NCBI GenBank assembly: GCA_951406725.2
Contig: OX597817.1
Coordinates: forward strand, 72,292,001-72,356,000
Direction: 5' to 3'
Length of the DNA stretch: 64,000 bases
DNA from: Octopus vulgaris
Taxonomy: Eukaryota
Below are positions 1 through 64,000 of the stretch, one piece after another (position 1 is the first letter of the stretch; each line of letters starts with the position of its first letter). The translations under genes were made by a program, and so were the position numbers. Under the pieces are notes generated by a model. It saw only the letters and a program-made list of their open reading frames with translations. It was not told the origin of the DNA and did not search any database.

Positions 1-240
1 CTGTTGACCGTTCCTCTGCAATCGCTTCCGTTTTACCCTCACATACCCCCTCTCCACCCTACCCCTCCAACGTAACATTCTCCGAGCCTTCCGTTGACCA
101 TTTTCGACCCTTCCCCCTCCCACATCCTCCCTAAACCACCCCTTCCCCCCTTCAAACGCGCCCATAATCTGTGTGACCTTCTGGCCCGTTGTTTCTTCCC
201 TACTCCAGTCACTCAATACTTCCCAACCCCTATTTCTCGT
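1..240 (+). mobile_element. Degenerate Penelope-like RT C-terminal (thumb) remnant
   Basis: KPPLPPFKRAHNLCDLLAR resembles the PLE thumb motif P...FRR..NLRD.LVR; C/A-rich strand bias like the Neptune element at 32.5-36.4 kb. Confidence 0.4.
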
Positions 241-2026
241 CACCCCAACCCATCTCGCACCTCCATGCACACAATAGCCTCACACGCATACTATACACAA
301 CCTCACACAGCCCCACTTAATTTTAAACCCCCCTCCCATACATACATTCACACTCGCGGACCCCATTCACATTCACTCGCCTCCATTCACACTCACTCGC
401 CCCATTCACACTCACTTGCCCCCATTCACACATAAACATCACACACATCATTCTTACATACACACACGTACTTGCCAATTTCACAACCAGACAAAATATA
501 CCAGGTTATGACGCTGTATACGTTACATTTCAAGATTGGTTTATGATAGGATTTGAGCTCATCGTTTGAAGTCACTGAATAAACGCGTCAATCAGGCACT
601 ATCGCAACAATCTGCAGCATCAAACTGCACCCTTTCGTGGAGTCTATCTGTCAGTAGATGCATTGGAAATCAATAAATCATCAAACTGTCAGCCTGCTAA
701 TGCTACTGCTAGTGTTACTGTTTTTGTTGTTGTTCTTCAACTCCAGGTCAGTCCTGGTCGAGTAACCCTATGATCAAATATGTTCCAGTTGTGAACCTCT
801 CGGAAATATATTCCAGTTATATTCTTGTTGTATTTCAGTTGTGAAAGTCTACGAATACATTATTTAAAATGCACTCCTTTTTCCAACCCAGTAAGAAAAG
901 AAATTTTCAGGGAGATTTAATTGCAAGTTCCTACAAGTAAAACGAAAATTAGAAGCTCATTCATTGATTCGATGTTGTCATTGCTGTGTAGTCGGAATTG
1001 AGTGTTATGAAATATAAGCAATGGGCCTCTTAAGTAGGCGAAACCCACAGTTCTATTGTTCTAGCTATGTCATGCCTCTACTTCGCATATTATGTGCAAT
1101 TTGAAAGGCTAGGCATTATCTAATGAGTCCATTGCTAATGACACACCTACGTCAGTGTGCATACATGTATTCCTTTGTTTCTCTTGGCTGAGTGTATAAG
1201 AGAACGTTTTTAAAGACAGAATCATACTAGTGTTCTGAGCTTTCGTAAATATTTCTGTTCGTTTAATAATAATTTTTTGTGCGGTGGTACAGTGTGTGCG
1301 GACTAATATCTGCTACAGCAAGATTGTTTTGGTGTTCCCGTTATCAAAGCTGTTATTTTTGTTGAAGTCATTACTATGATTATATGTTGGAGCTATTGTT
1401 GTTGCAGAATTTGTAGTTATCCACGTTATTATTGCTGCTAATAGTGTCAGTGTTATTTAATTACACATATTAAAACATATTTAGAAATGGTCTGTAAGAA
1501 CTTCAAGTAAAGATTCAATATTCGGCTATGTAACAGAAATGGCAACTCAATTACGACAGTATCCAGACTAATTGCATTTTTCACTAGCTCCGCTGCAGCC
1601 AAGATTCAAGCAATTTCTATATTGAGTTGTTTTTTTTGCAGAAAACCTGCGTAGGTCTAAGATCAACTAAAAGATAACAGAACAAATTTATTTAACTTAA
1701 AGCATAAGTATGCCACCAACTTGTCATGTCTGCGATCAGCTTTCATACCTCACCTGTAGCTGATGAATTTTTCTGTCCTCTCTAATTGCGTTAGGAAAAG
1801 TATAAAGGTCATATATAATACTGTCAACTTTCCGTTAAATTCATAGAGTTAGCCACCCAATGATAGGTAATGCTGTGTAAAAGTTGTTAAGCCAACATAC
1901 AATTCATTTCACACTATAACACTGATCGCTCATAACATCATTCAGCTCTGATTGTACATGAACTTCCACGGCTCTGAGTGAAGTTTACTTCCAAAGGAAA
2001 GGTAACATTTGGAACCATGACCCCGA

Positions 2027-2228
2027 TTATACCGCCTGCTGATCCAGCATATCGGAGATTAAAGACAAATCTGTGGTGTAAGATTTGAGATCAGGAACTC
2101 CGTTTCCTCGAAGTATAAAAACCTGCCAACGGGTTCCCTCAGACCGCATCATCTCCATATGCTTCCCAGTTCGAACCTGGCGGTATACCAAACTTTTCAG
2201 TAGCCATGCCCCGCTTCTCAGGTTCATC
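2027..2228 (-). CDS. Candidate terminal coding exon of an unidentified host gene
   Basis: Unique, GC-richer sequence; minus-strand acceptor ttttcattctatgcag|G; open to TAA at 2027 ((W)MNLRSGAWLLKSLVYRQ...DQQAV*); phase-compatible with candidate exon 4108-4220. The alternative frame DEPEKRG...DDAV* is not excluded. Confidence 0.4.
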
Positions 2229-2299
2229 CTGCATAGAATGAAAAGTTTTACACTGACTTGCGTGACTTCATACAGAACGTTCCTGCTAGCGACATGCTA

Positions 2300-2930
2300 C
2301 ATTTCTAAACACTTGTCAGTTGTCCATAGGCGTCCTTTTTCTGACTACATTGATTTCCACAATAGAGTATATTTTTCTTATAGTCTCACACATCTGGCCA
2401 ATTGTACTTTAACTTGGTGGCTGTTTTAATTTTTTTAGTTCCACCAATAGTCTTTAATACATCGCTTTTTTAATAAACTCATCTTCGTCAGTTGGTATTT
2501 TTCCTGCTTATCCTGTCCTAGATAGTTCTGACTACTGCATTGTGCCTCATGGGAAGATAGTATCTAGAAGACAAGCTTTCGCGGTGACAATAATGTAGTT
2601 AATATCTTTAATTTTGATTTTGTAAAGCCTACATTTGTTGTCCGTTAATGTTTTCTGTCTTTTATGCTGCGGGTAGTTGTTGAGGATGCTAATGAATTGC
2701 ATACGAGTAACATTCAAAGCAGAATATCATAAACTTGGCAATTGCCTATATCAAGCTTGTAGGTGATTTATTCTTTCTATGGCTTGGGTCTTTCGTGCCA
2801 AGTACCCATGCACCACCTTCTCAGTGAACTGGTCCATTTATTTCAATTTGCTCTTCAGATGAATAGAATTTAATAATGCTCCTCGGGTACACATCTGTAT
2901 CGACTCTTATTTCAAGATTGTTCTCTGTTT
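2300..2930 (-). mobile_element. Degenerate 3' part of an R4/Dong-like (RLE) non-LTR retrotransposon
   Basis: Broken frames give CRLYKIKIKDINYII, SRYYLPMRHNAVVRTI, DYWWN, IKTATKLKYNWPD; homologous to 62.9-63.3 kb. Confidence 0.65.
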
Positions 2931-2983
2931 CTTAAAACATATAATGCATATATACATGCACTTGCATATAAATGTATGCTTAC

Positions 2984-3045
<62 letters not shown>

Positions 3046-3671
3046 GGGAGAGAGAGAGGGGGGGGAGAGAGAGACAGGCAGACTGACACACAGAGACAGA
3101 CAAGGGGAGAGAGGGCAGAGGTAGATAGATATATGTATATTCGTATACATATATATATATATATATATATTACATATATGTATATATTTGTGTATTTGTG
3201 TATATATGTGTGTATCTATGTGTAGATGAATGCGTACGTGTGTGTGCGTGTGTGTATTATCCTTTTAGTTGCTTTATTTTTTTCATATTCATTAGTTCTC
3301 TGCTAAAAATTCTTTGTACGAAACACAGTGTGCTGTATCTAAGTCATTATATTTCTTCTTCAATTGTTATTTTGCTCATCTCCATAAATTAATTTAAAAT
3401 TAGTTTTTTTTTAGTTAGTTTTACGAGTTCATTCGCCAAATTTTTGCTTACGAAATAGACAGCATTGAAATTTTAGATGTTTTGTCTTCCTTCGAACATC
3501 TCAGATTTTTTTTCCACAATGTTTTTAAGAAGCTTTTTACATTTGACAGCATCCTTAATTAACTCCACTGACGCCAGTGAGAAATCAGCTAGTTATATGG
3601 ATGTACTATGTTTAAAAATACAAAAAGCGAAACACGAAACGCAAGGCCGCAAGTCATGGTGATAATATATA

Positions 3672-4020
3672 TAGGTGCTGCTGTATGGTAAAAAGTTTGC
3701 TTCCCAACCAGATGTTTCTGGGAGCAATCCTACTCTGTGGTACCTTGGCCAAGAATCTTCAACTATAGCCTCGGCCTTCAATGGATTTGGTATACGGAAA
3801 CTGAAAGAAGCCCTTCATATACATACATACATGTGTATGTGTGTGTGTGTGTGTGTGTGCCTTCATGCTTGTCTTTGTTCCACTTTACCGTTTAGTGACC
3901 GGTGTTGGTTTGTTGACGTCTCTGTAACTCGGTGGTTCGGCGAAAGAGAACGATAGAATAAATTACCAGGTTTCAAAAATAAGTACTGGAGTCAATTTGT
4001 CCGATTAAATTCTTCGAGTT
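3672..4020 (+). mobile_element. tRNA-derived SINE, family A (diverged copy)
   Basis: Matches copies at 37824 and 42271: head gctgtatggtaaaaagtttgcttcccaacca, internal microsatellite, ggttcggcgaaagagaacgatagaata body. Confidence 0.7.
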
Positions 4021-4107
4021 TGTACTAGTTTCTTAATACCTTCAGTCAGTGCGTTTTCACACCAAAAGTGGATGGTCATCTCTGTTGGTCGGCAGGTGTG
4101 AATTTAC

Positions 4108-4220
4108 CAAATCATTCTCTCCGCAAGGTTGACTTCGTCATCAATTACATGTTCGAACCCAATTTCATCTTTGCCGTCCTCTCCTTTTTCTTTCATGTTT
4201 GGGTGTGAACGTCCGAAATA
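4108..4220 (-). CDS. Candidate internal exon (113 nt, phase 0 to 2)
   Basis: Acceptor ttcattgcatcag|TAT, only one open frame (YFGRSHPNMKEKGEDGKDEIGFEHVIDDEVNLAERMI-TG), donor TG|GTAAAT; TG plus the G of exon 2228 gives Trp. Confidence 0.35.
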
Positions 4221-4304
4221 CTGATGCAATGAATTGAATTTCATCTACTTCAAATAACTATATTCTGCAGTGCTGATCACTTCTCGCTCACATTACGTGT
4301 GTGT

Positions 4305-4348
<44 letters not shown>

Positions 4349-4439
4349 ACATGTATGTGTGAGTACATAGATGTATGTATCTATGTATGTGTGCATGTAT
4401 GTATGTGTGCATGTATGTATGTGTGTATGTATGACTCCT

Positions 4440-6200
4440 AACCTTGTTCTATTTACAAAAATGTTTGCCCTGGCGCGGGAGTAAACATTAATTTGGTTTT
4501 TCCAAGACTTATTGTGAGTCCGAAATGTACACATACAGTGGGAAATCTGTCCATTATATGTTGCATACCCCCACCTCTGAGTTTGCCAACAAATCAGCAT
4601 CATCAGCATAATGTAATTCTCTAACAAGTGTTTTGAAAGTTTTTGCTTTGCAGTTAAGCCTGGTCAGATTAAAAATGCGACCAGATATCCGAAATATGAT
4701 TCCGATTCTCCTGTTGCAATCCTTGGAAGCATAGCAAAACAATGCAATGCAAAATAAAAAGAGAAACGTATATGGGCAGGAATATTTCCGTTTGACACCG
4801 TTGTCCACTGAAAATTCTTGAGATAGCTCACCATTATAGACTACCCGAGCTTTCATGTTTCTGTGTAGTTCCTTAAAGATGCTCACAAAATGTGTTGGGC
4901 AACCAAGTTTACACAAAACAATCCACAGCACCTCCCTGTTTACCGTGTCAAATGCCTAACTTAAATCTATGAAAACCTAGTATAGTGGCATTTGTTCTTC
5001 TAAGCATTTCTCTTGAACCTGCCTCGCAGAAAATATCATGTCCACTGTGCCTCGCTCAGGTCTGAAACCACACTGTTATTCAGGAATCACATGTGGACAC
5101 GCATTCTCAACGAGGCGATCTAACTTGATACTGAAAAGTATCTTCCCGGTATGTGCCAGAAGAGTTTTTCTCTTTAGAATTACCACGCACTGCTTCTTGG
5201 CCCTTCCTCTTGTATACAGAGATTAGAATGCCATTTGTCTATCCCTGTGGCACAGATTCGTTCCAAACTCGCGTCATCAGGCTATGAATTTCAGCTGAAA
5301 TATGATCCCCACCTGCTTTCAGAATTTCAACTGGAATACCATCCAATCCAGGAGCTTTACCTGATCTCAGTTTACATAATGCCAGATTTACTTCTTCAAT
5401 GGCAGGTGTATCGTTCATGTGTTGCACTATCTCTCTTTGCGGAATGTTGTTTATGATATCCATGTTAACTAAAGAAGGACTGTGGAAAAGATCTGCAAAG
5501 TGTTCTCTCCATCTATCCATTATTCCAGGAGGATCTTTAATAATTTCATTTCCATCTTTTGACTTCAAGGGAACATATGATGAAGATTACGGTCCTAAAG
5601 CTTGCCGCAACAAACTATATATACTTTTAATGTCTTTCCTGTCGTGAACCGCCTATACATCCTAAGACAAATTTCTTCACCAAATGTCTTTAAGCCTCTT
5701 GAGTTCTTTTTGCAAGTCTGCCTTCTGAGACCTGTACAACTTTTCTAGTTGCACTTTGTTTTTTACGTTTCACGAGTGGACCGCTTTGTTGCTAAAAGCT
5801 CATTTATCACGATAACACTGGAATCAAAATGAACATTGCTGCATCTGTTCTGAGCTAACTGCAAATCTTTTGGGTATTTTACCTGTTCAACATCAATTTT
5901 CTTTGGTACTTGCAGATCCTGAACTTGAACTTAGCACTAACCATTTTATGATCAGTATCACAAACAGCACCTTGCAATACCCTGAGACTGCACAAATCTT
6001 GTAAGTCAGCTTTCCGAGTTAATACAAAGTTAATCATGTGACCTTGCTGTGATTTTGGGTGAATACAGGTAACTTTTTGCTTCAACTTATGATGAAAGAA
6101 AGTATTCCTAACAACCAACCCTAGCTCAGAGTACGTTTGTAGCAGATGCAGCCCATTTACCCTGACCAAATTCCAACCCTACATCCTTTGAGAATGTTGT
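4440..6200 (-). mobile_element. RTE-clade LINE remnant (APE C-terminus and RT, frameshifted)
   Basis: NGLHLLQTYSELGLVVRNTFF, GKAPGLDGIPVEILKAGG, GFRPERGTVDMIFSARQVQEKCLE, AFDTVNRE, LHYADDADLLA. Confidence 0.9.
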
Positions 6201-6229
6201 AATTAGGTCAAGGCTCTTTTTCATCTCAT

Positions 6230-7740
6230 GCATATTCTTTGCATAAAGTTTTAAGTCATCCAAAAAAACAGTGTGTAATTTTGGTATTTCTGTTTCTTTG
6301 TGAAACAGTGAAATACCCTTCAGACTTCCTTAACATGAATGACAAGGGATTTACAGAAAGTATGAACAACAACACAGAGAGGCTGTGTCCTTGGAATATG
6401 CCTTTACGATATAGTATTCTATCGGTTATAATACAGTCACTCTTTGTGTTTAATTTCAAGACGGTGGCCCAAGATGAAGTCAAGTCAGCTATGGCTTTGA
6501 CTATTCTCACGGGAACTTTAGCAAGTTGAAGGGCTTCTAGAATCCACGAATGGGGAACAAAGTCAAAGGCATTCTTGTAATCTAGCCACATTGAAACTAG
6601 GTTCCTCTTATGCTCTCACACCTCTGACATCACAGTTTTGCTGATTGGCAATTGTGCAGCACATCCCCAGACTCCCTTCTTCCCAGCTGCTTGTTCTGCT
6701 ATGATAATGGTCTTGGAGGAAGAGGTTTCAATATGCTGTATATATCTTATACATTAAGTTCTGCCGGTAGTTTTTTTGCCATGTTGTTGGTTCCGCATTT
6801 GGGGATCAATTTTATCTCTGCCAGAGATAGCCAGTGTGGTATGCTGTTGTTGCCTATGAAAGCTTGCAGGTACAGATTGATAATGTATGGTCGGTAGAGT
6901 GTTAACTTCTTGTACCAATATCTAACAATCAAGTCTCTTTCAGGTGCTTTTCCCTCCTGGAGTTTCTGGATCGCAGTTGCAAGAGTTCCAGCATCAATGT
7001 TGTATGTCGTGAATGTAACACAGGAGCAATAACTTTTTCGGATTTCTTCCAGCCACAGTATATCTTGGTTAAATTCCTTCTCTTCACTCCAGATTTTCCT
7101 CCAGAAGCTTTCGTGATATTTATTTCCCCTCCTCTCATGTCTCGATATACTGCTGGCCTTGTTGCAGTTAAACTTTTGGTTTATTGTTCTTGTCTCGGTT
7201 ATTTTCCTCCAATGTCGGAGATTTTCTCTGACAGCTTTTAGCTCCTGCTTTTAAGTAATTAGTTTGCAAGTGAGTGTCTCCTTTTTGCTGTCTCCAAACA
7301 TCATTTCTATCTCCTTTATTTTCTGTTGGTGGGACGTATAGTGATTTGCTTGTTTGCATGCAAAATTATCATTACATGATTGATGGTCTTCCGTAAACCA
7401 GTTATCTGTTTACTGTCTTCAAAACCCATGATGGTACTTTCTTTGTTATTTAGGTTTTGTTTGCTTTTTGAATACCATCCATGTAATGTTTTACAGTAGT
7501 AGTCAGCGCATATAGACAGGCGTTAATCTACCAGTATGTGTAGATTAACATCATCACACTGTTGTAAATATTCATCACCAATTTCGTTAACAGCTTTTAA
7601 TACCGTATCTGGTAGTTTTTTTTCTTTTTACTTACTTTGGTAGTGAATGTTCTCTCCCCGAGAGAGTCTTTCAAAGCCAAAGTTATTTTTTCTCGGAAAA
7701 TTTCACTAAGGGCACATTTCACCGGCATTTAATCCTGACT
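6230..7740 (-). mobile_element. R4/Dong-like (RLE) LINE remnant, RT region
   Basis: WLDYKNAFDFVPHSWILE, GIFQGHSLSVLLFILSVNPLS, YWYKKL; many stops and frameshifts. Confidence 0.85.
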
Positions 7741-8178
7741 ACCACTACTACTACAATAATCGTTGCGGTTGTGCCTGCTATTTACCATAGTCGTGGTAGG
7801 GGGACAGCAATGTAGTTTAGCTGACAGGCACTATGGAATATGTTGGAATGTATGCATGGTATGCATGCATGTATGTATGTATGTATGTATGTATGTATGT
7901 ATGTATGTATGTATGTATGTATGTATCGATGCTTGTATGATCGATATCTGGAAACTTTCTGGATATATCTAGTTAGAGAAATGTAACAACATACGTTGAT
8001 GTGTGTAACGATATATGAAAACGTGTGTGTCAGAAGAAAGCAGGAGAAACCATTTGAAGGACAAAGAGAATAGAAGTTTATAGTGTGAACGGAAACTACT
8101 AAATGTTCTCAGAATTGCAGACTATTCCTATATTGATTGTATTTTTCCATTGACTGATCAGACATTTATTTTACACAC

Positions 8179-8209
<31 letters not shown>

Positions 8210-8559
8210 TAAGCATGCACATACGCGCACGCACATACATGTGTGTATGTGTATCGAAGTCACTGTCAATAATATTCTTAAAAGTTATATTGTGTATGCG
8301 CGTGTGTGCGCGTGTGTGTATGTGTATGTGTGTGTACGTGTGTGTATGTGTGTGTCTCTGTGTGTGTGTGTGTGTGTGAGTGTAATATGAATTTGCAATT
8401 AAGACAGAGGTAAGAATTGTGAAACAGCGCATAAAGTATTTTGATTTCATCAAGATATACGCGTTTTCATGCTACAGAAAACCAACATTTTCAGCCTCGA
8501 TAACATGTGTTCTGCTTCGTTCTAAAAATAATTTTCTGCTTATCGTAATTAGTTCTGTG

Positions 8560-9131
8560 TACTTCAGCTTCGAAAATCCACCCTGTACTCCTCTAAATAC
8601 ATCTTCGCAGAGGCGTTCCCATTCTCTGGCAATGCTTTAGCTAACAGCACCTCCAAGGAAAAAATTTTCTACACTGCTAACCCACAACCTTCCTAGATCA
8701 GATACGGTACTCGTAGGACATTTTATTTTAAAGCCGTTTCTTTTTGAAAGTTGTCAAATGTTGGCAAGCATTTCTTAGATCTAATAAACAGATATTTTCC
8801 TGTAAAACATTATTGTCTCTCTTAAAGTTAGCTTTAAGTGGAGCTCCAATATGAAGGCCTTCAACAATCTTAAGCTTGCTAACCTAGCCGTACCAATATG
8901 CTCGTGTTGAAATACTGCGATAAGCTAATTAAATCTACATTGCAATATCAAGACGAAGTGACTACAACCATATCACACCAATTAACTGAACAGAAACATT
9001 ACATGTGTATGGTTGAAGGCAAGTTGAAACAAGCATTATTTTACAAGACATTCGTCACATGTGTATATAAGAGAAATACTACTACTCTGCCCAAATGGAT
9101 TTGGGAGATTCAGGGAGCGCTACTGACTTAG
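8560..9131 (+). mobile_element. Degenerate Penelope-like element (thumb plus GIY-YIG)
   Basis: NVGKHFLDLINRYFP, LKVSFKWSSNMKAF, then LQYQDEVTT..KHYMCMVEGKLKQ..TTTLPKWIWEIQ, the PLE thumb and GIY-YIG pattern. Confidence 0.7.
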
Positions 9132-9164
9132 GCACCAATGAATATATTATTATAGTAAAATAAC

Positions 9165-9401
9165 GTTTCTGCTTGCTCGAGGCGGTGAGCTAGCAGAAGC
9201 GTTAGCACACTGGGCGAAATGCCTAGCGATATTTCGTCTGCCGTTACGTTCTGAATTCAAATTCCGCCGAGGTCGACTTTGCCTTTCATCATTTCGGGGT
9301 CTATTAAATGAGTACCAGTTAATCACTGGGGTCGATGTAATCGACTTAATCCCCTTGTTTGTCCCCCTCTATGTTTAGCCCCTTGTGGGTAATAAAGAAA
9401 T
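9165..9401 (+). mobile_element. tRNA-derived SINE, family B, with 23-bp target site duplication
   Basis: A/B-box-like head (ggcggtgagctagcagaa...gaattcaaattcc), core gaggtcgactttgcctttcatc, tail ttgtgggtaataaagaaat; TSD atatattattatagtaaaataac at 9142-9164 and 9402-9424. Diverged copies near 20625, 22140, 23820, 27290, 39525. Confidence 0.85.
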
Positions 9402-9540
9402 ATATATTATTATAGTAAAATAACAGCGAAATAGTTTCATTTAGCTATTTTCCACAGAGAGAACGCTGTATAGAAATATACTTTCAACGGAAGGATGACA
9501 TCATTTTTTTTTCGGTTTTGAGCGTGATTATTATAATTAA

Positions 9541-10022
9541 CCCCTTGACATCGGTTGACGTAAATATACGATGTAGAGCTGCCCTACATCTACCACGGAC
9601 TTTATAGCGGCTGACGTATGTTTACGTTCGCTATCGTGTACTTTATCTCTTGAGGTGCGCGCGGTCGCCGTCCCGTGCATTATCTGAGTTCTTTTAGGTT
9701 ACGTTCAAGTCATGAGACTAGCAGTAGACCAATGACATGCGGATACTTTACATGCATAATACCTTGTTTCGAGTTGTACCACACGCAAGCTATTTTTTGA
9801 ACTTGAGCAGAATAACTCGTGCATATCATATTATGATAAATAGCTTCACTTAGTTCGTTTTCATATACCGGTAGACGTAAATGTACGACGCTATGTTATT
9901 GTAACGGTGAACGTAAATAGACGTGAGCTCGTTGGCACTTGTCTGTTTGTGTGGCCTCATTAGATAAGAAAACCGGAGCAGTGTCTCGCATGCTTCGAGT
10001 AATACATACCGGCGTCAGGGGG
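9541..10022. mobile_element. piggyBac-type non-autonomous element (MITE)
   Basis: TTAA on both sides; TIRs ccccttgacatcggt / accggcgtcaggggg; internal quasi-palindromic gacgtaaatatacg motifs. Confidence 0.8.
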
Positions 10023-10420
10023 TTAACTATAAATAATATATGTATGAATGTGCACATAAAAACATGAATGTATCTATATTGCTGTTGTTGTTGTTGCTGC
10101 TGATGTTGTTGTTGTTGTTGCTGCTGATGTTGTTGTTGTTGTTGTTGTTGTTATGAGTCTGATGGAGATGTATTGAGGGGATGCATAAATATTCGGCGTG
10201 TTTTGGGTATTTTGATGTTGGGGAGCCAAGCTCTGCCTAAGTCATAACTCCACCTATATCATTCAGAGAACAAAGAAGTAAGAGAAAATAGTACTAATGC
10301 CAAATTGTCCTAATAAGAAATGTAGAGTAAAATAGTATGTATTTATTGAAGTATTTCCACTTCAATAAAATACTTATATTATATTGCATGTGTGTGTGTT
10401 TCTGTGTGTGTAAAATATAC

Positions 10421-10651
<231 letters not shown>

Positions 10652-11212
10652 CGTAATACACACACACACACACACACACATGTTCTAGTAGTGATGACAC
10701 GAATCTATTCGGATTTTTTTCTCTTTTCAGTAAAGGTTTATCACATTTCCTTTGTAGTCTTTTATGTTTACTTTGGAACTATAAGGTTTTTTTAGGCCGT
10801 TAATGTTTTAATCTCCTTTCTGGTTCCATCTTCTTAAAGATGTGATGATAGCAGTGCTTGTTGTTGACGTGTTATTCTTTCCTTTGTTTTTTTTTTATTC
10901 TTGCTCTTCATAAAGTAGCTAGTATTGAAATCATGGGAATCGGATAGCAAGTGATATAATCCTCTTTGCAGGATTTTAAAATTTGTTTCTGTTGTTAAGT
11001 CAAGGTTAATTTCATAGTTTATTACACAGATAGTGCATCTGTAGAATTTTGCTTTGTTCTCTTTGCTTTTTTTTTTTTGCATTTGATGCAATTAACAATA
11101 AAATGTTATTGTATTTTGCTATTAAAGTTGTTATAGTAAATATTTTAGTTTTGCTTGTTATGGAATTCTAAAAAAAATATGCTAGTGTTCTCAACTGATG
11201 TTTTTCAATCTA

Positions 11213-13310
11213 TAGGGGTCGGACAAAATAATGGAAGTTTTATTATCTAATACGGAGTCAGTTCAACATTTGGCATCAAACAAAGTAATAATATGTCAAG
11301 GATTTTGCTTGAACTGGTTCCGAACTGTTGTTTGGAGAATTTTGAACTATTCTTTAATTCAAACCTGCTATAGCTCTTTTAGCGACAATGATGGAAACAA
11401 GTGACTTCACTTGCCGATCCAAAATCCACCACAAATTTTTGATTGTAGTGAGATCTGGTAATTATGTAAGCTAATCCAAGAAGTCTACTCCACTTTTGTG
11501 TTCTTCGTACCAGTTTTGGATAAATGTTAGTCTTGTGAATCAATGCATTTTCGTCCTTGAAGATGGCACTACCATCAGGGAACAAAGTTTGTAGTATATG
11601 ATGGACAACATTAGCTAAAATACTCAGATCATCGTTTGCGTTAACTCTACTATGTAGAATAACTAAAGAGCCGAGAGAATTCCATGATATGGCAGCCCAA
11701 ATCATCACAGAGCCACCTCTATGCTCCACGGTTGAAGGCCAAAAATTTCTGAATGAAGGCTCCCTCCAAAAATAAACTCGCCTTGAGAGTGGAGTAAAAG
11801 AGAGTGAATGATGATTCATCAGAGATGACATTGTCCTGTTGAACCATTAACAACTTTTGAAAGTCGAGACACCATTTTTTCTGCTAATGGAGCTTATTAA
11901 GGGAGAGAAGAGTTTTAGCAACTACTGTCTTCCCAAGGTATTAGCAAAGGAGTGGTTTAGATCTGCTGTCATTTTTGTTGTCGTAGTTCGATAGTTCTTA
12001 GACACAAGACGTTTCGCTATTCTGCCGTCCTACTATAGAAACTTAGCATTTCGTCCAGAATTATGTTTGGCAGAGTTGGTTTTACCCTCATTTTGGAATG
12101 CCATCGTGAGTTTGAAAAATGTACATCTTGAAACATGAGACAATTCAACAGTTTTGATAACTGAAGCTCCAGCCAAACAACTTCACAAATTTGTTCTTTC
12201 TTGGAAATTAGAAAGGTCATACATTTTAATTTAAGTACATACAAGGTCTGATCAATAAGTATCCGGATTGTTGCTATAGTAACGAAGCTAAAGTACGCAG
12301 AGTGAAGCCGCTAGAAAAGGATTGACCTTGAACTCAGCTATGCATGTGCACTAAGTTTTAACGTTCTAACTTACTTCCACTGTTACAGCAGTGCTTGGAA
12401 AGAACGTGTGTAGCGTGCGATCGTTGCATTGACCATGACAGAGAAAGTTGTCATCGTGACACCTGCTCAGGGGCCAACGCAAAGTTGCAGAAAGTGTATG
12501 GAGAGGAGTGTATGAGGCGTACACAAGTGTGCGAATGGTTCAGGCGTTTTCAAGACGGCCGAAAAATGCTGATATTGACGGACTTTCTGGGAGACCCGCA
12601 ACCGGCAGGACAGAGAAAAACATCGCAGATGTGCGTGCAGGTGAGGGAAAATCGTCGAATAACCATCCGTGAGTTATCAGAAGATATGCAAAATAGTTAC
12701 GATTCAGTTCAGTCCATTATCAGTGGAGATTTGGGTATGAGACGCGAGTCTGCAAAGTTTGTGCAAAAACTGCTTTCAGCTAACCTAAAAGACACTCGGG
12801 TTTCGGTTGCACAAGGTCTCCTTGATTGTGTTGAGAACCATTAAAACTTTTTGAAAACTTTGCGCACGCTTCTGAGCATGTATCGCCAAGCTTTTGGCAA
12901 AATTTGATACAGACTCTTTGCTCAACTTTCTCTGTCATGACCAATGCGAAGACCACACGCTACATACCTTCCTCCCAAGCACTGCTGTAAATAGCGGAAG
13001 TGAGATAGAACGTTAAAATTTAGTGCGCAAGCACAGCCAAATTCAAGGTCAATCTTTGCCAAGCAGCTTCACTCTGCGTAATTTAGCTTCGTTACTATGG
13101 TGAAAGTCCTGATACTTATTGATCAGAGTATAATAGCAAAAACCGATAAACAGAAAGCTGGACAGTGGAGCACAAAGCATATATAATGAATAATGTGTAT
13201 AAACACATATTTATATACATATTTGAATACTGCTGAATTTGTGACATTGTCAATAGGAAGAAGAGTTAAATAAAAAAAAGTGTTGTTGACATTATTTTAC
13301 CCAAATCCTG
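11213..13310 (-). mobile_element. Tc1-like DNA transposon (decayed), interrupted by a nested mariner
   Basis: Imperfect TIRs taggggtcggacaaaataatgg / gacattattttacccaaatcctg with TA flanks; transposase remnants TVEHRGGSVMIWAAISWNSLG...AIFKDENALIH and AGASVIKTVEL. Confidence 0.85.
12242..13128 (+). mobile_element. Internally deleted mariner element with ~150-bp TIRs
   Basis: TIRs caaggtctgatcaataagtatccgga... / ...gatacttattgatcagag, TA flanks; Mos1-like HTH (LQKVYGEECMRRTQVCEWFRRFQDGR, NRRITIREL, AKFVQKLL); catalytic domain missing. Confidence 0.9.
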
Positions 13311-14072
13311 TAGTTCTTTATAGTATATTTTATTGCGATGCACCGATTGTTAATTAGACGCATAAAAATGACAATAATACATATAATTTTGTCAAGCCAC
13401 ACAAATGTTTATGAGCTATAAATTTTCTGTGGAGGGCTAAATAGTCATGACAGAAGTGCATAATTGCTAGGATACCAACGCACTCCATTCTTGTCAAGTA
13501 TTGGGAAAAACAAATCTAAAATATACAGGTATCTACAATATCTTTATTATTATCATGTTCAGTTTGCTAACAAATCGCATCTTTGTAGGGTTGTGCAAAA
13601 TGAAGGATTCGATGTCATACTCAAGAGTTTACTGAATATTCCAGAGTGAAAGAGATAGATGTTATTCTATTTTATTTTGTTTTGTTTCTGTTTTTGTCTT
13701 CTTTTGTTTTTTGCTGTTGTTTTAAAGAACTTGACTCTTCCATGCTTGTATTCTTAAAAATCTCATTGTGTGCGTTTGTGAGTGTGTTTTTGTGTGTGTG
13801 TGTGTGTGTATGTGATTTGTGTGTGTGAGTGTACGTATGTGTGTATGTGTGTGTTTATGTGTGAATGTGTGTATACATGTAAGCATTTGTTCATTCATGT
13901 TTGTATATAGTTACATATTCATATTCATACATAGCTACCACATACACATGTGAGTATGATTGTATACATGTGTTTATATTACTTTCTATTTTTAAATAAA
14001 TAAAAATATTCATAACCTCATTCCTGTATGTATGTATGTATGTATGTATGTATGTATGCGCGTGCGTATGCG

Positions 14073-14109
<37 letters not shown>

Positions 14110-14112
<3 letters not shown>

Positions 14113-14611
14113 TGTATAAAGATTTATACACAGACAGAAGACCCTTGGCGGGACTTCTTACATGCTAAAAAGGTCAGTTAAACCCAAACCGTGAAAAAAT
14201 AATTCTTAAGGCGCGCTGTTATTGGAATTAGATTGAACAAAATAAAAAATTAGTTAATCCCATACTCGAGTTTCGTTATTATTAACGAAATAAATGAATT
14301 TGGCATTCGTAGCTCGTCAGTGGGATCGATAAAAATGCATAATTATGTAGCTTTAATACGTACCGAAAACACGTGCGCTAGACAGCTCCATCTTTATACA
14401 TTATGGATTCAAATTTAGTGCGCGAGCGTAGTCAAATAGTCCAACACTAAATAAATTTAAACTATGGGGTTAATTAATTTTTTATTTTGTTCACTCTAGT
14501 GCCATTAACAGCGTGCCTTAAGAATTATTTTGGGTTTGGGTTTAACTGTCCTTTTTAGCATAAGAAGTCCTGACAAGGGTCTTCTCTCTGTGTATAAATC
14601 TTTATGTACTC
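14110..14611. mobile_element. MITE with ~155-bp imperfect TIRs (GAG...CTC ends)
   Basis: gagtgtataaagatttatacacagacagaagaccctt... is mirrored by ...aagggtcttctctctgtgtataaatctttatgtactc; sits in TA-rich sequence. Confidence 0.85.
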
Positions 14612-14719
14612 TTATATATAAAAAATATGCTATGTCTTATGGCTCTTATTTTCTAAGTTTATTTCAGGACAGTTTTTGTTTTGTTTTTTTGTTTTTTAGA
14701 TGGCATTGTAAATTGTTTT

Positions 14720-16775
14720 AACAACAACATCTTGCCGCATAGGGAGGTAGTACCGTGACGACATTTTAGGACAGCTGCCAATCACATGCGTAATGTCTTC
14801 CACAGAAACATCACACAGCCTATACACGCGGTTGGGATTACAAATTCGTCACTGTCTCTCTTGTTCACCAGGTACTTTGTAGCAATTTCCGGTTCTTGGA
14901 TTGCAAACGCATAGCCTTCAAAGTGTGATGTAGTGGTCTTGTGTCCAAGAGAGGCTGCGCTTTGTTTCAATTTTACTGTCTTCTTCAAGCTTCTGGGCAA
15001 CATACCCATGCCTGATCTTTTTATTTTTGCATGCTGAGTGCTTTCCATCCAGGTCTTCTCTGAGGTAAGGGAGCACAGTTGTTTTAAGGCTGTATAGGAG
15101 ATCATCAGGAAGGTAGTGTTTCTGGAGGAGTTCACTTCAACTCGTATTATGTTGCTAACTTCACTTTTCAGGGCTGCATCAATATATTTATTTTTTCCTG
15201 CTGTTGTTTAGCTGCTGCTGCCTGAGTGATACCATACGGCATTCGAAGGCCGTCTGCGCTGATCTCAGGCATCTACCACCTTCATTTCTTCTTAGGTAGA
15301 GCCTGTCAACATCACTGTTTCTGTGGAAGTTCCCAGTTGTTGTCAGGATTTTGCAGGTTTTGATATCTATAGAGTGGATTTCCTCTACAGACCAATCAAA
15401 TATCCCAAATGTTGGGATCAGCCCTGGTAATGAAAATGCATTGTGGGATATTGTTTGTTGTAACAGGAGAGTTCTGACTGCTATATTTTCCCGAGTCTGG
15501 TGCAATATTCTTGGGTTGCTCTATCTTTATTCACAGTGCCTTCATATGATACATTTTCGTCTATACCTAGGCACTTGTATCATTCTTTCTGTGGAATGGA
15601 GAAACTGTAAATGCACAGGTTTTGTGTTTGGGGGATTGACTTTCCTCGTTCTATAACCAAATATGAACATCAGTTTTGGCCAAATGCCATACCTATATCA
15701 TCAGCTGAAAATGTTATTAATTCCAGTTGTTTTTTGACATTGTTAACACTTTTAACATAAATATTCAAGTCGTCTGCAAACAAATTATTAATGACATTGA
15801 TATTTCTAGCAGTTGAAGATCCTCGCATGTAACCATTTTGTTTCTGCAATAGGAACGATAATGGATTCAGTGCCAAAATTAAAAGAATTGCAGAAAGAAT
15901 ATCTCCCTGAAATATTCCCCTTGCAATGACTGTACTATTAGAAACAATTATTCTTTTCTCAGTTGTAAGGATACGAATAGTTGTGCATGTCTTTGTGGGT
16001 ATCTCTATAGCAACAATTAAGGTCATAGGTACTTTTACCAGATGTAGACACTTCAACAGCTATGAATGGGAGATAGATTCGAATACCTTCTTATAGTCAA
16101 GCCATACTGTAAACAAGATTTCTGCGTTGTTTTCTTACTTCAGACAGTACAGCTTTGTTTATTAAAAGTTGTTTGGAACTTCCCCACACTCCCTTCTTCC
16201 CACCAGCCTGTTCATCAGTCACAATCTTGTTCGACTCACAATGGTCCTGGGGGAAATGATTGAGACAACTTGTGTACAGTTCGTACATAATGTTTAGGCA
16301 AGCAATGGGCCTGTAGTTTACTGCCATCTTGGTGAATTCATTTTTGGCAACAAGATTTGTCCTTGTAGCAAGCCAATGTGGTATATCAGTCCGACCTTCC
16401 ATAGTCCTTTTGAACATACGTATCAATTGGTTTCTATAAAATGTCAGCTTCTTTTACCAATATCCAACTATTAGGTCCCTTCCCATTCTGCAGTTTGTCT
16501 ACTGCTATAGCGAAGGTTTCTGCATCAATTTTGTATGTTTTACTCTTAGTGTTGGTACAGTATTCTGTTGGGTCGCTCTCTCTTTATTCACAGTGCATTC
16601 ATATGATACATTTTTGTCTATGCCTAGGTACTTGTAACATTCTCTCTCCATTGTAGTTAATCATGATGCATTCAGGTTGAAATCCTTCTTTTCGTTCCAA
16701 ATTTTTGATCAGAATAATTGTCGATCTTCTTGGAGGGAGCTTTCTTAATGGTAATATTTTCCTTCCTCATCTCTC
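14720..16775 (-). mobile_element. R4/Dong-like (RLE) LINE remnant
   Basis: NYRPIACLNIMY, QLLINKAVLSE, RGIFQGDILSAILLILALNPLS, LFADDL, DRLYLRRNEGGRCL, FAIQEPEIATKY. Confidence 0.9.
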
Positions 16776-16785
16776 TGTATGTATG

Positions 16786-16816
<31 letters not shown>

Positions 16817-17362
16817 TTGGTGTGCCCAATTGAAACAGCATTAAATTAAAATAGACATCAATATATCATACTAAATGCATATAGACCATTGACTTGCAAG
16901 TTACTGCGGTTTTCGTCCAACATAAAAGCTTTTTTGGACTGCAGCGTTTTAAAACAATATATATCAGAGACACAGACGAAAAACCATCCCCGCATCGACT
17001 AGTGAGAACACCAGATATATTTCGACCTTTTTCAACTTTGTCAATGAAGCATACACGTAGCTAGCTATATATCTTGACGAGATTTGTAACCTTCTGTGCA
17101 GTAAAGAGTGAATGATATACCTACTTATATTGCGAATAGCCACTGAGCTGAATAAATAATCCGGTATATGCAATTGAAGCAATATTAAATTATAATAACC
17201 GCCTGTGTATCACACTTAATGTGAATATACTGTTGACAGGAATGGTACTGCAGTTTTCATCCGAGATAAAATCTGTTATGGACGTGCTGTGTTTAAAAAC
17301 ACATGGTGTAGGTATGGCTATGTGATTAACAGGCTTTTAGGGCAAAATTCACGCTTATTTAC

Positions 17363-17464
17363 ATCGCTGATGGTCGAGGGTCCATCTCCGATGAGACCAA
17401 GGAAAGTGGAAATCATGTAATCTAGTAGTCTCGGCGCTGGACTTGGTGGGGATTCATCTCCCCG
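17363..17464 (-). CDS. Weak candidate exon (102 nt, phase 0 to 0)
   Basis: Unique GC-richer island; acceptor ttgttcacactgctag|CGG, open frame RGDESPPSPAPRLLDYMISTFLGLIGDGPSTISD, donor GAT|GTAAAT; phase fits exon 4108-4220. Confidence 0.25.
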
Positions 17465-17668
17465 CTAGCAGTGTGAACAAGCGTGCATTTTACATCAAAA
17501 TCCTATATGAAAGTTTCTCCCATGGTATCTACTACAGTAAAGTTTTTTTCTAAAAGAACATTCCCCGTTTAAGTGGGAATAAGCATTATCTCAAGATGTG
17601 TGTGTAAGAGAGAAAAAAGAGAGAGAAAAAAAGAAAGTGTATGTATGTCTGTGTGTGTGTATGTGTGT

Positions 17669-17750
<82 letters not shown>

Positions 17751-17948
17751 ATACTTTCCAATTTATCTCATAAATTGGATTGCAGCCATGTTGGGCTATC
17801 GCCTTGAAATGTTTAATCAATCAAATCGACCCAGTATTTATTTTGAATTCTGTATGTAATCTATCAATCACTACAAATTTACGCGGATGTACACTATCAG
17901 TAGTTGCCAAGCGGTGAATAATGGAAACAACATGAAGCAAATACACAT

Positions 17949-17986
<38 letters not shown>

Positions 17987-18224
17987 CTTTTTGCAGTAGT
18001 CCTTCAGTTTTTCTTAGCCCTGTAAAAGAACTCGGAAGTTTGGACCTCCAGGCTGTCCTTTCGCGACACCCTCAAAACCAGGAACTTTTCAGCACTCCCA
18101 CGTACTTACATCAAAGGTGTATTATAGCCAGATCTTTCGCAGAAGATGCTTGCCAAATGTTCTGCATTGCTCATGTGATTTGAACTTCGTCCCCACAGGT
18201 TCTGGAGTATGCATGTATATATGT

Positions 18225-18428
18225 GCATTCTTTTATTCTTTTACTTGTTTCAGTCATTTGACTGTGGCCATGCTGGAGCACTGCCTTTAGTCTACCAAAT
18301 CCATTCACAAGGCTTTGGTCGGCCCGAGGCTATAGTAGAAGACACTTGCCCAACGTGCCACGCAGTGGGACTGAACCCGAAACCATGTGGCTGGTAAGCA
18401 AGCTACTTACCACACAGCCACTCCTGCG
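18225..18428 (-). mobile_element. SINE family A, internally deleted copy
   Basis: Reverse complement of the head (cgcaggagtggctgtgtggtaagtagcttgc) joined directly to the tail (cagtcaaatgactgaaacaagtaaaag). Confidence 0.85.
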
Positions 18429-18471
18429 TAATTACACTCACTCATACACACATACACTCACATACACGCGC

Positions 18472-18502
<31 letters not shown>

Positions 18503-18565
18503 TGTATGTATGTATGTATGTATGTATGTATGTATGTATGTATGTATGCATGTATGTATGGCATT

Positions 18566-19340
18566 AAGTGGAAGCACTGCTTCAGTGATCTTGAAATATT
18601 GGAAGGCTCTCGGTGTGAAAGTATAGAAGCTCTTGTGTTAAAGCAAAGGCTCAGATGGAGTGGTCATCTGGTCAGGATGAAGGATTCAAAGATGCCAAAA
18701 CAACTCTTTTATGGAGAGTTAGCTAAAGGAGAACGACCTCCACATAAACCAAAAAAGAGGTATAAGGACTTGCTGAAGGCTTCCTTAAGAGATGCTTGCA
18801 TCTCTCCTGACACATGGGAAGGCATAGCTATTGATCGTAGCAGGCGGAGAAGGATTGTGCATGAGGGGACAGTCACTTTTGAGAAATCTCGAGTTGCACA
18901 TGAGAAAGTAAGGAGGGATGTCAGGAAGGGCATCACTGTTACACTTCCAGAAAGGAAGGGTCTTCCTTTGATGCTGACATGCAATGTCTGTGCAAGACCC
19001 TGCCTCAGTAAAGCTGGACTCAAGAGTCATCTTCGTAGTCATAAAGCGAGACAGATGAGTGACAACCTGGCCAGTGGTGGTGGTGTAACACACCATACTA
19101 ATCATATCTGTTGGGCATGTGGAAGAGAGTGTAATTCAGCAGGAGGACTTAAACGACATGCAGGGGTAGATGAAGCCCAGTTACAACTACAGCCGGCTAT
19201 TACCGGTAAAGGTTTTAGTTGCCAATTCTGTACAAGACATTGTAGATCTTTAGCTGGGCTAAAAAGTCACATTTGATCACAACACCAGTAGCAGTTAAGC
19301 CTGGTGCAATGGCCATACTCGATAACGAGGGGGCAGCCAT
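18566..19340 (+). mobile_element. 5'-truncated RTE LINE 3' end with C2H2 zinc fingers
   Basis: RLRWSGHLVRMKDSKMPKQLFYGEL...PKKRYKD, then CNVC..LKSHLRSH, CWAC..LKRH, CQFC..LKSH; (TATG)n on both sides. Confidence 0.9.
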
Positions 19341-19499
19341 GATGTATGTATGTAATATATGAATGTATGTATGTATGTATGTATGTATGTATGTATGTAT
19401 GTATGTATGTATGTATGTATGTATGTACGTACGTGTGTTTGTTTGTGTGTGTTTCTGTATGTATGTATGTATGTATGTATGTATGTGCGTATGTATGCC

Positions 19500-19925
19500 A
19501 GCGGAACAGACATGGTTGTGCGGTTAAGAGATTAATTTGCAACCACGTTGATTCGAGCTGAATTCCACTTCTCGGCACTTTCGTCAAGAGTCTTCTGACA
19601 GCCCCAGTGCCTTGACAGTGAACTTGCTAGACGTAAAATCGGTGGAAGCCCACATTATATATTTACATATGTGTGTGTGTATGTGTTTGTGTTTGTGTGT
19701 ATGTTTGTGCTTGTATTGGTCCTACAGACACCCCCACTTGACAACCAGCGTTGGTTTGTATACGGTGCGTAAACTTAGCGGTTCGATTATATAGACCGAT
19801 AAATTAAGTACACTAGTAATAAAAACTTAGTAATATGAACTGGAGTCGATTTCTTACATTATACCATTTAAGGCGACGCCCCAGTACGACCTCAGACGAA
19901 TGACTGAAACAAGTTAAAGATATAA
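19500..19925 (+). mobile_element. SINE family A (diverged)
   Basis: Head ggttgtgcggttaagag..., body ttgacaaccagcgttggtttg, tail gaatgactgaaacaagttaaaga. Confidence 0.7.
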
Positions 19926-21093
19926 AGGTATATACGATTATAGCCGTTGACTACTGGTTTACGAATGGAACTTAGTGGTCGAAAACTGTGCTGAAGCCCG
20001 TTGCGTGTGCGGATGTGTGTATGCGTGTGTTTATTTATGTGCGTTTATCGCATGTTAAACTTTGTACTGTAACATATTATGTCACATAATTAGATTTTTG
20101 ACGAATATAGGTCGATAAAATATATACCAGCCTCAAAGATAAGTAATGAGTTCTATACTGTCCAGTATAGCCTCCAGTCAAATACTTCAGTATGGCCGTA
20201 GTCCAATGACTGAAGGCAGTAAATATTTTTTTCCCTTAGTCGCTTAGAATCACTGAATTTATCAGTCTAAGGGAGAAAACTAAGCGTAAAGTTTTACTAA
20301 TAGAAATTACACTTTATGTTATCTAATGCATTTTGTTGTCTAATAATATCTAATTATGATATATATTAAATGCTGTACATTTTTATAATTACGAAAAAAG
20401 AACTAATTATAAAGTAAATGAGAAAATAAACGTCGTTCTCAAAGTAACTTATACATAATTTGCTTTAAATCTATGAATGATCATTTCCGATAATGCAGTA
20501 TGAGTTACCTCCCTTATATTTCGCTATCTATTCATGTTTCTGTTTATAACTATTTCTGATTAAGGCACAATGCCTGAGATTTTAAAGAAAGAGGTTTCTT
20601 GATTACGTCGGCCTAAATAGAACACCGAGCAGACAGAATCATTAGCACGCCAGACAAAATGATTCGTCGCATTTCTTCCGGCTATACGTTTTGAATGTAA
20701 ATTCCGCAGATGTTCAACTTTGCCTTTTGTCCCTTCGGGGTCAATAAAAGAAGTACCAGATGAGCACTGAAGTCGGTATAATCTACTATTGTCCCTTCTT
20801 GCTTTAAATTTCAGACCTTCTACCTATTATAGAAATTGAATGGCTTATATCGTCAGCTGTACTCTTTCCGACACTGAAAGCCTTCTGCTTGAAGTAATAT
20901 GTTATAAAATATACACTTATCCTGTGGACGTAACAGATTAATGGAAACATTGAACTTGTATTTTCATTGTGTACCTAAACGCTGTCAGACATAGCACGAT
21001 GGTTATTCTTATACCCTGTAAGATAGCAATAATCGTGTAGCTGGAGCAATGAGCAGAATGGCCAAAATTCCGTGTGGCGTAGCATGTGTGTGG

Positions 21094-21180
<87 letters not shown>

Positions 21181-21193
21181 TGTGTGTGTGCGT

Positions 21194-21257
<64 letters not shown>

Positions 21258-21359
21258 GCACGTGTGTGCGAGCGTGTGTGCGATTGTACGTCCGTCTGTG
21301 TGCGTGCCCGCGCACACTGGTGTCTTTTGGAATGTTACATTGCTGAAATAGCTCCATTG

Positions 21360-22030
21360 AAACCCGAGTGAGCTATGTACGATACCGAGGGTATTAAGTT
21401 TTATTGTGTCCGCTGGGTGTGGAGAGACATGCTGAACAGAGCAGCTATTTCTGATAGGTCAGGAGGGAAATGCATATGCTACCTGAGGTTGTTGGCATAA
21501 AACTGGTGGAGTATGGACACGTTAGTAGAGTACGTGGCGGGAGTGAGCGTTGTGTGGTTCGCAGGTACTTGTCGGGTAGTTGCATTGAATCAATAGCCGG
21601 ACGACTCGGTAGGTGTAGAGACTGTTACAGAATTTGATAGAAATTAGTTTTGAAGGTAAAAAAAGATAAAGTGATCAAGTGTCATGAACTGAAAACTGCG
21701 ACTAATTTTCAGATTACTACCAATCTACATATATGATCTAGTGTCGGCGGCGGCGGCGGCGGCGGCGGCAGTAACTGGTATCCGAGTTGTAGAGTTGTAG
21801 CTAGTGATTGAGACTCTTCATCTTGAATGGTGCGAAGGGCTCTCGTATCTGAGGTGGCTGCTCAGACCAGGGAAGGTATAGAAGAGCCGGGGTCATTTAT
21901 GGCAGGGGAAAGTTTGTTGGGGGAGAGGAAGTGCGAGTCGCTCTTTGAGTCCTCGACGTCTGATCTTTGTCTCTTGGCGTGTGTTATTTTCCATCAGGCC
22001 TGTTCCCCCTGTCTATTGTATGGAGATATA
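21360..22030. other. Unique GC-richer island with (GGC)8; possible 5' UTR or promoter region
   Basis: Non-repetitive and CpG-richer than its surroundings; GGC tract at 21746-21769; no convincing ORF. Confidence 0.3.
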
Positions 22031-23049
22031 AAGAGTTCCCAATAATCTAATGGTGATGAATACATCAATTAAAGGCATTACTCTCACTTCAGACAGTCAT
22101 TATTCATAATTATCAACAAGGCCAGAATTGTTACTGCATTGTACAAAATGCTTAGCAATATTTCTCCCGGCTTTACGTTCTGAGTTCAAATGTCACCGAG
22201 GTCGAATTTGGTGTTCATCCTATCAGGGCCGATATAATTGATTTCAAATTTTGGCATAATTTCGGAGGAGAGAGTAAGTCGATTACCTCGAAAGGATGAT
22301 AGTGCAAGTCAACCTCACCGGAATTTGAACGCAGAACGTAAAGTCGAACGAAATACTTCCAGGCATTTTGCTCGGCTTGCTAACGGCCAGTTCGCCACCT
22401 TCAAGGTCGATAAAATAAGTACCAACTAAGCAGTTAGATCGATATAATCGACTACAGTCTTCCTCCAAAATATCAGCCCTTGTGCCAATAACAGAAAGGA
22501 TTATTCATTAATAACGGAACCCTTGAATATTTCACGGAATTAATAGTAAACTTATTGGGTTATTCCTGAAAACTTTATCCAAAAAGCCTGAAAGCGCAGC
22601 CTGTGTTGTATCTGTATCAAAAGATAATCGCTCATCTGCTATTCATTGAAAATCGAAGGAAATTGGAGTGCCATGGTTACTTAATGCACTTTATATATAT
22701 ATATATATAATGCACAATTTTATAGACTTAATACACAGCACTCATGAAGTAAATATTCTCTCTCCTCCGAAATTATGCCAAAAGCCAAAATTTGAAATCA
22801 ATTATATCGGCTCTGATAGGATGAAAGCCAAATTTTCCCCATAAACAGAAAAAATTAAAATTTAAAATTTACATGGTCACAATTTCATATCTAGAAAACA
22901 AAAATTATATAATAAAAGAAATAATTTTATATGTAAAATATAGGGGTCGCAACATGGCATACTCTGAAAACCACATCGCTGGTAACTTATAAGCCAAGGC
23001 GATGGGTCAGAGCCAATACACATTTCAATTTGCGTACAACTTTCAATCA

Positions 23050-23312
23050 AACTTTGCAAGCAATATTCTTCGTGTAAGTTCTCCCTCTTCTTTTCCCTTG
23101 TTTATCAGTGCTGATAACTTTAACTCTCACATCAGATAATTTGCAAGCCCTTGAGAACGCAACATATAGCTGACCATGGCCGAATACAGGTTCAGGCAAG
23201 AACAGCTTCATTTTATTAAATGTCTACCCTTGTGATTTATTGGTAGTAATTGCATATGACAGGCGAACGGGAAACTGGTTTCTTTCTAAAGTAAATGGTA
23301 AGTTTGGGATGC
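23050..23312 (-). mobile_element. Helitron PIF1-like helicase C-terminal remnant
   Basis: [52 protein letters not shown] matches the C-terminal motifs of Helitron RepHel helicase. Confidence 0.9.
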
Positions 23313-23466
23313 ACATGCGTTAAGTGATATGAAAACTTAGTTCAATAAAAAAAAAATTAGTTTTCAATATGCACTCACCATCGCCACCTCCACGAACGCG
23401 ACGACGACTACGACGACGACCACCACCACTACCACTATCTTCATCATCTCTCTCACTCTCTCTCTT

Positions 23467-23499
<33 letters not shown>

Positions 23500-24661
23500 G
23501 CCTTTCTTTAATCTCACCATCAGAACATCACCCCTCTGCTAAAATTATATTTCTCTCTTTTATATCACAACCTTCAACTAACTTTTTTAACCACGTAATA
23601 AATATTACGTTCCCCTACCACATGTCATGGATGCTTCTCTTTCCGTTTTTTTTCTCTCCCACTTTTTCTTTCTATCTCTGTCTTCCTCACTCTTCGCTTT
23701 ATCCTCCTTTTCTCTTTCCTTCTTTTCGTTCTCCCTCTTTTTCCATAATCACGTGAAAGCATTACCGATGGTCAAAGTAACGTAATGACAAGCAGAATTA
23801 TTATAAGATCATAAAGAACGGCGAGCTGGCAGAGTTGTTAAAGAGTCTGACAAAATACCATTACGACTTTTTACGGACTGGTTTCAAACCCTGCCTAGGT
23901 CAATTTTGCCGTTCATTCTCTCTAGGTCAATAAAATAAAGCACGAGTCAAGTACTAGAGTCGATGTAATTATTCTATTCCGTTCTCCTTAAAATTTTGGT
24001 CGTGTGATAAAGACAACAAATAGGGTCAAGCATGGTTAATTGATTTAACCCACCCCAGTACTTGACTGCTTTGGAATGAAATCGTCCTCAGTGGGATCCG
24101 AAATGGAAAGGCAAAGGGACGTGACTAAATTATATAAGGAATTTTGTCTGGCGCTCAATTTACTCTCCCATCCAACACGCGTATAATCAAAATTAATGCT
24201 TACTAGGATAGGTACAAGTTCACATTATCGATTGTGAAGAGTGATATTGTGAATTAGATCGCTGCTACATCTTGCCTGATACTTTGTTCTGTTAACCTCA
24301 AAAGAAGGAAATACAAAATGTATGCAGGCAGATTTTGAACTCAGCATAAACGTAGGCAACTAAATACAGTTTAGCGTTATGCAATCTCTACCAAGTTATT
24401 TAAGTAATAATAATAATAATAATAACAATAATAATAATAATATAATAATAATAATAATTTCTTACTAAAGCCACGAACTAGGCACGATTGATTGGTATTT
24501 TATTTTATCGATCCAGCAAGAATTTAAACAAAGTCGATGTCTGTAAGAATTTAACTCAGAATACTAAAGCGCATTTTAAGGCTTTACATGATGTCTCGAG
24601 ACCAATTGCTTTCTCAAAAGAGCGAAGATTTTTGAAAAATGTCCAGAAACCCCATCTAAAG

Positions 24662-25191
24662 ACTAAGTTTGGATAAAGTTTTTCCAAATATAATTTCACT
24701 TGACCAACACTATAGCAAATAAATAGGTCATCATTGTGTTCTTAACTTCACAAAAAATGGGTTTTATAATTACATTTTCTTCTTTAGCTAAACCTAAAAA
24801 GATTATGCTTACCTTTTACAATGTTTTGTCTCTGGAAACTTCATCGTCACTGTTAATGCTCTAGTTTCCAGCCATATGATTTTTGAGGCATATTCCTGAT
24901 TAGTGGACATTATTTACATTATTTACATTTGACGGATATTTGTCCTCATCTTGTTTGTTGTTAACACAACGTTTCGGCTGATATACCCTCCAGCTTTCAT
25001 CGGGTGTCTTGGGGAAATTTCGAAAATTCTTACTGTCAAGTCCAAGGAGAACCGCTTGACATAGGAAAAGAAGCTTCTGAACAAGATGAGGCATTCTGTT
25101 GAACCGCAGATGATCTGGTTCTTCTAAGAGAAAAATAACTTCTACCAGGACTAGTTGCATAACACCCAGAACAACAGGTGATTTTCCTATA
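24662..25191. repeat. ~530-bp dispersed direct repeat, copy 1
   Basis: Nearly identical to 29055-29587 (scattered substitutions, one 3-nt indel). Confidence 0.95.
24963..25008 (-). ncRNA. Minimal type I hammerhead-like motif (core mutated to CCGAUGA)
   Basis: GACAC CCGATGA AA GCTG-loop-CAGC C GAAA CG TT GTGTT. Confidence 0.55.
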
Positions 25192-26459
25192 TACACAATC
25201 GGCTAAAAGCCTCCATGGACCACTTAGTAGTTTAACTCCAGCGCCTGTTTTATTGTTTTACTATATTACTCTTTGTAGAGAATAGTGAAGTATTTTCTTG
25301 TTAATCTGTGTGGCTATGCAAGGTAGTTACCTTATGAGTAGCTTTGATCGATGGAAACTGTACAAAGCTCCAAAAATCACTGAGCAACTAATGTTGTTAT
25401 CTATTGTCATTCCCCTGTCAACGAATCGCCTCATATTAGAGTGGTTTAATTTAATTAAATAAAATATATTATAGTTTGATGAATGGGCATTTAATGAAAG
25501 TGTTGATCTTTAAAGGAAAAGTTTGAGTCCGTTTATTGTAAAGAGCTAAAATAAACAATAAATTTTCAAGGTTTGTAATAAATTAGAGTATTTACGTGGT
25601 TTTATGAAGAAAGTGAATTGCTTTCTCAAAATAACTTAGATTTAAAAACAAAAGCCAAATCTCTCTGAATGCTTGTAAAAGAGCATTATCTGCAAAAGGC
25701 CTCTATGGACCAAGTGATGGTGTTAAACCTGGTAACAGATGGATCAAATATACCAAACAAAATAAGAACTGTCTCTCCGACTGATCTGAGACTACGACAG
25801 AAAACACTCTTGCCAAAGGTGCGATGCATAGCAATAGAACCTGAAATGGTATACTTACAAACATGGCACGTAACTGGGTTAAATCTGATATTGCAATAAG
25901 AAGATGGTGTGCAGTGGATTCAAGTTCAAAAACTGCCTAAGAGAAAATGACGCGTAGTTGGACTGAAAATGAAATCTCGTAGCTGCGAAACGAAATTCTG
26001 AAATGGGCAGCCAATACCCTTGTCCATTCTATCACATTCTTATCAGAGAAAAAGAACATACTGTTTCCATAAAATACTTCCCAAGAAAAATTAATTTAAT
26101 ATTTCTGTAGCAAGCTGTTCATTATATTTTGCCCTAAAAGACTACGTTTCTGGAATGATGCAAACGTTTGGAATGGAGAAATATGTTTTGGATCTTTCTC
26201 AAATACGGTCTTTCAGGGTGGCATATGTGTTATATATAAGGAACCAGTTCCAAATGAAACATAACTGAAATACATTTATAAGTAGATTCCATTTACCTAT
26301 TTACTATTTTACAAGTAAACCGACTCTTTTAGCAGAATTAATAAGAACTTAAGGTTAACATTTGCTAATAGCTTGACTGGAGAAATGCCCATTTTTACTT
26401 TTACTCTTTTTCATTCGTATGTATCTTTTCTCTTCTTTGTTTCTTTCTTCTTCCTTTCA

Positions 26460-26503
<44 letters not shown>

Positions 26504-26513
26504 CTATCTCTCA

Positions 26514-26544
<31 letters not shown>

Positions 26545-26714
26545 CCTCTATCTATCTATCTATCTATCTGACTGTCCGCCTGTTTATCTCTCTATCTCTC
26601 TATCTGTCTAATCTATCTATTTATCTGTCTGTCTGTCTATCTGCCTATTTGTCTCTGTCCGTCCGTCCATCTATCTGTCTATCTATCTAAATCTACCTAT
26701 CTATCTATCTGTTC

Positions 26715-26772
<58 letters not shown>

Positions 26773-26921
26773 TACACACACACACAAAGTGTCCATTTAT
26801 CTCCTTCACATGCGCACATTTTTATTTCGCAATCTTTTAGCGATTTCCTTTCCATACACACACACACACACATACACACACTCACTCACATGCACCCACA
26901 TGCACATACATACAATCACAC

Positions 26922-26961
<40 letters not shown>

Positions 26962-27949
26962 TGGCCCTGAAAACAATTAACTATTCCTGAAGGTTACATT
27001 ACGGTTCAGTAATACACCAACATATTTGGAATTCTGGCAATATTCCATTTTCAATATTTAACTTTCTATTTGCCTTTTTCCTCTTCTCTTTCTCGAATAT
27101 AGAAACTTGTGTTTTCAAAGGATTTACGATAAAATTATTATCCTTATAGTAATAGCATACATTATTTAAAGCATCATTCGGGGTTATTTTATGAATGCCG
27201 CCGTATCTCTTCTGAATAAGCTGTATGAAACTAGGCAGAATCATTAAAACGTTGAGAAAACTGCTCGGTGACATCTATTCTGGCTCTTTGCATTTTGAGT
27301 TTAAATCCTACCGAAACCAACATTGTCTTTCATCCTTCCGGGGTCGAAAAATTAAACTGTCAGTCTAGTATTGGGTCCGATGGTATTTACTTACCCTCCC
27401 ATCTTAAAATTGCTAACCATGTACCTAAAAGAGGTACAAATACAATCGTATTTTCTTTACCCCGACGTTAGAGTCTTTGGCTGCATCTATTCCTAACCAC
27501 TTTTGACATCCCGCCTCCCATATCAAACCACTTACTGTAATTTTAATAGACAGGCTTGTATTTTATTTTCTCATTGAAATATAATTAACTTTATTCTTTA
27601 AAACTTATTAAATATATGTGTATATGCTTTATTTACTAATAAATACATTAAAAAGAACATTTAAATTGCCCAAAGTCAATCCCTATATCTTTCGAGAATA
27701 TCGCAACTAAACGAAGTATTTTCTTTATATTGTTTATATTTTTGGTATATATTTTTAGATCGTTCAGAAGGAAGCAATGAGTTCGGTTTATGCTTATGTC
27801 TTCTTATGAGCCAATCACATACTCTTCAAATTTTCTTTAACTGAAAAAACATGAGTTTTATTGAAAATATACACAAGATCATAGAAACAATGTTCCCTTG
27901 GAATATATCTTTCTGAGATAGTGTTTCCAACCAATTCGAATAGAACAAC

Positions 27950-29054
27950 TTCTAAATAGCTTCAGAATGGTGACCAAAAGAGGAAACCAGGTTGTCTTTA
28001 TCCTTGGTACTAGTGTCTGGAACATTATCATGTCGAAGGGACTCTAGCAACCACATGCGGAGAACAGAATTGAACACTTTCCTGGAAACAAACCAGACTC
28101 TGGCCAAATTCTTCTTATGCTGCCGCGCATCAAAGTGTAGCTGGCCATGTTGTTCAGCATACTCTTTTCTATTTTCTCCCAGTGGTGTTGGAAGAATAGG
28201 TTCAGACAACTTATATACACTTTATACATGAGATTCTGGCATGCAATCGACCACTTGTAGTCATTTTGCTATATGAGAGATATTGATTCAGGTATCGGTT
28301 TTGTTTCAGCCAGCGCTACCAGCTTGATAACATGCCTTCATTGTGAGTCTGCCGGTAAAAATTCCTAATATGCCTTCCAAAGAAGTTTTTTTTTTTTTAT
28401 TCCAGCATCTGACAGTTTTCCTATCATGAAAGTTTGGAATCACAATCTGAATGGCCACGACATTAATGCTGTAAGCTCTTCAGATTTCTTGTAGCCGCAC
28501 TACACCCAAAGTAAGCTCCTTTGCCTGATTCCAGACTTTGTATTTTCCTGAGAAAGAGAATCAGTGACATATTGATTCTCTCTTCATACACTGCTGATTA
28601 GTTTCGATTAAATTTCTAAATGATTTTCCTTTCAACTAACTCTTCTGATCCCGATGCTTTTCTATAATAGTTTTTAGATACTGCTTGGAGAGGATTGATA
28701 GTACCCAGGTGTTCTTTACTTTACTGTCCCCAAACATTGATTTCTGCTTTATTCTTTGCTCTTTGTTAGATTACAGTTTACTAAATATTCGACCGCTAGC
28801 ATATCATAAACAATACCATATAACTGATAATTCTCCAAAGATCAACGATCTTTTCCCCTATATAACAAATGTTCTATGGCATTTTCTTTATATTTTTTAC
28901 TATTCTTTACTAGAATGAGATTTGTTTACAATGTTGTAAATATTTTCCTCTGATTTTGTTAAGTACCATTAGCATAAGATCATTCACTTGCAATTAATAA
29001 AACGTTCAACAAATGTCACTTGTTCATTGTTAATTATTGTTTAGCCATAAAATA
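27950..29054 (-). mobile_element. Highly decayed R4/Dong-like LINE remnant
   Basis: ARQHKKNLARVWFVSRKVFNSVLRMWLLESL aligns with the RNL...WLDYKxAFDSVPHSWILE motif of the other copies. Confidence 0.6.
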
Positions 29055-29587
29055 ACTAAGTTTGGATAAAGTTTTTCCAAATATAATTTCACTTGAACAA
29101 CACTATAGCAAATAAATAGGTCATCATTGTGTTCTTAACTTCACAAAAAATGGGTTTTATAATTACATTTTCTTCTATAGCTAAACCTAAAAAGATTATG
29201 CTTACCTTTTACAATGTTTTGTCTCTGGAAACTTCATCGTCACTGTTAATGCTCTAGTTTCCAGCCATATGATTTTTCAGGCAAATTCCTAATTAGTGGA
29301 CATTATTTACATTATTTAGATTTGATGGATATTTGTCCTCATCTTGTTTGTTGTTAACACAACGTTTCGGCTGATATACCCTCCAGCTTTCATCAGGTGT
29401 CTTGGGGAAATTTCGAAAATTCTTACAGTCAAGTCCAAGGAGAACCGCTTGACAAAGGAAAAGAAGCTTCTGAACAAGATGAGGCATTCTGTTGAACCGC
29501 AGATGATCATCTGGTTCTTCTAAGAGAAAAAGAACTTCTACCAGGACTAGTTGCATAACACCCAGAACAATAGGTGATTTTCCTATA
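29055..29587. repeat. ~530-bp dispersed direct repeat, copy 2
   Basis: Partner of 24662-25191. Confidence 0.95.
29356..29401 (-). ncRNA. Minimal type I hammerhead-like motif
   Basis: GACAC CTGATGA AA GCTG-loop-CAGC C GAAA CG TT GTGTT; palindromic AACGTT helix III. Confidence 0.7.
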
Positions 29588-29589
29588 AT

Positions 29590-30060
29590 CTATGCGATGT
29601 CCCACGTATCATGAAAATCAAATTCCCCCAAAATGCAATGGTTTTTGTGTATATCTCAATGTGAGGGTGACATCAAGTCACTCTACATCTTTCGACAGGA
29701 CCTTCGGCTACATTGAAATGGCTGTAGGAAACTGCTGGAGTCTGTGGTCAAAGTCTGGCTAGAGAGTGTTGCTAAAGGATTCAGCTCTTATCCATAGCTC
29801 CGGAAAGAGATAGTACTGGTTATCGGAGAATTTCTATGGCTACACCAGCACCAATTTCTGGCCTCTTAATTCCCTTAATTTTAATTCCATAAATTGATTT
29901 TTAAAAAAGGGGTGCGTGGTTGAGAAAGACACTAATAGCTCTGCCTACAACCGCAAGGCCACGCTGGTGATCAGCGGGGTATTCAAAGATCTTCCTAGGG
30001 ACACAGTGAGGGACGCTTGCATCAGGTTCCAAAGCCGCCTTGAACCGTGGCGAGAGCTGA
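29590..30060 (+). mobile_element. Tc1/mariner (maT/DD37D-like) transposase C-terminal remnant
   Basis: DVPRIMKIKFPQNAMVF, LLESVVKVWL, DSALIHSS, WLSENF...FWPLNS, DACIRFQSRLE. Confidence 0.75.
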
Positions 30061-30079
30061 ATGCGCACTCTGCCCCCTC

Positions 30080-30170
<91 letters not shown>

Positions 30171-30417
30171 AACCCCTCGACTATCGTGGGTGTTATGTTC
30201 CGAAAGCCTGGCAATAGGTGAAAATCCGCGAAGTAGAAACAGTGCTGTACTGAATATTGTTTTTATTATTTTTATAATTTGTATATATATTTATTTTATT
30301 ATAAATGCAAAACAACACCCCTGAGTAATCGACATAGGCTTAAATAATAAACCGCGATAGATGAACAGCGAAATGGCGAGGGATTACTGATTAAATATAT
30401 ATACATACATATATACA

Positions 30418-30468
<51 letters not shown>

Positions 30469-30561
30469 ATGTATATATATACATATATATGTATATATAT
30501 GTGTATACATATATATGTATGTGTGTATATATAAATGTATGTATGAATAGATATATTTGTA

Positions 30562-30701
<140 letters not shown>

Positions 30702-30758
30702 TACATACATACACACACACACACACGCACACACACATACCTATATATATATATACAT

Positions 30759-32326
30759 AGTAAGGAAAAATTTTTTTAAAAATGCAGAATGCTCAAATGA
30801 AAGAAAATTTTAATAAAATGAGAAAATGATAAAATATATAAATATATATATTTATTCAACCGGTTTTCGTCAATGTATGACTTGTCAAGAATATTTATGT
30901 TTTAAGAAGTTTTTTTAAAAATTAGAAAGGGGAAAAAAGAAAATTGCAATGTTTTTTGTAAAAGAATAATGATAAAAATGTACAAAAATTAAAAAATAAG
31001 TTCTCCGATACATTGTGAGTTCGTTGTGTATCTTGAGTTTTATGGTTGTTTACCAAAAAATTACCTTGAGGTGTTAAGATCCAAAGGGATTAAGAGCATG
31101 TGATGTGTTGTGTTGTTAAATTCAGCATGTTGCAGGACAGGAAGTAGTAGTAATTGTGGTCCTGGTTCTTCAGTTCCTGTGTTGTGAGTAAGGGGAGACA
31201 ACTCTTTTGAGTTCTTCAATAAAACCCAAATTATAAAACTATCATTTTAGCTTCATTTGCATTATCTTTTTTATATAATTGCTTGTTAACTTAACTTTCA
31301 GATTTTAACACTTTATTAATATTATTTTCTAATAATATAAAACTGCATAGACAATTGCATTTCAAATTGTCATATCATTTATAATAAAAATGATAGTAGT
31401 AACAACAACAATAGTGAAAATGATATTTAAAGAATATAAGTTTTAGCTTGAAGTGGTGAATGCATGGTATCTTTATATATTTGTGTTAGTCCATCCATGA
31501 AGAGTGAGGTAGAGAAAGGAAGTTTGATCAACGAGGAGTTTGCATATTAAGTTGTGTTTGGAATTTTTCAATAAAGAGATTCTCCTTGTTAATTCTCTCC
31601 TGTGTGGTGATCCCGTCTTTACATTGGTAGAAGGGGAATATATAGAATTTGGGGTTTAAGTCTTTAGCACATGAGTCTAAGTGGTCACTCAGTGGAATTT
31701 GTCGGTATTCCGGGAGATTTATTTGTTCTTTATGCACCGTTACTCGTTTACGTAACGGGAGACTCGTTTGTCCCACATAATTATGTTGGCAACCAGCGCA
31801 TGTGAGAACGTAGATAAGGTTCTCGGAGGAACAGGAGAAGTTAGTCTTGATTTTAAACTTCGTACCTTGTTTGAAGGTAAATTCAGAGCCTTCAAGTAGA
31901 AAGGGGCAGGTACCACAGTTTGAGCGTGCACATTTTTTTACTGTTGGGGGTGGATGTGGTGTGTGAAGTTTGGCATTTGTCAAGAGTTTTTTTAAAGATT
32001 TGTGTTGCCTTTTGCATTTGAGGATTTTGTGTGTATTTATAATGTTTTTCATTTTTGGGTCTGTTGACAGTAGACTGAGGTTTTGTATGATTGTGGTGTA
32101 TGCTTCGATATTTTTGGGGTTGTGGGTGGAAATGTATGGAAGTATTTTGAGGTTGTGTGTGGTGTTAGGTTGGGTGGTTATCAGTGTAGTGTTGTCTAGT
32201 TCTTTGGCGCGTTTTATTCCATACTCTATAAGGGTGGAGGGATATTGACGTTGTAATAGTGTTTTTTTGAGGTCTTGAAGGCGTATTTCTCGTGTTTTTG
32301 GATCCGAGACAATGGTGCATACCCTT
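30759..32326 (-). repeat. 1.57-kb inverted duplicate of the element's 3' part (35557-37124)
   Basis: ORF 31528-32052(-) encodes the same last 174 aa as 34256-36355(+); nearly identical DNA. Confidence 0.97.
30853..30893 (-). ncRNA. Hammerhead-like motif in the inverted pLTR copy
   Basis: Reverse complement of 36991-37031. Confidence 0.7.
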
Positions 32327-32556
32327 CTTTTTTTCTCCTTTCTAATTTTTAAAAAAACTTCTTAAAACATAAATATTCTTGACAAGTCATACATTGACGA
32401 AAACCGGTTGAATAAATATATATATTTATATATTTTATCATTTTCTCATTTTATTAAAATTTTCTTTCATTTGAGCATTCTGCATTTTTAAAAAAATTTT
32501 TCCTTACTTATCTTTTCTCCACGTGCGGTCAACACAACCCCACCATTTATTGATCT
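32325..32556 (+). repeat. 5' pseudo-LTR (partial tandem repeat)
   Basis: Direct repeat of 36942-37172 with only a few differences. Confidence 0.95.
32374..32414 (+). ncRNA. pLTR minimal type I hammerhead-like motif, U3-A8 core variant
   Basis: TATTC TTGACAA GTCA-TACAT-TGAC GAAA ACCGGT T GAATA; one extra A after GAAA makes the register at the cleavage site ambiguous. Confidence 0.7.
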
Positions 32557-32584
32557 GTACCCTCTACCACACGTGTGATTCAGA

Positions 32585-33427
32585 ATGCCTCCGAAAAACA
32601 AGAGCACTCTTACAGAGACAGTCACCAATAAGACCATTCTAAAAGAACTCAAAGTACTCAATACACATCTACTTACATTCTCCAAAAAAATTGACGAACT
32701 TCTCCTTCAACCCTGGGACAATTCAGAAAACAACCATCATCAACAACTTTCGGATAAAATTGATGTAAACCTAAACGAAATCAACACTACACTGAAAACT
32801 CTACTTTCGGATAAGATAGATGTAAACCTAAATGAAATCAACACTACACTGAAAACTCTACTTACCAATTCAACGCCAAAGAGACCTCAGACACCACTCA
32901 ACACACAGAAGGAACACATTTCAACCCCAGCACAACGCATTAAAAACCAGATCATCACTACTTGGACTAAGAAACTACACAACAGAAAACTTCTCTTCTG
33001 GAACATGCTCAAAAACCAAAACAAAGCTGATATTTACGACAAATGGTTAAACTCCTCCCCTATCATACTACCCCGAAAATTCCAAATCAAACACATCCCA
33101 GACGAACCTGAAAAACAACGCTCCCTAAGAGAAAAACTAACATTGGAAAAAATGAAAACCGAAGTAGAACTTCTAAAACTCAGAGCACAAAACCACGAAC
33201 AAAAATACACAAAAATAGACGATGAGATACTTCTAGAACTAACCTCACACACCAACGAACAGCCCCTCGAACTTGTTATTAAACTATGGAAAGATGAATG
33301 TGAAAAGGAAGAACGAACCTCCCTCAAACGCTGGGAAAACAACAAAGATTTCTTCCTCAACTATGAAACACAATTCATATTAAACCATAAATCCAAAAAC
33401 CCATTCATAAAAGTACCCACAACATAG
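32585..33427 (+). CDS. PLE upstream ORF1, coiled-coil-like; probably extended to 34077 originally
   Basis: 280-aa ATG ORF directly after the pLTR, K/E/L-rich helical segments, 19-aa tandem repeat; the frame stays open past TAG 33425, and a second frame is open 33646-34077. Confidence 0.8.
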   Translation: MPPKNKSTLTETVTNKTILKELKVLNTHLLTFSKKIDELLLQPWDNSENNHHQQLSDKIDVNLNEINTTLKTLLSDKIDVNLNEINTTLKTLLTNSTPKRPQTPLNTQKEHISTPAQRIKNQIITTWTKKLHNRKLLFWNMLKNQNKADIYDKWLNSSPIILPRKFQIKHIPDEPEKQRSLREKLTLEKMKTEVELLKLRAQNHEQKYTKIDDEILLELTSHTNEQPLELVIKLWKDECEKEERTSLKRWENNKDFFLNYETQFILNHKSKNPFIKVPTT

Positions 33428-34007
33428 ACTTCCACTGTACCCCATAAACACCATTCCAAACCGCACCTCAAATACACATACTCTCCAAACCCCCTCCTAA
33501 CAGGACACAACCTCCCCCAACCATATAAAAAACCCTTTCCCCCCCGAAACATCTCAAACAAGACCCACCACAAAACCTGGTTTTCCAATCACTCTAACAC
33601 CCCTCCCCCACCGATTAGAACCTTCAAGAACCTCCCATACACTAGAAATTATCCCCCCTCAAGGCTCCCCTCCCTCACACTAATAACAAACAAGGCATCC
33701 TACCCACACCGATACATATAAGACCCACCCAACGAACCCCCTATAGTCCACCCATCCAACAACCACATTCCTACCACATCTCCTACAGATCTCCAAACCC
33801 TCACATCCCACACGAACCCAATCACCACAACTACATACCCCCCTACATCCCCCCATACAATCTACCAGACACACACCCACAAACCCATCGCATTTCTCAC
33901 AAATCCTTACACCATCGCATCCCATACCAACACAAATACGACAACTACCTACCCCCCTCCAACCTCCCCACCCAAAAACACTCCTACACATACAACCAGA
34001 ACTTTAA

Positions 34008-36355
34008 CAAAGAATACACCCCTTACCTCAACAACCATTTTTTAGACAGAGGGGAAAAATACAAACACCACCGCTAACACAGACCCAAAATAAGAAAACA
34101 AAAATTATAAACCTCTCCAGCAAAACACTGACACCAACCCAAATCAACATCCTAGCAAGAGGTTTGAAATTCACACCCACCCCAAGAACACCCAACCCCC
34201 GGAGGTCAAGGATGACGTTTCTGAATTCTGCAGAAAACTTCGCCTAACAGAAGCTTTGACAGATATCAACAATGGGGACGACTCATTGATCAGAAATAAA
34301 AGCAACTTCCTACCACCAAAAGGGAGAAATAAAACACTGGACGATTTCTGTAAACACATCCAGAGTCTCCCCTTTACCCCAAGCAAAACCAAGGTAAAAT
34401 CCAATTTCAGTAAGGAAGAATGGGAAAACCTACGTGACATACAACTGGATAAAAACCTCACCATCAAAGAAGCGGACAAAGGGAGTGCTGTGGTCCTTAT
34501 GGACACGGAATTTTATAAACACCTAGTGTTCTCCATGCTTAACAATAACATTTTCTATGAGGTTATTAACAACTACAAACAGCAAAAAACAATCAGAAAC
34601 CTCACCACACTCATACGCCAACACGGTCAGGGACTCACAGAAAAAGAAAGGGATTATATCACCATTTTCAAATGCAAGCCCAGCCTTTTTTATGGCCTTC
34701 CTAAAATCCATAAAAACAAATACATCACCGAAGCCTGCAAACTCTCCACTGACATCCACATCAACATCAAAGCACCGGAGGACCTAAAACTAAGGCCCAT
34801 CGTGGCTGGTACCTCCTGTGAAACACACCGCCTGAGTAACTTCCTAGACATCCATTTGAAACCTTTCCTTACCCACATCAAAAGTTTCATTAGGGATGAT
34901 CTGGACATGCTCAAACACCTCCCGAAAACAGTTAACGAGGAGGCACTCCTGGTATCCTTTGATGTCATCAACCTCTACACCAACATTCCACATGAGTATG
35001 GTATAGAGGCAATTGACTTCTGGCTAGAAAAACACCCAGAGACATTCCCTGACCGCATTAACAAGTCTTTTATTACAGAATCTCTTAAGTTCATTCTGAC
35101 AAACAATTTTTTTCTCTTCGACGACACACACTACCGTCAAAAATGTGGCATTGCGATGGGTACCAAGGCTGCACCAGTCCTTGCGAACCTCATAATGGGT
35201 TACTTCGAACTGTCACTCTATGAAATATCAAGCCAGAAATTTGGACATGTTTTCCACACCTACCTAATGGAAAACTGGAAAAGGTATTTAGATGATTGTT
35301 TCATCATATGGAAAGAACCTTATGAAAAACTCCTGGAATTCAAAACCATACTAAACAACATACATCCCAACATCCAATTCACTATGGAATTAAGCAAACA
35401 TCATCTCCCATTCCTTGATCTCCTAATTATAAAAACACCTAAGAACCAAATCATAACAGACATCTACCACAAACCTACAGACTCACAACAATACCTCCTC
35501 TTTAGTTCATGCCACCCAAAACACACCAAGACAAATATCCCTTTCAATTTAGCTAAATGGGTATGCACCATTGTCTCGGATCCAAAAACACGAGAAATAC
35601 GCCTTCAAGACCTCAAAAAAACACTATTACAACGTCAATATCCCTCCACCCTTATAGAGTATGGAATAAAACGCGCCAAAGAACTAGACAACACTACACT
35701 GATAACCACCCAACCTAACACCACACACAACCTCAAAATACTTCCATACATTTCCACCCACAACCCCAAAAATATCGAAGCATACACCACAATCATACAA
35801 AACCTCAGTCTACTGTCAACAGACCCAAAAATGAAAAACATTATAAATACACACAAAATCCTCAAATGCAAAAGGCAACACAAATCTTTAAAAAAACTCT
35901 TGACAAATGCCAAACTTCACACACCACATCCACCCCCAACAGTAAAAAAATGTGCACGCTCAAACTGTGGTACCTGCCCCTTTCTACTTGAAGGCTCTGA
36001 ATTTACCTTCAAACAAGGTACGAAGTTTAAAATCAAGACTAACTTCTCCTGTTCCTCCGAGAACCTTATCTACGTTCTCACATGCGCTGGTTGCCAACAT
36101 AATTATGTGGGACAAACGAGTCTCCCGTTACGTAAACGAGTAACGGTGCATAAAGAACAAATAAATCTCCCGGAATACCGACAAATTCCACTGAGTGACC
36201 ACTTAGACTCATGTGCTAAAGACTTAAACCCCAAATTCTATATATTCCCCTTCTACCAATGTAAAGACGGGATCACCACACAGGAGAGAATTAACAAGGA
36301 GAATCTCTTTATTGAAAAATTCCAAACACAACTTAATATGCAAACTCCTCGTTGA
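34008..36355 (+). CDS. PLE reverse transcriptase + Zn-finger linker + GIY-YIG endonuclease (one 1-nt frameshift in the C-run at 34196-34200)
   Basis: IINLSS, GLKFTPTP, ADKG, FYGLPKIHK, LRPIV, SFDVINLYTNIP, GIAMG, RYLDD, LPFLD, YHKPT, SCHP, CARSNCGTC linker, NLIYVLTCAGCQHNYVGQT; 699 aa uninterrupted from 34256. Confidence 0.95.
34038..34044 (+). promoter_or_regulatory. Candidate -1 ribosomal frameshift slippery heptamer U-UUU-UUA
   Basis: In register with the extended ORF1 frame (CAT TTT TTA GAC...TAA 34077); a -1 slip enters the ATG-less frame FFRQRGKIQ...IINLSSKTLT...GLKFTPTP. Confidence 0.6.
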
Positions 36356-36941
36356 TCAAACTTCCTTTCTCTACCTCACTCTTCATGGATGGACTAACAC
36401 AAATATATAAAGATACCATGCATTCACCACTTCAAGCTAAAACTTATATTCTTTAAATATCATTTTCACTATTGTTGTTGTTACTACTATCATTTTTATT
36501 ATAAATGATATGACAATTTGAAATGCAATTGTCTATGCAGTTTTATATTATTAGAAAATAATATTAATAAAGTGTTAAAATCTGAAAGTTAAGTTAACAA
36601 GCAATTATATAAAAAAGATAATGCAAATGAAGCTAAAATGATAGTTTTATAATTTGGGTTTTATTGAAGAACTCAAAAGAGTTGTCTCCCCTTACTCACA
36701 ACACAGGAACTGAAGAACCAGGACCACAATTACTACTACTTCCTGTCCTGCAACATGCTGAATTTAACAACACAACACATCACATGCTCTTAATCCCTTT
36801 GGATCTTAACACCTCAAGGTAATTTTTTGGTAAACAACCATAAAACTCAAGATACACAACGAACTCACAATGTATCGGAGAACTTATTTTTTAATTTTTG
36901 TACATTTTTATCATTATTCTTTTACAAAAAACATTGCAATT

Positions 36942-37171
36942 TTCTTTTTTTCCCCTTTCTAATTTTTAAAAAAACTTCTTAAAACATAAATATTCTTGAC
37001 AAGTCATACATTGACGAAAACCGGTTGAATAAATATATATATTTATATATTTTATCATTTTCTCATTTTATTAAAATTTTCTTTCATTTGAGCATTCTGC
37101 ATTTTAAAAAAATTTTTCCTTACTTATCATTTCTCCACGTGCGGTCAACACAACCCCACCATTTATTGATC

Positions 37172-37172
<1 letters not shown>
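36942..37172 (+). repeat. 3' pseudo-LTR
   Basis: Direct repeat of 32325-32556; ends at (TA)n. Confidence 0.95.
36991..37031 (+). ncRNA. pLTR hammerhead-like motif, 3' copy
   Basis: Identical to 32374-32414. Confidence 0.7.
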
Positions 37173-37214
<42 letters not shown>

Positions 37215-37823
37215 CCCCTCTGCCCGGCAGTTGACATGATGGAACCCTAGAACCCTAGCCACTAAACGGTTTCTTATTTTCTCTCTGTTTATTTCTGTGT
37301 TCCTTTCTGTTGAAGAGCGTAGGTTCGAAACTTTCTTACTACCCGAGCGTTAAACTAACACATCTGTATGTTGTTTACACACCTGTCTTCCTCATTTGTA
37401 TTTTTTTTTTTGGTAAATTCTCACTATATATATATGTGTGTGTATATGTATGTATGTACGTATGTATGTATGTTTGCATCTATGTCTGTGTGTGTTCTTT
37501 TGTCTGTTCTTGTCACCCCAACATCGCTTGACAATCTGTGTTCGTGTCTGTTTATGGCCCCATAATATCGGCGGTTCGGCATAAGTGATCGACAGAATGA
37601 GTACTAGACTTAAAAGAAATAAGTCTTGTGGTCGATTTGTTCGGTTAAAAACGTTTCAAGATAGTGCTCCAGAATGGTCGCAATCAAATGCCTGCAAAAG
37701 CAAGTAAAAGAATAAAAGAAAAAAATAAAAGAATATATATATACACACACACATATGTGTGTGCGTGTGTGTGTGTGAAAAACTGCACGTATATTTCTTT
37801 TATTAATAAAATCATCTAGCATA

Positions 37824-38560
37824 GGCGCAGGAGTGGCTGTGTGGTAAGTAGCCTGCTTACCAACCACATGGTTCTGGGTTCAGTCCCACAGCGTGGCACC
37901 TTGGGCAAGTGTCTTCTACTATAGCATCGGGCCGACCAAAGCCTTGTGAGTTGATTTGGTTGACGGAAAACTGAAAGAAGCCCGTCGTATATATGTATCG
38001 TTATTACCATTCTTGTTTTTAATTTTATTTTTGTTTTTTGTATCTATATTCGTGTGGCATCGTCCGTTTTTTGTCCCTGTTTCGTATACATTCGATCCTT
38101 TTTCCAAGAAATCTAATGCTCGCAGCTTAGTTTTTCCTTGGGGCTGGCCGGGTTTGAGCGATATCAGGATTAATCAGCCGAAATTTGCTATGATGATCCG
38201 GTTCCTGACTGAAGATTAGAGGCTTCGAATGACCCGTCCGTTTTTTGTCTCGTCTCTTTGTGTATTTTGCGTTCTTGTCCCATTTTGTATTTTTTATATA
38301 TAATTTTTATACATATATATATATATATATATATGCGTGTATGTTTGTGCGTCTGTGTTTGTCCTCCTAGCATTGCTTGACAACCGATGCTGGTGTGTTT
38401 ACGTCCCCGTCACCTAGCGGTTCGGCAAAAGGGACCGATAGAATGAGTACTGGGCTTACAAAGAATAAGTCCCGGGGTCGAGTTGCTCGACTAAAGGCGG
38501 TGCTACAGCATGGCCGCAGTCAAATGACTGAAACAAGTAAAAGAGTAAAAGAGAGAGAGT
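37824..38560 (+). mobile_element. SINE family A interrupted by a ~310-bp insertion in its internal TA tract
   Basis: Head ggcgcaggagtggctgtgtggtaag...gggttcagtccc, unrelated sequence at about 37995-38310, then the 3' half ending gtaaaagagtaaaagag. Confidence 0.9.
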
Positions 38561-38831
38561 ATTAAGTACTAAAGCTTAAAAATTAACTGAGAAGAAATAG
38601 ATGATAAAATATATTACAATGAAGCAAGTTAGTCTTTGGTGAAAGGGCACAGATTTGTTTGTAGGATTTTTTTCCTTTCTTTTCCCTCTTTTTTTTATCA
38701 TTTATTGAATTATCTAATTATATGATTTTTTTTGTTGCTTTTTAGGTTCCGAAATATTTTGTGCTAAGTGAGTCGTCTCCCTTGAATAGTGCTTTCGCGT
38801 CGAGAAACCAACAATATTCTGCACGTACACA

Positions 38832-38878
<47 letters not shown>

Positions 38879-39685
38879 TGTGCGTGTGCGTTTTTGCGTG
38901 TGTTTGCGCGCGCGTATGTGTGTGTCAATGATGAAGGTACTGTGGTGATCATTATGCCTTTCAATGCTTCTAAGACTAGTCACACACACACACAAAAAAA
39001 AACAACGGAAAGTATCCTTAAGAACGATATCATTTAAATTCTTGATTTGGAGTGAGAGTGCCTAAAGGGATCCGAAGCCCAGGTGGATGTCCGATTAATT
39101 AGAGGGATGGTTTGACCAACGTGTTTCCATGCAGATTCTGTCTATCAAATTTAACTCACAGATCTTTGGTCAACCCGGAACTGTAAGAGAAGTCACGTGC
39201 TCATGGGGCCCCATCATTGCATGTAGATAATCACTGAACATCTTAACCACAGAGTGCCGGCCAGTTTATGTCCATACATACACATACAGACACATACACA
39301 CACATGCACAAACACGCGTACACGCACCTACATACATAAATACATGCATACGAACACACGCGCACAAATACACATATACACATGCATACATACATACATA
39401 CATACATACATACATACATACATACGTATGTACATACATACGTACATACATACATACGTATGTACATACATACGTACATACATACATACGTATATACATA
39501 CGTACATACATACATACATACACATCTAGGCACAAAACCCGAAATTTGGTGGGGTGGAGGCCAGTTGAATAGATCAACCCCAGTATGCAACTGGTACTTA
39601 ATTTATCGACCTGGAAAGGTTGAAAGGCAAAGTCGACCTCGGTGGAACACACGCATATACTTACATACATATATATACACATATA

Positions 39686-39717
<32 letters not shown>

Positions 39718-39727
39718 CATACATACA

Positions 39728-39763
<36 letters not shown>

Positions 39764-39776
39764 TATACATACATAT

Positions 39777-39859
<83 letters not shown>

Positions 39860-39864
39860 CATAT

Positions 39865-39895
<31 letters not shown>

Positions 39896-39946
39896 CATAC
39901 ATATATATATATATACATACATATATATATTTATATACATATATAT

Positions 39947-41274
39947 AACATTGGTGTCTCTGGAAAGTTACTGAAATGGATTAAGTGTTTCCTGACAGAC
40001 AGATCTCAACATGTTGTAGTTGAAGGGGTAAAATCAATTTCAGTAAGGCCTTCGACAGGGTCGATCACAAGATCCTATTGAAAAAACTATCCAACATTGG
40101 TGTCTCTGGAAAGTTACTGAAATGGATTAAGTGTTTCCTGACAGACAGATCTCAACATGTTGTAGTTGAAGGGGTAAAATCAAGCCCAGCCAAAGTCAGT
40201 AGTGGCGTTCCGCAAGGCACTGTGCTGGGCCCACTTCTTTTCATCATTTACATTAATGACATTAATGACATCATCAAGCACAGCAACATAAAAATCTTTG
40301 CAGATGACTCCAAGCTACAGAAGGTCATAAATGAGGCGAGTGACCGGACATGCCTTCAGTCAGATCTACTGGCTGTTATCCAATGGGCAGAAAAAAACAA
40401 TATGCTGCTGAACGAGGATAAATTTGAGCTAATCCACTTTGGAAAAGAGGATGCCCTGAAACTCCCATACTCCCTTCCTTCAGGTGAAACTCTCGTGGCG
40501 TCCAACAACATCAGAGACTTGGGAGTAATTGTGGACAACAACGTAAGCTGGGCCACTCATATAAACACCAAAGTTGACATGGCCCGCAGAATGTGTTCCT
40601 GGATTCTCAGAACTTTCCAGTCGAGAGATATCCACACCATTATCCTTCTCTTCTCCACTTTTGCCCGACCCCACCTTGAATACTGTTGTCCACTGTGGTC
40701 TCCCCACACAATACAAGGTATCATAAAAGTTGAAGCACCTCAAAGGGCAATCACAAAAAAGATAGATGGCATGACAGGCCTCGACTATTGGGGTCGACTA
40801 GAAAAGCTAAAACTCTATTCTCTCCAACGTCGTCGTGAGCGCTACATCATCTGCATGATGTGGAAAATATTCCATCAGCATTGCCCAAATGATGTTGGCA
40901 TCACCTTTAAGGTACATCCAAGGCTTGGGCCCCGTGCCATCCGCCCAAAACAAAAATCGCACTCTCATCTCATAACAACAATACGGCACAATTATTTCAC
41001 CTCAATTGGCCCCGCTCTCTTTAACATTACACCAAAACACATTAAAACAGAAACTGACCCTATAGGGTTCAAGAAGTCTTTGGACAGATTCCTTCAAGAA
41101 ATCCCGGATAAACCCCCTACACCCGGATATGTCTCTGTAAACAATAACTCTCTACTTGAGTGGGCCATAGTGCCCAAATTCTGACTTGAAAGACTTCACC
41201 AGGTGGTGCTATTAAGTTAGACATGGCCTGGGCCAATAATGGCCGAAACCTATCAAAGTATCAAAGTATCAAAG
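39947..41274 (+). mobile_element. Young 5'-truncated CR1/jockey-group LINE
   Basis: Uninterrupted frame 40039-41184: [56 protein letters not shown]; (TATCAAAG)3 tail; lies within TA/TACA microsatellite. Confidence 0.93.
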
Positions 41275-41281
41275 TATATAT

Positions 41282-41326
<45 letters not shown>

Positions 41327-41431
41327 CATACATATATATACATACATACATATATATATACATACATACATATATATACATACATACATATATATACATA
41401 CATACATATACATACATATACATACATACAT

Positions 41432-41499
<68 letters not shown>

Positions 41500-41500
41500 G

Positions 41501-41542
<42 letters not shown>

Positions 41543-42270
41543 CGTCAGTGAATCATATATCCGAAAAAGAAGCACACTCTAAGTTGATCAATGGTTTCGC
41601 ATGCTTAAAGTGCTTAGCTTTATTTATAAGGTTTCTTTTTACCTGCAAAACTCATTTTCTTTTTCCTGTAAAACTTGTTTAGTTAAAGAGATGCACTAAA
41701 TATTTATATTCAATAAAACTTTCTTTTTTTAGAACCCTCCGGTAAAATGTGATTCAGTCTTTTGACGTAAAACTCACTTTGTAAAAACACTAAAAAATTA
41801 TAAATATGACATTTTTTTGTGGGAAACTGTAATTTTGAATATATTTTTCAGAAATTTATATAGACATATAACATATTTACCTCTTATGTTAATAAACAAA
41901 CATTATTTATTTCAAATATATATATAAAAAACTTTGCACAATTGAAACTCTTTTTATTATAATTGTTTTCTATTTTTCTATATATGCGTGTGTACATTCA
42001 TTCTTCTCTGTGTGTGTGTGTGTGTGGTGCATGTGTGGCGTGTGTGTGTGTATGTATGAGTGTGTGTGTGCATGTTTATGCGTGTGTGCACGTGTGTGCG
42101 TACGTGTGTGTATGTGTGTGCACGGGTGTGCATGTGGTTGAGCATGCATGTGTATGTGTGTGCGTGTGTACGTATGTATGTGTGTGTACGTGCGTGTGTG
42201 TGTGTGCGAGCTTAAACAGATACACCACACATATTACTCCCACAGTCCAACAGACATATACCGGATATAC

Positions 42271-42486
42271 TCTCTCTTTTACTCTTTTACTTGTTTCAGT
42301 CATTTGACTGCGGCCATGCTGGAGCACCGCCTTTAGTCGAGCAAATCGACCCCGGGACTTATTCTTTGTAAGCCCAGTACTTATTCTATCGGTCTCTTTT
42401 GCCGAACAGCTAAGTGACGGGGACGTAAACACACCAGCATCGGTTGTCAAGCAATGCTAGGGGGACAAACACAGACACACAAACAT

Positions 42487-42555
<69 letters not shown>

Positions 42556-42721
42556 TACGACATGCTTCTTTCAGTTTCCGTCTACCAAATCCACTCACAA
42601 GGCATTGGTCGGCCCGAGGCTATAGCAGAAGACACTTGCCCAAGATGCCACGCTGTGGGACTGAACCCGGAACCATGTGGTTAGTAAGCAAGCTACTTGC
42701 CACACTGCCACTCCTACGCCT
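42271..42721 (-). mobile_element. SINE family A, full length
   Basis: Complete head, internal (TA)n, body and gtaaaagag tail on the minus strand. Confidence 0.9.
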
Positions 42722-42859
42722 ATATGTTTGTTATAAGTCGACAAAATTTAACCAGCTATAGATGAGAGATGAATAAAGTTTTGTTATGTGGTATGCACCA
42801 AATCTTAACTTTCTCATGTTCCTACCAAATGTTTTGACAGCATCAGCGTGGCAGCTTCC

Positions 42860-43160
42860 GATCTGATACAGGAAATTAAAAGACATACAATAGCCATGAC
42901 ACTTACCACCATTTGCAGATCGCCAAGTTTGTTGAAAGTGGTTAAGTCATGAGTGTTCAACATCAAGAAAAAGCAAGAGTTTCATGGTGAGGACGTGTCG
43001 TCTGTGGCCAAAAGACAAAGATATTTTCGCCAATCCGAGGTCTCAAGCGACAGCTGAGCTCGTTCAGTTGATCTGGGACATCATTGATGATAATCCCAGA
43101 GTGTGGATTAGTGTTACCGATGAGCAGTTCATTGTGATAGAGACTACTATAAATCGTAAG
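42860..43160 (+). mobile_element. Tc1/mariner transposase N-terminal (HTH) remnant
   Basis: TAELVQLIWDIIDDNPRVWISV...VIETTINRK resembles the second HTH of maT/Tc3-like transposases. Confidence 0.45.
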
Positions 43161-43225
43161 GTACATACATACATACATACATACATACATACATACATAC
43201 ATACATACATACATACATACACATT

Positions 43226-43415
43226 ATGGCTGCCCCTTCGTTATCGAGTACGGCCATTGCACGAAGCTTAACTGTTACTGGTGCTGTGATCGAATGTGAC
43301 TTTTTAGCCCAGCTAAAGATCTACAATGTCTTGTACAAAATTGGCAACTAAAACCTTTACTGGTAATAGCCGGCTGTAGTTGTAACTGGGCTCCATGTAC
43401 CTTTGCATGTCGTTT
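43226..43415 (-). mobile_element. Short RTE 3' end, same family as 18566-19340
   Basis: KRHAKVHGAQLQLQPAITSKGFSCQFCTRHCRSLAGLKSHIRSQHQ; (TACA)n on both sides. Confidence 0.9.
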
Positions 43416-43606
43416 ACACACATACATACATGCATACACACATACATGCACACATACATACATACATACATACATACATACATACATACATACATACATA
43501 CATACATACATACATACATACATACATACATACATACATGCATACATACGTGCATGCATACGTACATACATACATACATAAATAAATACATAAATACATA
43601 CATATA

Positions 43607-43712
43607 AAAATACCTGGTTGATGATGTTGAAATTCCAATGAAAGAGCCTTGGATCTAGGTTAGAAACCGGCTATCTCTCTATTGGCAAGAAATCTGGAAA
43701 AAAACTGAACAA
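43607..43712 (+). mobile_element. Solo 3' UTR of the R4/Dong-like LINE
   Basis: Matches the reverse complement of 62475-62580 (gatgttgaaatt...gagccttggatctagg...gaaaccggct). Confidence 0.8.
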
Positions 43713-43914
43713 TCACATTCATACCAGGCGTGGCTGTGTAGTAAGATGCTTGCTTCCCAACAACATGGTTCCAGGGTCAGTCTCACAATGTAGCACCTTG
43801 GGTAAAAGACACTCTGCGCCTATACACGTACTCATATACGTATTTTCACTCCACCATCATACGACGGGAATTCTATAAATAAATGTGCACATTCCATCAT
43901 TTCTTTAGTCGTAA

Positions 43915-43962
43915 CTTGCCTGAAGACCCCTTGCACCCACGGGCGGAAGTCAGAGTAGCAAG
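43915..43962 (+). ncRNA. Degenerate type I hammerhead-like motif
   Basis: CTTGC CTGAAGA CCCC-loop-GGGC GGAA GTCAGAGT A GCAAG; stem I perfect, GAAA mutated. Confidence 0.5.
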
Positions 43963-44186
43963 AGATTAACTCGACTTAAATAAAATATCATTAATCTCTA
44001 CTATGGTATTAAGTACTCTTTTTCCGACAGTCAAACTCTAGTTTCTCTCTCTCTCTGCCTCTCTCTCGCTCCCTCTCTTCCTCTCCCCCTCTCTCACCCT
44101 ATCCCTCTCTTCCTCCTTCTCCCTTTCCCTCCTCTTCTCTCCGTTTCTTTTTCTCTGTTCTTTCTCTTTCTCTGTCTCTGTATGCG

Positions 44187-44226
<40 letters not shown>

Positions 44227-44391
44227 TAGTTATCGCCATACTAATATGGCATTCTTATAAAAATAAGAATAAAGCTGTCCGCTTATTAGCTCCATGAGGC
44301 CATCGCCTTAAGTTAGCTATTTGATACACAAACTGTATCCATATAACCTTCGAACAAGGGAGGTCAGTCGCTCCACACTACTTGACCGACA

Positions 44392-44433
44392 GCTACAGAC
44401 GCGTTTCGGGGTATTGCCCCTTGTCAATGTAGC
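44392..44433 (-). ncRNA. Type I hammerhead ribozyme, unit 1
   Basis: GCTACA TTGACAA GGGG-CAATA-CCCC GAAA CGCG TC TGTAGC: 6-bp stem I, U3-A8 core, 4-bp stem II, palindromic ACGCGT helix III, GUC triplet. Confidence 0.85.
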
Positions 44434-44753
44434 GTAGTCGGACCAGTAGGTGTCGCTTCTGACTATCTCTGTTCGAAGGTTTTATTTACCTAGTTTCGGT
44501 GGAATACATCCACTTGTTTTCAATAATAGAAATATTAAAATTACTAAGTCTCTCTAAAAGAGAATACGGCAGCGTTCCTGGAAATTAATAGTTATCGCCA
44601 TACTAATATGGCATTCTTATAAAAATAAGAATAAAGCTGTCCGCTTATTAGCTCCATGAGGCCATCGCCTTAAGTTAGCTATTTGATACACAAACTGTAT
44701 CCATATAACCTTCGAACAAGGGAGGTCAGTCGCTCCACACTACTTGACCGACA

Positions 44754-44795
44754 GCTACAGACGCGTTTCGGGGTATTGCCCCTTGTCAATGTAGC
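44754..44795 (-). ncRNA. Type I hammerhead ribozyme, unit 2
   Basis: Identical to unit 1 motif. Confidence 0.85.
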
Positions 44796-45115
44796 GTAGT
44801 CGGACCAGTAGGTGTCGCTTCTGACTATCTCTGTTCGAAGGTTTTATTTACCTAGTTTCGGGGGAATACATCCACTTGTTTTCAATAATAGAAATATTAA
44901 AATTACTAAGACTCTCTAAAAGAGAATACGGCAGCGTTCCTGGAAATTAATAGTTATCGCCATACTAATATGGCATTCTTATAAAAATAAGAATAAAGCT
45001 GTCCGCTTATTAGCTCCATGAGGCCATCGCCTTAAGTTAGCTATTTGATACACAAACTGTATCCATATAACCTTCGAACAAGGGAGGTCAGTCGCTCCAC
45101 ACTACTTGACCGACA

Positions 45116-45157
45116 GCTACAGACGCGTTTCGGGGTATTGCCCCTTGTCAATGTAGC
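45116..45157 (-). ncRNA. Type I hammerhead ribozyme, unit 3
   Basis: Identical to unit 1 motif. Confidence 0.85.
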
Positions 45158-45326
45158 GTAGTCGGACCAGTAGGTGTCGCTTCTGACTATCTCTGTTCGA
45201 AGGTTTTATTTACCTAGTTTCGGGGGAATACATCCACTTGTTTTCAATAATAGAAATATTAAAATTACTAAGACTCTCTAAAAGAGAATACGGCAGCGTT
45301 CCTGGAAATTAATAGTTATCGCCATA

Positions 45327-45395
45327 CTAATAAGCGGACAGCTTTATTCTTATTTTTATAAGAATGCCATATTAGTATGGCGATAACTATTAATT
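45327..45395 (+). repeat. 69-bp inverted copy of the array terminus
   Basis: Reverse complement of the first ~68 nt of the unit, joined through ctaata microhomology. Confidence 0.93.
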
Positions 45396-45560
45396 GACAA
45401 CCGATGGTAGTGTGTTTACGTACCCGTAACTTAGCGGTTCGGTAGAATAAGTACAAGGCTTACAAAGAATAAGTCTTGGGGTCGATTCGCTCGACTAAAG
45501 GCGGTGCTCCAGCATGGCCACAGTCAAATGACTGAAACAGGTAAAAGAGTAAAAGAGAAT
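45394..45560 (+). mobile_element. SINE family A, 3' half
   Basis: ttgacaaccgatgg...cttagcggttcgg...cagtcaaatgactgaaacaggtaaaagag. Confidence 0.85.
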
Positions 45561-45661
45561 ATATATATATATATATATATATATGAAAATGTGACCGCGT
45601 GTGTACCGTTGGCGATTTTTTTTCCTCTGTCTTCCCTTCAATGGATCTTTCTATCTCCTAT

Positions 45662-45696
45662 GTTTCCGACGAAGAGCTCCGCTCGAAACGTTAAGC
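45662..45696 (+). ncRNA. Degenerate minimal hammerhead-like motif
   Basis: GTTT CCGACGA A GAGC-TCC-GCTC GAAA CG TT AAGC. Confidence 0.55.
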
Positions 45697-46758
45697 CCTC
45701 CTCCTTTCCTTCTTTTCTGGACGTCCAATAATACTATATTTGTTCCACGTCCTCGCGTTGTTGTGTTTTTTTGTGCTTTCTTGTTTGGATTAACTATATA
45801 TATATATGAAGGTACAGGAGAGTAATTACGCTGGGTGCAATAGAACAATCCGGGTGTGTATGTAATAAATTTTAAAATTGAGCAATCGAACAAATACTTC
45901 AGAGCGAGCAAGGATTGTCTTCTTCAGAACAAATGTTGAGATTTCTCCTTTATGGAGCTGAAACTTGGAATCTGAAACAATAGCTTCACGATTGACTTGA
46001 AGGCACGTAGATTAAGCTTCCCGTTATAGCTCAAAGCACCTCATGGGGTGGTTAAAGCTAAAAGGGTGACATATGGACACATTCCGCTCTTTCCTATTAT
46101 TGTTGCTCAAGGCAGGGTAGGATTTGCTGGTCTCTGGTGTCAAATGACAAAACGTAACACTTAATTTCATGCATATCAATTACAAAGTAAGCGAAGCTTT
46201 TAGATTAAATTTCATGTGTATACAACATGTTTATATTACAGCGTCATACAATTAACCACGCTGTGCTATGTAGTTTATCTTCATATATGTAGAGATACAA
46301 TATGTTCCAAAAAAGCAGATCTGAGTTTGCGCTTAATCGATCACCTAAAATCCTGCCAAAAATCGCAAACTCTGAGCTGAGCTGAGGCTAAACAACAGCA
46401 GTAGCAACAACAACAACAACAACAACAACAACACTATCAATACCTTTAGTATATTTAAAAATGGGGGAAAATATTAACAGACACTCGACAGTTTAATTTA
46501 GGGGATATGCAGGAATGAAAAGACGTATTTAAGGGAGCAAACTTTACATACAATGATGGGAATTGGAAATAATGTCTATATAATGTATATATGGGTATAT
46601 ATTAGTGTACAGAGATATGTCGGTATGTATGTATGTATGATTGTATATGTACATGCGGATGCATGCATGTGTGTATTTATGTATGCATATATGTAAGTAT
46701 GTATTTATGCTTATATGTAGATATGTATTTATGCATGAATGTATATGTATGTATATAG

Positions 46759-47090
46759 GATACACGGACGGGGTGCCGAATGCACTTTTGCCAAAGGACA
46801 AGAAGCCGAAACCAAGAAGCCCAACGGATACAATGCCGAACGGACGTAAAGCCGAACGGACAAGACGCCGAACGGACAAGACGCCGAAAAGACATACGAA
46901 AATTAAAATATATGATAATCATTTTATTCCTACAGTATGAGCAATTGACAAACTGAATTGATCATTAAACTATGTAGGTAGGAATGTTTTTTTTTATGAT
47001 TCTGTACGTTCGGCTTTGTGTCCGTTCGACTCCTTGGCTTCGGCTTCTTGTCCTCCGGCAAAAGTGCATTCGGAATCCTGTCCGCGCACT
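46759..47090. mobile_element. Non-autonomous DNA transposon with 15-bp subterminal repeats and 8-bp TSD (Merlin/MULE-like)
   Basis: GTATATAG at 46751-46758 and 47091-47098; inverted arms built from gccgaacggacaaga-type 15-mers. Confidence 0.85.
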
Positions 47091-47269
47091 GTATATAGAT
47101 GTGTATGTACATTTATATATGGTGCGTGGTGGTGTGTTAACTTAGAGATTCGACACAGGGGTCCGATAGAGTAAGTACTTTGAATAATAAGTACTGAGAT
47201 CGACACATTCGACTAAAATTTCAAGGCAGTGCCCCAACATAGCCGCAGGGAAATGACAAGCAAAAGACA

Positions 47270-47303
<34 letters not shown>

Positions 47304-47405
47304 ACAGGCGAGCGCATAAGTGCAAAACAAAGTGAAAAAATAGTACTTGAAAACCAAAAATACAGTAATATATTATTAGTAACGCTGCAAAATTATTACA
47401 AAACT

Positions 47406-47450
47406 GTTAACTAGTTTCATGTTCCCGTCCGTCGGACACTCATCACAAGC
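47406..47450 (-). ncRNA. Degenerate hammerhead-like motif
   Basis: GCTT GTGATGA GTGT...ACAT GAAA CTAG TT AAC; palindromic AACTAGTT. Confidence 0.45.
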
Positions 47451-47591
47451 GTTCGACGAACGGGGGCGTGAGACTCTGGGTAACAGTTCTTTGTGATAAT
47501 TTTGTAATTTTAATAAAAATATATAATATACACACACGCAATCACACACACACACACACATGCATAGGTATATATATGTGTGTGTGTGATT

Positions 47592-47647
<56 letters not shown>

Positions 47648-47799
47648 CACATATACATATATTGGAAGATTTAAGTACTTTCCAAATCAGCAGTATGTAT
47701 AAATTACTTAAGTGCTCATTCTTATTTATTGATTGGTAGAGATTGGTTCTATATCCAATTGTGGATATAGAATATCTATTAATAAATTGCCATTCTTTA

Positions 47800-49325
47800 T
47801 TTAATCTTTATTGTTGGTTGAAAAATCTGAACACTAGTTGAGGGGAAAGATTTTGAAATTGGGTAAGTCCTTTCCTGAATAGGTTGCAATGTGACTGCTT
47901 AAAGGAATTTTCCTCGTGGTTTTGTCTCGGATGTGTTGGTGATGAGACGTCATTCTGTTGCGTAACAATCCGCCCGTCTGACTTATATAGTTATGTTGGC
48001 AACCATTGCATGTGATTACGTAGATTAGGTTTTCTGTGTTGCAGGTAATATGGGATTTAACTTTGAAGGTTTGGCCGTCTTTGAATTTAATTTCTCGTCC
48101 CTCAAATAGGTAACGGCAAGTGCCACATTTTGTAACAGATGAGTTGGGGTTTCTTTGTGACTTTGCTCCTGTAAGAATAAGTTTTAGTGTTTGGGGCTGC
48201 CTTTTGCTTTTTGCTGATTGTTGTTTTTATAAGATTTTTCTCATTTTTTTCACCTGCAAATAAAATGGAGAGGTTTTTGTGGATGTGTTCAAATATTTCG
48301 GTGTTCCTGAGATTGAAGGTTGACACAAATGCTAAGACGTTTTCCTTTTTTTTTTCTTCTCGTAAGTTCATCGATATCCATTTGTTTTACCTTGTTTATT
48401 CCGTTGGTGATTATGACAAGAGGGCAGGCTCTTTGGATAAGTGTCTCCTTCAGTTACGCTAGTCTTTGTTGACGCTTGGATGGTTCTGATACAAATTCAT
48501 TTTGCCAGGTTGAAGGAAATGTTGAGTTTGGTGTGTTTCGGTTGAAGTGATGTAAAAAGAATAACTCCCTTTCTATTTTTCCATCTTGGTTTGTGATTAG
48601 ACTATTCTGAAAGACGAGTTCTTTGGGGTTTAAACTCCATTGTGAATTGGATGTTATTGCTTAGGTTGTTTAATATAATTTTAAATTCAGTTAGTTTGTC
48701 AAAGTTTTCCTGCTATAAGACAAAGCAATTATCCAGGTATCTTTTCCAATTGTTTTGAGTTGTGTATGAAACGTGTCTCCGAATATTAGAAGAGATTGGT
48801 CGTAGATGTTTTGTTAGTGGAATACCATGACTAAGTTGGCGTATGTGGGAGCTACTTTCGTACCCATCACTGTTCTTGATGTTTGTCGGTAATCCGAACT
48901 GTTGATGGTAAAGTAGTTGTTTTCAAGTATGAGTCTGAGCCCAAGAATGATAAATTCTTTTTCTATGCATGTTGGAATTTCGGATTGGTGAGTGTCTAAA
49001 CAGTTATTCCATAGTCATGGAGAATGTTAGTATATAATCTGACAACGTCAAATGAAGTAAAAATTGGATATTTATTTACCGTTTTTGGCAGATGATTTAG
49101 TATGTCTAGGTCAGCTCGTATGTAGCGCTGTATATATTTTAGGAAGAGTTTTAGGAGGATGTCCAAGACGTTGCTGAGTCTGTGTTTTTCACATGCCTGG
49201 CTTTCTATGATTGGTCTCAGCTTTAAATCATCCGGAGGTGTTAATTGTATGTATTTGCTTGCTGAAGATTTACAAGCATCACTTTTCCTTTTGCATTTAT
49301 GGATTTTTCGTTAACCATAAAAGCG
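47800..49325 (-). mobile_element. Older decayed Neptune-type PLE (RT to GIY-YIG)
   Basis: FYG*RKIHK, DDLKLRPII, TSFDVVRLYTNI, WKRYLDNCF, IQFTME, TCNTENLIYVITCNGCQHNYISQT; related to 34256-36355. Confidence 0.9.
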
Positions 49326-49329
49326 GCAT

Positions 49330-51289
49330 CATAACACGGTCACATGTCTTAATTGTAATTGCAACAAAGCATGCTGGGTAACACAACCTCCGATTCTCTA
49401 ATCGCGTGTTGTGAAACACTGATGACGTAAAATCTACTAATGCCATAATGAACCGCAACAGCCGCGTTACTGCTCTTTTGGGTGATCATTTTCATGTGAC
49501 GTCATTCTGTTGTAGTAGCTATCTATATCAAAGACCAAGAGAAAAGTTGATGCTGAAAACAGAGCCGTTCAAATCCGGTGGGAAACCGAGTACACGTTTA
49601 CTGACATTGATGACAAACCCCTGTGTCTTAATTGTGGTGCTAATGTTGCTGTACTTAAGTAGTATAATCTCAAACGTCACTACGAGACAAAACATCAAGA
49701 CAAATCAGTCGTGTCAGACTGACACGACTGATACGGAACAGCTGGTTATCTTCATCCGTAGAGTGGAGTCCAATTTGTTCGTCATGGAGGAAATTTTGGA
49801 CATAAAATCGATGCACATGACAATAACAGGAAAGGATCTCTGAAAAAATATGAGTGTAACTGACCTGAGACTTCCTTGGGACAAACCTGTTGGATTTACA
49901 ACAGATGCAACACCGGCGATGTGCGGGGAAAAAGTGGACTAGTGGGTGGGATACGTTTAAGATGCAAGAAGAGAATTACGCTGGTGAGTTGACTGCATAT
50001 CACTGCATCATACACCCGGAAACGCTATGCGCTAAAGCCTTAAAAATGGAACATGTAATGAGCCACTGTAATGCAAACCAGAAACTTTATCCTAGCCGAA
50101 GATTTAAATCACCACCAATTTCAGTCTTTCCTGCGGGAAATACATTCAGAGTTCAGGGCGTACCTTATCATACGGAAGTGTGGTGACTCAGTCGGGGAAA
50201 GGTTTTCAGTATAGTTTTTGAGCTGGTTGAGGAGATATGTCAATTCATGGACAGTAAAAGAAAAGAATCCAAAGATTTTCAGGATGAAAAGTGAAAATGG
50301 GAGTTGGCGTTTCTGGTTGACATAACTGTGCATCTCAATGTTTTAAACATCCAGCTCCAGAGATGGAATCGCATGATCTATGATATGCATGACGCTGTAA
50401 AGGCATTTCAAGTGAAGCTGCGCTAATGGGAGATACGAACGCACCAATTGAACTTGTCTCACTTTCCCTGTTGCCAAGTAATCTTGCGCCAAGTCTGCGC
50501 CACGGTTTTACCAAAGCAACACTTAGCTGATAAATTGAGTATGTTCCACACTGAATTCGCACAGTGCTTTAGTGACTTTGAAGCACTGAAAAATAATTTC
50601 GAGCTGCTTCGCAACCGATTTGCCGTCAATGGGGTAACTGTATATGTATAGATTCAAATGGAGCTAATAGAACTGCAGTGTAATGGGACATTAAAAGCAA
50701 AGTACGACTCTGTGAGGCCGTACAGTTCACTTCATACCTGGAACAATGCCTCAGCTCCGTTTACATGCCATTCGAACGCTGTCTTTGTTTGGAAGCACAT
50801 ACCTGTGCAAGCAGATGTTCTCTGTGATGAAGAATAAAACGTCACATAGGATGCGTCTCATAGATGAACGCCTTCAGTTTACCCTGAGAGTCTAAACAAC
50901 ACATAGCGTTGCCACCAAATATCAATGAACTCGTTGCCAAGAAAATATTCCAAGTATGTTGCTCGGATAAAATTGCAAAAAGAAAATTGAAAGTTTTGAT
51001 TCATTATTTTAATTTTCACTAAAAAGTACATTTTTCTTGGTTTTTTTTTTTGGTTTTTTTGTTTTTTGCAACAAACTCTTATTTAAAATTTTTATAATTT
51101 TGACAGAAGATATTTTTATGCGGAGCAAATATTTTAAGTAATTTAAGTTAAAGTTAATTTATTTTTGGAATAAAATTATTTACCATCTGTTTCAATACAT
51201 GTTCCTGTTCAAAAAGTTTTAGTCTATTCAATAAATGTTTATCCAGTTCGGCCTGCAACCTAAAGCGTACTTTGAGTTTGACGTCCCTG
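49330..51289 (+). mobile_element. hAT transposon remnant (Buster/SPIN, GTF2IRD2-like transposase)
   Basis: KPLCLNCG...NLKRHYETKH, DTTDTEQLVIFIR, TTDATPAMCG, HCIIHPETLC, LAFLVDI, FGSTYLC; right TIR gagtttgacgtccctg followed by GTTTAGAC (central TA). Confidence 0.9.
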
Positions 51290-52418
51290 GTTTAGACCCA
51301 TCTTTCATTTGTCCCATGGTGGGTAAAATATTGTGCGTCAAGTTGTTTCACTTCTAGTGTTTGGTGTAGAGAAATATATCTCCCTAAATATATTGAGATC
51401 TCATTGGCATGTTGTTCTGGCTGTACTAATGCGTAACTAGCCAGAAACTCATGCCAAGGAGATCACAGTAAATGTTCCTGCTGAGTAAAGATTCGAACTA
51501 AACCCATCTTCCTTTTCCTTCATCAACTATAAACACAACAAACACTGCGGATTTCTTGACGCAGATCCAGTGAGAATGATATTGTTACTGTGTATGACAT
51601 CAGGTATACCAAACGGTGAATGTACTTTAATCGACATACTAATAAACATATACCTACAGTCCAAGTAGTTACATATATGCATATATATATATATATATAT
51701 GCGCGCACACGCGCACACACACGTATATGAATAAAGTTATCCTTGTATGTATATATGTATGTCTGAATCATATGTGATATATACAATGTATATAAACAGG
51801 TATTATTACGCTGTATTACATAAACAACAATTTCTTTTTTTCTCCGAATACTGAATAGTTGTAATAGCTACCTTTCTCACAACTGTTGAAAGAGGAAAAA
51901 CTATACATGAGCAGTCCTCTCATACATTTTTCCATACTATTTTTTCTTTTACCTGAAATGAAGGTCACATGTTTTTGTTATATTTTCATTTTATTTTCCT
52001 TTTTTTGTTGTTATCATGTTGTTATCCGCAAAAAAAAGTCGTCGGTGTAGTTTTTCCTTATATCTGGTTAGTGGACCATAAACAATTCGATCAATATTGT
52101 TTCTGTGCGTGTGTATGTATGTGAGTGTGTATATGTATATGTGTGCATGCGTGCGTGCGTGCGTGTATGCGTGCGTGCATGATCGTTTGCGGGCGTGCGT
52201 CATGTGTGCATGAAACAGCAGTCCAGTCTCCTTCAAATCATACCCTACTAGTTCTTTCAATATTCATTAAAACGAAAATGGGAAAACACATTGGACAATG
52301 CAGTACAAGATATACACAACTATGAGGTAGTCATGGCTGGAATGTTTTTGTTCAGCGATGATCTGGAATTTAACAATAACAGTAATTTGATAGTATCGCA
52401 CGGCACATTCTCTGTGTG

Positions 52419-52522
<104 letters not shown>

Positions 52523-52919
52523 TGCTGTACATATCATTTCACTTCAAATACTTGTTTTATACGTATCTTTATATGTATATTTACCTTTACATGTATCTAC
52601 GTCTTTGCATGTGTAAATGTCTGTCTTCCCTCTTTATTGTTCTTTCTCCATATATGTGCGTCCGCGTGTGTGTATGAATGTATATACATGTGTATGTATA
52701 TACGTATGTATGTATGTACATGTGTCTGTATACATAGTGCTATTAGTAACCTGTAACCCAGTACAGCTAACCGAAGGTCGGGCTCTCAGTAACTAAGCCG
52801 ACACCCTTAACGCCTAAATGGTAAGGGGGTAGTTTTCCGTTGGACACCCTGCGCACGAAAAGCAAAACCTATCAAAGGATAAATACCCTCAGTAAAGTCA
52901 ATGGCCACCCAACAGCTTA

Positions 52920-53134
52920 CGACAGGGTACTGAAAAGTTCCTGGCTTTAAAGGTATAACGAAAGGCCTGGTTAGAGGTTCAAATTTCCAAGTTCTTTTAC
53001 AGGGCATAGAAAAACTGAATGACCGCTACAATATGTGTGTGAATCTGAGAGCGGTATATGGTCAATAACATCACAAGTAACTGATCCTCCTTATTTTATT
53101 TCACCCAAGTCAGGAACTTTTCAGCACCCTCTCG
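52920..53134 (+). mobile_element. mariner-derived MITE
   Basis: TIRs cgacagggtactgaaaagttcctg / caggaacttttcagcaccctctcg; transposase tail GIEKLNDRYNMCVNL; partial copy at 17990-18113. Confidence 0.8.
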
Positions 53135-53589
53135 TGGAGCTAGTAACCCCAAGTCCTTGTTTAGATATTTCTGGAAGACAACGGTAATTCCAAAATAAGA
53201 AACATCCAGTGCATTGCAAAGCCGTAGATCTTTCTCTTGCTTGTTTCTGGATTATTCTTTTCTACTCAAGGCACAAGGCCCGAAATTTTGGGGAGATGGA
53301 GCCAGTCGATTAGAAGGACCCCAGTACGCAACTGGTACTTAATTTAATGGCTTTGTAAGTGAGTCTTAGCAGCGTTGTGGAAGCTGTTATCGACTTCAAC
53401 TTTCAGCACGGGCATTGCCGACTGCCATTTTCTTTAATGTATAGCCTATGAAAATTTGATAGTGATGGTCATATTCGTCTACGAGTTGATAGCTACCATG
53501 TATGTATGCACGCATGCAGGTATATATGTGTGTGTGCGTGTGTGATGTAAGTATGTGCTTCTCCTTTCCAACCTCCATCTTCACTCTCT

Positions 53590-54870
53590 CCCGATGCTCC
53601 TGGCACTTGAATGTCCATACTCCTCCTAGTTGTTGTTTACCTTCCCTTCTGCATACTTCTTACCCCAATTGTTCTCTCTTCTGCAACCCTCCCCTTTGCC
53701 ACCTCTGCACCCTCTATCTGCATCCCCTCCAACTTGCCCTTTTTTTCCTTCTGTGGGCCTTCTGGAGGCGACAATGCATTTTCCTTCCTCTCCCCCTCTC
53801 CTTCCGACTGGGTGTTTCGCCTCCGCCACCTCCACCTCCTCAACCTGACCTTGCGCCAACACACCCTGCTCCACCTCCCTCTCCTGATGCTCCTGTTCCA
53901 CCTTTTGCTTCCGAGGACACCCCGCCTGCATGTGACCCCGCACTCCACAGTGGCAGCAGATGGGAGTTCCTCCCTCCACCACCACTCGTAGTTCGACGTC
54001 CTCCGGCAACACAATCTCATCCATAACCCTATGAAGGCTCGGGACGCTAACCTAGACTGTCTCCTCAAGGCCGCACCCAAACCAGCTCACTTCCACCTTC
54101 CTCATGATCCCCAGGACATTAGACTCCTCCTCGGCGCTGAAGAGGACTGCTGCCACCAGCCACGCTTCCTCCATCTCTGGGGGCACCCCGCCCATCCCAA
54201 TTCCGGCCGCACGCTTGCTGCAATAGGTCGGCAGCAGCGCCTACTCAGCCGACCTCAGTGGCACAGTGGAGCACTTTATTGCGTCTTCTTCGGTCGCAAA
54301 CCGTACCTCCACTGTGCCGTACCTCTTGCTTCTAGTGCAGCAGGTAACAAGGTGCTTCACCACTTTGAGGCACTCCTCCATCTCTTCAGTGCTTGCCAAT
54401 TCAATCCATCTGCTGCTGCTCGACAGTGTTTCAGAAACAAATGTTCTCCTTGCTGCTTCTTCCAACATTTCCTTTGGAGGGGCCAGTCTCAGGCCGTTTC
54501 CCTCCTTAGCAATTAATTCATTCGCCTTTTCAAGCCTTCTCTCGTCAAACCTTACCTCTCTGACCTGCAAAGCACCGCTATTTGCACCCTCTCCCGTCGC
54601 CGTAGCACAGTCAACGGCTGGTTGAGTGTCCACAGCTTCGTCGGCTAACACAAAAATTTTCAGAAACTCTCTTCACAAATTCACAATTCAACAAATAATT
54701 TGTAGAAACTCTCCACCCCGATGGGCGAAAACTACCGTCTTCCACAGGATAACAGTTCAAATCACAATAAAATCTTTAATACAAATATAACAAAACTCAC
54801 AACAATACAACAGGAAACGAACTCACACACCGCAGGTAATAACTGAAAACAACTCCGTGTCATAGACGAA
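53590..54870 (-). mobile_element. Gag/ORF1-only remnant 1 (L1-Tx1-like, RRM-like region + CCHC knuckle)
   Basis: TRSKRYGTVEVRFATEEDA...LRVVVEGGTPICCHCGVRGHMQAGCP, in frame across two stop codons. Confidence 0.7.
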
Positions 54871-55411
54871 AAAGGCAGCTTAATTCTTTATTACAGACAC
54901 AAGGCCTAATTACAGAGTGGACATACAAAGACATGCGGGAACAAAAAACACATGAAAGGATGAATGTGAAATGAATAAAATTACAATGCAAATGAGACGG
55001 CCATCTCGCCCGCGCTGCGAGATGAAACCGTCGATTCCTTTTTCTTTAAAGCTTTACATTTTACATAACGACTTACGGACGTGTTTATGCTTTCCCATCA
55101 GATATAAACCCACTGGGGCCCGAGGTGAATGTCCAACCCAGCGCTCCAGTGGTGAACTATGGGGAAATTAAAAACTATATAGAGTGGTAAGTAGAGTTTT
55201 ATTTTGAACAGAACTTTTGAAAAATGTTGAAATAATTTTCAAAAGAACTGTTGAAATAATTTAAATAACTTAACCACCCAGGAGCAGGGCTGGGGTGGCC
55301 GTTCCATCTTCATTGCATAATTTCACTATTCCATTCTTTCATGTGTTGATTGTCCCCGCATGTGTGTATTATCTCATCTATGTTTAGCTCCTTGTGGGTA
55401 ATAAAGAAATA

Positions 55412-56350
55412 CTTCTTCATTTCCACTGCCGTCGGTGACTTCTTTCTCTCTCTTTTCCTGGGTTTCACCTCCGCAAAATTCCAGTCATGTTCTGTTTTCT
55501 GTTTCTGCTTTATTTCTACCATTATATCTTCCTGAAAACTCTCCTCTACCATTTCCACTGCTGCTCTAGGGCATTTCCTTCTCAAGTGCCCTCTTTTACC
55601 ACACCCATAACACTTTGGGGGTCTCCCCTCCAACATTATTTCCAGTTTTTCTCCATTTGGTAATTCCAGAGTTTCCGCCATTTCGTCGTAATATTCCGGG
55701 CTCACTGCGCAGATTATTTCAGACCATAACCCACTCATTTCACTTGTGTTCGGCTTATCATTCCGATTCTCAGGTCTTCTCCATTGTTCCTCAGCTCTAA
55801 ATTAATAGTTGCGACCATCACCCATTCTGGGTCTATCGACGGTGAGATTCTTCTCGCCCTAATCTTAACGATTCTTTTGCCCAAAAAGTTGGACATCAAC
55901 GTCCATTTTTCTCCCTGTATCAGCCTGTTGTCGGTTTTTTTCGCCTCTTCTTCTGATACAAAGGTTACTACTATAGTCGCAAATTTCTTTCCTCTTGTAA
56001 AGAACGTTATCCTTTCTCCTATTTGTCCCTCCAAGATTTCCTCTATCTCTTCTTGCCGCGCGTGTTTTTATTTTCCTATTTACATTAGAAAATGTTCTGA
56101 ATATGCCCGTCTTGTTTTCCATTTTTCTTTTTTCCTCCTCTGGCAGGGTCATTTTTATATTTGATCCTTCTTTCTTTATCATACCATAATATTTGGTTAT
56201 CTTCTCCTCATTCCACTCCATCATCTCCGGCTTCAGCGCATGTGGGTCTAGGGGAATTCAACCTCCAGTAGCGTCCGCATAACTTTTCATTTTTCAATAA
56301 TTCTCTACCACCCAACGATGGTGGCTTCGCACAAAAATTCCGCTTAGGTT
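55412..56350 (-). mobile_element. Gag/ORF1-only remnant 2, divergent relative of remnant 1
   Basis: KSYADA, TRGKKFATIVVTFVSEEEA...LEIMLEGRPPKCYGCGKRGHLRRKCP. Confidence 0.7.
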
Positions 56351-56816
56351 TCTCCAAAGACTACAAAAAGGCGTCGCCTTGGTAGTTGTCAATGCTTATT
56401 CGCCTTTGAAAACTTATAGAATTTCAAGTGAAATAAATTCACTGATCTACAAAATTAGAAATAGTGCATTTCTAAATCTCTCAGAGAGACTTATACAGCA
56501 GCAGCACGATAAAGTGATGGTTTGTTGCCAAATTAATATGGCAGTCCCAGGAAAGAGAAGAATGCTACTGCTATTTAACCCCAGGAAACATTGTTACCAG
56601 TTGGCTGTGTCCTGATATCTATGCAATTACTGCTGTAATCAATATTTTATTATAAATTAAATGGGCAAATCCACCCGCATAGGTTGTGTTTGCAATTTTA
56701 GTTGTATTTATGCCATTTTCATTCAGCATGCGGTTTCTTTGCACGGAAATGCAAGCATCGTCTTGTGATTAAAAAGCGTAACTTTGAATCGAGGGAAGTA
56801 GAAAGAAAGCAAAGGG

Positions 56817-56897
<81 letters not shown>

Positions 56898-58191
56898 GCG
56901 GGGTAGTTTTATGTTTTGCTTAATATTGCAGAGACAGTGAAACAAAACACTACAGAAGAGGAAACAGCTATACGTACATGACAGAAACTTGTCAAAGGAA
57001 TCTTAAAATAATAATATATATAAATAAAGGTATGTGTGTGCATGTATCGTTATATCTATGATTATCCCCTCCACACCTTTTGTCAACCAGTGTTAGGTTG
57101 TTTGATACCCAGTAAATTAGCTGTGCGGCAATAGAGGCCGATAGAATAAGTATTAGATTTAACAACAAATATAACTACAAGGATTGATTTGTTCGACTAA
57201 TATGAAAATCTTGTGTGGTGACGCACCTGCATGGCCACAGTCTAACGACTGAAACAAGTAGAAGAAGATAAAGAAGATTATGTTACACAAAATGGTGTCA
57301 AATCAATAATAAGTATGCATTGAACTACCAGTTGCTACCGAGAGCAATGTTTCTATCCTTTAAAGAGTTTGGCCGCTAAATTAAAACAAGTTTTTGTTTT
57401 AACTAAGTATATTTTAAGAAATGTCAATTAGGACGCTCTACATGTAGTGTAATTAGAAAAACAAATACTTGTACGAAAAAATAGGCGAAGAGGAAGCGTT
57501 TCTGTTATTAGGTGTGTGAAAAACTAAGGTGAGTAACGTGAGGTAATTGCTTTTGATCTAAAGACAATTATGCTTAAAGAAAATTTTACAATTACAAATA
57601 CGACTACAACGGAAGCGGATAGATTTCAAAGATATTCCTGCAAATAAAATCTTAGACATGTTAAAATGTATAAAGAGGTAAACATAGCAGACGTTTTTAT
57701 AATAATAATTACAAAATATATTAGGAAAATACACACACGTGTGTGAAATTAACTGACAAAAGAATAGGAAATTGTGCAATGAGCTGCAGTAGCTTAGGTG
57801 TACGCTAATAAAGTCAACTGTATAATTTATTGTTCCTTTGTCATTTGTTTAATTACATATTACGCTCTATACTCAACAGAATCTTTATTTTAAAGTAAAT
57901 GTATATTGTATTCTAGCACCAGATTATCCGTATCAATATGCCTAAACGAAACATTAATATATATATATATATATATTATCTATATATATATATATATATA
58001 TTCAATTACAGGTTAAATTAGCCTCATTAAGGGATGGTGACAAACAATGAATTACTGATTCAATACGTAATATTTATTGTGAATGATAATATTCATAAAA
58101 CAATAGGTTTATGATCATTCAAAGGAAAGTTTAAAAATGGAGATATACCATTTAACAAAAATCTATTATCTGCAAAAAATCAAACATAGTT

Positions 58192-58272
58192 CCTTACAGC
58201 TCTTTCAAATCAGCCGAAAAGATGAAATAGAAATTATTAAAATCATTGTATTAGGCGAAATTCCTTCAGAGG
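58192..58272 (-). ncRNA. Degenerate hammerhead-like motif with long stem II insert
   Basis: CCT CTGAAGG AATTT..(~45 nt)..ATTT GAAA GAGCTGT A AGG. Confidence 0.4.
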
Positions 58273-58997
58273 GGTAGAAAAAGGATGTACCGTTAGGTTT
58301 TAAATTTGTTGTCTTTTAGAATCGTCGCAGCAGACTGAGTATTATTTTATGGCTAATATTGGTATATGTTCGGATATAGGTTGTTTTAGTGGGTAATGGA
58401 TAATATATGAATTTAATCACGGTAATAATGGGTAAATAAATAGAGGATGAATAATAAATTACAGTGAAGAAGAGTAACATATGATAGAGGGGATAAAATA
58501 AATGCTTAGGTAAGTAGGTTATAAAGCTGAGGAAAAATTATATAAAAAATAATACATAAACATATATTATTACCGGTCAAAAAGCATTTACATATACATA
58601 TATATACGTATGCATAGATATACTCATCTAAATATATTTATATGTATATACATATAAACATACACACGAACGCACTGACATATATATACATACACAAACA
58701 ATAGATTCAAATAAGTATGAACATATACACACATACATGAAGATACATGTATGTGCACCAATTCACGTAAATGAATACATATAAGGAGCCATACATATAT
58801 ATATGTATATACATACACACACACATCTATATGTTCATATATACACGCGTACTCACGCAACCACGAACACACACACACATACGCCAACACTTATGCACAA
58901 CGCACATTTTGTCCGTATAAAGCATGTCTACCCCTATATACATGCACATATGAGAGAGTGTGTGTGAGTGTGTGAGTGTGTCTGTGTATGTGTGTGT

Positions 58998-59060
<63 letters not shown>

Positions 59061-59531
59061 AATTGCCTCAGATGAGGGAACAAGTACGCAAACATGAATA
59101 ATACTGAAAAATTGTACACTCACCCCTAAAATATGTTGGTACGGATCACGTAAACTCAAACAGAAACAAATTTGATTAGTTAATTATTGTTTTTAAATAT
59201 TTTTTTTAAATGATCGTGTGATAGTAAGTAGGAATATATTCTTACATGTAGATAAGTTTTTTTCTCTTTTTTATAAACAAATTACCTATGTATTTTAATT
59301 TATCACCTCATTCATATTGCCTCTTATTAATATTATAATCTAATCTTCAATCTCTATTTATTTACCCTTCCTTACCCTAATTATATTTGTATAATATATC
59401 TTACCCTTTACAAACCTGTTACCTCCACCCTGCCTAGACATATACCATTACTAATCATAAACATTATTATCCAGTCTGCCGTGATGATTCAAATAACTAA
59501 TACATAATATTTCTAAGGGTATATTCTTTCC

Positions 59532-59611
59532 TTCTCTGAAGAAATTAAGCTCAGAAATATGATTTAAATATTTTTTAATGACACAGTGCCAAATTGAAAC
59601 AGCAGTAAGAG
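59532..59611 (+). ncRNA. Hammerhead-like motif with long stem II insert
   Basis: TTCT CTGAAGA AATT..(~45 nt)..AATT GAAA CAGCAGT A AGAG. Confidence 0.5.
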
Positions 59612-59674
59612 ATAATGATCGTTTTTTGCTGATAATAAACTCCTATTAACTTCAATATTTCCATTTTCTCATTC

Positions 59675-59790
<116 letters not shown>

Positions 59791-59799
59791 GGTAGATGT

Positions 59800-60010
59800 T
59801 ACGACGTTACGACACTAAACTAATCGCTTCACCGAACACCTGCGGGGTATCTGATTTCGTAATAACTCTTTCGTCGCACGCCATTTCTGTTCTGCTGAAC
59901 ACTTTGTCTGGAATCTCTGTGACTGGTGTAGCTCTACACACCAATTCCCCCAGACACTATATCATCACAGCAAACAGGAGCGTCTTCTCACTCTACAAAC
60001 TTCTACAGAC
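59800..60010 (+). mobile_element. PLE GIY-YIG C-terminal remnant
   Basis: NRFTEHLRGI*FRNNSFVARHFCSAEH...ISVTG. Confidence 0.6.
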
Positions 60011-60448
60011 AGTGAACTCCACCGTTATAGTTTCCTTTAATGATCCTGAACTATTTCAAGAAAAAGTCCCCTTCTCAAACACCCAACACACTAATTCATT
60101 AATTTCTTTCTTGTATTTGAAAAGAGTAAATATAGAGAATGTTTATTTCTGAATTCAATTCGGGATCGATATGCTAATAAAAGCAAAAATTAATGAATTC
60201 TTAAAGCGTAAAAAGTTGCTGTTCGTCATTGTGTTTAGAAAATAATAACAACCAAAATTCAAAATTCATGACGCTTTTCATAACATTTTGATGGAGTATC
60301 GATAATGGATGGATGTAATTGCCTAAAATTACCACAATCTTGTAACTTTTTATCATTAATTCCACAAAAATTGTGAATTTCGTAATTGCCACCCATAAAA
60401 TGTGTTAAAATGTTCAATAAAATCGAACATTGCGCGTCAGATTTGTGT

Positions 60449-60485
<37 letters not shown>

Positions 60486-60589
60486 CGCGCGCGCGTGAAT
60501 GTGTGTGTATACGTCTATGCACGTATACATGTATGTATATATATATATACATAAAATTTTTTTTGAGAATGAGATTAAAAACCAAGGCT

Positions 60590-61400
60590 ATGAAGATTTT
60601 AGAACATTTATAAATAGAAGGTCGTATAGCTGTTTCCAGGATATTTATTATATCCCTTCATCGGAGACGGTGTGAGAAAATGGTTAAGCAATAGTTAATT
60701 TGAATAAGATGCGAAATAGAGAGTGAAGTGGAGGAATGAAAATAGATGTGAGATATGCAGGGATACTGCGTTTGTAGATCTATTATTTAGGCAGAATGAT
60801 ATACATATAAGATTCTAATATCTTCTGAGTAAAATTCAATGGTATTTAAAATTGCTCATTCCAAGTATAGAGTTTGTACACAGTGCTATTGAATCAAGGG
60901 TTTTATTTAAAGTGACCTAAAAGTAGGGAATGTATTTGTAAGGTCAAATCGAAAACAGGAAGAGAGGAATAAAGAAAAAGAAAGAAATAAGAAAATCAAG
61001 GAGAGAGATAATAAGGAAAGTGTACCAGTTAGTGGTCAGTCAAGATAATTTGAAAGTAGGAATGGGGTGATGAGGGTGATACAGAGAGAAAGGTATTAGA
61101 GTGTAAAAGGATAGAAGGAATAGGGAGAGGTGTAAAAATAATGGAGTGTCAGTTATGTAGTGTACTATTTGTAAGGGTGGTAGAGAATGTGGTGGCGTTC
61201 CGGGTAGTGATAGTAGGATGGGTTGGGTTGTGGTTGTGGTCTAATGTAAGGGTATCTGTGCTGGAGCTGTATGATTGTTGAGTGTTCGTATGACTAGAGT
61301 TGTAGTTATGTGAGTTTTGATAGTAAAGAGAAAGCTTTTGCTTATTAGAGGCTGCTACAATAGATTCTAAGTTGGGTGAGGTAGAATATATATATACATA
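60590..61400 (-). mobile_element. Decayed PLE 3' region ending in a hammerhead-like motif (60621-60668)
   Basis: YSTSPNLESIVAASNKQKL thumb motif; GTCT CCGATGA AGGGATA-loop-TATCCTG GAAA CAGCTAT A CGAC. Confidence 0.6.
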
Positions 61401-61598
61401 CATACAGGAGGTGCAGATGAGGGCGGCTGCATCATACTCTCTCATGCACCAAAGTCAATAGCTAAAAAGCATTCGTGAAGTAAAATTATGTAGCAACACC
61501 AAATGGCGGTGCCCCAGCATGGCTACAGCTCGTGAGCTGAAACTAGATGAAATAAAAAATGAAATATGAAATATATACATGTTTATGTTGATAGATAA

Positions 61599-61675
<77 letters not shown>

Positions 61676-62469
61676 AAATGTAGGTAGGCAGATATATTTA
61701 CAGATATATATATATATATATATATGCATATATAGATACGTATAAATACAAATACATGTTTGTGTGTGTTGTGTGTGTGTGTGTGTGAATGTGTGTGTAT
61801 GTGTGTGAATGTGTGTGTATGTGTGTGTAAAACGTATTTAAGACGACCTTCAAATTAATACACTTAGAATTGTTACTTTTAACTTTCTTGTATGCACAAA
61901 ATAAATGTAACTATTAATATGAATATTAAACATACGTATCACACAGTAGCCCTTCAACACATTGACCTTCAACAGGATTTTTTCATGTTACCCAATGTGA
62001 ATTTCTAAACTTCCAGTTGTTATTGAGAACAGTTTGAGAAGAATTATTCAATCAAAAATTACATAATTAAAGCATGAAATTATAAAGGTAGTACTGAAAA
62101 TGATCACATTAGACGTTTTGTGTAAACTATAAGTGAATATAATGATTAACAAGAAAGGGTGTAAATAAAGCTGAGATAGAAAGTAGTTATATGTTGTGAT
62201 AAGGTGTACGAAAAAGAAAAATGTGGAAATGCACTATTGGTTCCTATTTTGAGTTCTCTGATCAGTTAATGAATATTGTGTACATTTATTACAAATAAAG
62301 ACATAGTAATACGTATGTTTGTAGCATGTATGTATGTATGTATGTATGTATGTATGTATGTATGTATGTATGTATGTATGTATGTATGTACGTACGTACG
62401 TATGTATGCAAATATGTATAGGTGTGTATGTATGTATGTATGTATGAGCATGTATGTATGTATGCATGC

Positions 62470-64000
62470 CATTATTCAGTTGTCTTCCAAGATTTCTTAC
62501 CAATTAAAAACGAGCCGGTTTCTGACCTAGATCCAAGGCTCCTTCATTAGAATTTCAACATCAACTACAGGGCATTTTTGTATGTATACGTGCAGATTTG
62601 TTTTATGTATGTATTCTCATGCATATACTTGCATATTTGGATATGCTGATATATGCTTAAATGATAAACTTCTGGAAAGTTTTACCGATTTTTACAGTTC
62701 CAGTGATGGCTTGGATCTGTAGACTTCGAATCAGCTTTCTCCTTTCTGGTTTTGAGAAGCCTAATTTCTCAAGATTGGTATTTAGTCAGTGTATTACATA
62801 TCCCAGTGTCCCAATAATTACAAGTATAAACCTGAACTCGTAACCTGGATAGAGTAACTACAGATTTCTCAATAGTTCAGCGTAGGTATTCCCTTTTTCA
62901 CTGATCTTCAACTCTATGTTAACATCCGCTGGGCAACTGATTTCCACAACTGTACACAGTTTCTCTTCTCTGTCCAAAATCATTATATCCGTACTATTGT
63001 GTTTACATTTTATTGAGGTTTTCACTGGGACAGTCCACAAGTCCTCTTTTTTTATTATGAGTGGCTCTGGCTTCCACTATACTGTGGGTTCTTATTTCTT
63101 TATTCGCGGGTTTATGCATTCGACTGATCACGTTGTACAGTGTCCTAGCCACATCACGTTTCATCGGTAGATAATATCGGGATGACATTTTCAGACAACT
63201 ATATATTATATGGGTGATACTTTCGGTGTTAACTCCACAAAGTCTGTATCGATTGTCACATTTTACTGTTTTTCCTGCATCTCTGTCCCTTTGTGCATCA
63301 GGTATTTAGTTGATATTTCCTGTTCATGAATTGCTAACGTTTACTCTTGAAAGTGAGAGACAGTAATCCGGTTCTTAATCCATGACAGAGTTGATGCAAT
63401 GTTTCTATCATCTCAGAGCTTTCTACTAACATATCCATGCATAGTCTTCTGCTCACATATGCTCGTCCTTTCATCTGATGATACATTGAGTTTGAGTCGT
63501 GTGACTTCTTTAGGCATATAATTAAGGCTATCAGACAAAGAATGCTGCGTTCCAAGGAGTTGCGTTCCAAGTCTTATGATGTTATCAGCATCATGCATGC
63601 AAACATGGTCAAGGGATGCACTTCGACACTTGGTTGTCAAAAGATGTTGCCGAAGATATTTGATACGACATTCAAAGGCATTTTGGATCGATGTTAAGCA
63701 TCTGCCGCCTTCTTTTCGTTTGAGGTAGAGGTGTATATGTTCCGGTTTATGTGGAAATTATGCATGCTTGTTAGTATTTTCCAGCTTTCACATCAATGGG
63801 TCGGATCTTATCAAGCATCTCAGATGTTGCTATGAGTACTGGCACTGCAAACACATTGTGAACCACTGTTTTATTGAATGCATAGAGTTCCTAGGTCCAA
63901 ATTTTCTCAATTCGGCTGTAATTTTCTTTAGCGACATGTGTTTTGTTACAGGTGCCATTGTAAGATGTGTTTTCTTCCACCCCTAGATACTTGTAACATT
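62470..64000 (-). mobile_element. R4/Dong-like (RLE) LINE 3' part with 3' UTR; runs off the window
   Basis: YKYLG, LYLKRKEGGRCL, SSRYYLPM, KCKHNSTDIMILDREEKLCTVVEISCPADVN, PIIIGTLG; 3' end joins (CATA)n. Confidence 0.9.

Follow-up and report, generated by a model that had tools for sequence, protein, structure and literature searches.

The 362-bp tandem array in this window (the whole 64,000-nucleotide stretch of Octopus vulgaris DNA that we analysed) is best explained as one locus of a young, dispersed family of non-coding retrozymes that is likely copied by a Neptune-type Penelope-like element (PLE) enzyme and whose U3-A8 hammerhead core likely arose independently of that in the PLE next to it; we give this reading a probability of roughly 0.7. 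Because retrozyme copies carry the PLE insertion footprint, they likely borrow a PLE enzyme. The initial annotation had proposed an autonomous/non-autonomous pair, of which mobilisation by PLE machinery is well supported by this footprint and dedicated pairing with, or descent from, the neighbour is not.

A Penelope-like element and a retrozyme array

The features on which the analysis rests are the following.

30759..32324, minus strand: inverted, 5'-truncated 3' PLE copy (blastn 99.9% to 35559-37124)
30858..30888, minus strand: U3-A8 minimal hammerhead motif of an inverted pLTR, inside that copy and outside the stretch covered by the initial annotation
32325..32559, plus strand: 5' pLTR of the PLE (231/235 columns identical to the 3' pLTR)
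32379..32409, plus strand: U3-A8 minimal type I hammerhead motif (UUGACAA, stem II GUCA/UGAC, GAAA plus an extra A, palindrome (A)ACCGGU(U))
32585..33427, plus strand: N-terminal ORF of the PLE, without Pfam match
34038..34044, plus strand: TTTTTTA heptamer, predicted -1 frameshift site at the ORF1/RT junction
34094..36355, plus strand: open frame with RT (PF00078, E 7.7e-08), thumb, CX4CxxC linker and GIY-YIG endonuclease
36942..37175, plus strand: 3' pLTR of the PLE with a hammerhead motif at 36996-37026, followed by (AT)n
44222..45332, minus strand: 362-bp non-coding retrozyme unit in 3.1 head-to-tail copies (GC 41%, longest ATG frame 21 aa)
44398-44427, 44760-44789 and 45122-45151, minus strand: U3-A8 canonical-type hammerhead motifs (TTGACAA GGGG CAATA CCCC GAAA CGCG TC)
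45327..45394, plus strand: 68 nt of the unit (positions 295-362) in inverted orientation, a PLE-type 5' inversion

With an RT carrying a C-terminal GIY-YIG domain and CCHH, pLTRs, an inverted copy and a tail, the neighbour is an EN+ PLE. Its linker before GIY-YIG reads CARSNCGTC and matches the Neptune-type CX2-5CxxC signature, which is also a Nematis feature (PMC8557442); the label "Neptune" given to it initially thus fits linker and AT targets, although Nematis fits the linker too. The element resembles Neptune and Nematis PLEs and the anole Poseidon element PAc (PMC8557442; PMC11167929) in its RT with C-terminal GIY-YIG, its linker, its partial tandem and inverted copy, one-sided tail, microsatellite targets and two RT start sites. 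It differs in a longer tail (about 48 nt against 30-40) and in a separate ORF1 joined via the predicted -1 slippery site; PAc itself belongs to the Poseidon clade and has C3-G8. The heptamer lies at the same place in PLE families B and D and has T7A in family C. A TAG at 33425-33427 cuts the N-terminal ORF of the window copy, where 5/5 other copies showing the site have CAG. The N-terminus of the RT lies in a different frame, upstream of a run of C at 34196-34200 that counts five in 39/50 copies and six, in frame, in the other 11. This family has a short 3' end at 37124-37127 and a long one, with a ~48-nt tail, at about 37172-37175; the inverted copy at 30759-32324 stops within an (AT)n-like run at the counterpart of the short site (37124). 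LINE fragments, with an RT-like frame at 40024-41184, are also present in the window.

The whole array including its inverted piece spans 44222-45394, and its units differ at 2 and 0 positions. One 3' end abuts (AT)n at 44190-44221, and the inversion gives the array two outward-facing 3' ends, both of them short. It has the hallmarks of a non-LTR retrozyme: tandem non-coding units within 170-400 nt, one hammerhead each, GC under 50% and dispersed copies, with target duplications of ~10-12 bp at two loci (L011 and L013). The unit is predicted to form a rod-like circle (z -7.6 against 100 shuffles), and two copies fold into a predicted dimeric hammerhead. Animal non-LTR retrozymes (PMC7229834; bioRxiv 10.64898/2026.07.22.740005) share the unit size, GC content, canonical type I hammerhead, palindromic helix III, predicted rod-like circle and PLEs as proposed mobilisers; the octopus family differs in its U3-A8 core with a C3-G8 sister family alongside. 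A second hammerhead-like stretch near unit positions 60-95 has no proper core. Unit-to-unit joints in contigs of two presumed RNA runs say nothing on expression, since DNA runs show such joints as well.

Hammerhead motifs and the 3-8 pair

The UUGACAA cores that had been described in the PLE pLTRs and in the array are confirmed by reading the motifs, by covariation and by genome matches (below). They occur in three pLTR hammerheads (30858-30888, 32379-32409 and 36996-37026), the latter two reading TTGACAA GTCA TACAT TGAC GAAA ACCGG TT on the plus strand. Architecturally, PLE and retrozyme motifs are not the same, because the PLE motif carries one A more and its helix I is weak, with 5 bp. The retrozyme motif is a type I hammerhead with UUGACAA, GAAA and GUC boxes and co-varying helices; that at 44760-44789 has a 6-bp helix I followed by a bulge and 5 bp, with a predicted cut after C at 44760. 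The PLE motif has boxes and stem II and needs an extra A or G at 17 (GAAA-A-CCGG-U-U-G); if helix I is UAUUC/GAAUA, the cut at 32379-32409 would follow U at 32409. In its predicted dimer no unpaired N17 remains: the extra A after GAAA pairs with the would-be N17, which sets the window family and family F apart from published PLE hammerheads. Local folds reach -4.7 kcal/mol for the PLE motif and -25.8 kcal/mol for the retrozyme motif. Rfam at its gathering score has no match in the window.

The proposal that U3-A8 is a compensatory double change rather than decay is well supported. Across 14 aligned motifs 97.5% of cells pair, and 13/17 pairs show two-sided changes (0/500 shuffles reach this); the 3-8 pair is U-A in ten rows and C-G in four, one of the latter being a lake-metagenome tandem (L231). 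No mixed C3-A8 or U3-G8 occurs among the first 100 retrozyme matches listed. A CpG-deamination route from G8 to A8 via N7=C was rejected, older copies having N7=U.

The PLE families of this genome show all four Watson-Crick forms (U-A, A-U, G-C and C-G). Here, U3-A8 occurs in four families, among them family B with a protein only 39-45% identical. On a tree of 191 endonuclease columns, which has two rows under half filled and homologues without named Neptune references, the window PLE groups with families D and F (support 93/91, unstarred) and its nearest rows carry A3-U8. A strict downstream scan missed families B-E, and motifs were read by eye; the family E motif was recovered in 2/12 loci only, and the commonest form in the main subfamily of B has GCAA for GAAA (23/32). 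By tblastn, no PLE protein was found beside several other motif families (L109, L111-L120, L158-L167); an RT fragment at L110 has no established tie to the motif there.

U3-A8 is not new, having been published for PLEs as well as for further natural hammerheads. Schistosoma PLEs have it, with about 1,300 matches in Schistosoma mansoni via the Cercyon element (PMC4209133), and in several natural hammerheads C3-G8 co-varies to U3-A8, swaps cited as active in vitro in passages of Perreault et al. 2011 (PMC3088659); these passages name U3-A8 as the sole natural swap, with A3-U8 and G3-C8 not seen. The window PLE shares with published PLE hammerheads (PMC4209133) the short helix I, palindromic helix III, pLTR location and U3-A8 variant, and differs in that related families here also use A3-U8 and G3-C8. 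Natural cores of these two types were not found in the literature searched, the supplements and figures of which may hold such variants.

Two retrozyme families

The 362-bp family has many copies, 95-99% alike and partly in tandem, on many chromosomes (1,698 first-look candidates, 40 of them scored). A retrozyme-type pattern has 1,280 exact matches in the genome for both retrozyme families together and 0 for the reversed control. A hand count of the core among the first 100 matches listed gave 22 TTGACAAG, 66 TTGAAAAG, 1 TTGATAAG and 11 CTGACGAG, so that among these matches UUGAAAA (66) outnumbers UUGACAA (22) and N7=C is a minority state. Two older copies (72-75% identical) have TTGATAA and a helix III loop CTAG; as they too carry U3-A8, this pair is old in the 362 lineage.

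The sister family has a 359-bp unit and a canonical C3-G8 core (CUGACGA GAGG CAAUA CCUC). Outside the core the two units are similar beyond chance (global z 4.96, local z 5.0; 0/500 shuffles as high), a relation that rests on roughly 50-55% identity. The 580-bp lake-metagenome tandem has an identical stem II with C3-G8 and outside the core no similarity (171/300 shuffles as high). Since an unrelated tandem shares stem II in this form, C3-G8 is favoured as the probable older state. The shared N7=C of the motifs in the window is thus a minority form among the matches listed, and the ACCGGU palindrome is carried also by the C3-G8 sister and by A3-U8 PLE families. A further pattern search returned only decayed copies.

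The insertion footprint

Inversion, a one-sided tail and AT targets are the described footprint of PLEs (PMC8557442; PMC3846280), which in vitro work links to two sites where the RT starts and to nicks in both strands of AT-rich DNA (PMC11167929), and the retrozymes show all three features, as expected of elements mobilised by a PLE of any family. At 16 loci of the 362 family with 29 outward 3' ends, 15 ends fall at unit positions 358-362, 13 at 52-64 and one elsewhere, and 21/29 run into (AT)n. Thirteen of the 16 loci are inverted, and 11 of these pair a long end with a short one. In the 359-bp sister 4/9 loci are inverted, 4/4 with one end of each kind, and ends lie at homologous places. Both families thus sit mostly in (AT)n, with 5' inversions and two fixed end sites about 55-61 nt apart; poly(A) ends are absent from the loci examined. 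At 38 loci of the window PLE family, 35 ends are long and 10 are short, and 6/6 true inverted loci have one of each; these end counts are biased, retrozyme loci being best matches or tandem clusters and the PLE query ending at the long site. Tail length fails as a partner marker, with ~48, ~36 and ~32 nt in PLE families A (that of the window), B and C and ~61 and ~55 nt in the retrozymes. Paired ends and inversions of PLE type on retrozymes were not found in the literature searched, nor by term search in PMC7229834 and bioRxiv 10.64898/2026.07.22.740005.

The following route would account for these observations. A multimeric transcript would be cut by dimeric hammerheads, whose helix III forms by pairing of ACGCGU from adjacent units, and the cut RNA would close into a 362-nt rod-like circle. 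A PLE protein may bind this circle, nick both strands of an AT-rich target and start reverse transcription once per strand, at two internal sites that lie about 61 nt from each other. This would leave two ends, one long and one short, together with an inversion; reading round the circle or along a multimer would give 1-4 tandem units. The 3-8 pair would drift in each lineage among U-A, A-U, G-C and C-G, because it only needs to be Watson-Crick.

Origin of the retrozyme

One alternative agrees with our preferred reading on mechanism and differs in origin only: the 362- and 359-bp units would derive from the pLTR of another PLE family, unsampled or extinct, with a canonical hammerhead, and be moved by its descendants. 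This route has been proposed (bioRxiv 10.64898/2026.07.22.740005), the units resemble pLTRs in having two sites like RT starts on the downstream side of the hammerhead, and the PLE copies inspected are a minority of those in the genome. However, no ORF remnant is joined to a unit in the fetched loci, all PLE hammerheads seen here are of the minimal type whereas the retrozyme helix I is long, and the retrozyme stem II recurs in an unrelated lake organism. Unlike for many Xenopus families, the 165 fetched loci, which cover little of some 17,600 endonuclease candidates, yielded no PLE whose pLTR is a homologue of the 362- or 359-bp unit; that search matched old retrozyme copies plus two weak hits (E 0.002 and 0.016). 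We consider such an origin unlikely.

Quite unlikely, too, is that the retrozyme descends from or specifically pairs with the neighbouring PLE family, with U3-A8 as an inherited mark. Both carry UUGACAA in the window, both families are young and abundant with the same footprint, most intact endonuclease matches of one query belong to the window family, and pLTR homology is reported for Xenopus retrozymes (24/57 families match TEs, which are PLEs in nearly all cases; bioRxiv 10.64898/2026.07.22.740005). Yet the unit has no similarity beyond shuffles to pLTR, 3' UTR or whole PLE on either strand (z -1.8 to 1.6), the homology expected of a non-autonomous derivative; an AC-rich look-alike between the 359-bp unit and the PLE tail was not significant (45/500 shuffles as high). 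The detectable kin of the array is the C3-G8 retrozyme, which moves with the same footprint, and not the window pLTR. Minority N7=C (among the 100 matches listed), the tails (~61 against ~48 nt) and the A3-U8 of the nearest PLE rows also speak against descent. The hammerhead of the window PLE is in the flanks of 0/41 fetched retrozyme loci (some overlapping), and old retrozyme copies at L181 and L188 share (AT)n runs with family B copies. Apparent template-switch chimeras at L181, L188 and L216 are just common (AT)n targets or separate insertions. The chance that this PLE lies within 7 kb of a given locus is about 0.8%, so that hundreds of loci should include several such pairs; retrozyme and PLE probably adjoin since each is abundant and the two insert into the same targets.

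The shared core had been taken as a mark of derivation from, or pairing with, this lineage. Because the 3-8 pair occurs here in all four Watson-Crick forms, U3-A8 is no mark of kinship. Two outcomes that the initial annotation had named as refuting largely came about: U3-A8 is present in several PLE families and in Schistosoma PLEs (PMC4209133), and the array traces to a C3-G8 retrozyme. Our preferred reading of an independent U3-A8 has one counterpoint: the pair is old in the 362 lineage and present in four PLE families, and an ancestry too old to detect is possible. As mobiliser, the window PLE family is one candidate among several young families, less likely than not.

That the array is a satellite amplified at the DNA level or by a LINE, with the hammerhead as a passenger, is very improbable: the near-identical tandem units and the LINE fragments of the window would suit it, but the arrays are short and dispersed, with fixed paired ends, inversions and no poly(A) ends, and N7 varies while 3 and 8 co-vary.

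Implications

A dedicated U3-A8 pair of elements would have been more striking and does not hold. The four-way variation of the 3-8 pair makes core variants unsafe as markers of lineage, and descriptors fixed on CUGANGA, like Rfam in this window, miss whole families. We give even odds to a broader picture in which these retrozymes would be viroid-like circles that carry no helper sequence and have their own pair of PLE start sites, and the PLE radiation would have run through all four 3-8 forms (with more than a thousand A3-U8 copies and one G3-C8 subfamily), each still selected for cleavage. What moves animal retrozymes is an open question, for which published support consists of co-occurrence and pLTR homology. 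To this, the pairing of a long with a short end adds a footprint read directly from the genome, along with two sites where priming is predicted; if the broader picture is true, the genomic ends of these retrozymes map exactly where a PLE enzyme primes on the circle.

Hammerhead motifs of the retrozyme array and the neighboring PLE

Two elements of the window, in an animal genome of 2.8 Gb whose repeats have a cephalopod-like look, carry the hammerhead motifs analyzed here:

30759-37175, Penelope-like element (PLE, family A) insertion: inverted 3' copy, then pLTR-ORFs-pLTR
44222-45394, array of 3.1 copies of a non-coding 362-bp retrozyme unit plus a 68-nt inverted piece, 7 kb from the PLE insertion

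All six motifs share UUGACAA and a palindromic helix III, with a stem-loop II of 13 nt, confirming the core and helix III that the initial annotation had described for both elements. The U3-A8 pair of this core, replacing the tertiary C3-G8 pair of CUGANGA, is already known from print: Cervera and de la Pena 2014 (PMC4209133) describe it for Schistosoma PLEs, with about 1,300 hits, and Perreault 2011 (PMC3088659) for several natural hammerheads, where in vitro activity of such 3-8 swaps is cited. The array and pLTR motifs are of different hammerhead types. The array motif is canonical, with a helix I of 6 bp, a bulge, 5 further pairs and a GUC site; the 362-nt circle is predicted to be rod-like with this hammerhead at its tip (z -7.6 against 100 shuffles), and two unit copies together are predicted to fold as a dimeric hammerhead. 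The pLTR motif is minimal, with an additional A behind GAAA. Because this A pairs with the would-be N17 in the predicted dimer, activity of the window pLTR hammerhead without help seems doubtful; cleavage by an anole PLE hammerhead required protein (PMC11167929). In two PLE families (window 32403 and 37020; L129:3108), the additional A also creates a palindrome of 8 nt, AACCGGUU, which may trap the cleavage site or allow a register shift to G17.

Across 14 aligned motifs, pairing is seen in 97.5% of cells, and 10 motifs have U-A and 4 have C-G as their 3-8 pair, in an alignment whose covariation control is inflated by related rows. Contigs of four public runs show no alternative letter at positions 3 and 8 (5% threshold), mostly A at the variable position N7, and one helix I pair altered on both sides (44751 and 44800).

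Other repeats of the window include several copies of a SINE-like repeat (37500-37720, 38340-38560, 42280-42490, 45395-45560), two LINE-like RT fragments (18398-19276 and 40024-41184) and a separate common repeat with a hammerhead-like motif, (C)CGACGA/CTGACGA AGAGCTCCGCTC GAAA CGTT (45640-45700; also L128 and L134). Additional dispersed hammerhead-like families with a longer palindromic helix III occur in U3-A8 and C3-G8 forms (L047, L058, L060, L072, L091, L119, L120).

Core pair 3-8 among PLE families

Further PLE families were collected by endonuclease searches with two outside homologues and by motif scans, and their hammerheads were read downstream of the ORFs. U3-A8 is found in family A, in B (29 of the 30 loci with a matched motif, among 32), in G (L067, L070) and in F (L129; one locus, 52-residue match). 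A3-U8 characterizes family D (8 of 10 loci; about 60-64% protein identity to A, against 39-45% for B), D2 and H, and occurs at 2 of 12 loci of E; family C has C3-G8 with U4C (7 of 8 loci). In a tree built on 191 endonuclease columns from 27 rows, with none dropped and with L169 on a long branch that is unreliable, a 99/98 clade unites A, D, E, F, G and H. Judged from these sequences, U3-A8 is not specific to family A: it recurs in B, outside this clade, and the rows nearest to A are those of the A3-U8 family D. This speaks against the earlier reading of the shared U3-A8 core as a sign of an autonomous/non-autonomous pair.

G3-C8 cores are present at L238 and L252-L256, where tblastn detected no endonuclease; L252 shares 72-78% identity over 560-750 nt with L257 (core G3-U8), L258 and L260, all three with endonuclease. 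A purine-3/pyrimidine-8 pattern gives 1,387 matches against 7 in the control, and a hand count of the first 100 matches listed yields 91 A-U, 6 G-C, 2 A-C and 1 G-U. Literature searches of main texts returned no natural A3-U8 or G3-C8 core, the sole G3-C8 mention found being an engineered variant (PMC3884650). Within the literature searched, the natural A3-U8 PLE hammerheads and the related G3-C8 subfamily (e.g., L232-L266) are new.

In family B (L173-L208), the youngest subfamily has GCAA for GAAA yet is highly amplified, which suggests that cleavage is dispensable for this PLE. Four diverged PLE families share a TTTTTTA heptamer in an equivalent position ahead of the RT start (window 34038-34044, L205, L212, L261; T7A in family C). 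ORF1 and the RT frame overlap by -1, and programmed frameshifting is predicted. A similar site is known from Athena/Terminon elements. Downstream of the heptamer there is no strong hairpin, and a literature search gave no reports of PLE frameshifting. ORF1 of the window PLE contains a 57-bp tandem duplication (32746-32863).

Relatives of the 362-bp retrozyme

A genome scan for canonical cores (731 matches against 138 in the control) uncovered a dispersed 359-bp tandem family with CUGACGA GAGG CAAUA CCUC GAAA CCGG UC and 2,428 first-look candidates. With the core left out, the 362- and 359-bp units align at a z of about 5 (0 of 500 shuffles as high). L231, a lake metagenome contig, holds a 580-bp tandem with C3-G8 hammerheads (325-348 and 905-928) whose stem II, GGGG CAAUA CCCC, is identical to that of the 362 unit; outside the core it shows no significant likeness to this unit (171 of 300 shuffles as high), so a common stem II by itself does not account for the similarity of 362 and 359. 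A single pattern spanning both families has 1,280 matches against 0 in the control. By hand count, the first 100 matches listed comprise 66 TTGAAAAG, 22 TTGACAAG, 1 TTGATAAG and 11 CTGACGAG, with no mixed 3-8 states among them. Since these relatives differ at 3-8 and older copies retain each state (U3-A8 in L157 and L216, C3-G8 in L188), the pair switched at least once within the retrozyme lineage; from L231 and canonical retrozymes, we infer that C3-G8 is the older state.

Insertion footprint and candidate partner PLEs

Of 16 loci sampled from the 362 family, 11 as best matches and 5 as tandem clusters, 13 have inversions. Outward 3' ends fall at two fixed sites in 28 of 29 cases (15 at 358-362, 13 at 52-64), 21 of 29 enter (AT)n, and 11 of the 13 inverted loci combine one long and one short end. 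In the 359 family, 4 of 9 loci are inverted and the homologous two sites hold 11 of 13 ends. PLE family A has 35 long and 10 short ends at 38 loci, counts affected by some overlapping loci and a query biased toward long ends; of its eight two-strand rows, six have one end of each kind and two (L026 and L038, one locus) continue into a tandem ORF. An inverted 5' copy with a tail on one side, as in the retrozyme footprint, is the signature of PLEs (PMC8557442, PMC3846280), with an in vitro counterpart in two internal RT start sites and both-strand nicks in AT-rich DNA (PMC11167929).

The initial annotation had the retrozyme derived from or mobilized by the window PLE lineage. Descent from family A, like U3-A8 as a lineage mark, appears unlikely, the 362 unit resembling the window PLE no more than shuffles do. 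As mobilizer, family A is one candidate, though less likely than not. A copy of A would lie within 7 kb of a retrozyme by chance at about 0.8% per locus, and A is young (94-99.9%), as are B (median 99.7%), C (98.2%), E (96%) and D (94%). The window copy is defective, with an early stop; its frame break is common to 39 of 50 copies, with 11 in frame, and may be a homopolymer error. The family A hammerhead motif occurs in the flanks of 0 of 41 sampled retrozyme loci, and (AT)n runs are shared between old retrozyme copies and family B. Tail length, the distance between long and short ends, was rejected as a partner marker, the retrozyme values (~61 and ~55) fitting none of A (~48), B (~36) and C (~32).

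That retrozymes are non-autonomous PLE derivatives was suggested before (PMC7229834), and a 2026 preprint makes the case on the basis of co-occurrence and of pLTR homology in Xenopus (bioRxiv 10.64898/2026.07.22.740005); term searches of these two texts gave no "tail" in the preprint and no "inverted" in PMC7229834. Within the literature searched, the twin-end footprint of PLEs is new for retrozymes that lack pLTR homology. Cleavage, RNA circles and priming sites are all predicted, and from the footprint we consider it likely, at roughly 85%, that these retrozymes are mobilized by some PLE family.

Follow-up and report, generated by a model that had tools for sequence, protein, structure and literature searches.

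A short tandem array occupies positions 44222..45332 of the window, by which we mean the whole stretch of 64,000 nt analysed here. Its RNA sense is the minus strand, with the 3' end at 44222, and it comprises three units of 362 bp plus 25 nt (3.07 units), the periodicity stopping at 45333. Unit 1 (44222..44583, minus strand) differs from the next two at 2 of 362 sites, positions 279 and 328: it carries T279, the letter of the family majority, and a T328 of its own, whereas units 2 and 3 (44584..45307, minus strand) are identical and both carry G279, which is rare in the family. The partial fourth unit (25 nt, 45308..45332, minus strand) is the truncated 5' end of the main arm. With a longest stop-free frame of 54 aa and a GC content of 40.6%, the units are non-coding.

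At its 5' end the array turns back on itself. The preliminary description had read this end as a flip, through a ctaata microhomology, into a 69-bp inverted copy of the array's own 3' terminus, and had noted that the 3' end abuts (TA)n and that TSDs are missing; all of these observations held up. The inverted copy (45327..45395, plus strand, RNA-sense 3' end rightward) is an exact reverse complement of unit positions 0 to 68, identical at 69 of 69 nt. The 6-nt overlap CTAATA lies at 45327..45332 and can be read as part of either arm of the flip, as unit 20-25 forward or as unit 68-63 reversed; of the 131,044 flip junctions that the 362-bp unit allows, 0.23% have an overlap of at least 6 nt. 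As single-stranded DNA, the junction region folds into a 26-bp stem. The source unit of the inverted copy is indistinguishable, because the three units are identical across positions 1-68.

The left (3') end of the array adjoins a (TA)17 microsatellite (44190..44223), the probable target, whose final 2 bases are common to the array's first 2. The right flank is not a microsatellite; it is the 3' half of a high-copy SINE-like repeat (45394..45558, plus strand), and the last 2 bases of the inverted copy are common to it. Read in the hammerhead sense, both arms are directed outward and stop at one unit position within 2 nt, each arm end having about 2 nt in common with its flank. With both arms finishing at one position, no tail difference is visible between the ends. 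A comparison of the two flanks found no TSD framing the array, the best overlap being 3 nt. Copies of the SINE (38303-38562, 42265-42524, 45394-45558) lie in a microsatellite-rich landscape, and both the SINE and the landscape resemble octopus DNA.

The SINE copy beside the array lacks a head that is present in all three other window copies examined, where it measures 42, 48 and 92 nt from the TA run to the point at which this copy starts. The simplest reconstruction of the pre-insertion site would be (TA)n followed by SINE head and SINE body, from which the insertion would have removed about 40-50 bp. This putative target deletion is drawn from the three SINE copies of the window, and the SINE may already have been truncated at this point before the insertion.

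Hammerhead motifs of the array

A motif scan places a type I hammerhead on the minus strand of all three full units, at 44392..44433 in unit 1, 44754..44795 in unit 2 and 45116..45157 in unit 3. Each consists of a 6-bp helix I, the core UUGACAA, a 4-bp helix II closed by GAAA, and a palindromic helix III; the core is the U3-A8 variant, and the hammerhead helices fold. A strict scan of the window returned six motifs, three in the array and three in a neighbouring Penelope-like element (PLE), with 0 in each of 100 shuffles, and an Rfam search at the gathering score gave 0 matches. In unit 3 the predicted cut falls between 45122 and 45121. The unit position at which both arms stop lies 176 nt downstream of the predicted cut in the RNA sense; therefore, neither end of the array is a ribozyme end. 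Folding of the 362-nt monomer is strong, at a z of about -7 relative to 60 crude shuffles, and a fold of the unit dimer is predicted as well. The alternative identity of the unit as a tRNA-bearing repeat was rejected, ARAGORN finding 0 genes.

Among PLE hammerheads, a variant with the U3-A8 core has been described (PMC4209133); the accessible part of PMC6155905 does not mention it. All six hammerheads of the window have it (those of the PLE at 32373, 36990 and 30894, and those of the three array units). Present in two otherwise dissimilar elements, the variant may mark one PLE lineage and its dependants in this genome.

The neighbouring PLE and copies of the family elsewhere

The PLE just mentioned extends over 30759..37172 on the plus strand, with an RT and GIY-YIG frame and hammerheads of the U3-A8 type. 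Its inverted arm (30759-32324) is inverted against 35559-37124, the flip at 32324/32325 is blunt, and a partial tandem of 235 nt follows at 32325-32559. The RT and GIY-YIG frame lies at 34094-36355, and a 48-nt tail at 37125-37172 forms the main 3' end and is absent from the inverted arm. The frame matches RVT_1 (E 7.7e-08); the GIY-YIG match, found on the inverted-arm frame, has an E of 2.9e-04, below the Pfam cut-off. Many homologues carry PF01541 among the matches listed (120 of 639), and no clade-labelled PLE reference appears among these same matches of the protein search. The translation has a C-X4-C-X2-C linker before the endonuclease. Since a CX2-5CxxC linker at this place defines Neptune and Nematis (PMC8557442), the sequence of the element fits an assignment to one or the other. 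The PLE has a TSD candidate, one interrupted-TA 10-mer at 30749-30758 and 37173-37182 (up to 12 nt with boundary slop), a 10-mer that makes up 41 of the 4,434 TA-rich 10-mers in the window.

The element had been described, under the name Neptune, as having the same layout as the array at larger scale. The head-to-head flip is indeed common to both, but the PLE differs in its blunt junction, its 48-nt tail difference and its 10-nt TSD candidate. Measured from the predicted hammerhead cut, the two 3' ends of the PLE fall 98 and 146 nt downstream, as expected for two RT start sites. Its reading frame (32579-36355) is interrupted by stops between two long frames, and an N-terminal stretch resembling RT lies in a different frame near 34100-34200; the inverted arms are identical over 1,415 nt despite the interrupted frame. 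Beyond the hammerhead core, the 362-bp unit shows no similarity to the pLTR of this PLE (score 21, equalled by 213 of 300 shuffles), and the PLE was accordingly rejected as the direct parent of the unit. We treat it as an analogy for the array, not as a demonstrated partner.

Several other elements lie in the window. A third element (45585-45797), very high-copy and set between TA runs, has a decayed minimal-hammerhead-like motif near 45666-45695 and resembles a solo pLTR from a further PLE family; as a relative of the unit it was rejected (score 15, equalled by 292 of 300 shuffles). A fragment of another RT-encoding element (39942-41184, RVT_1 E 1.4e-18) has a 96-nt direct duplication at its start and lies between long TA-rich repeats. 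Frames 18398-19276 and 12362-12844 give weak matches to zf-C2HE and Mos1 transposase HTH.

Public sequencing data were compared for 4 of 24 listed runs (X1, X2, X5 and X21, with X5 labelled as a second organism) over the region 44900-46400, which leaves out the left (TA)n junction and any empty-site joint. The rows examined were 15 of 79 joints, 12 of 49 gapped joints, 18 of 807 loose ends and 24 of 219,623 pieces. The array's own flip junction is not among these rows for the four runs, which neither confirm nor refute it. X21, a set of raw reads, was uninformative, with 4 of 12.9 million reads placed and 0 on the unit.

The unit itself is high-copy: its contigs in X1 and X2 are hundreds of times deeper than the unique flank, and those in X5 have comparably high depths. 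In X1 the unique flank has a depth of 40.7, and the mean over the 57 contigs that show the family letter at 45224 is about 370 times as high; the family thus has at least hundreds of copies there, the summed depth not being a copy number. Tandem continuity is common, because contigs span the unit-to-unit boundary 45307/45308 in all three runs. Two flips with the same polarity as that of the array occur in X1. One of the 15 joints runs from unit 332 into inverted 27 at depth 140, and consists of a single contig with a short side of 27 nt at 92% likeness, in a class flagged for caution; one of the 12 gapped rows passes from unit 307 to inverted 31 across 4 additional letters, at depth 77.7. Short and from a single run, these flips are supporting, not decisive. 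The remaining joint and gapped rows listed involve the SINE or the third element.

The unique right flank is present at single-copy depth in X1 and X2. The array's own letters at 45164 and 45224 are missing from the matching contigs of X1, X2 and X5, that at 45164 being found in none of the contigs there, though contigs drop rare variants. These missing letters hint at a polymorphic insertion, without proving it. No RNA run is listed as a carrier of the sequence; six runs that may be RNA contain 0.19-0.22 of its words. A 33-mer pattern of the hammerhead had 0 matches in metagenome contigs, and a terminal 21-mer pattern of the unit had 0 in viral contigs; the 21-mer's one metagenome match, at the end of a coding, bacterial-looking contig, was rejected as chance.

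Insertion, flip and number of units

How did a non-coding repeat come to lie between a microsatellite and a SINE with one end turned back on itself? We think it moderately probable that the array is the insertion of a non-autonomous hammerhead repeat (a non-LTR retrozyme) made in trans by a Penelope-like RT/endonuclease, and we hold with similar confidence that a multimeric RNA, still uncleaved, offered a single internal site at which the PLE enzyme primed from both ends of the target. From the observed geometry, coincident ends, overlap and missing TSD, we infer the enzyme, the two-sided priming, the priming order and the target deletion.

The reaction might have proceeded as follows. Transcription of a donor array in the hammerhead sense would yield a multimer that does not cut itself; helix III, which is weak and palindromic, is predicted to require a dimer for cutting. 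The PLE protein would cut AT-rich DNA in (TA)n and extend both target ends, each extension beginning, on some 2 nt of pairing with the target, at one internal unit site 176 nt beyond the ribozyme cut. The left cDNA would become long, while the right one would halt after about 68 nt. Annealing of the two cDNA ends at CTAATA would then create the head-to-head flip, and about 40-50 bp of target (the SINE head) would be lost instead of duplicated.

The outward 3' ends that coincide within 2 nt, away from the ribozyme cut site, argue for such a pathway. A PLE protein assayed in vitro shows a preference for AT-rich targets, both strands of which it cuts and extends; its internal start sites are common to the two strands, and the RNA that it uses is for the most part uncleaved, hammerhead cleavage not being needed (PMC11167929). 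The chance rarity of a 6-nt overlap, the two X1 flips into the terminal segment, the high copy number of the family and the U3-A8 core common to the array and the neighbouring PLE also speak for it. An inverted 5'-truncated copy and a (TA)n bias are also described features of PLEs (PMC8557442). Against a PLE insertion, the array shows neither a tail nor a TSD like those of the neighbouring PLE, its junction does not appear in the run rows listed, and a partner PLE was not matched in the window.

The alternative that survives best concerns the flip, and we consider it unlikely. It is again a PLE-made insertion but with a fold-back, in which the 3' end of a single long cDNA self-annealed via CTAATA to unit 63-68 in the first unit it carried, was copied back to the cDNA start and was then joined to the right flank by a 2-nt overlap. 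Such a fold-back of one cDNA yields the identical final sequence, which counts against two-sided priming, and it explains together the coincident arm ends and the missing TSD. The 26-bp stem of the junction region and the identity of the units at positions 1-68 suit it as well, and palindromes located at the flips of PLEs have been interpreted by Arkhipova et al. as a sign of self-priming (PMC3846280). However, the arms of the neighbouring PLE end 48 nt apart and keep a 10-nt TSD candidate, which two primings fit better, and the PLE protein extends both strands in vitro (PMC11167929).

Very improbable, in our view, is an origin of the flip after the insertion, by break repair or by replication template switching that produced an inverted duplication with a deletion and involved no reverse transcription. 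Short overlaps and target loss beside an AT-rich microsatellite are signatures of repair as well, and both the 6-nt overlap and the probable target loss next to (TA)17 would suit it. It is nonetheless difficult to see why a repair copy should end at the unit position of the far end, 1.1 kb away, and repair explains neither the PLE polarity nor the two X1 flips into one segment. An assembly artefact, from a chimeric fold-back read or a mis-joined repeat, is scarcely credible: the junction is a hairpin with high-copy repeats on both sides and is not among the run rows listed, but the flip jumps to position 68 via the overlap with no one-base mirroring, the end of the inverted copy matches the register of the far end exactly, comparable flips at different breakpoints occur in contigs of the independent run X1, and the neighbouring PLE has the textbook form of the head-to-head layout.

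If a PLE wrote the array, did it write all three units? Letters unlike the family majority at 45113, 45154, 45164 and 45288 are common to the three units, which therefore descend from one lineage. Simultaneous writing of the three units from a linear multimer comes close to an even chance; a two-unit insertion in which one unit was duplicated later is a serious possibility that falls short of even; and one circle copied three times is doubtful, the least likely of the three readings.

Later lengthening, by unequal crossover or slippage that duplicated unit 2, concerns the number of units and not the ends, and belongs with the local-amplification model of Li, Clavereau and Pollet (10.64898/2026.07.22.740005). 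Units 2 and 3 are identical and both carry G279, a letter with 0.008% of family depth in X1, 0.015% in X2 and 0.020% in X5, while unit 1 keeps the family T279 and has its own T328; the shortest history is one change per unit followed by a duplication. On the other hand, duplication makes neither the flip nor the fixed ends, and G279 is not strictly private, X1 having contigs with G279 plus four other differences. Moreover, a linear multimer from a parent array with matching unit order predicts the identical pattern, so that a heterogeneous parent of this kind would fit T/G/G equally well as a two-unit insertion followed by duplication.

Strict rolling-circle copying of one 362-nt circular RNA, after the model of Cervera and de la Pena (PMC7229834), likewise bears on unit number. 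The non-majority letters common to the three units agree with it, as do the strong monomer fold and the permutation of the array ends relative to the ribozyme cut site. The difficulty is that unit 1 would have to regain the family T279 by back-mutation, gene conversion or template switch, and back-mutation of position 279 is roughly estimated at under 1%.

The preliminary description had proposed that the array was written in one event by a PLE RT copying a multimeric or circular RNA, and was not built by unequal crossover. Its view that the insertion ends are of PLE type gains from the head-to-head copy, the (TA)n, the arms ending at one internal site and the two X1 flips, and a multimeric template finds support in the way copying ran through several hammerhead sites uncleaved. 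A single circular template is unsupported, with G279 in units 2 and 3 and the family T279 in unit 1. For the same reason one event without unequal crossover is unproven, a two-unit insertion followed by duplication of unit 2 leaving the identical pattern.

Relation to known elements and implications

The array has the marks of a retrozyme: a 362-bp unit repeated 3.07 times, a hammerhead in 3 of 3 units, a non-coding sequence with a GC content below 50%, and many, putatively dispersed copies. Judged from its sequence, the unit appears to have every testable feature of the metazoan non-LTR retrozymes (PMC7229834), its self-cleavage and circular RNA being putative. Like the array, these elements have a tandem unit of 150-450 bp (350-390 bp in mussels), a type I hammerhead per unit, a GC content below 50%, no ORF and a strongly folding monomer, and PLEs have been proposed as their mobiliser. 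In the accessible part of that account, however, TSDs exceed 4 bp when present and inverted ends are not described, whereas the array has a flip, no TSD and a U3-A8 core. On the basis of co-occurrence and homology to pLTRs, a 2026 preprint (10.64898/2026.07.22.740005) regards animal retrozymes as non-autonomous sequences of PLEs, the same PLE dependence that we favour, and reports that most families have at most 7 units. In its accessible part insertion ends are not analysed, and local amplification is the favoured account of how arrays grow. The evidence at the array is instead an insertion scar, and no pLTR homologue was matched in the window.

L1 twin priming offers a further comparison. 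In that reaction two cDNAs are primed from two target ends, and microhomology unites them into a 5' inversion; the second primer anneals further upstream on the RNA, and the TSD is kept. The second priming at the array would differ in duplicating the 3' end.

EN+ PLE insertions (PMC8557442, PMC3846280) resemble the array in their head-to-head inverted 5'-truncated copy and their microsatellite or AT-rich target; the inverted copy can lie beside a partial tandem, and Pen2a has a 15-bp overlap at its flip. In these insertions pLTRs alone can mobilise other sequence in trans. They differ in being autonomous, with RT and GIY-YIG, and often have a 30-40-bp tail at one end and TSDs of 8-10 bp; in the array an ORF, a difference in tail between the ends and a TSD are all absent. 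It had been stated that inverted 5' segments without TSDs are typical of PLE insertions. The inversion is indeed described, but rotifer PLEs with inverted pLTRs have TSDs of 8, 9 and 10 bp in three cases and none in others (PMC3846280), and the neighbouring PLE has its 10-nt candidate. TSDs can also be hidden by microsatellites (PMC8557442). Because TSDs are thus often present or hidden, their absence is not diagnostic of PLEs.

Examples of non-autonomous PLE elements inserted as multiple head-to-tail copies come from Chlamydomonas (PMC8557442, 10.1101/2022.05.23.493040), where an active autonomous/non-autonomous Chlamys pair has been described (10.1101/2022.05.23.493040). Chlamys elements such as MRC1 (PMC8557442) are, like the array, non-autonomous, multicopy in head-to-tail insertions and dependent on PLEs, but they are algal, mostly without canonical hammerheads, and have a 3' end that resembles the autonomous partner; for the array no such partner was matched in the window. 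The Poseidon PLE of Anolis studied in vitro by Frangieh et al. in 2024 (PMC11167929) likewise combines an internal RT start, extension of both strands and an AT-rich target, but it belongs to a different clade and uses an autonomous RNA, and two start sites define its tail, compared to one site for the arms of the array.

The array, then, is the known head-to-head PLE layout on what its sequence identifies as a metazoan non-LTR retrozyme. We found no published report of inverted ends on a retrozyme array, although most subscription papers and bioRxiv supplements fell outside the search and may hold one and PMC8490949 does not bear on the matter, and insertion-scar evidence for the already proposed model of PLE mobilisation is apparently unreported. 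As a single unconfirmed locus, the array illustrates that model and does not establish a new system.

PLE mobilisation of animal retrozymes has so far been argued from common hammerheads, co-occurrence and pLTR homology (PMC7229834; 10.64898/2026.07.22.740005). A flip whose two arms stop at a single internal position provides evidence of a different kind, the scar of the reaction itself, and it links the internal-start extension of two strands seen in vitro (PMC11167929) to the unexplained inverted ends of PLEs. Genome-wide scoring of ends and unit variants could decide between circle, linear multimer and local duplication. It is conceivable, though less likely than not, that arrays of animal retrozymes arise in one step as complete multimers, primed from two sides at one fixed internal start site carried by the retrozyme. 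If so, the hundreds to thousands of copies here would be a natural library of PLE insertion scars, whose start sites, flip points and target losses would map the cis-signal read by the PLE enzyme and settle whether such arrays originate from circles, from linear multimers or by local duplication.
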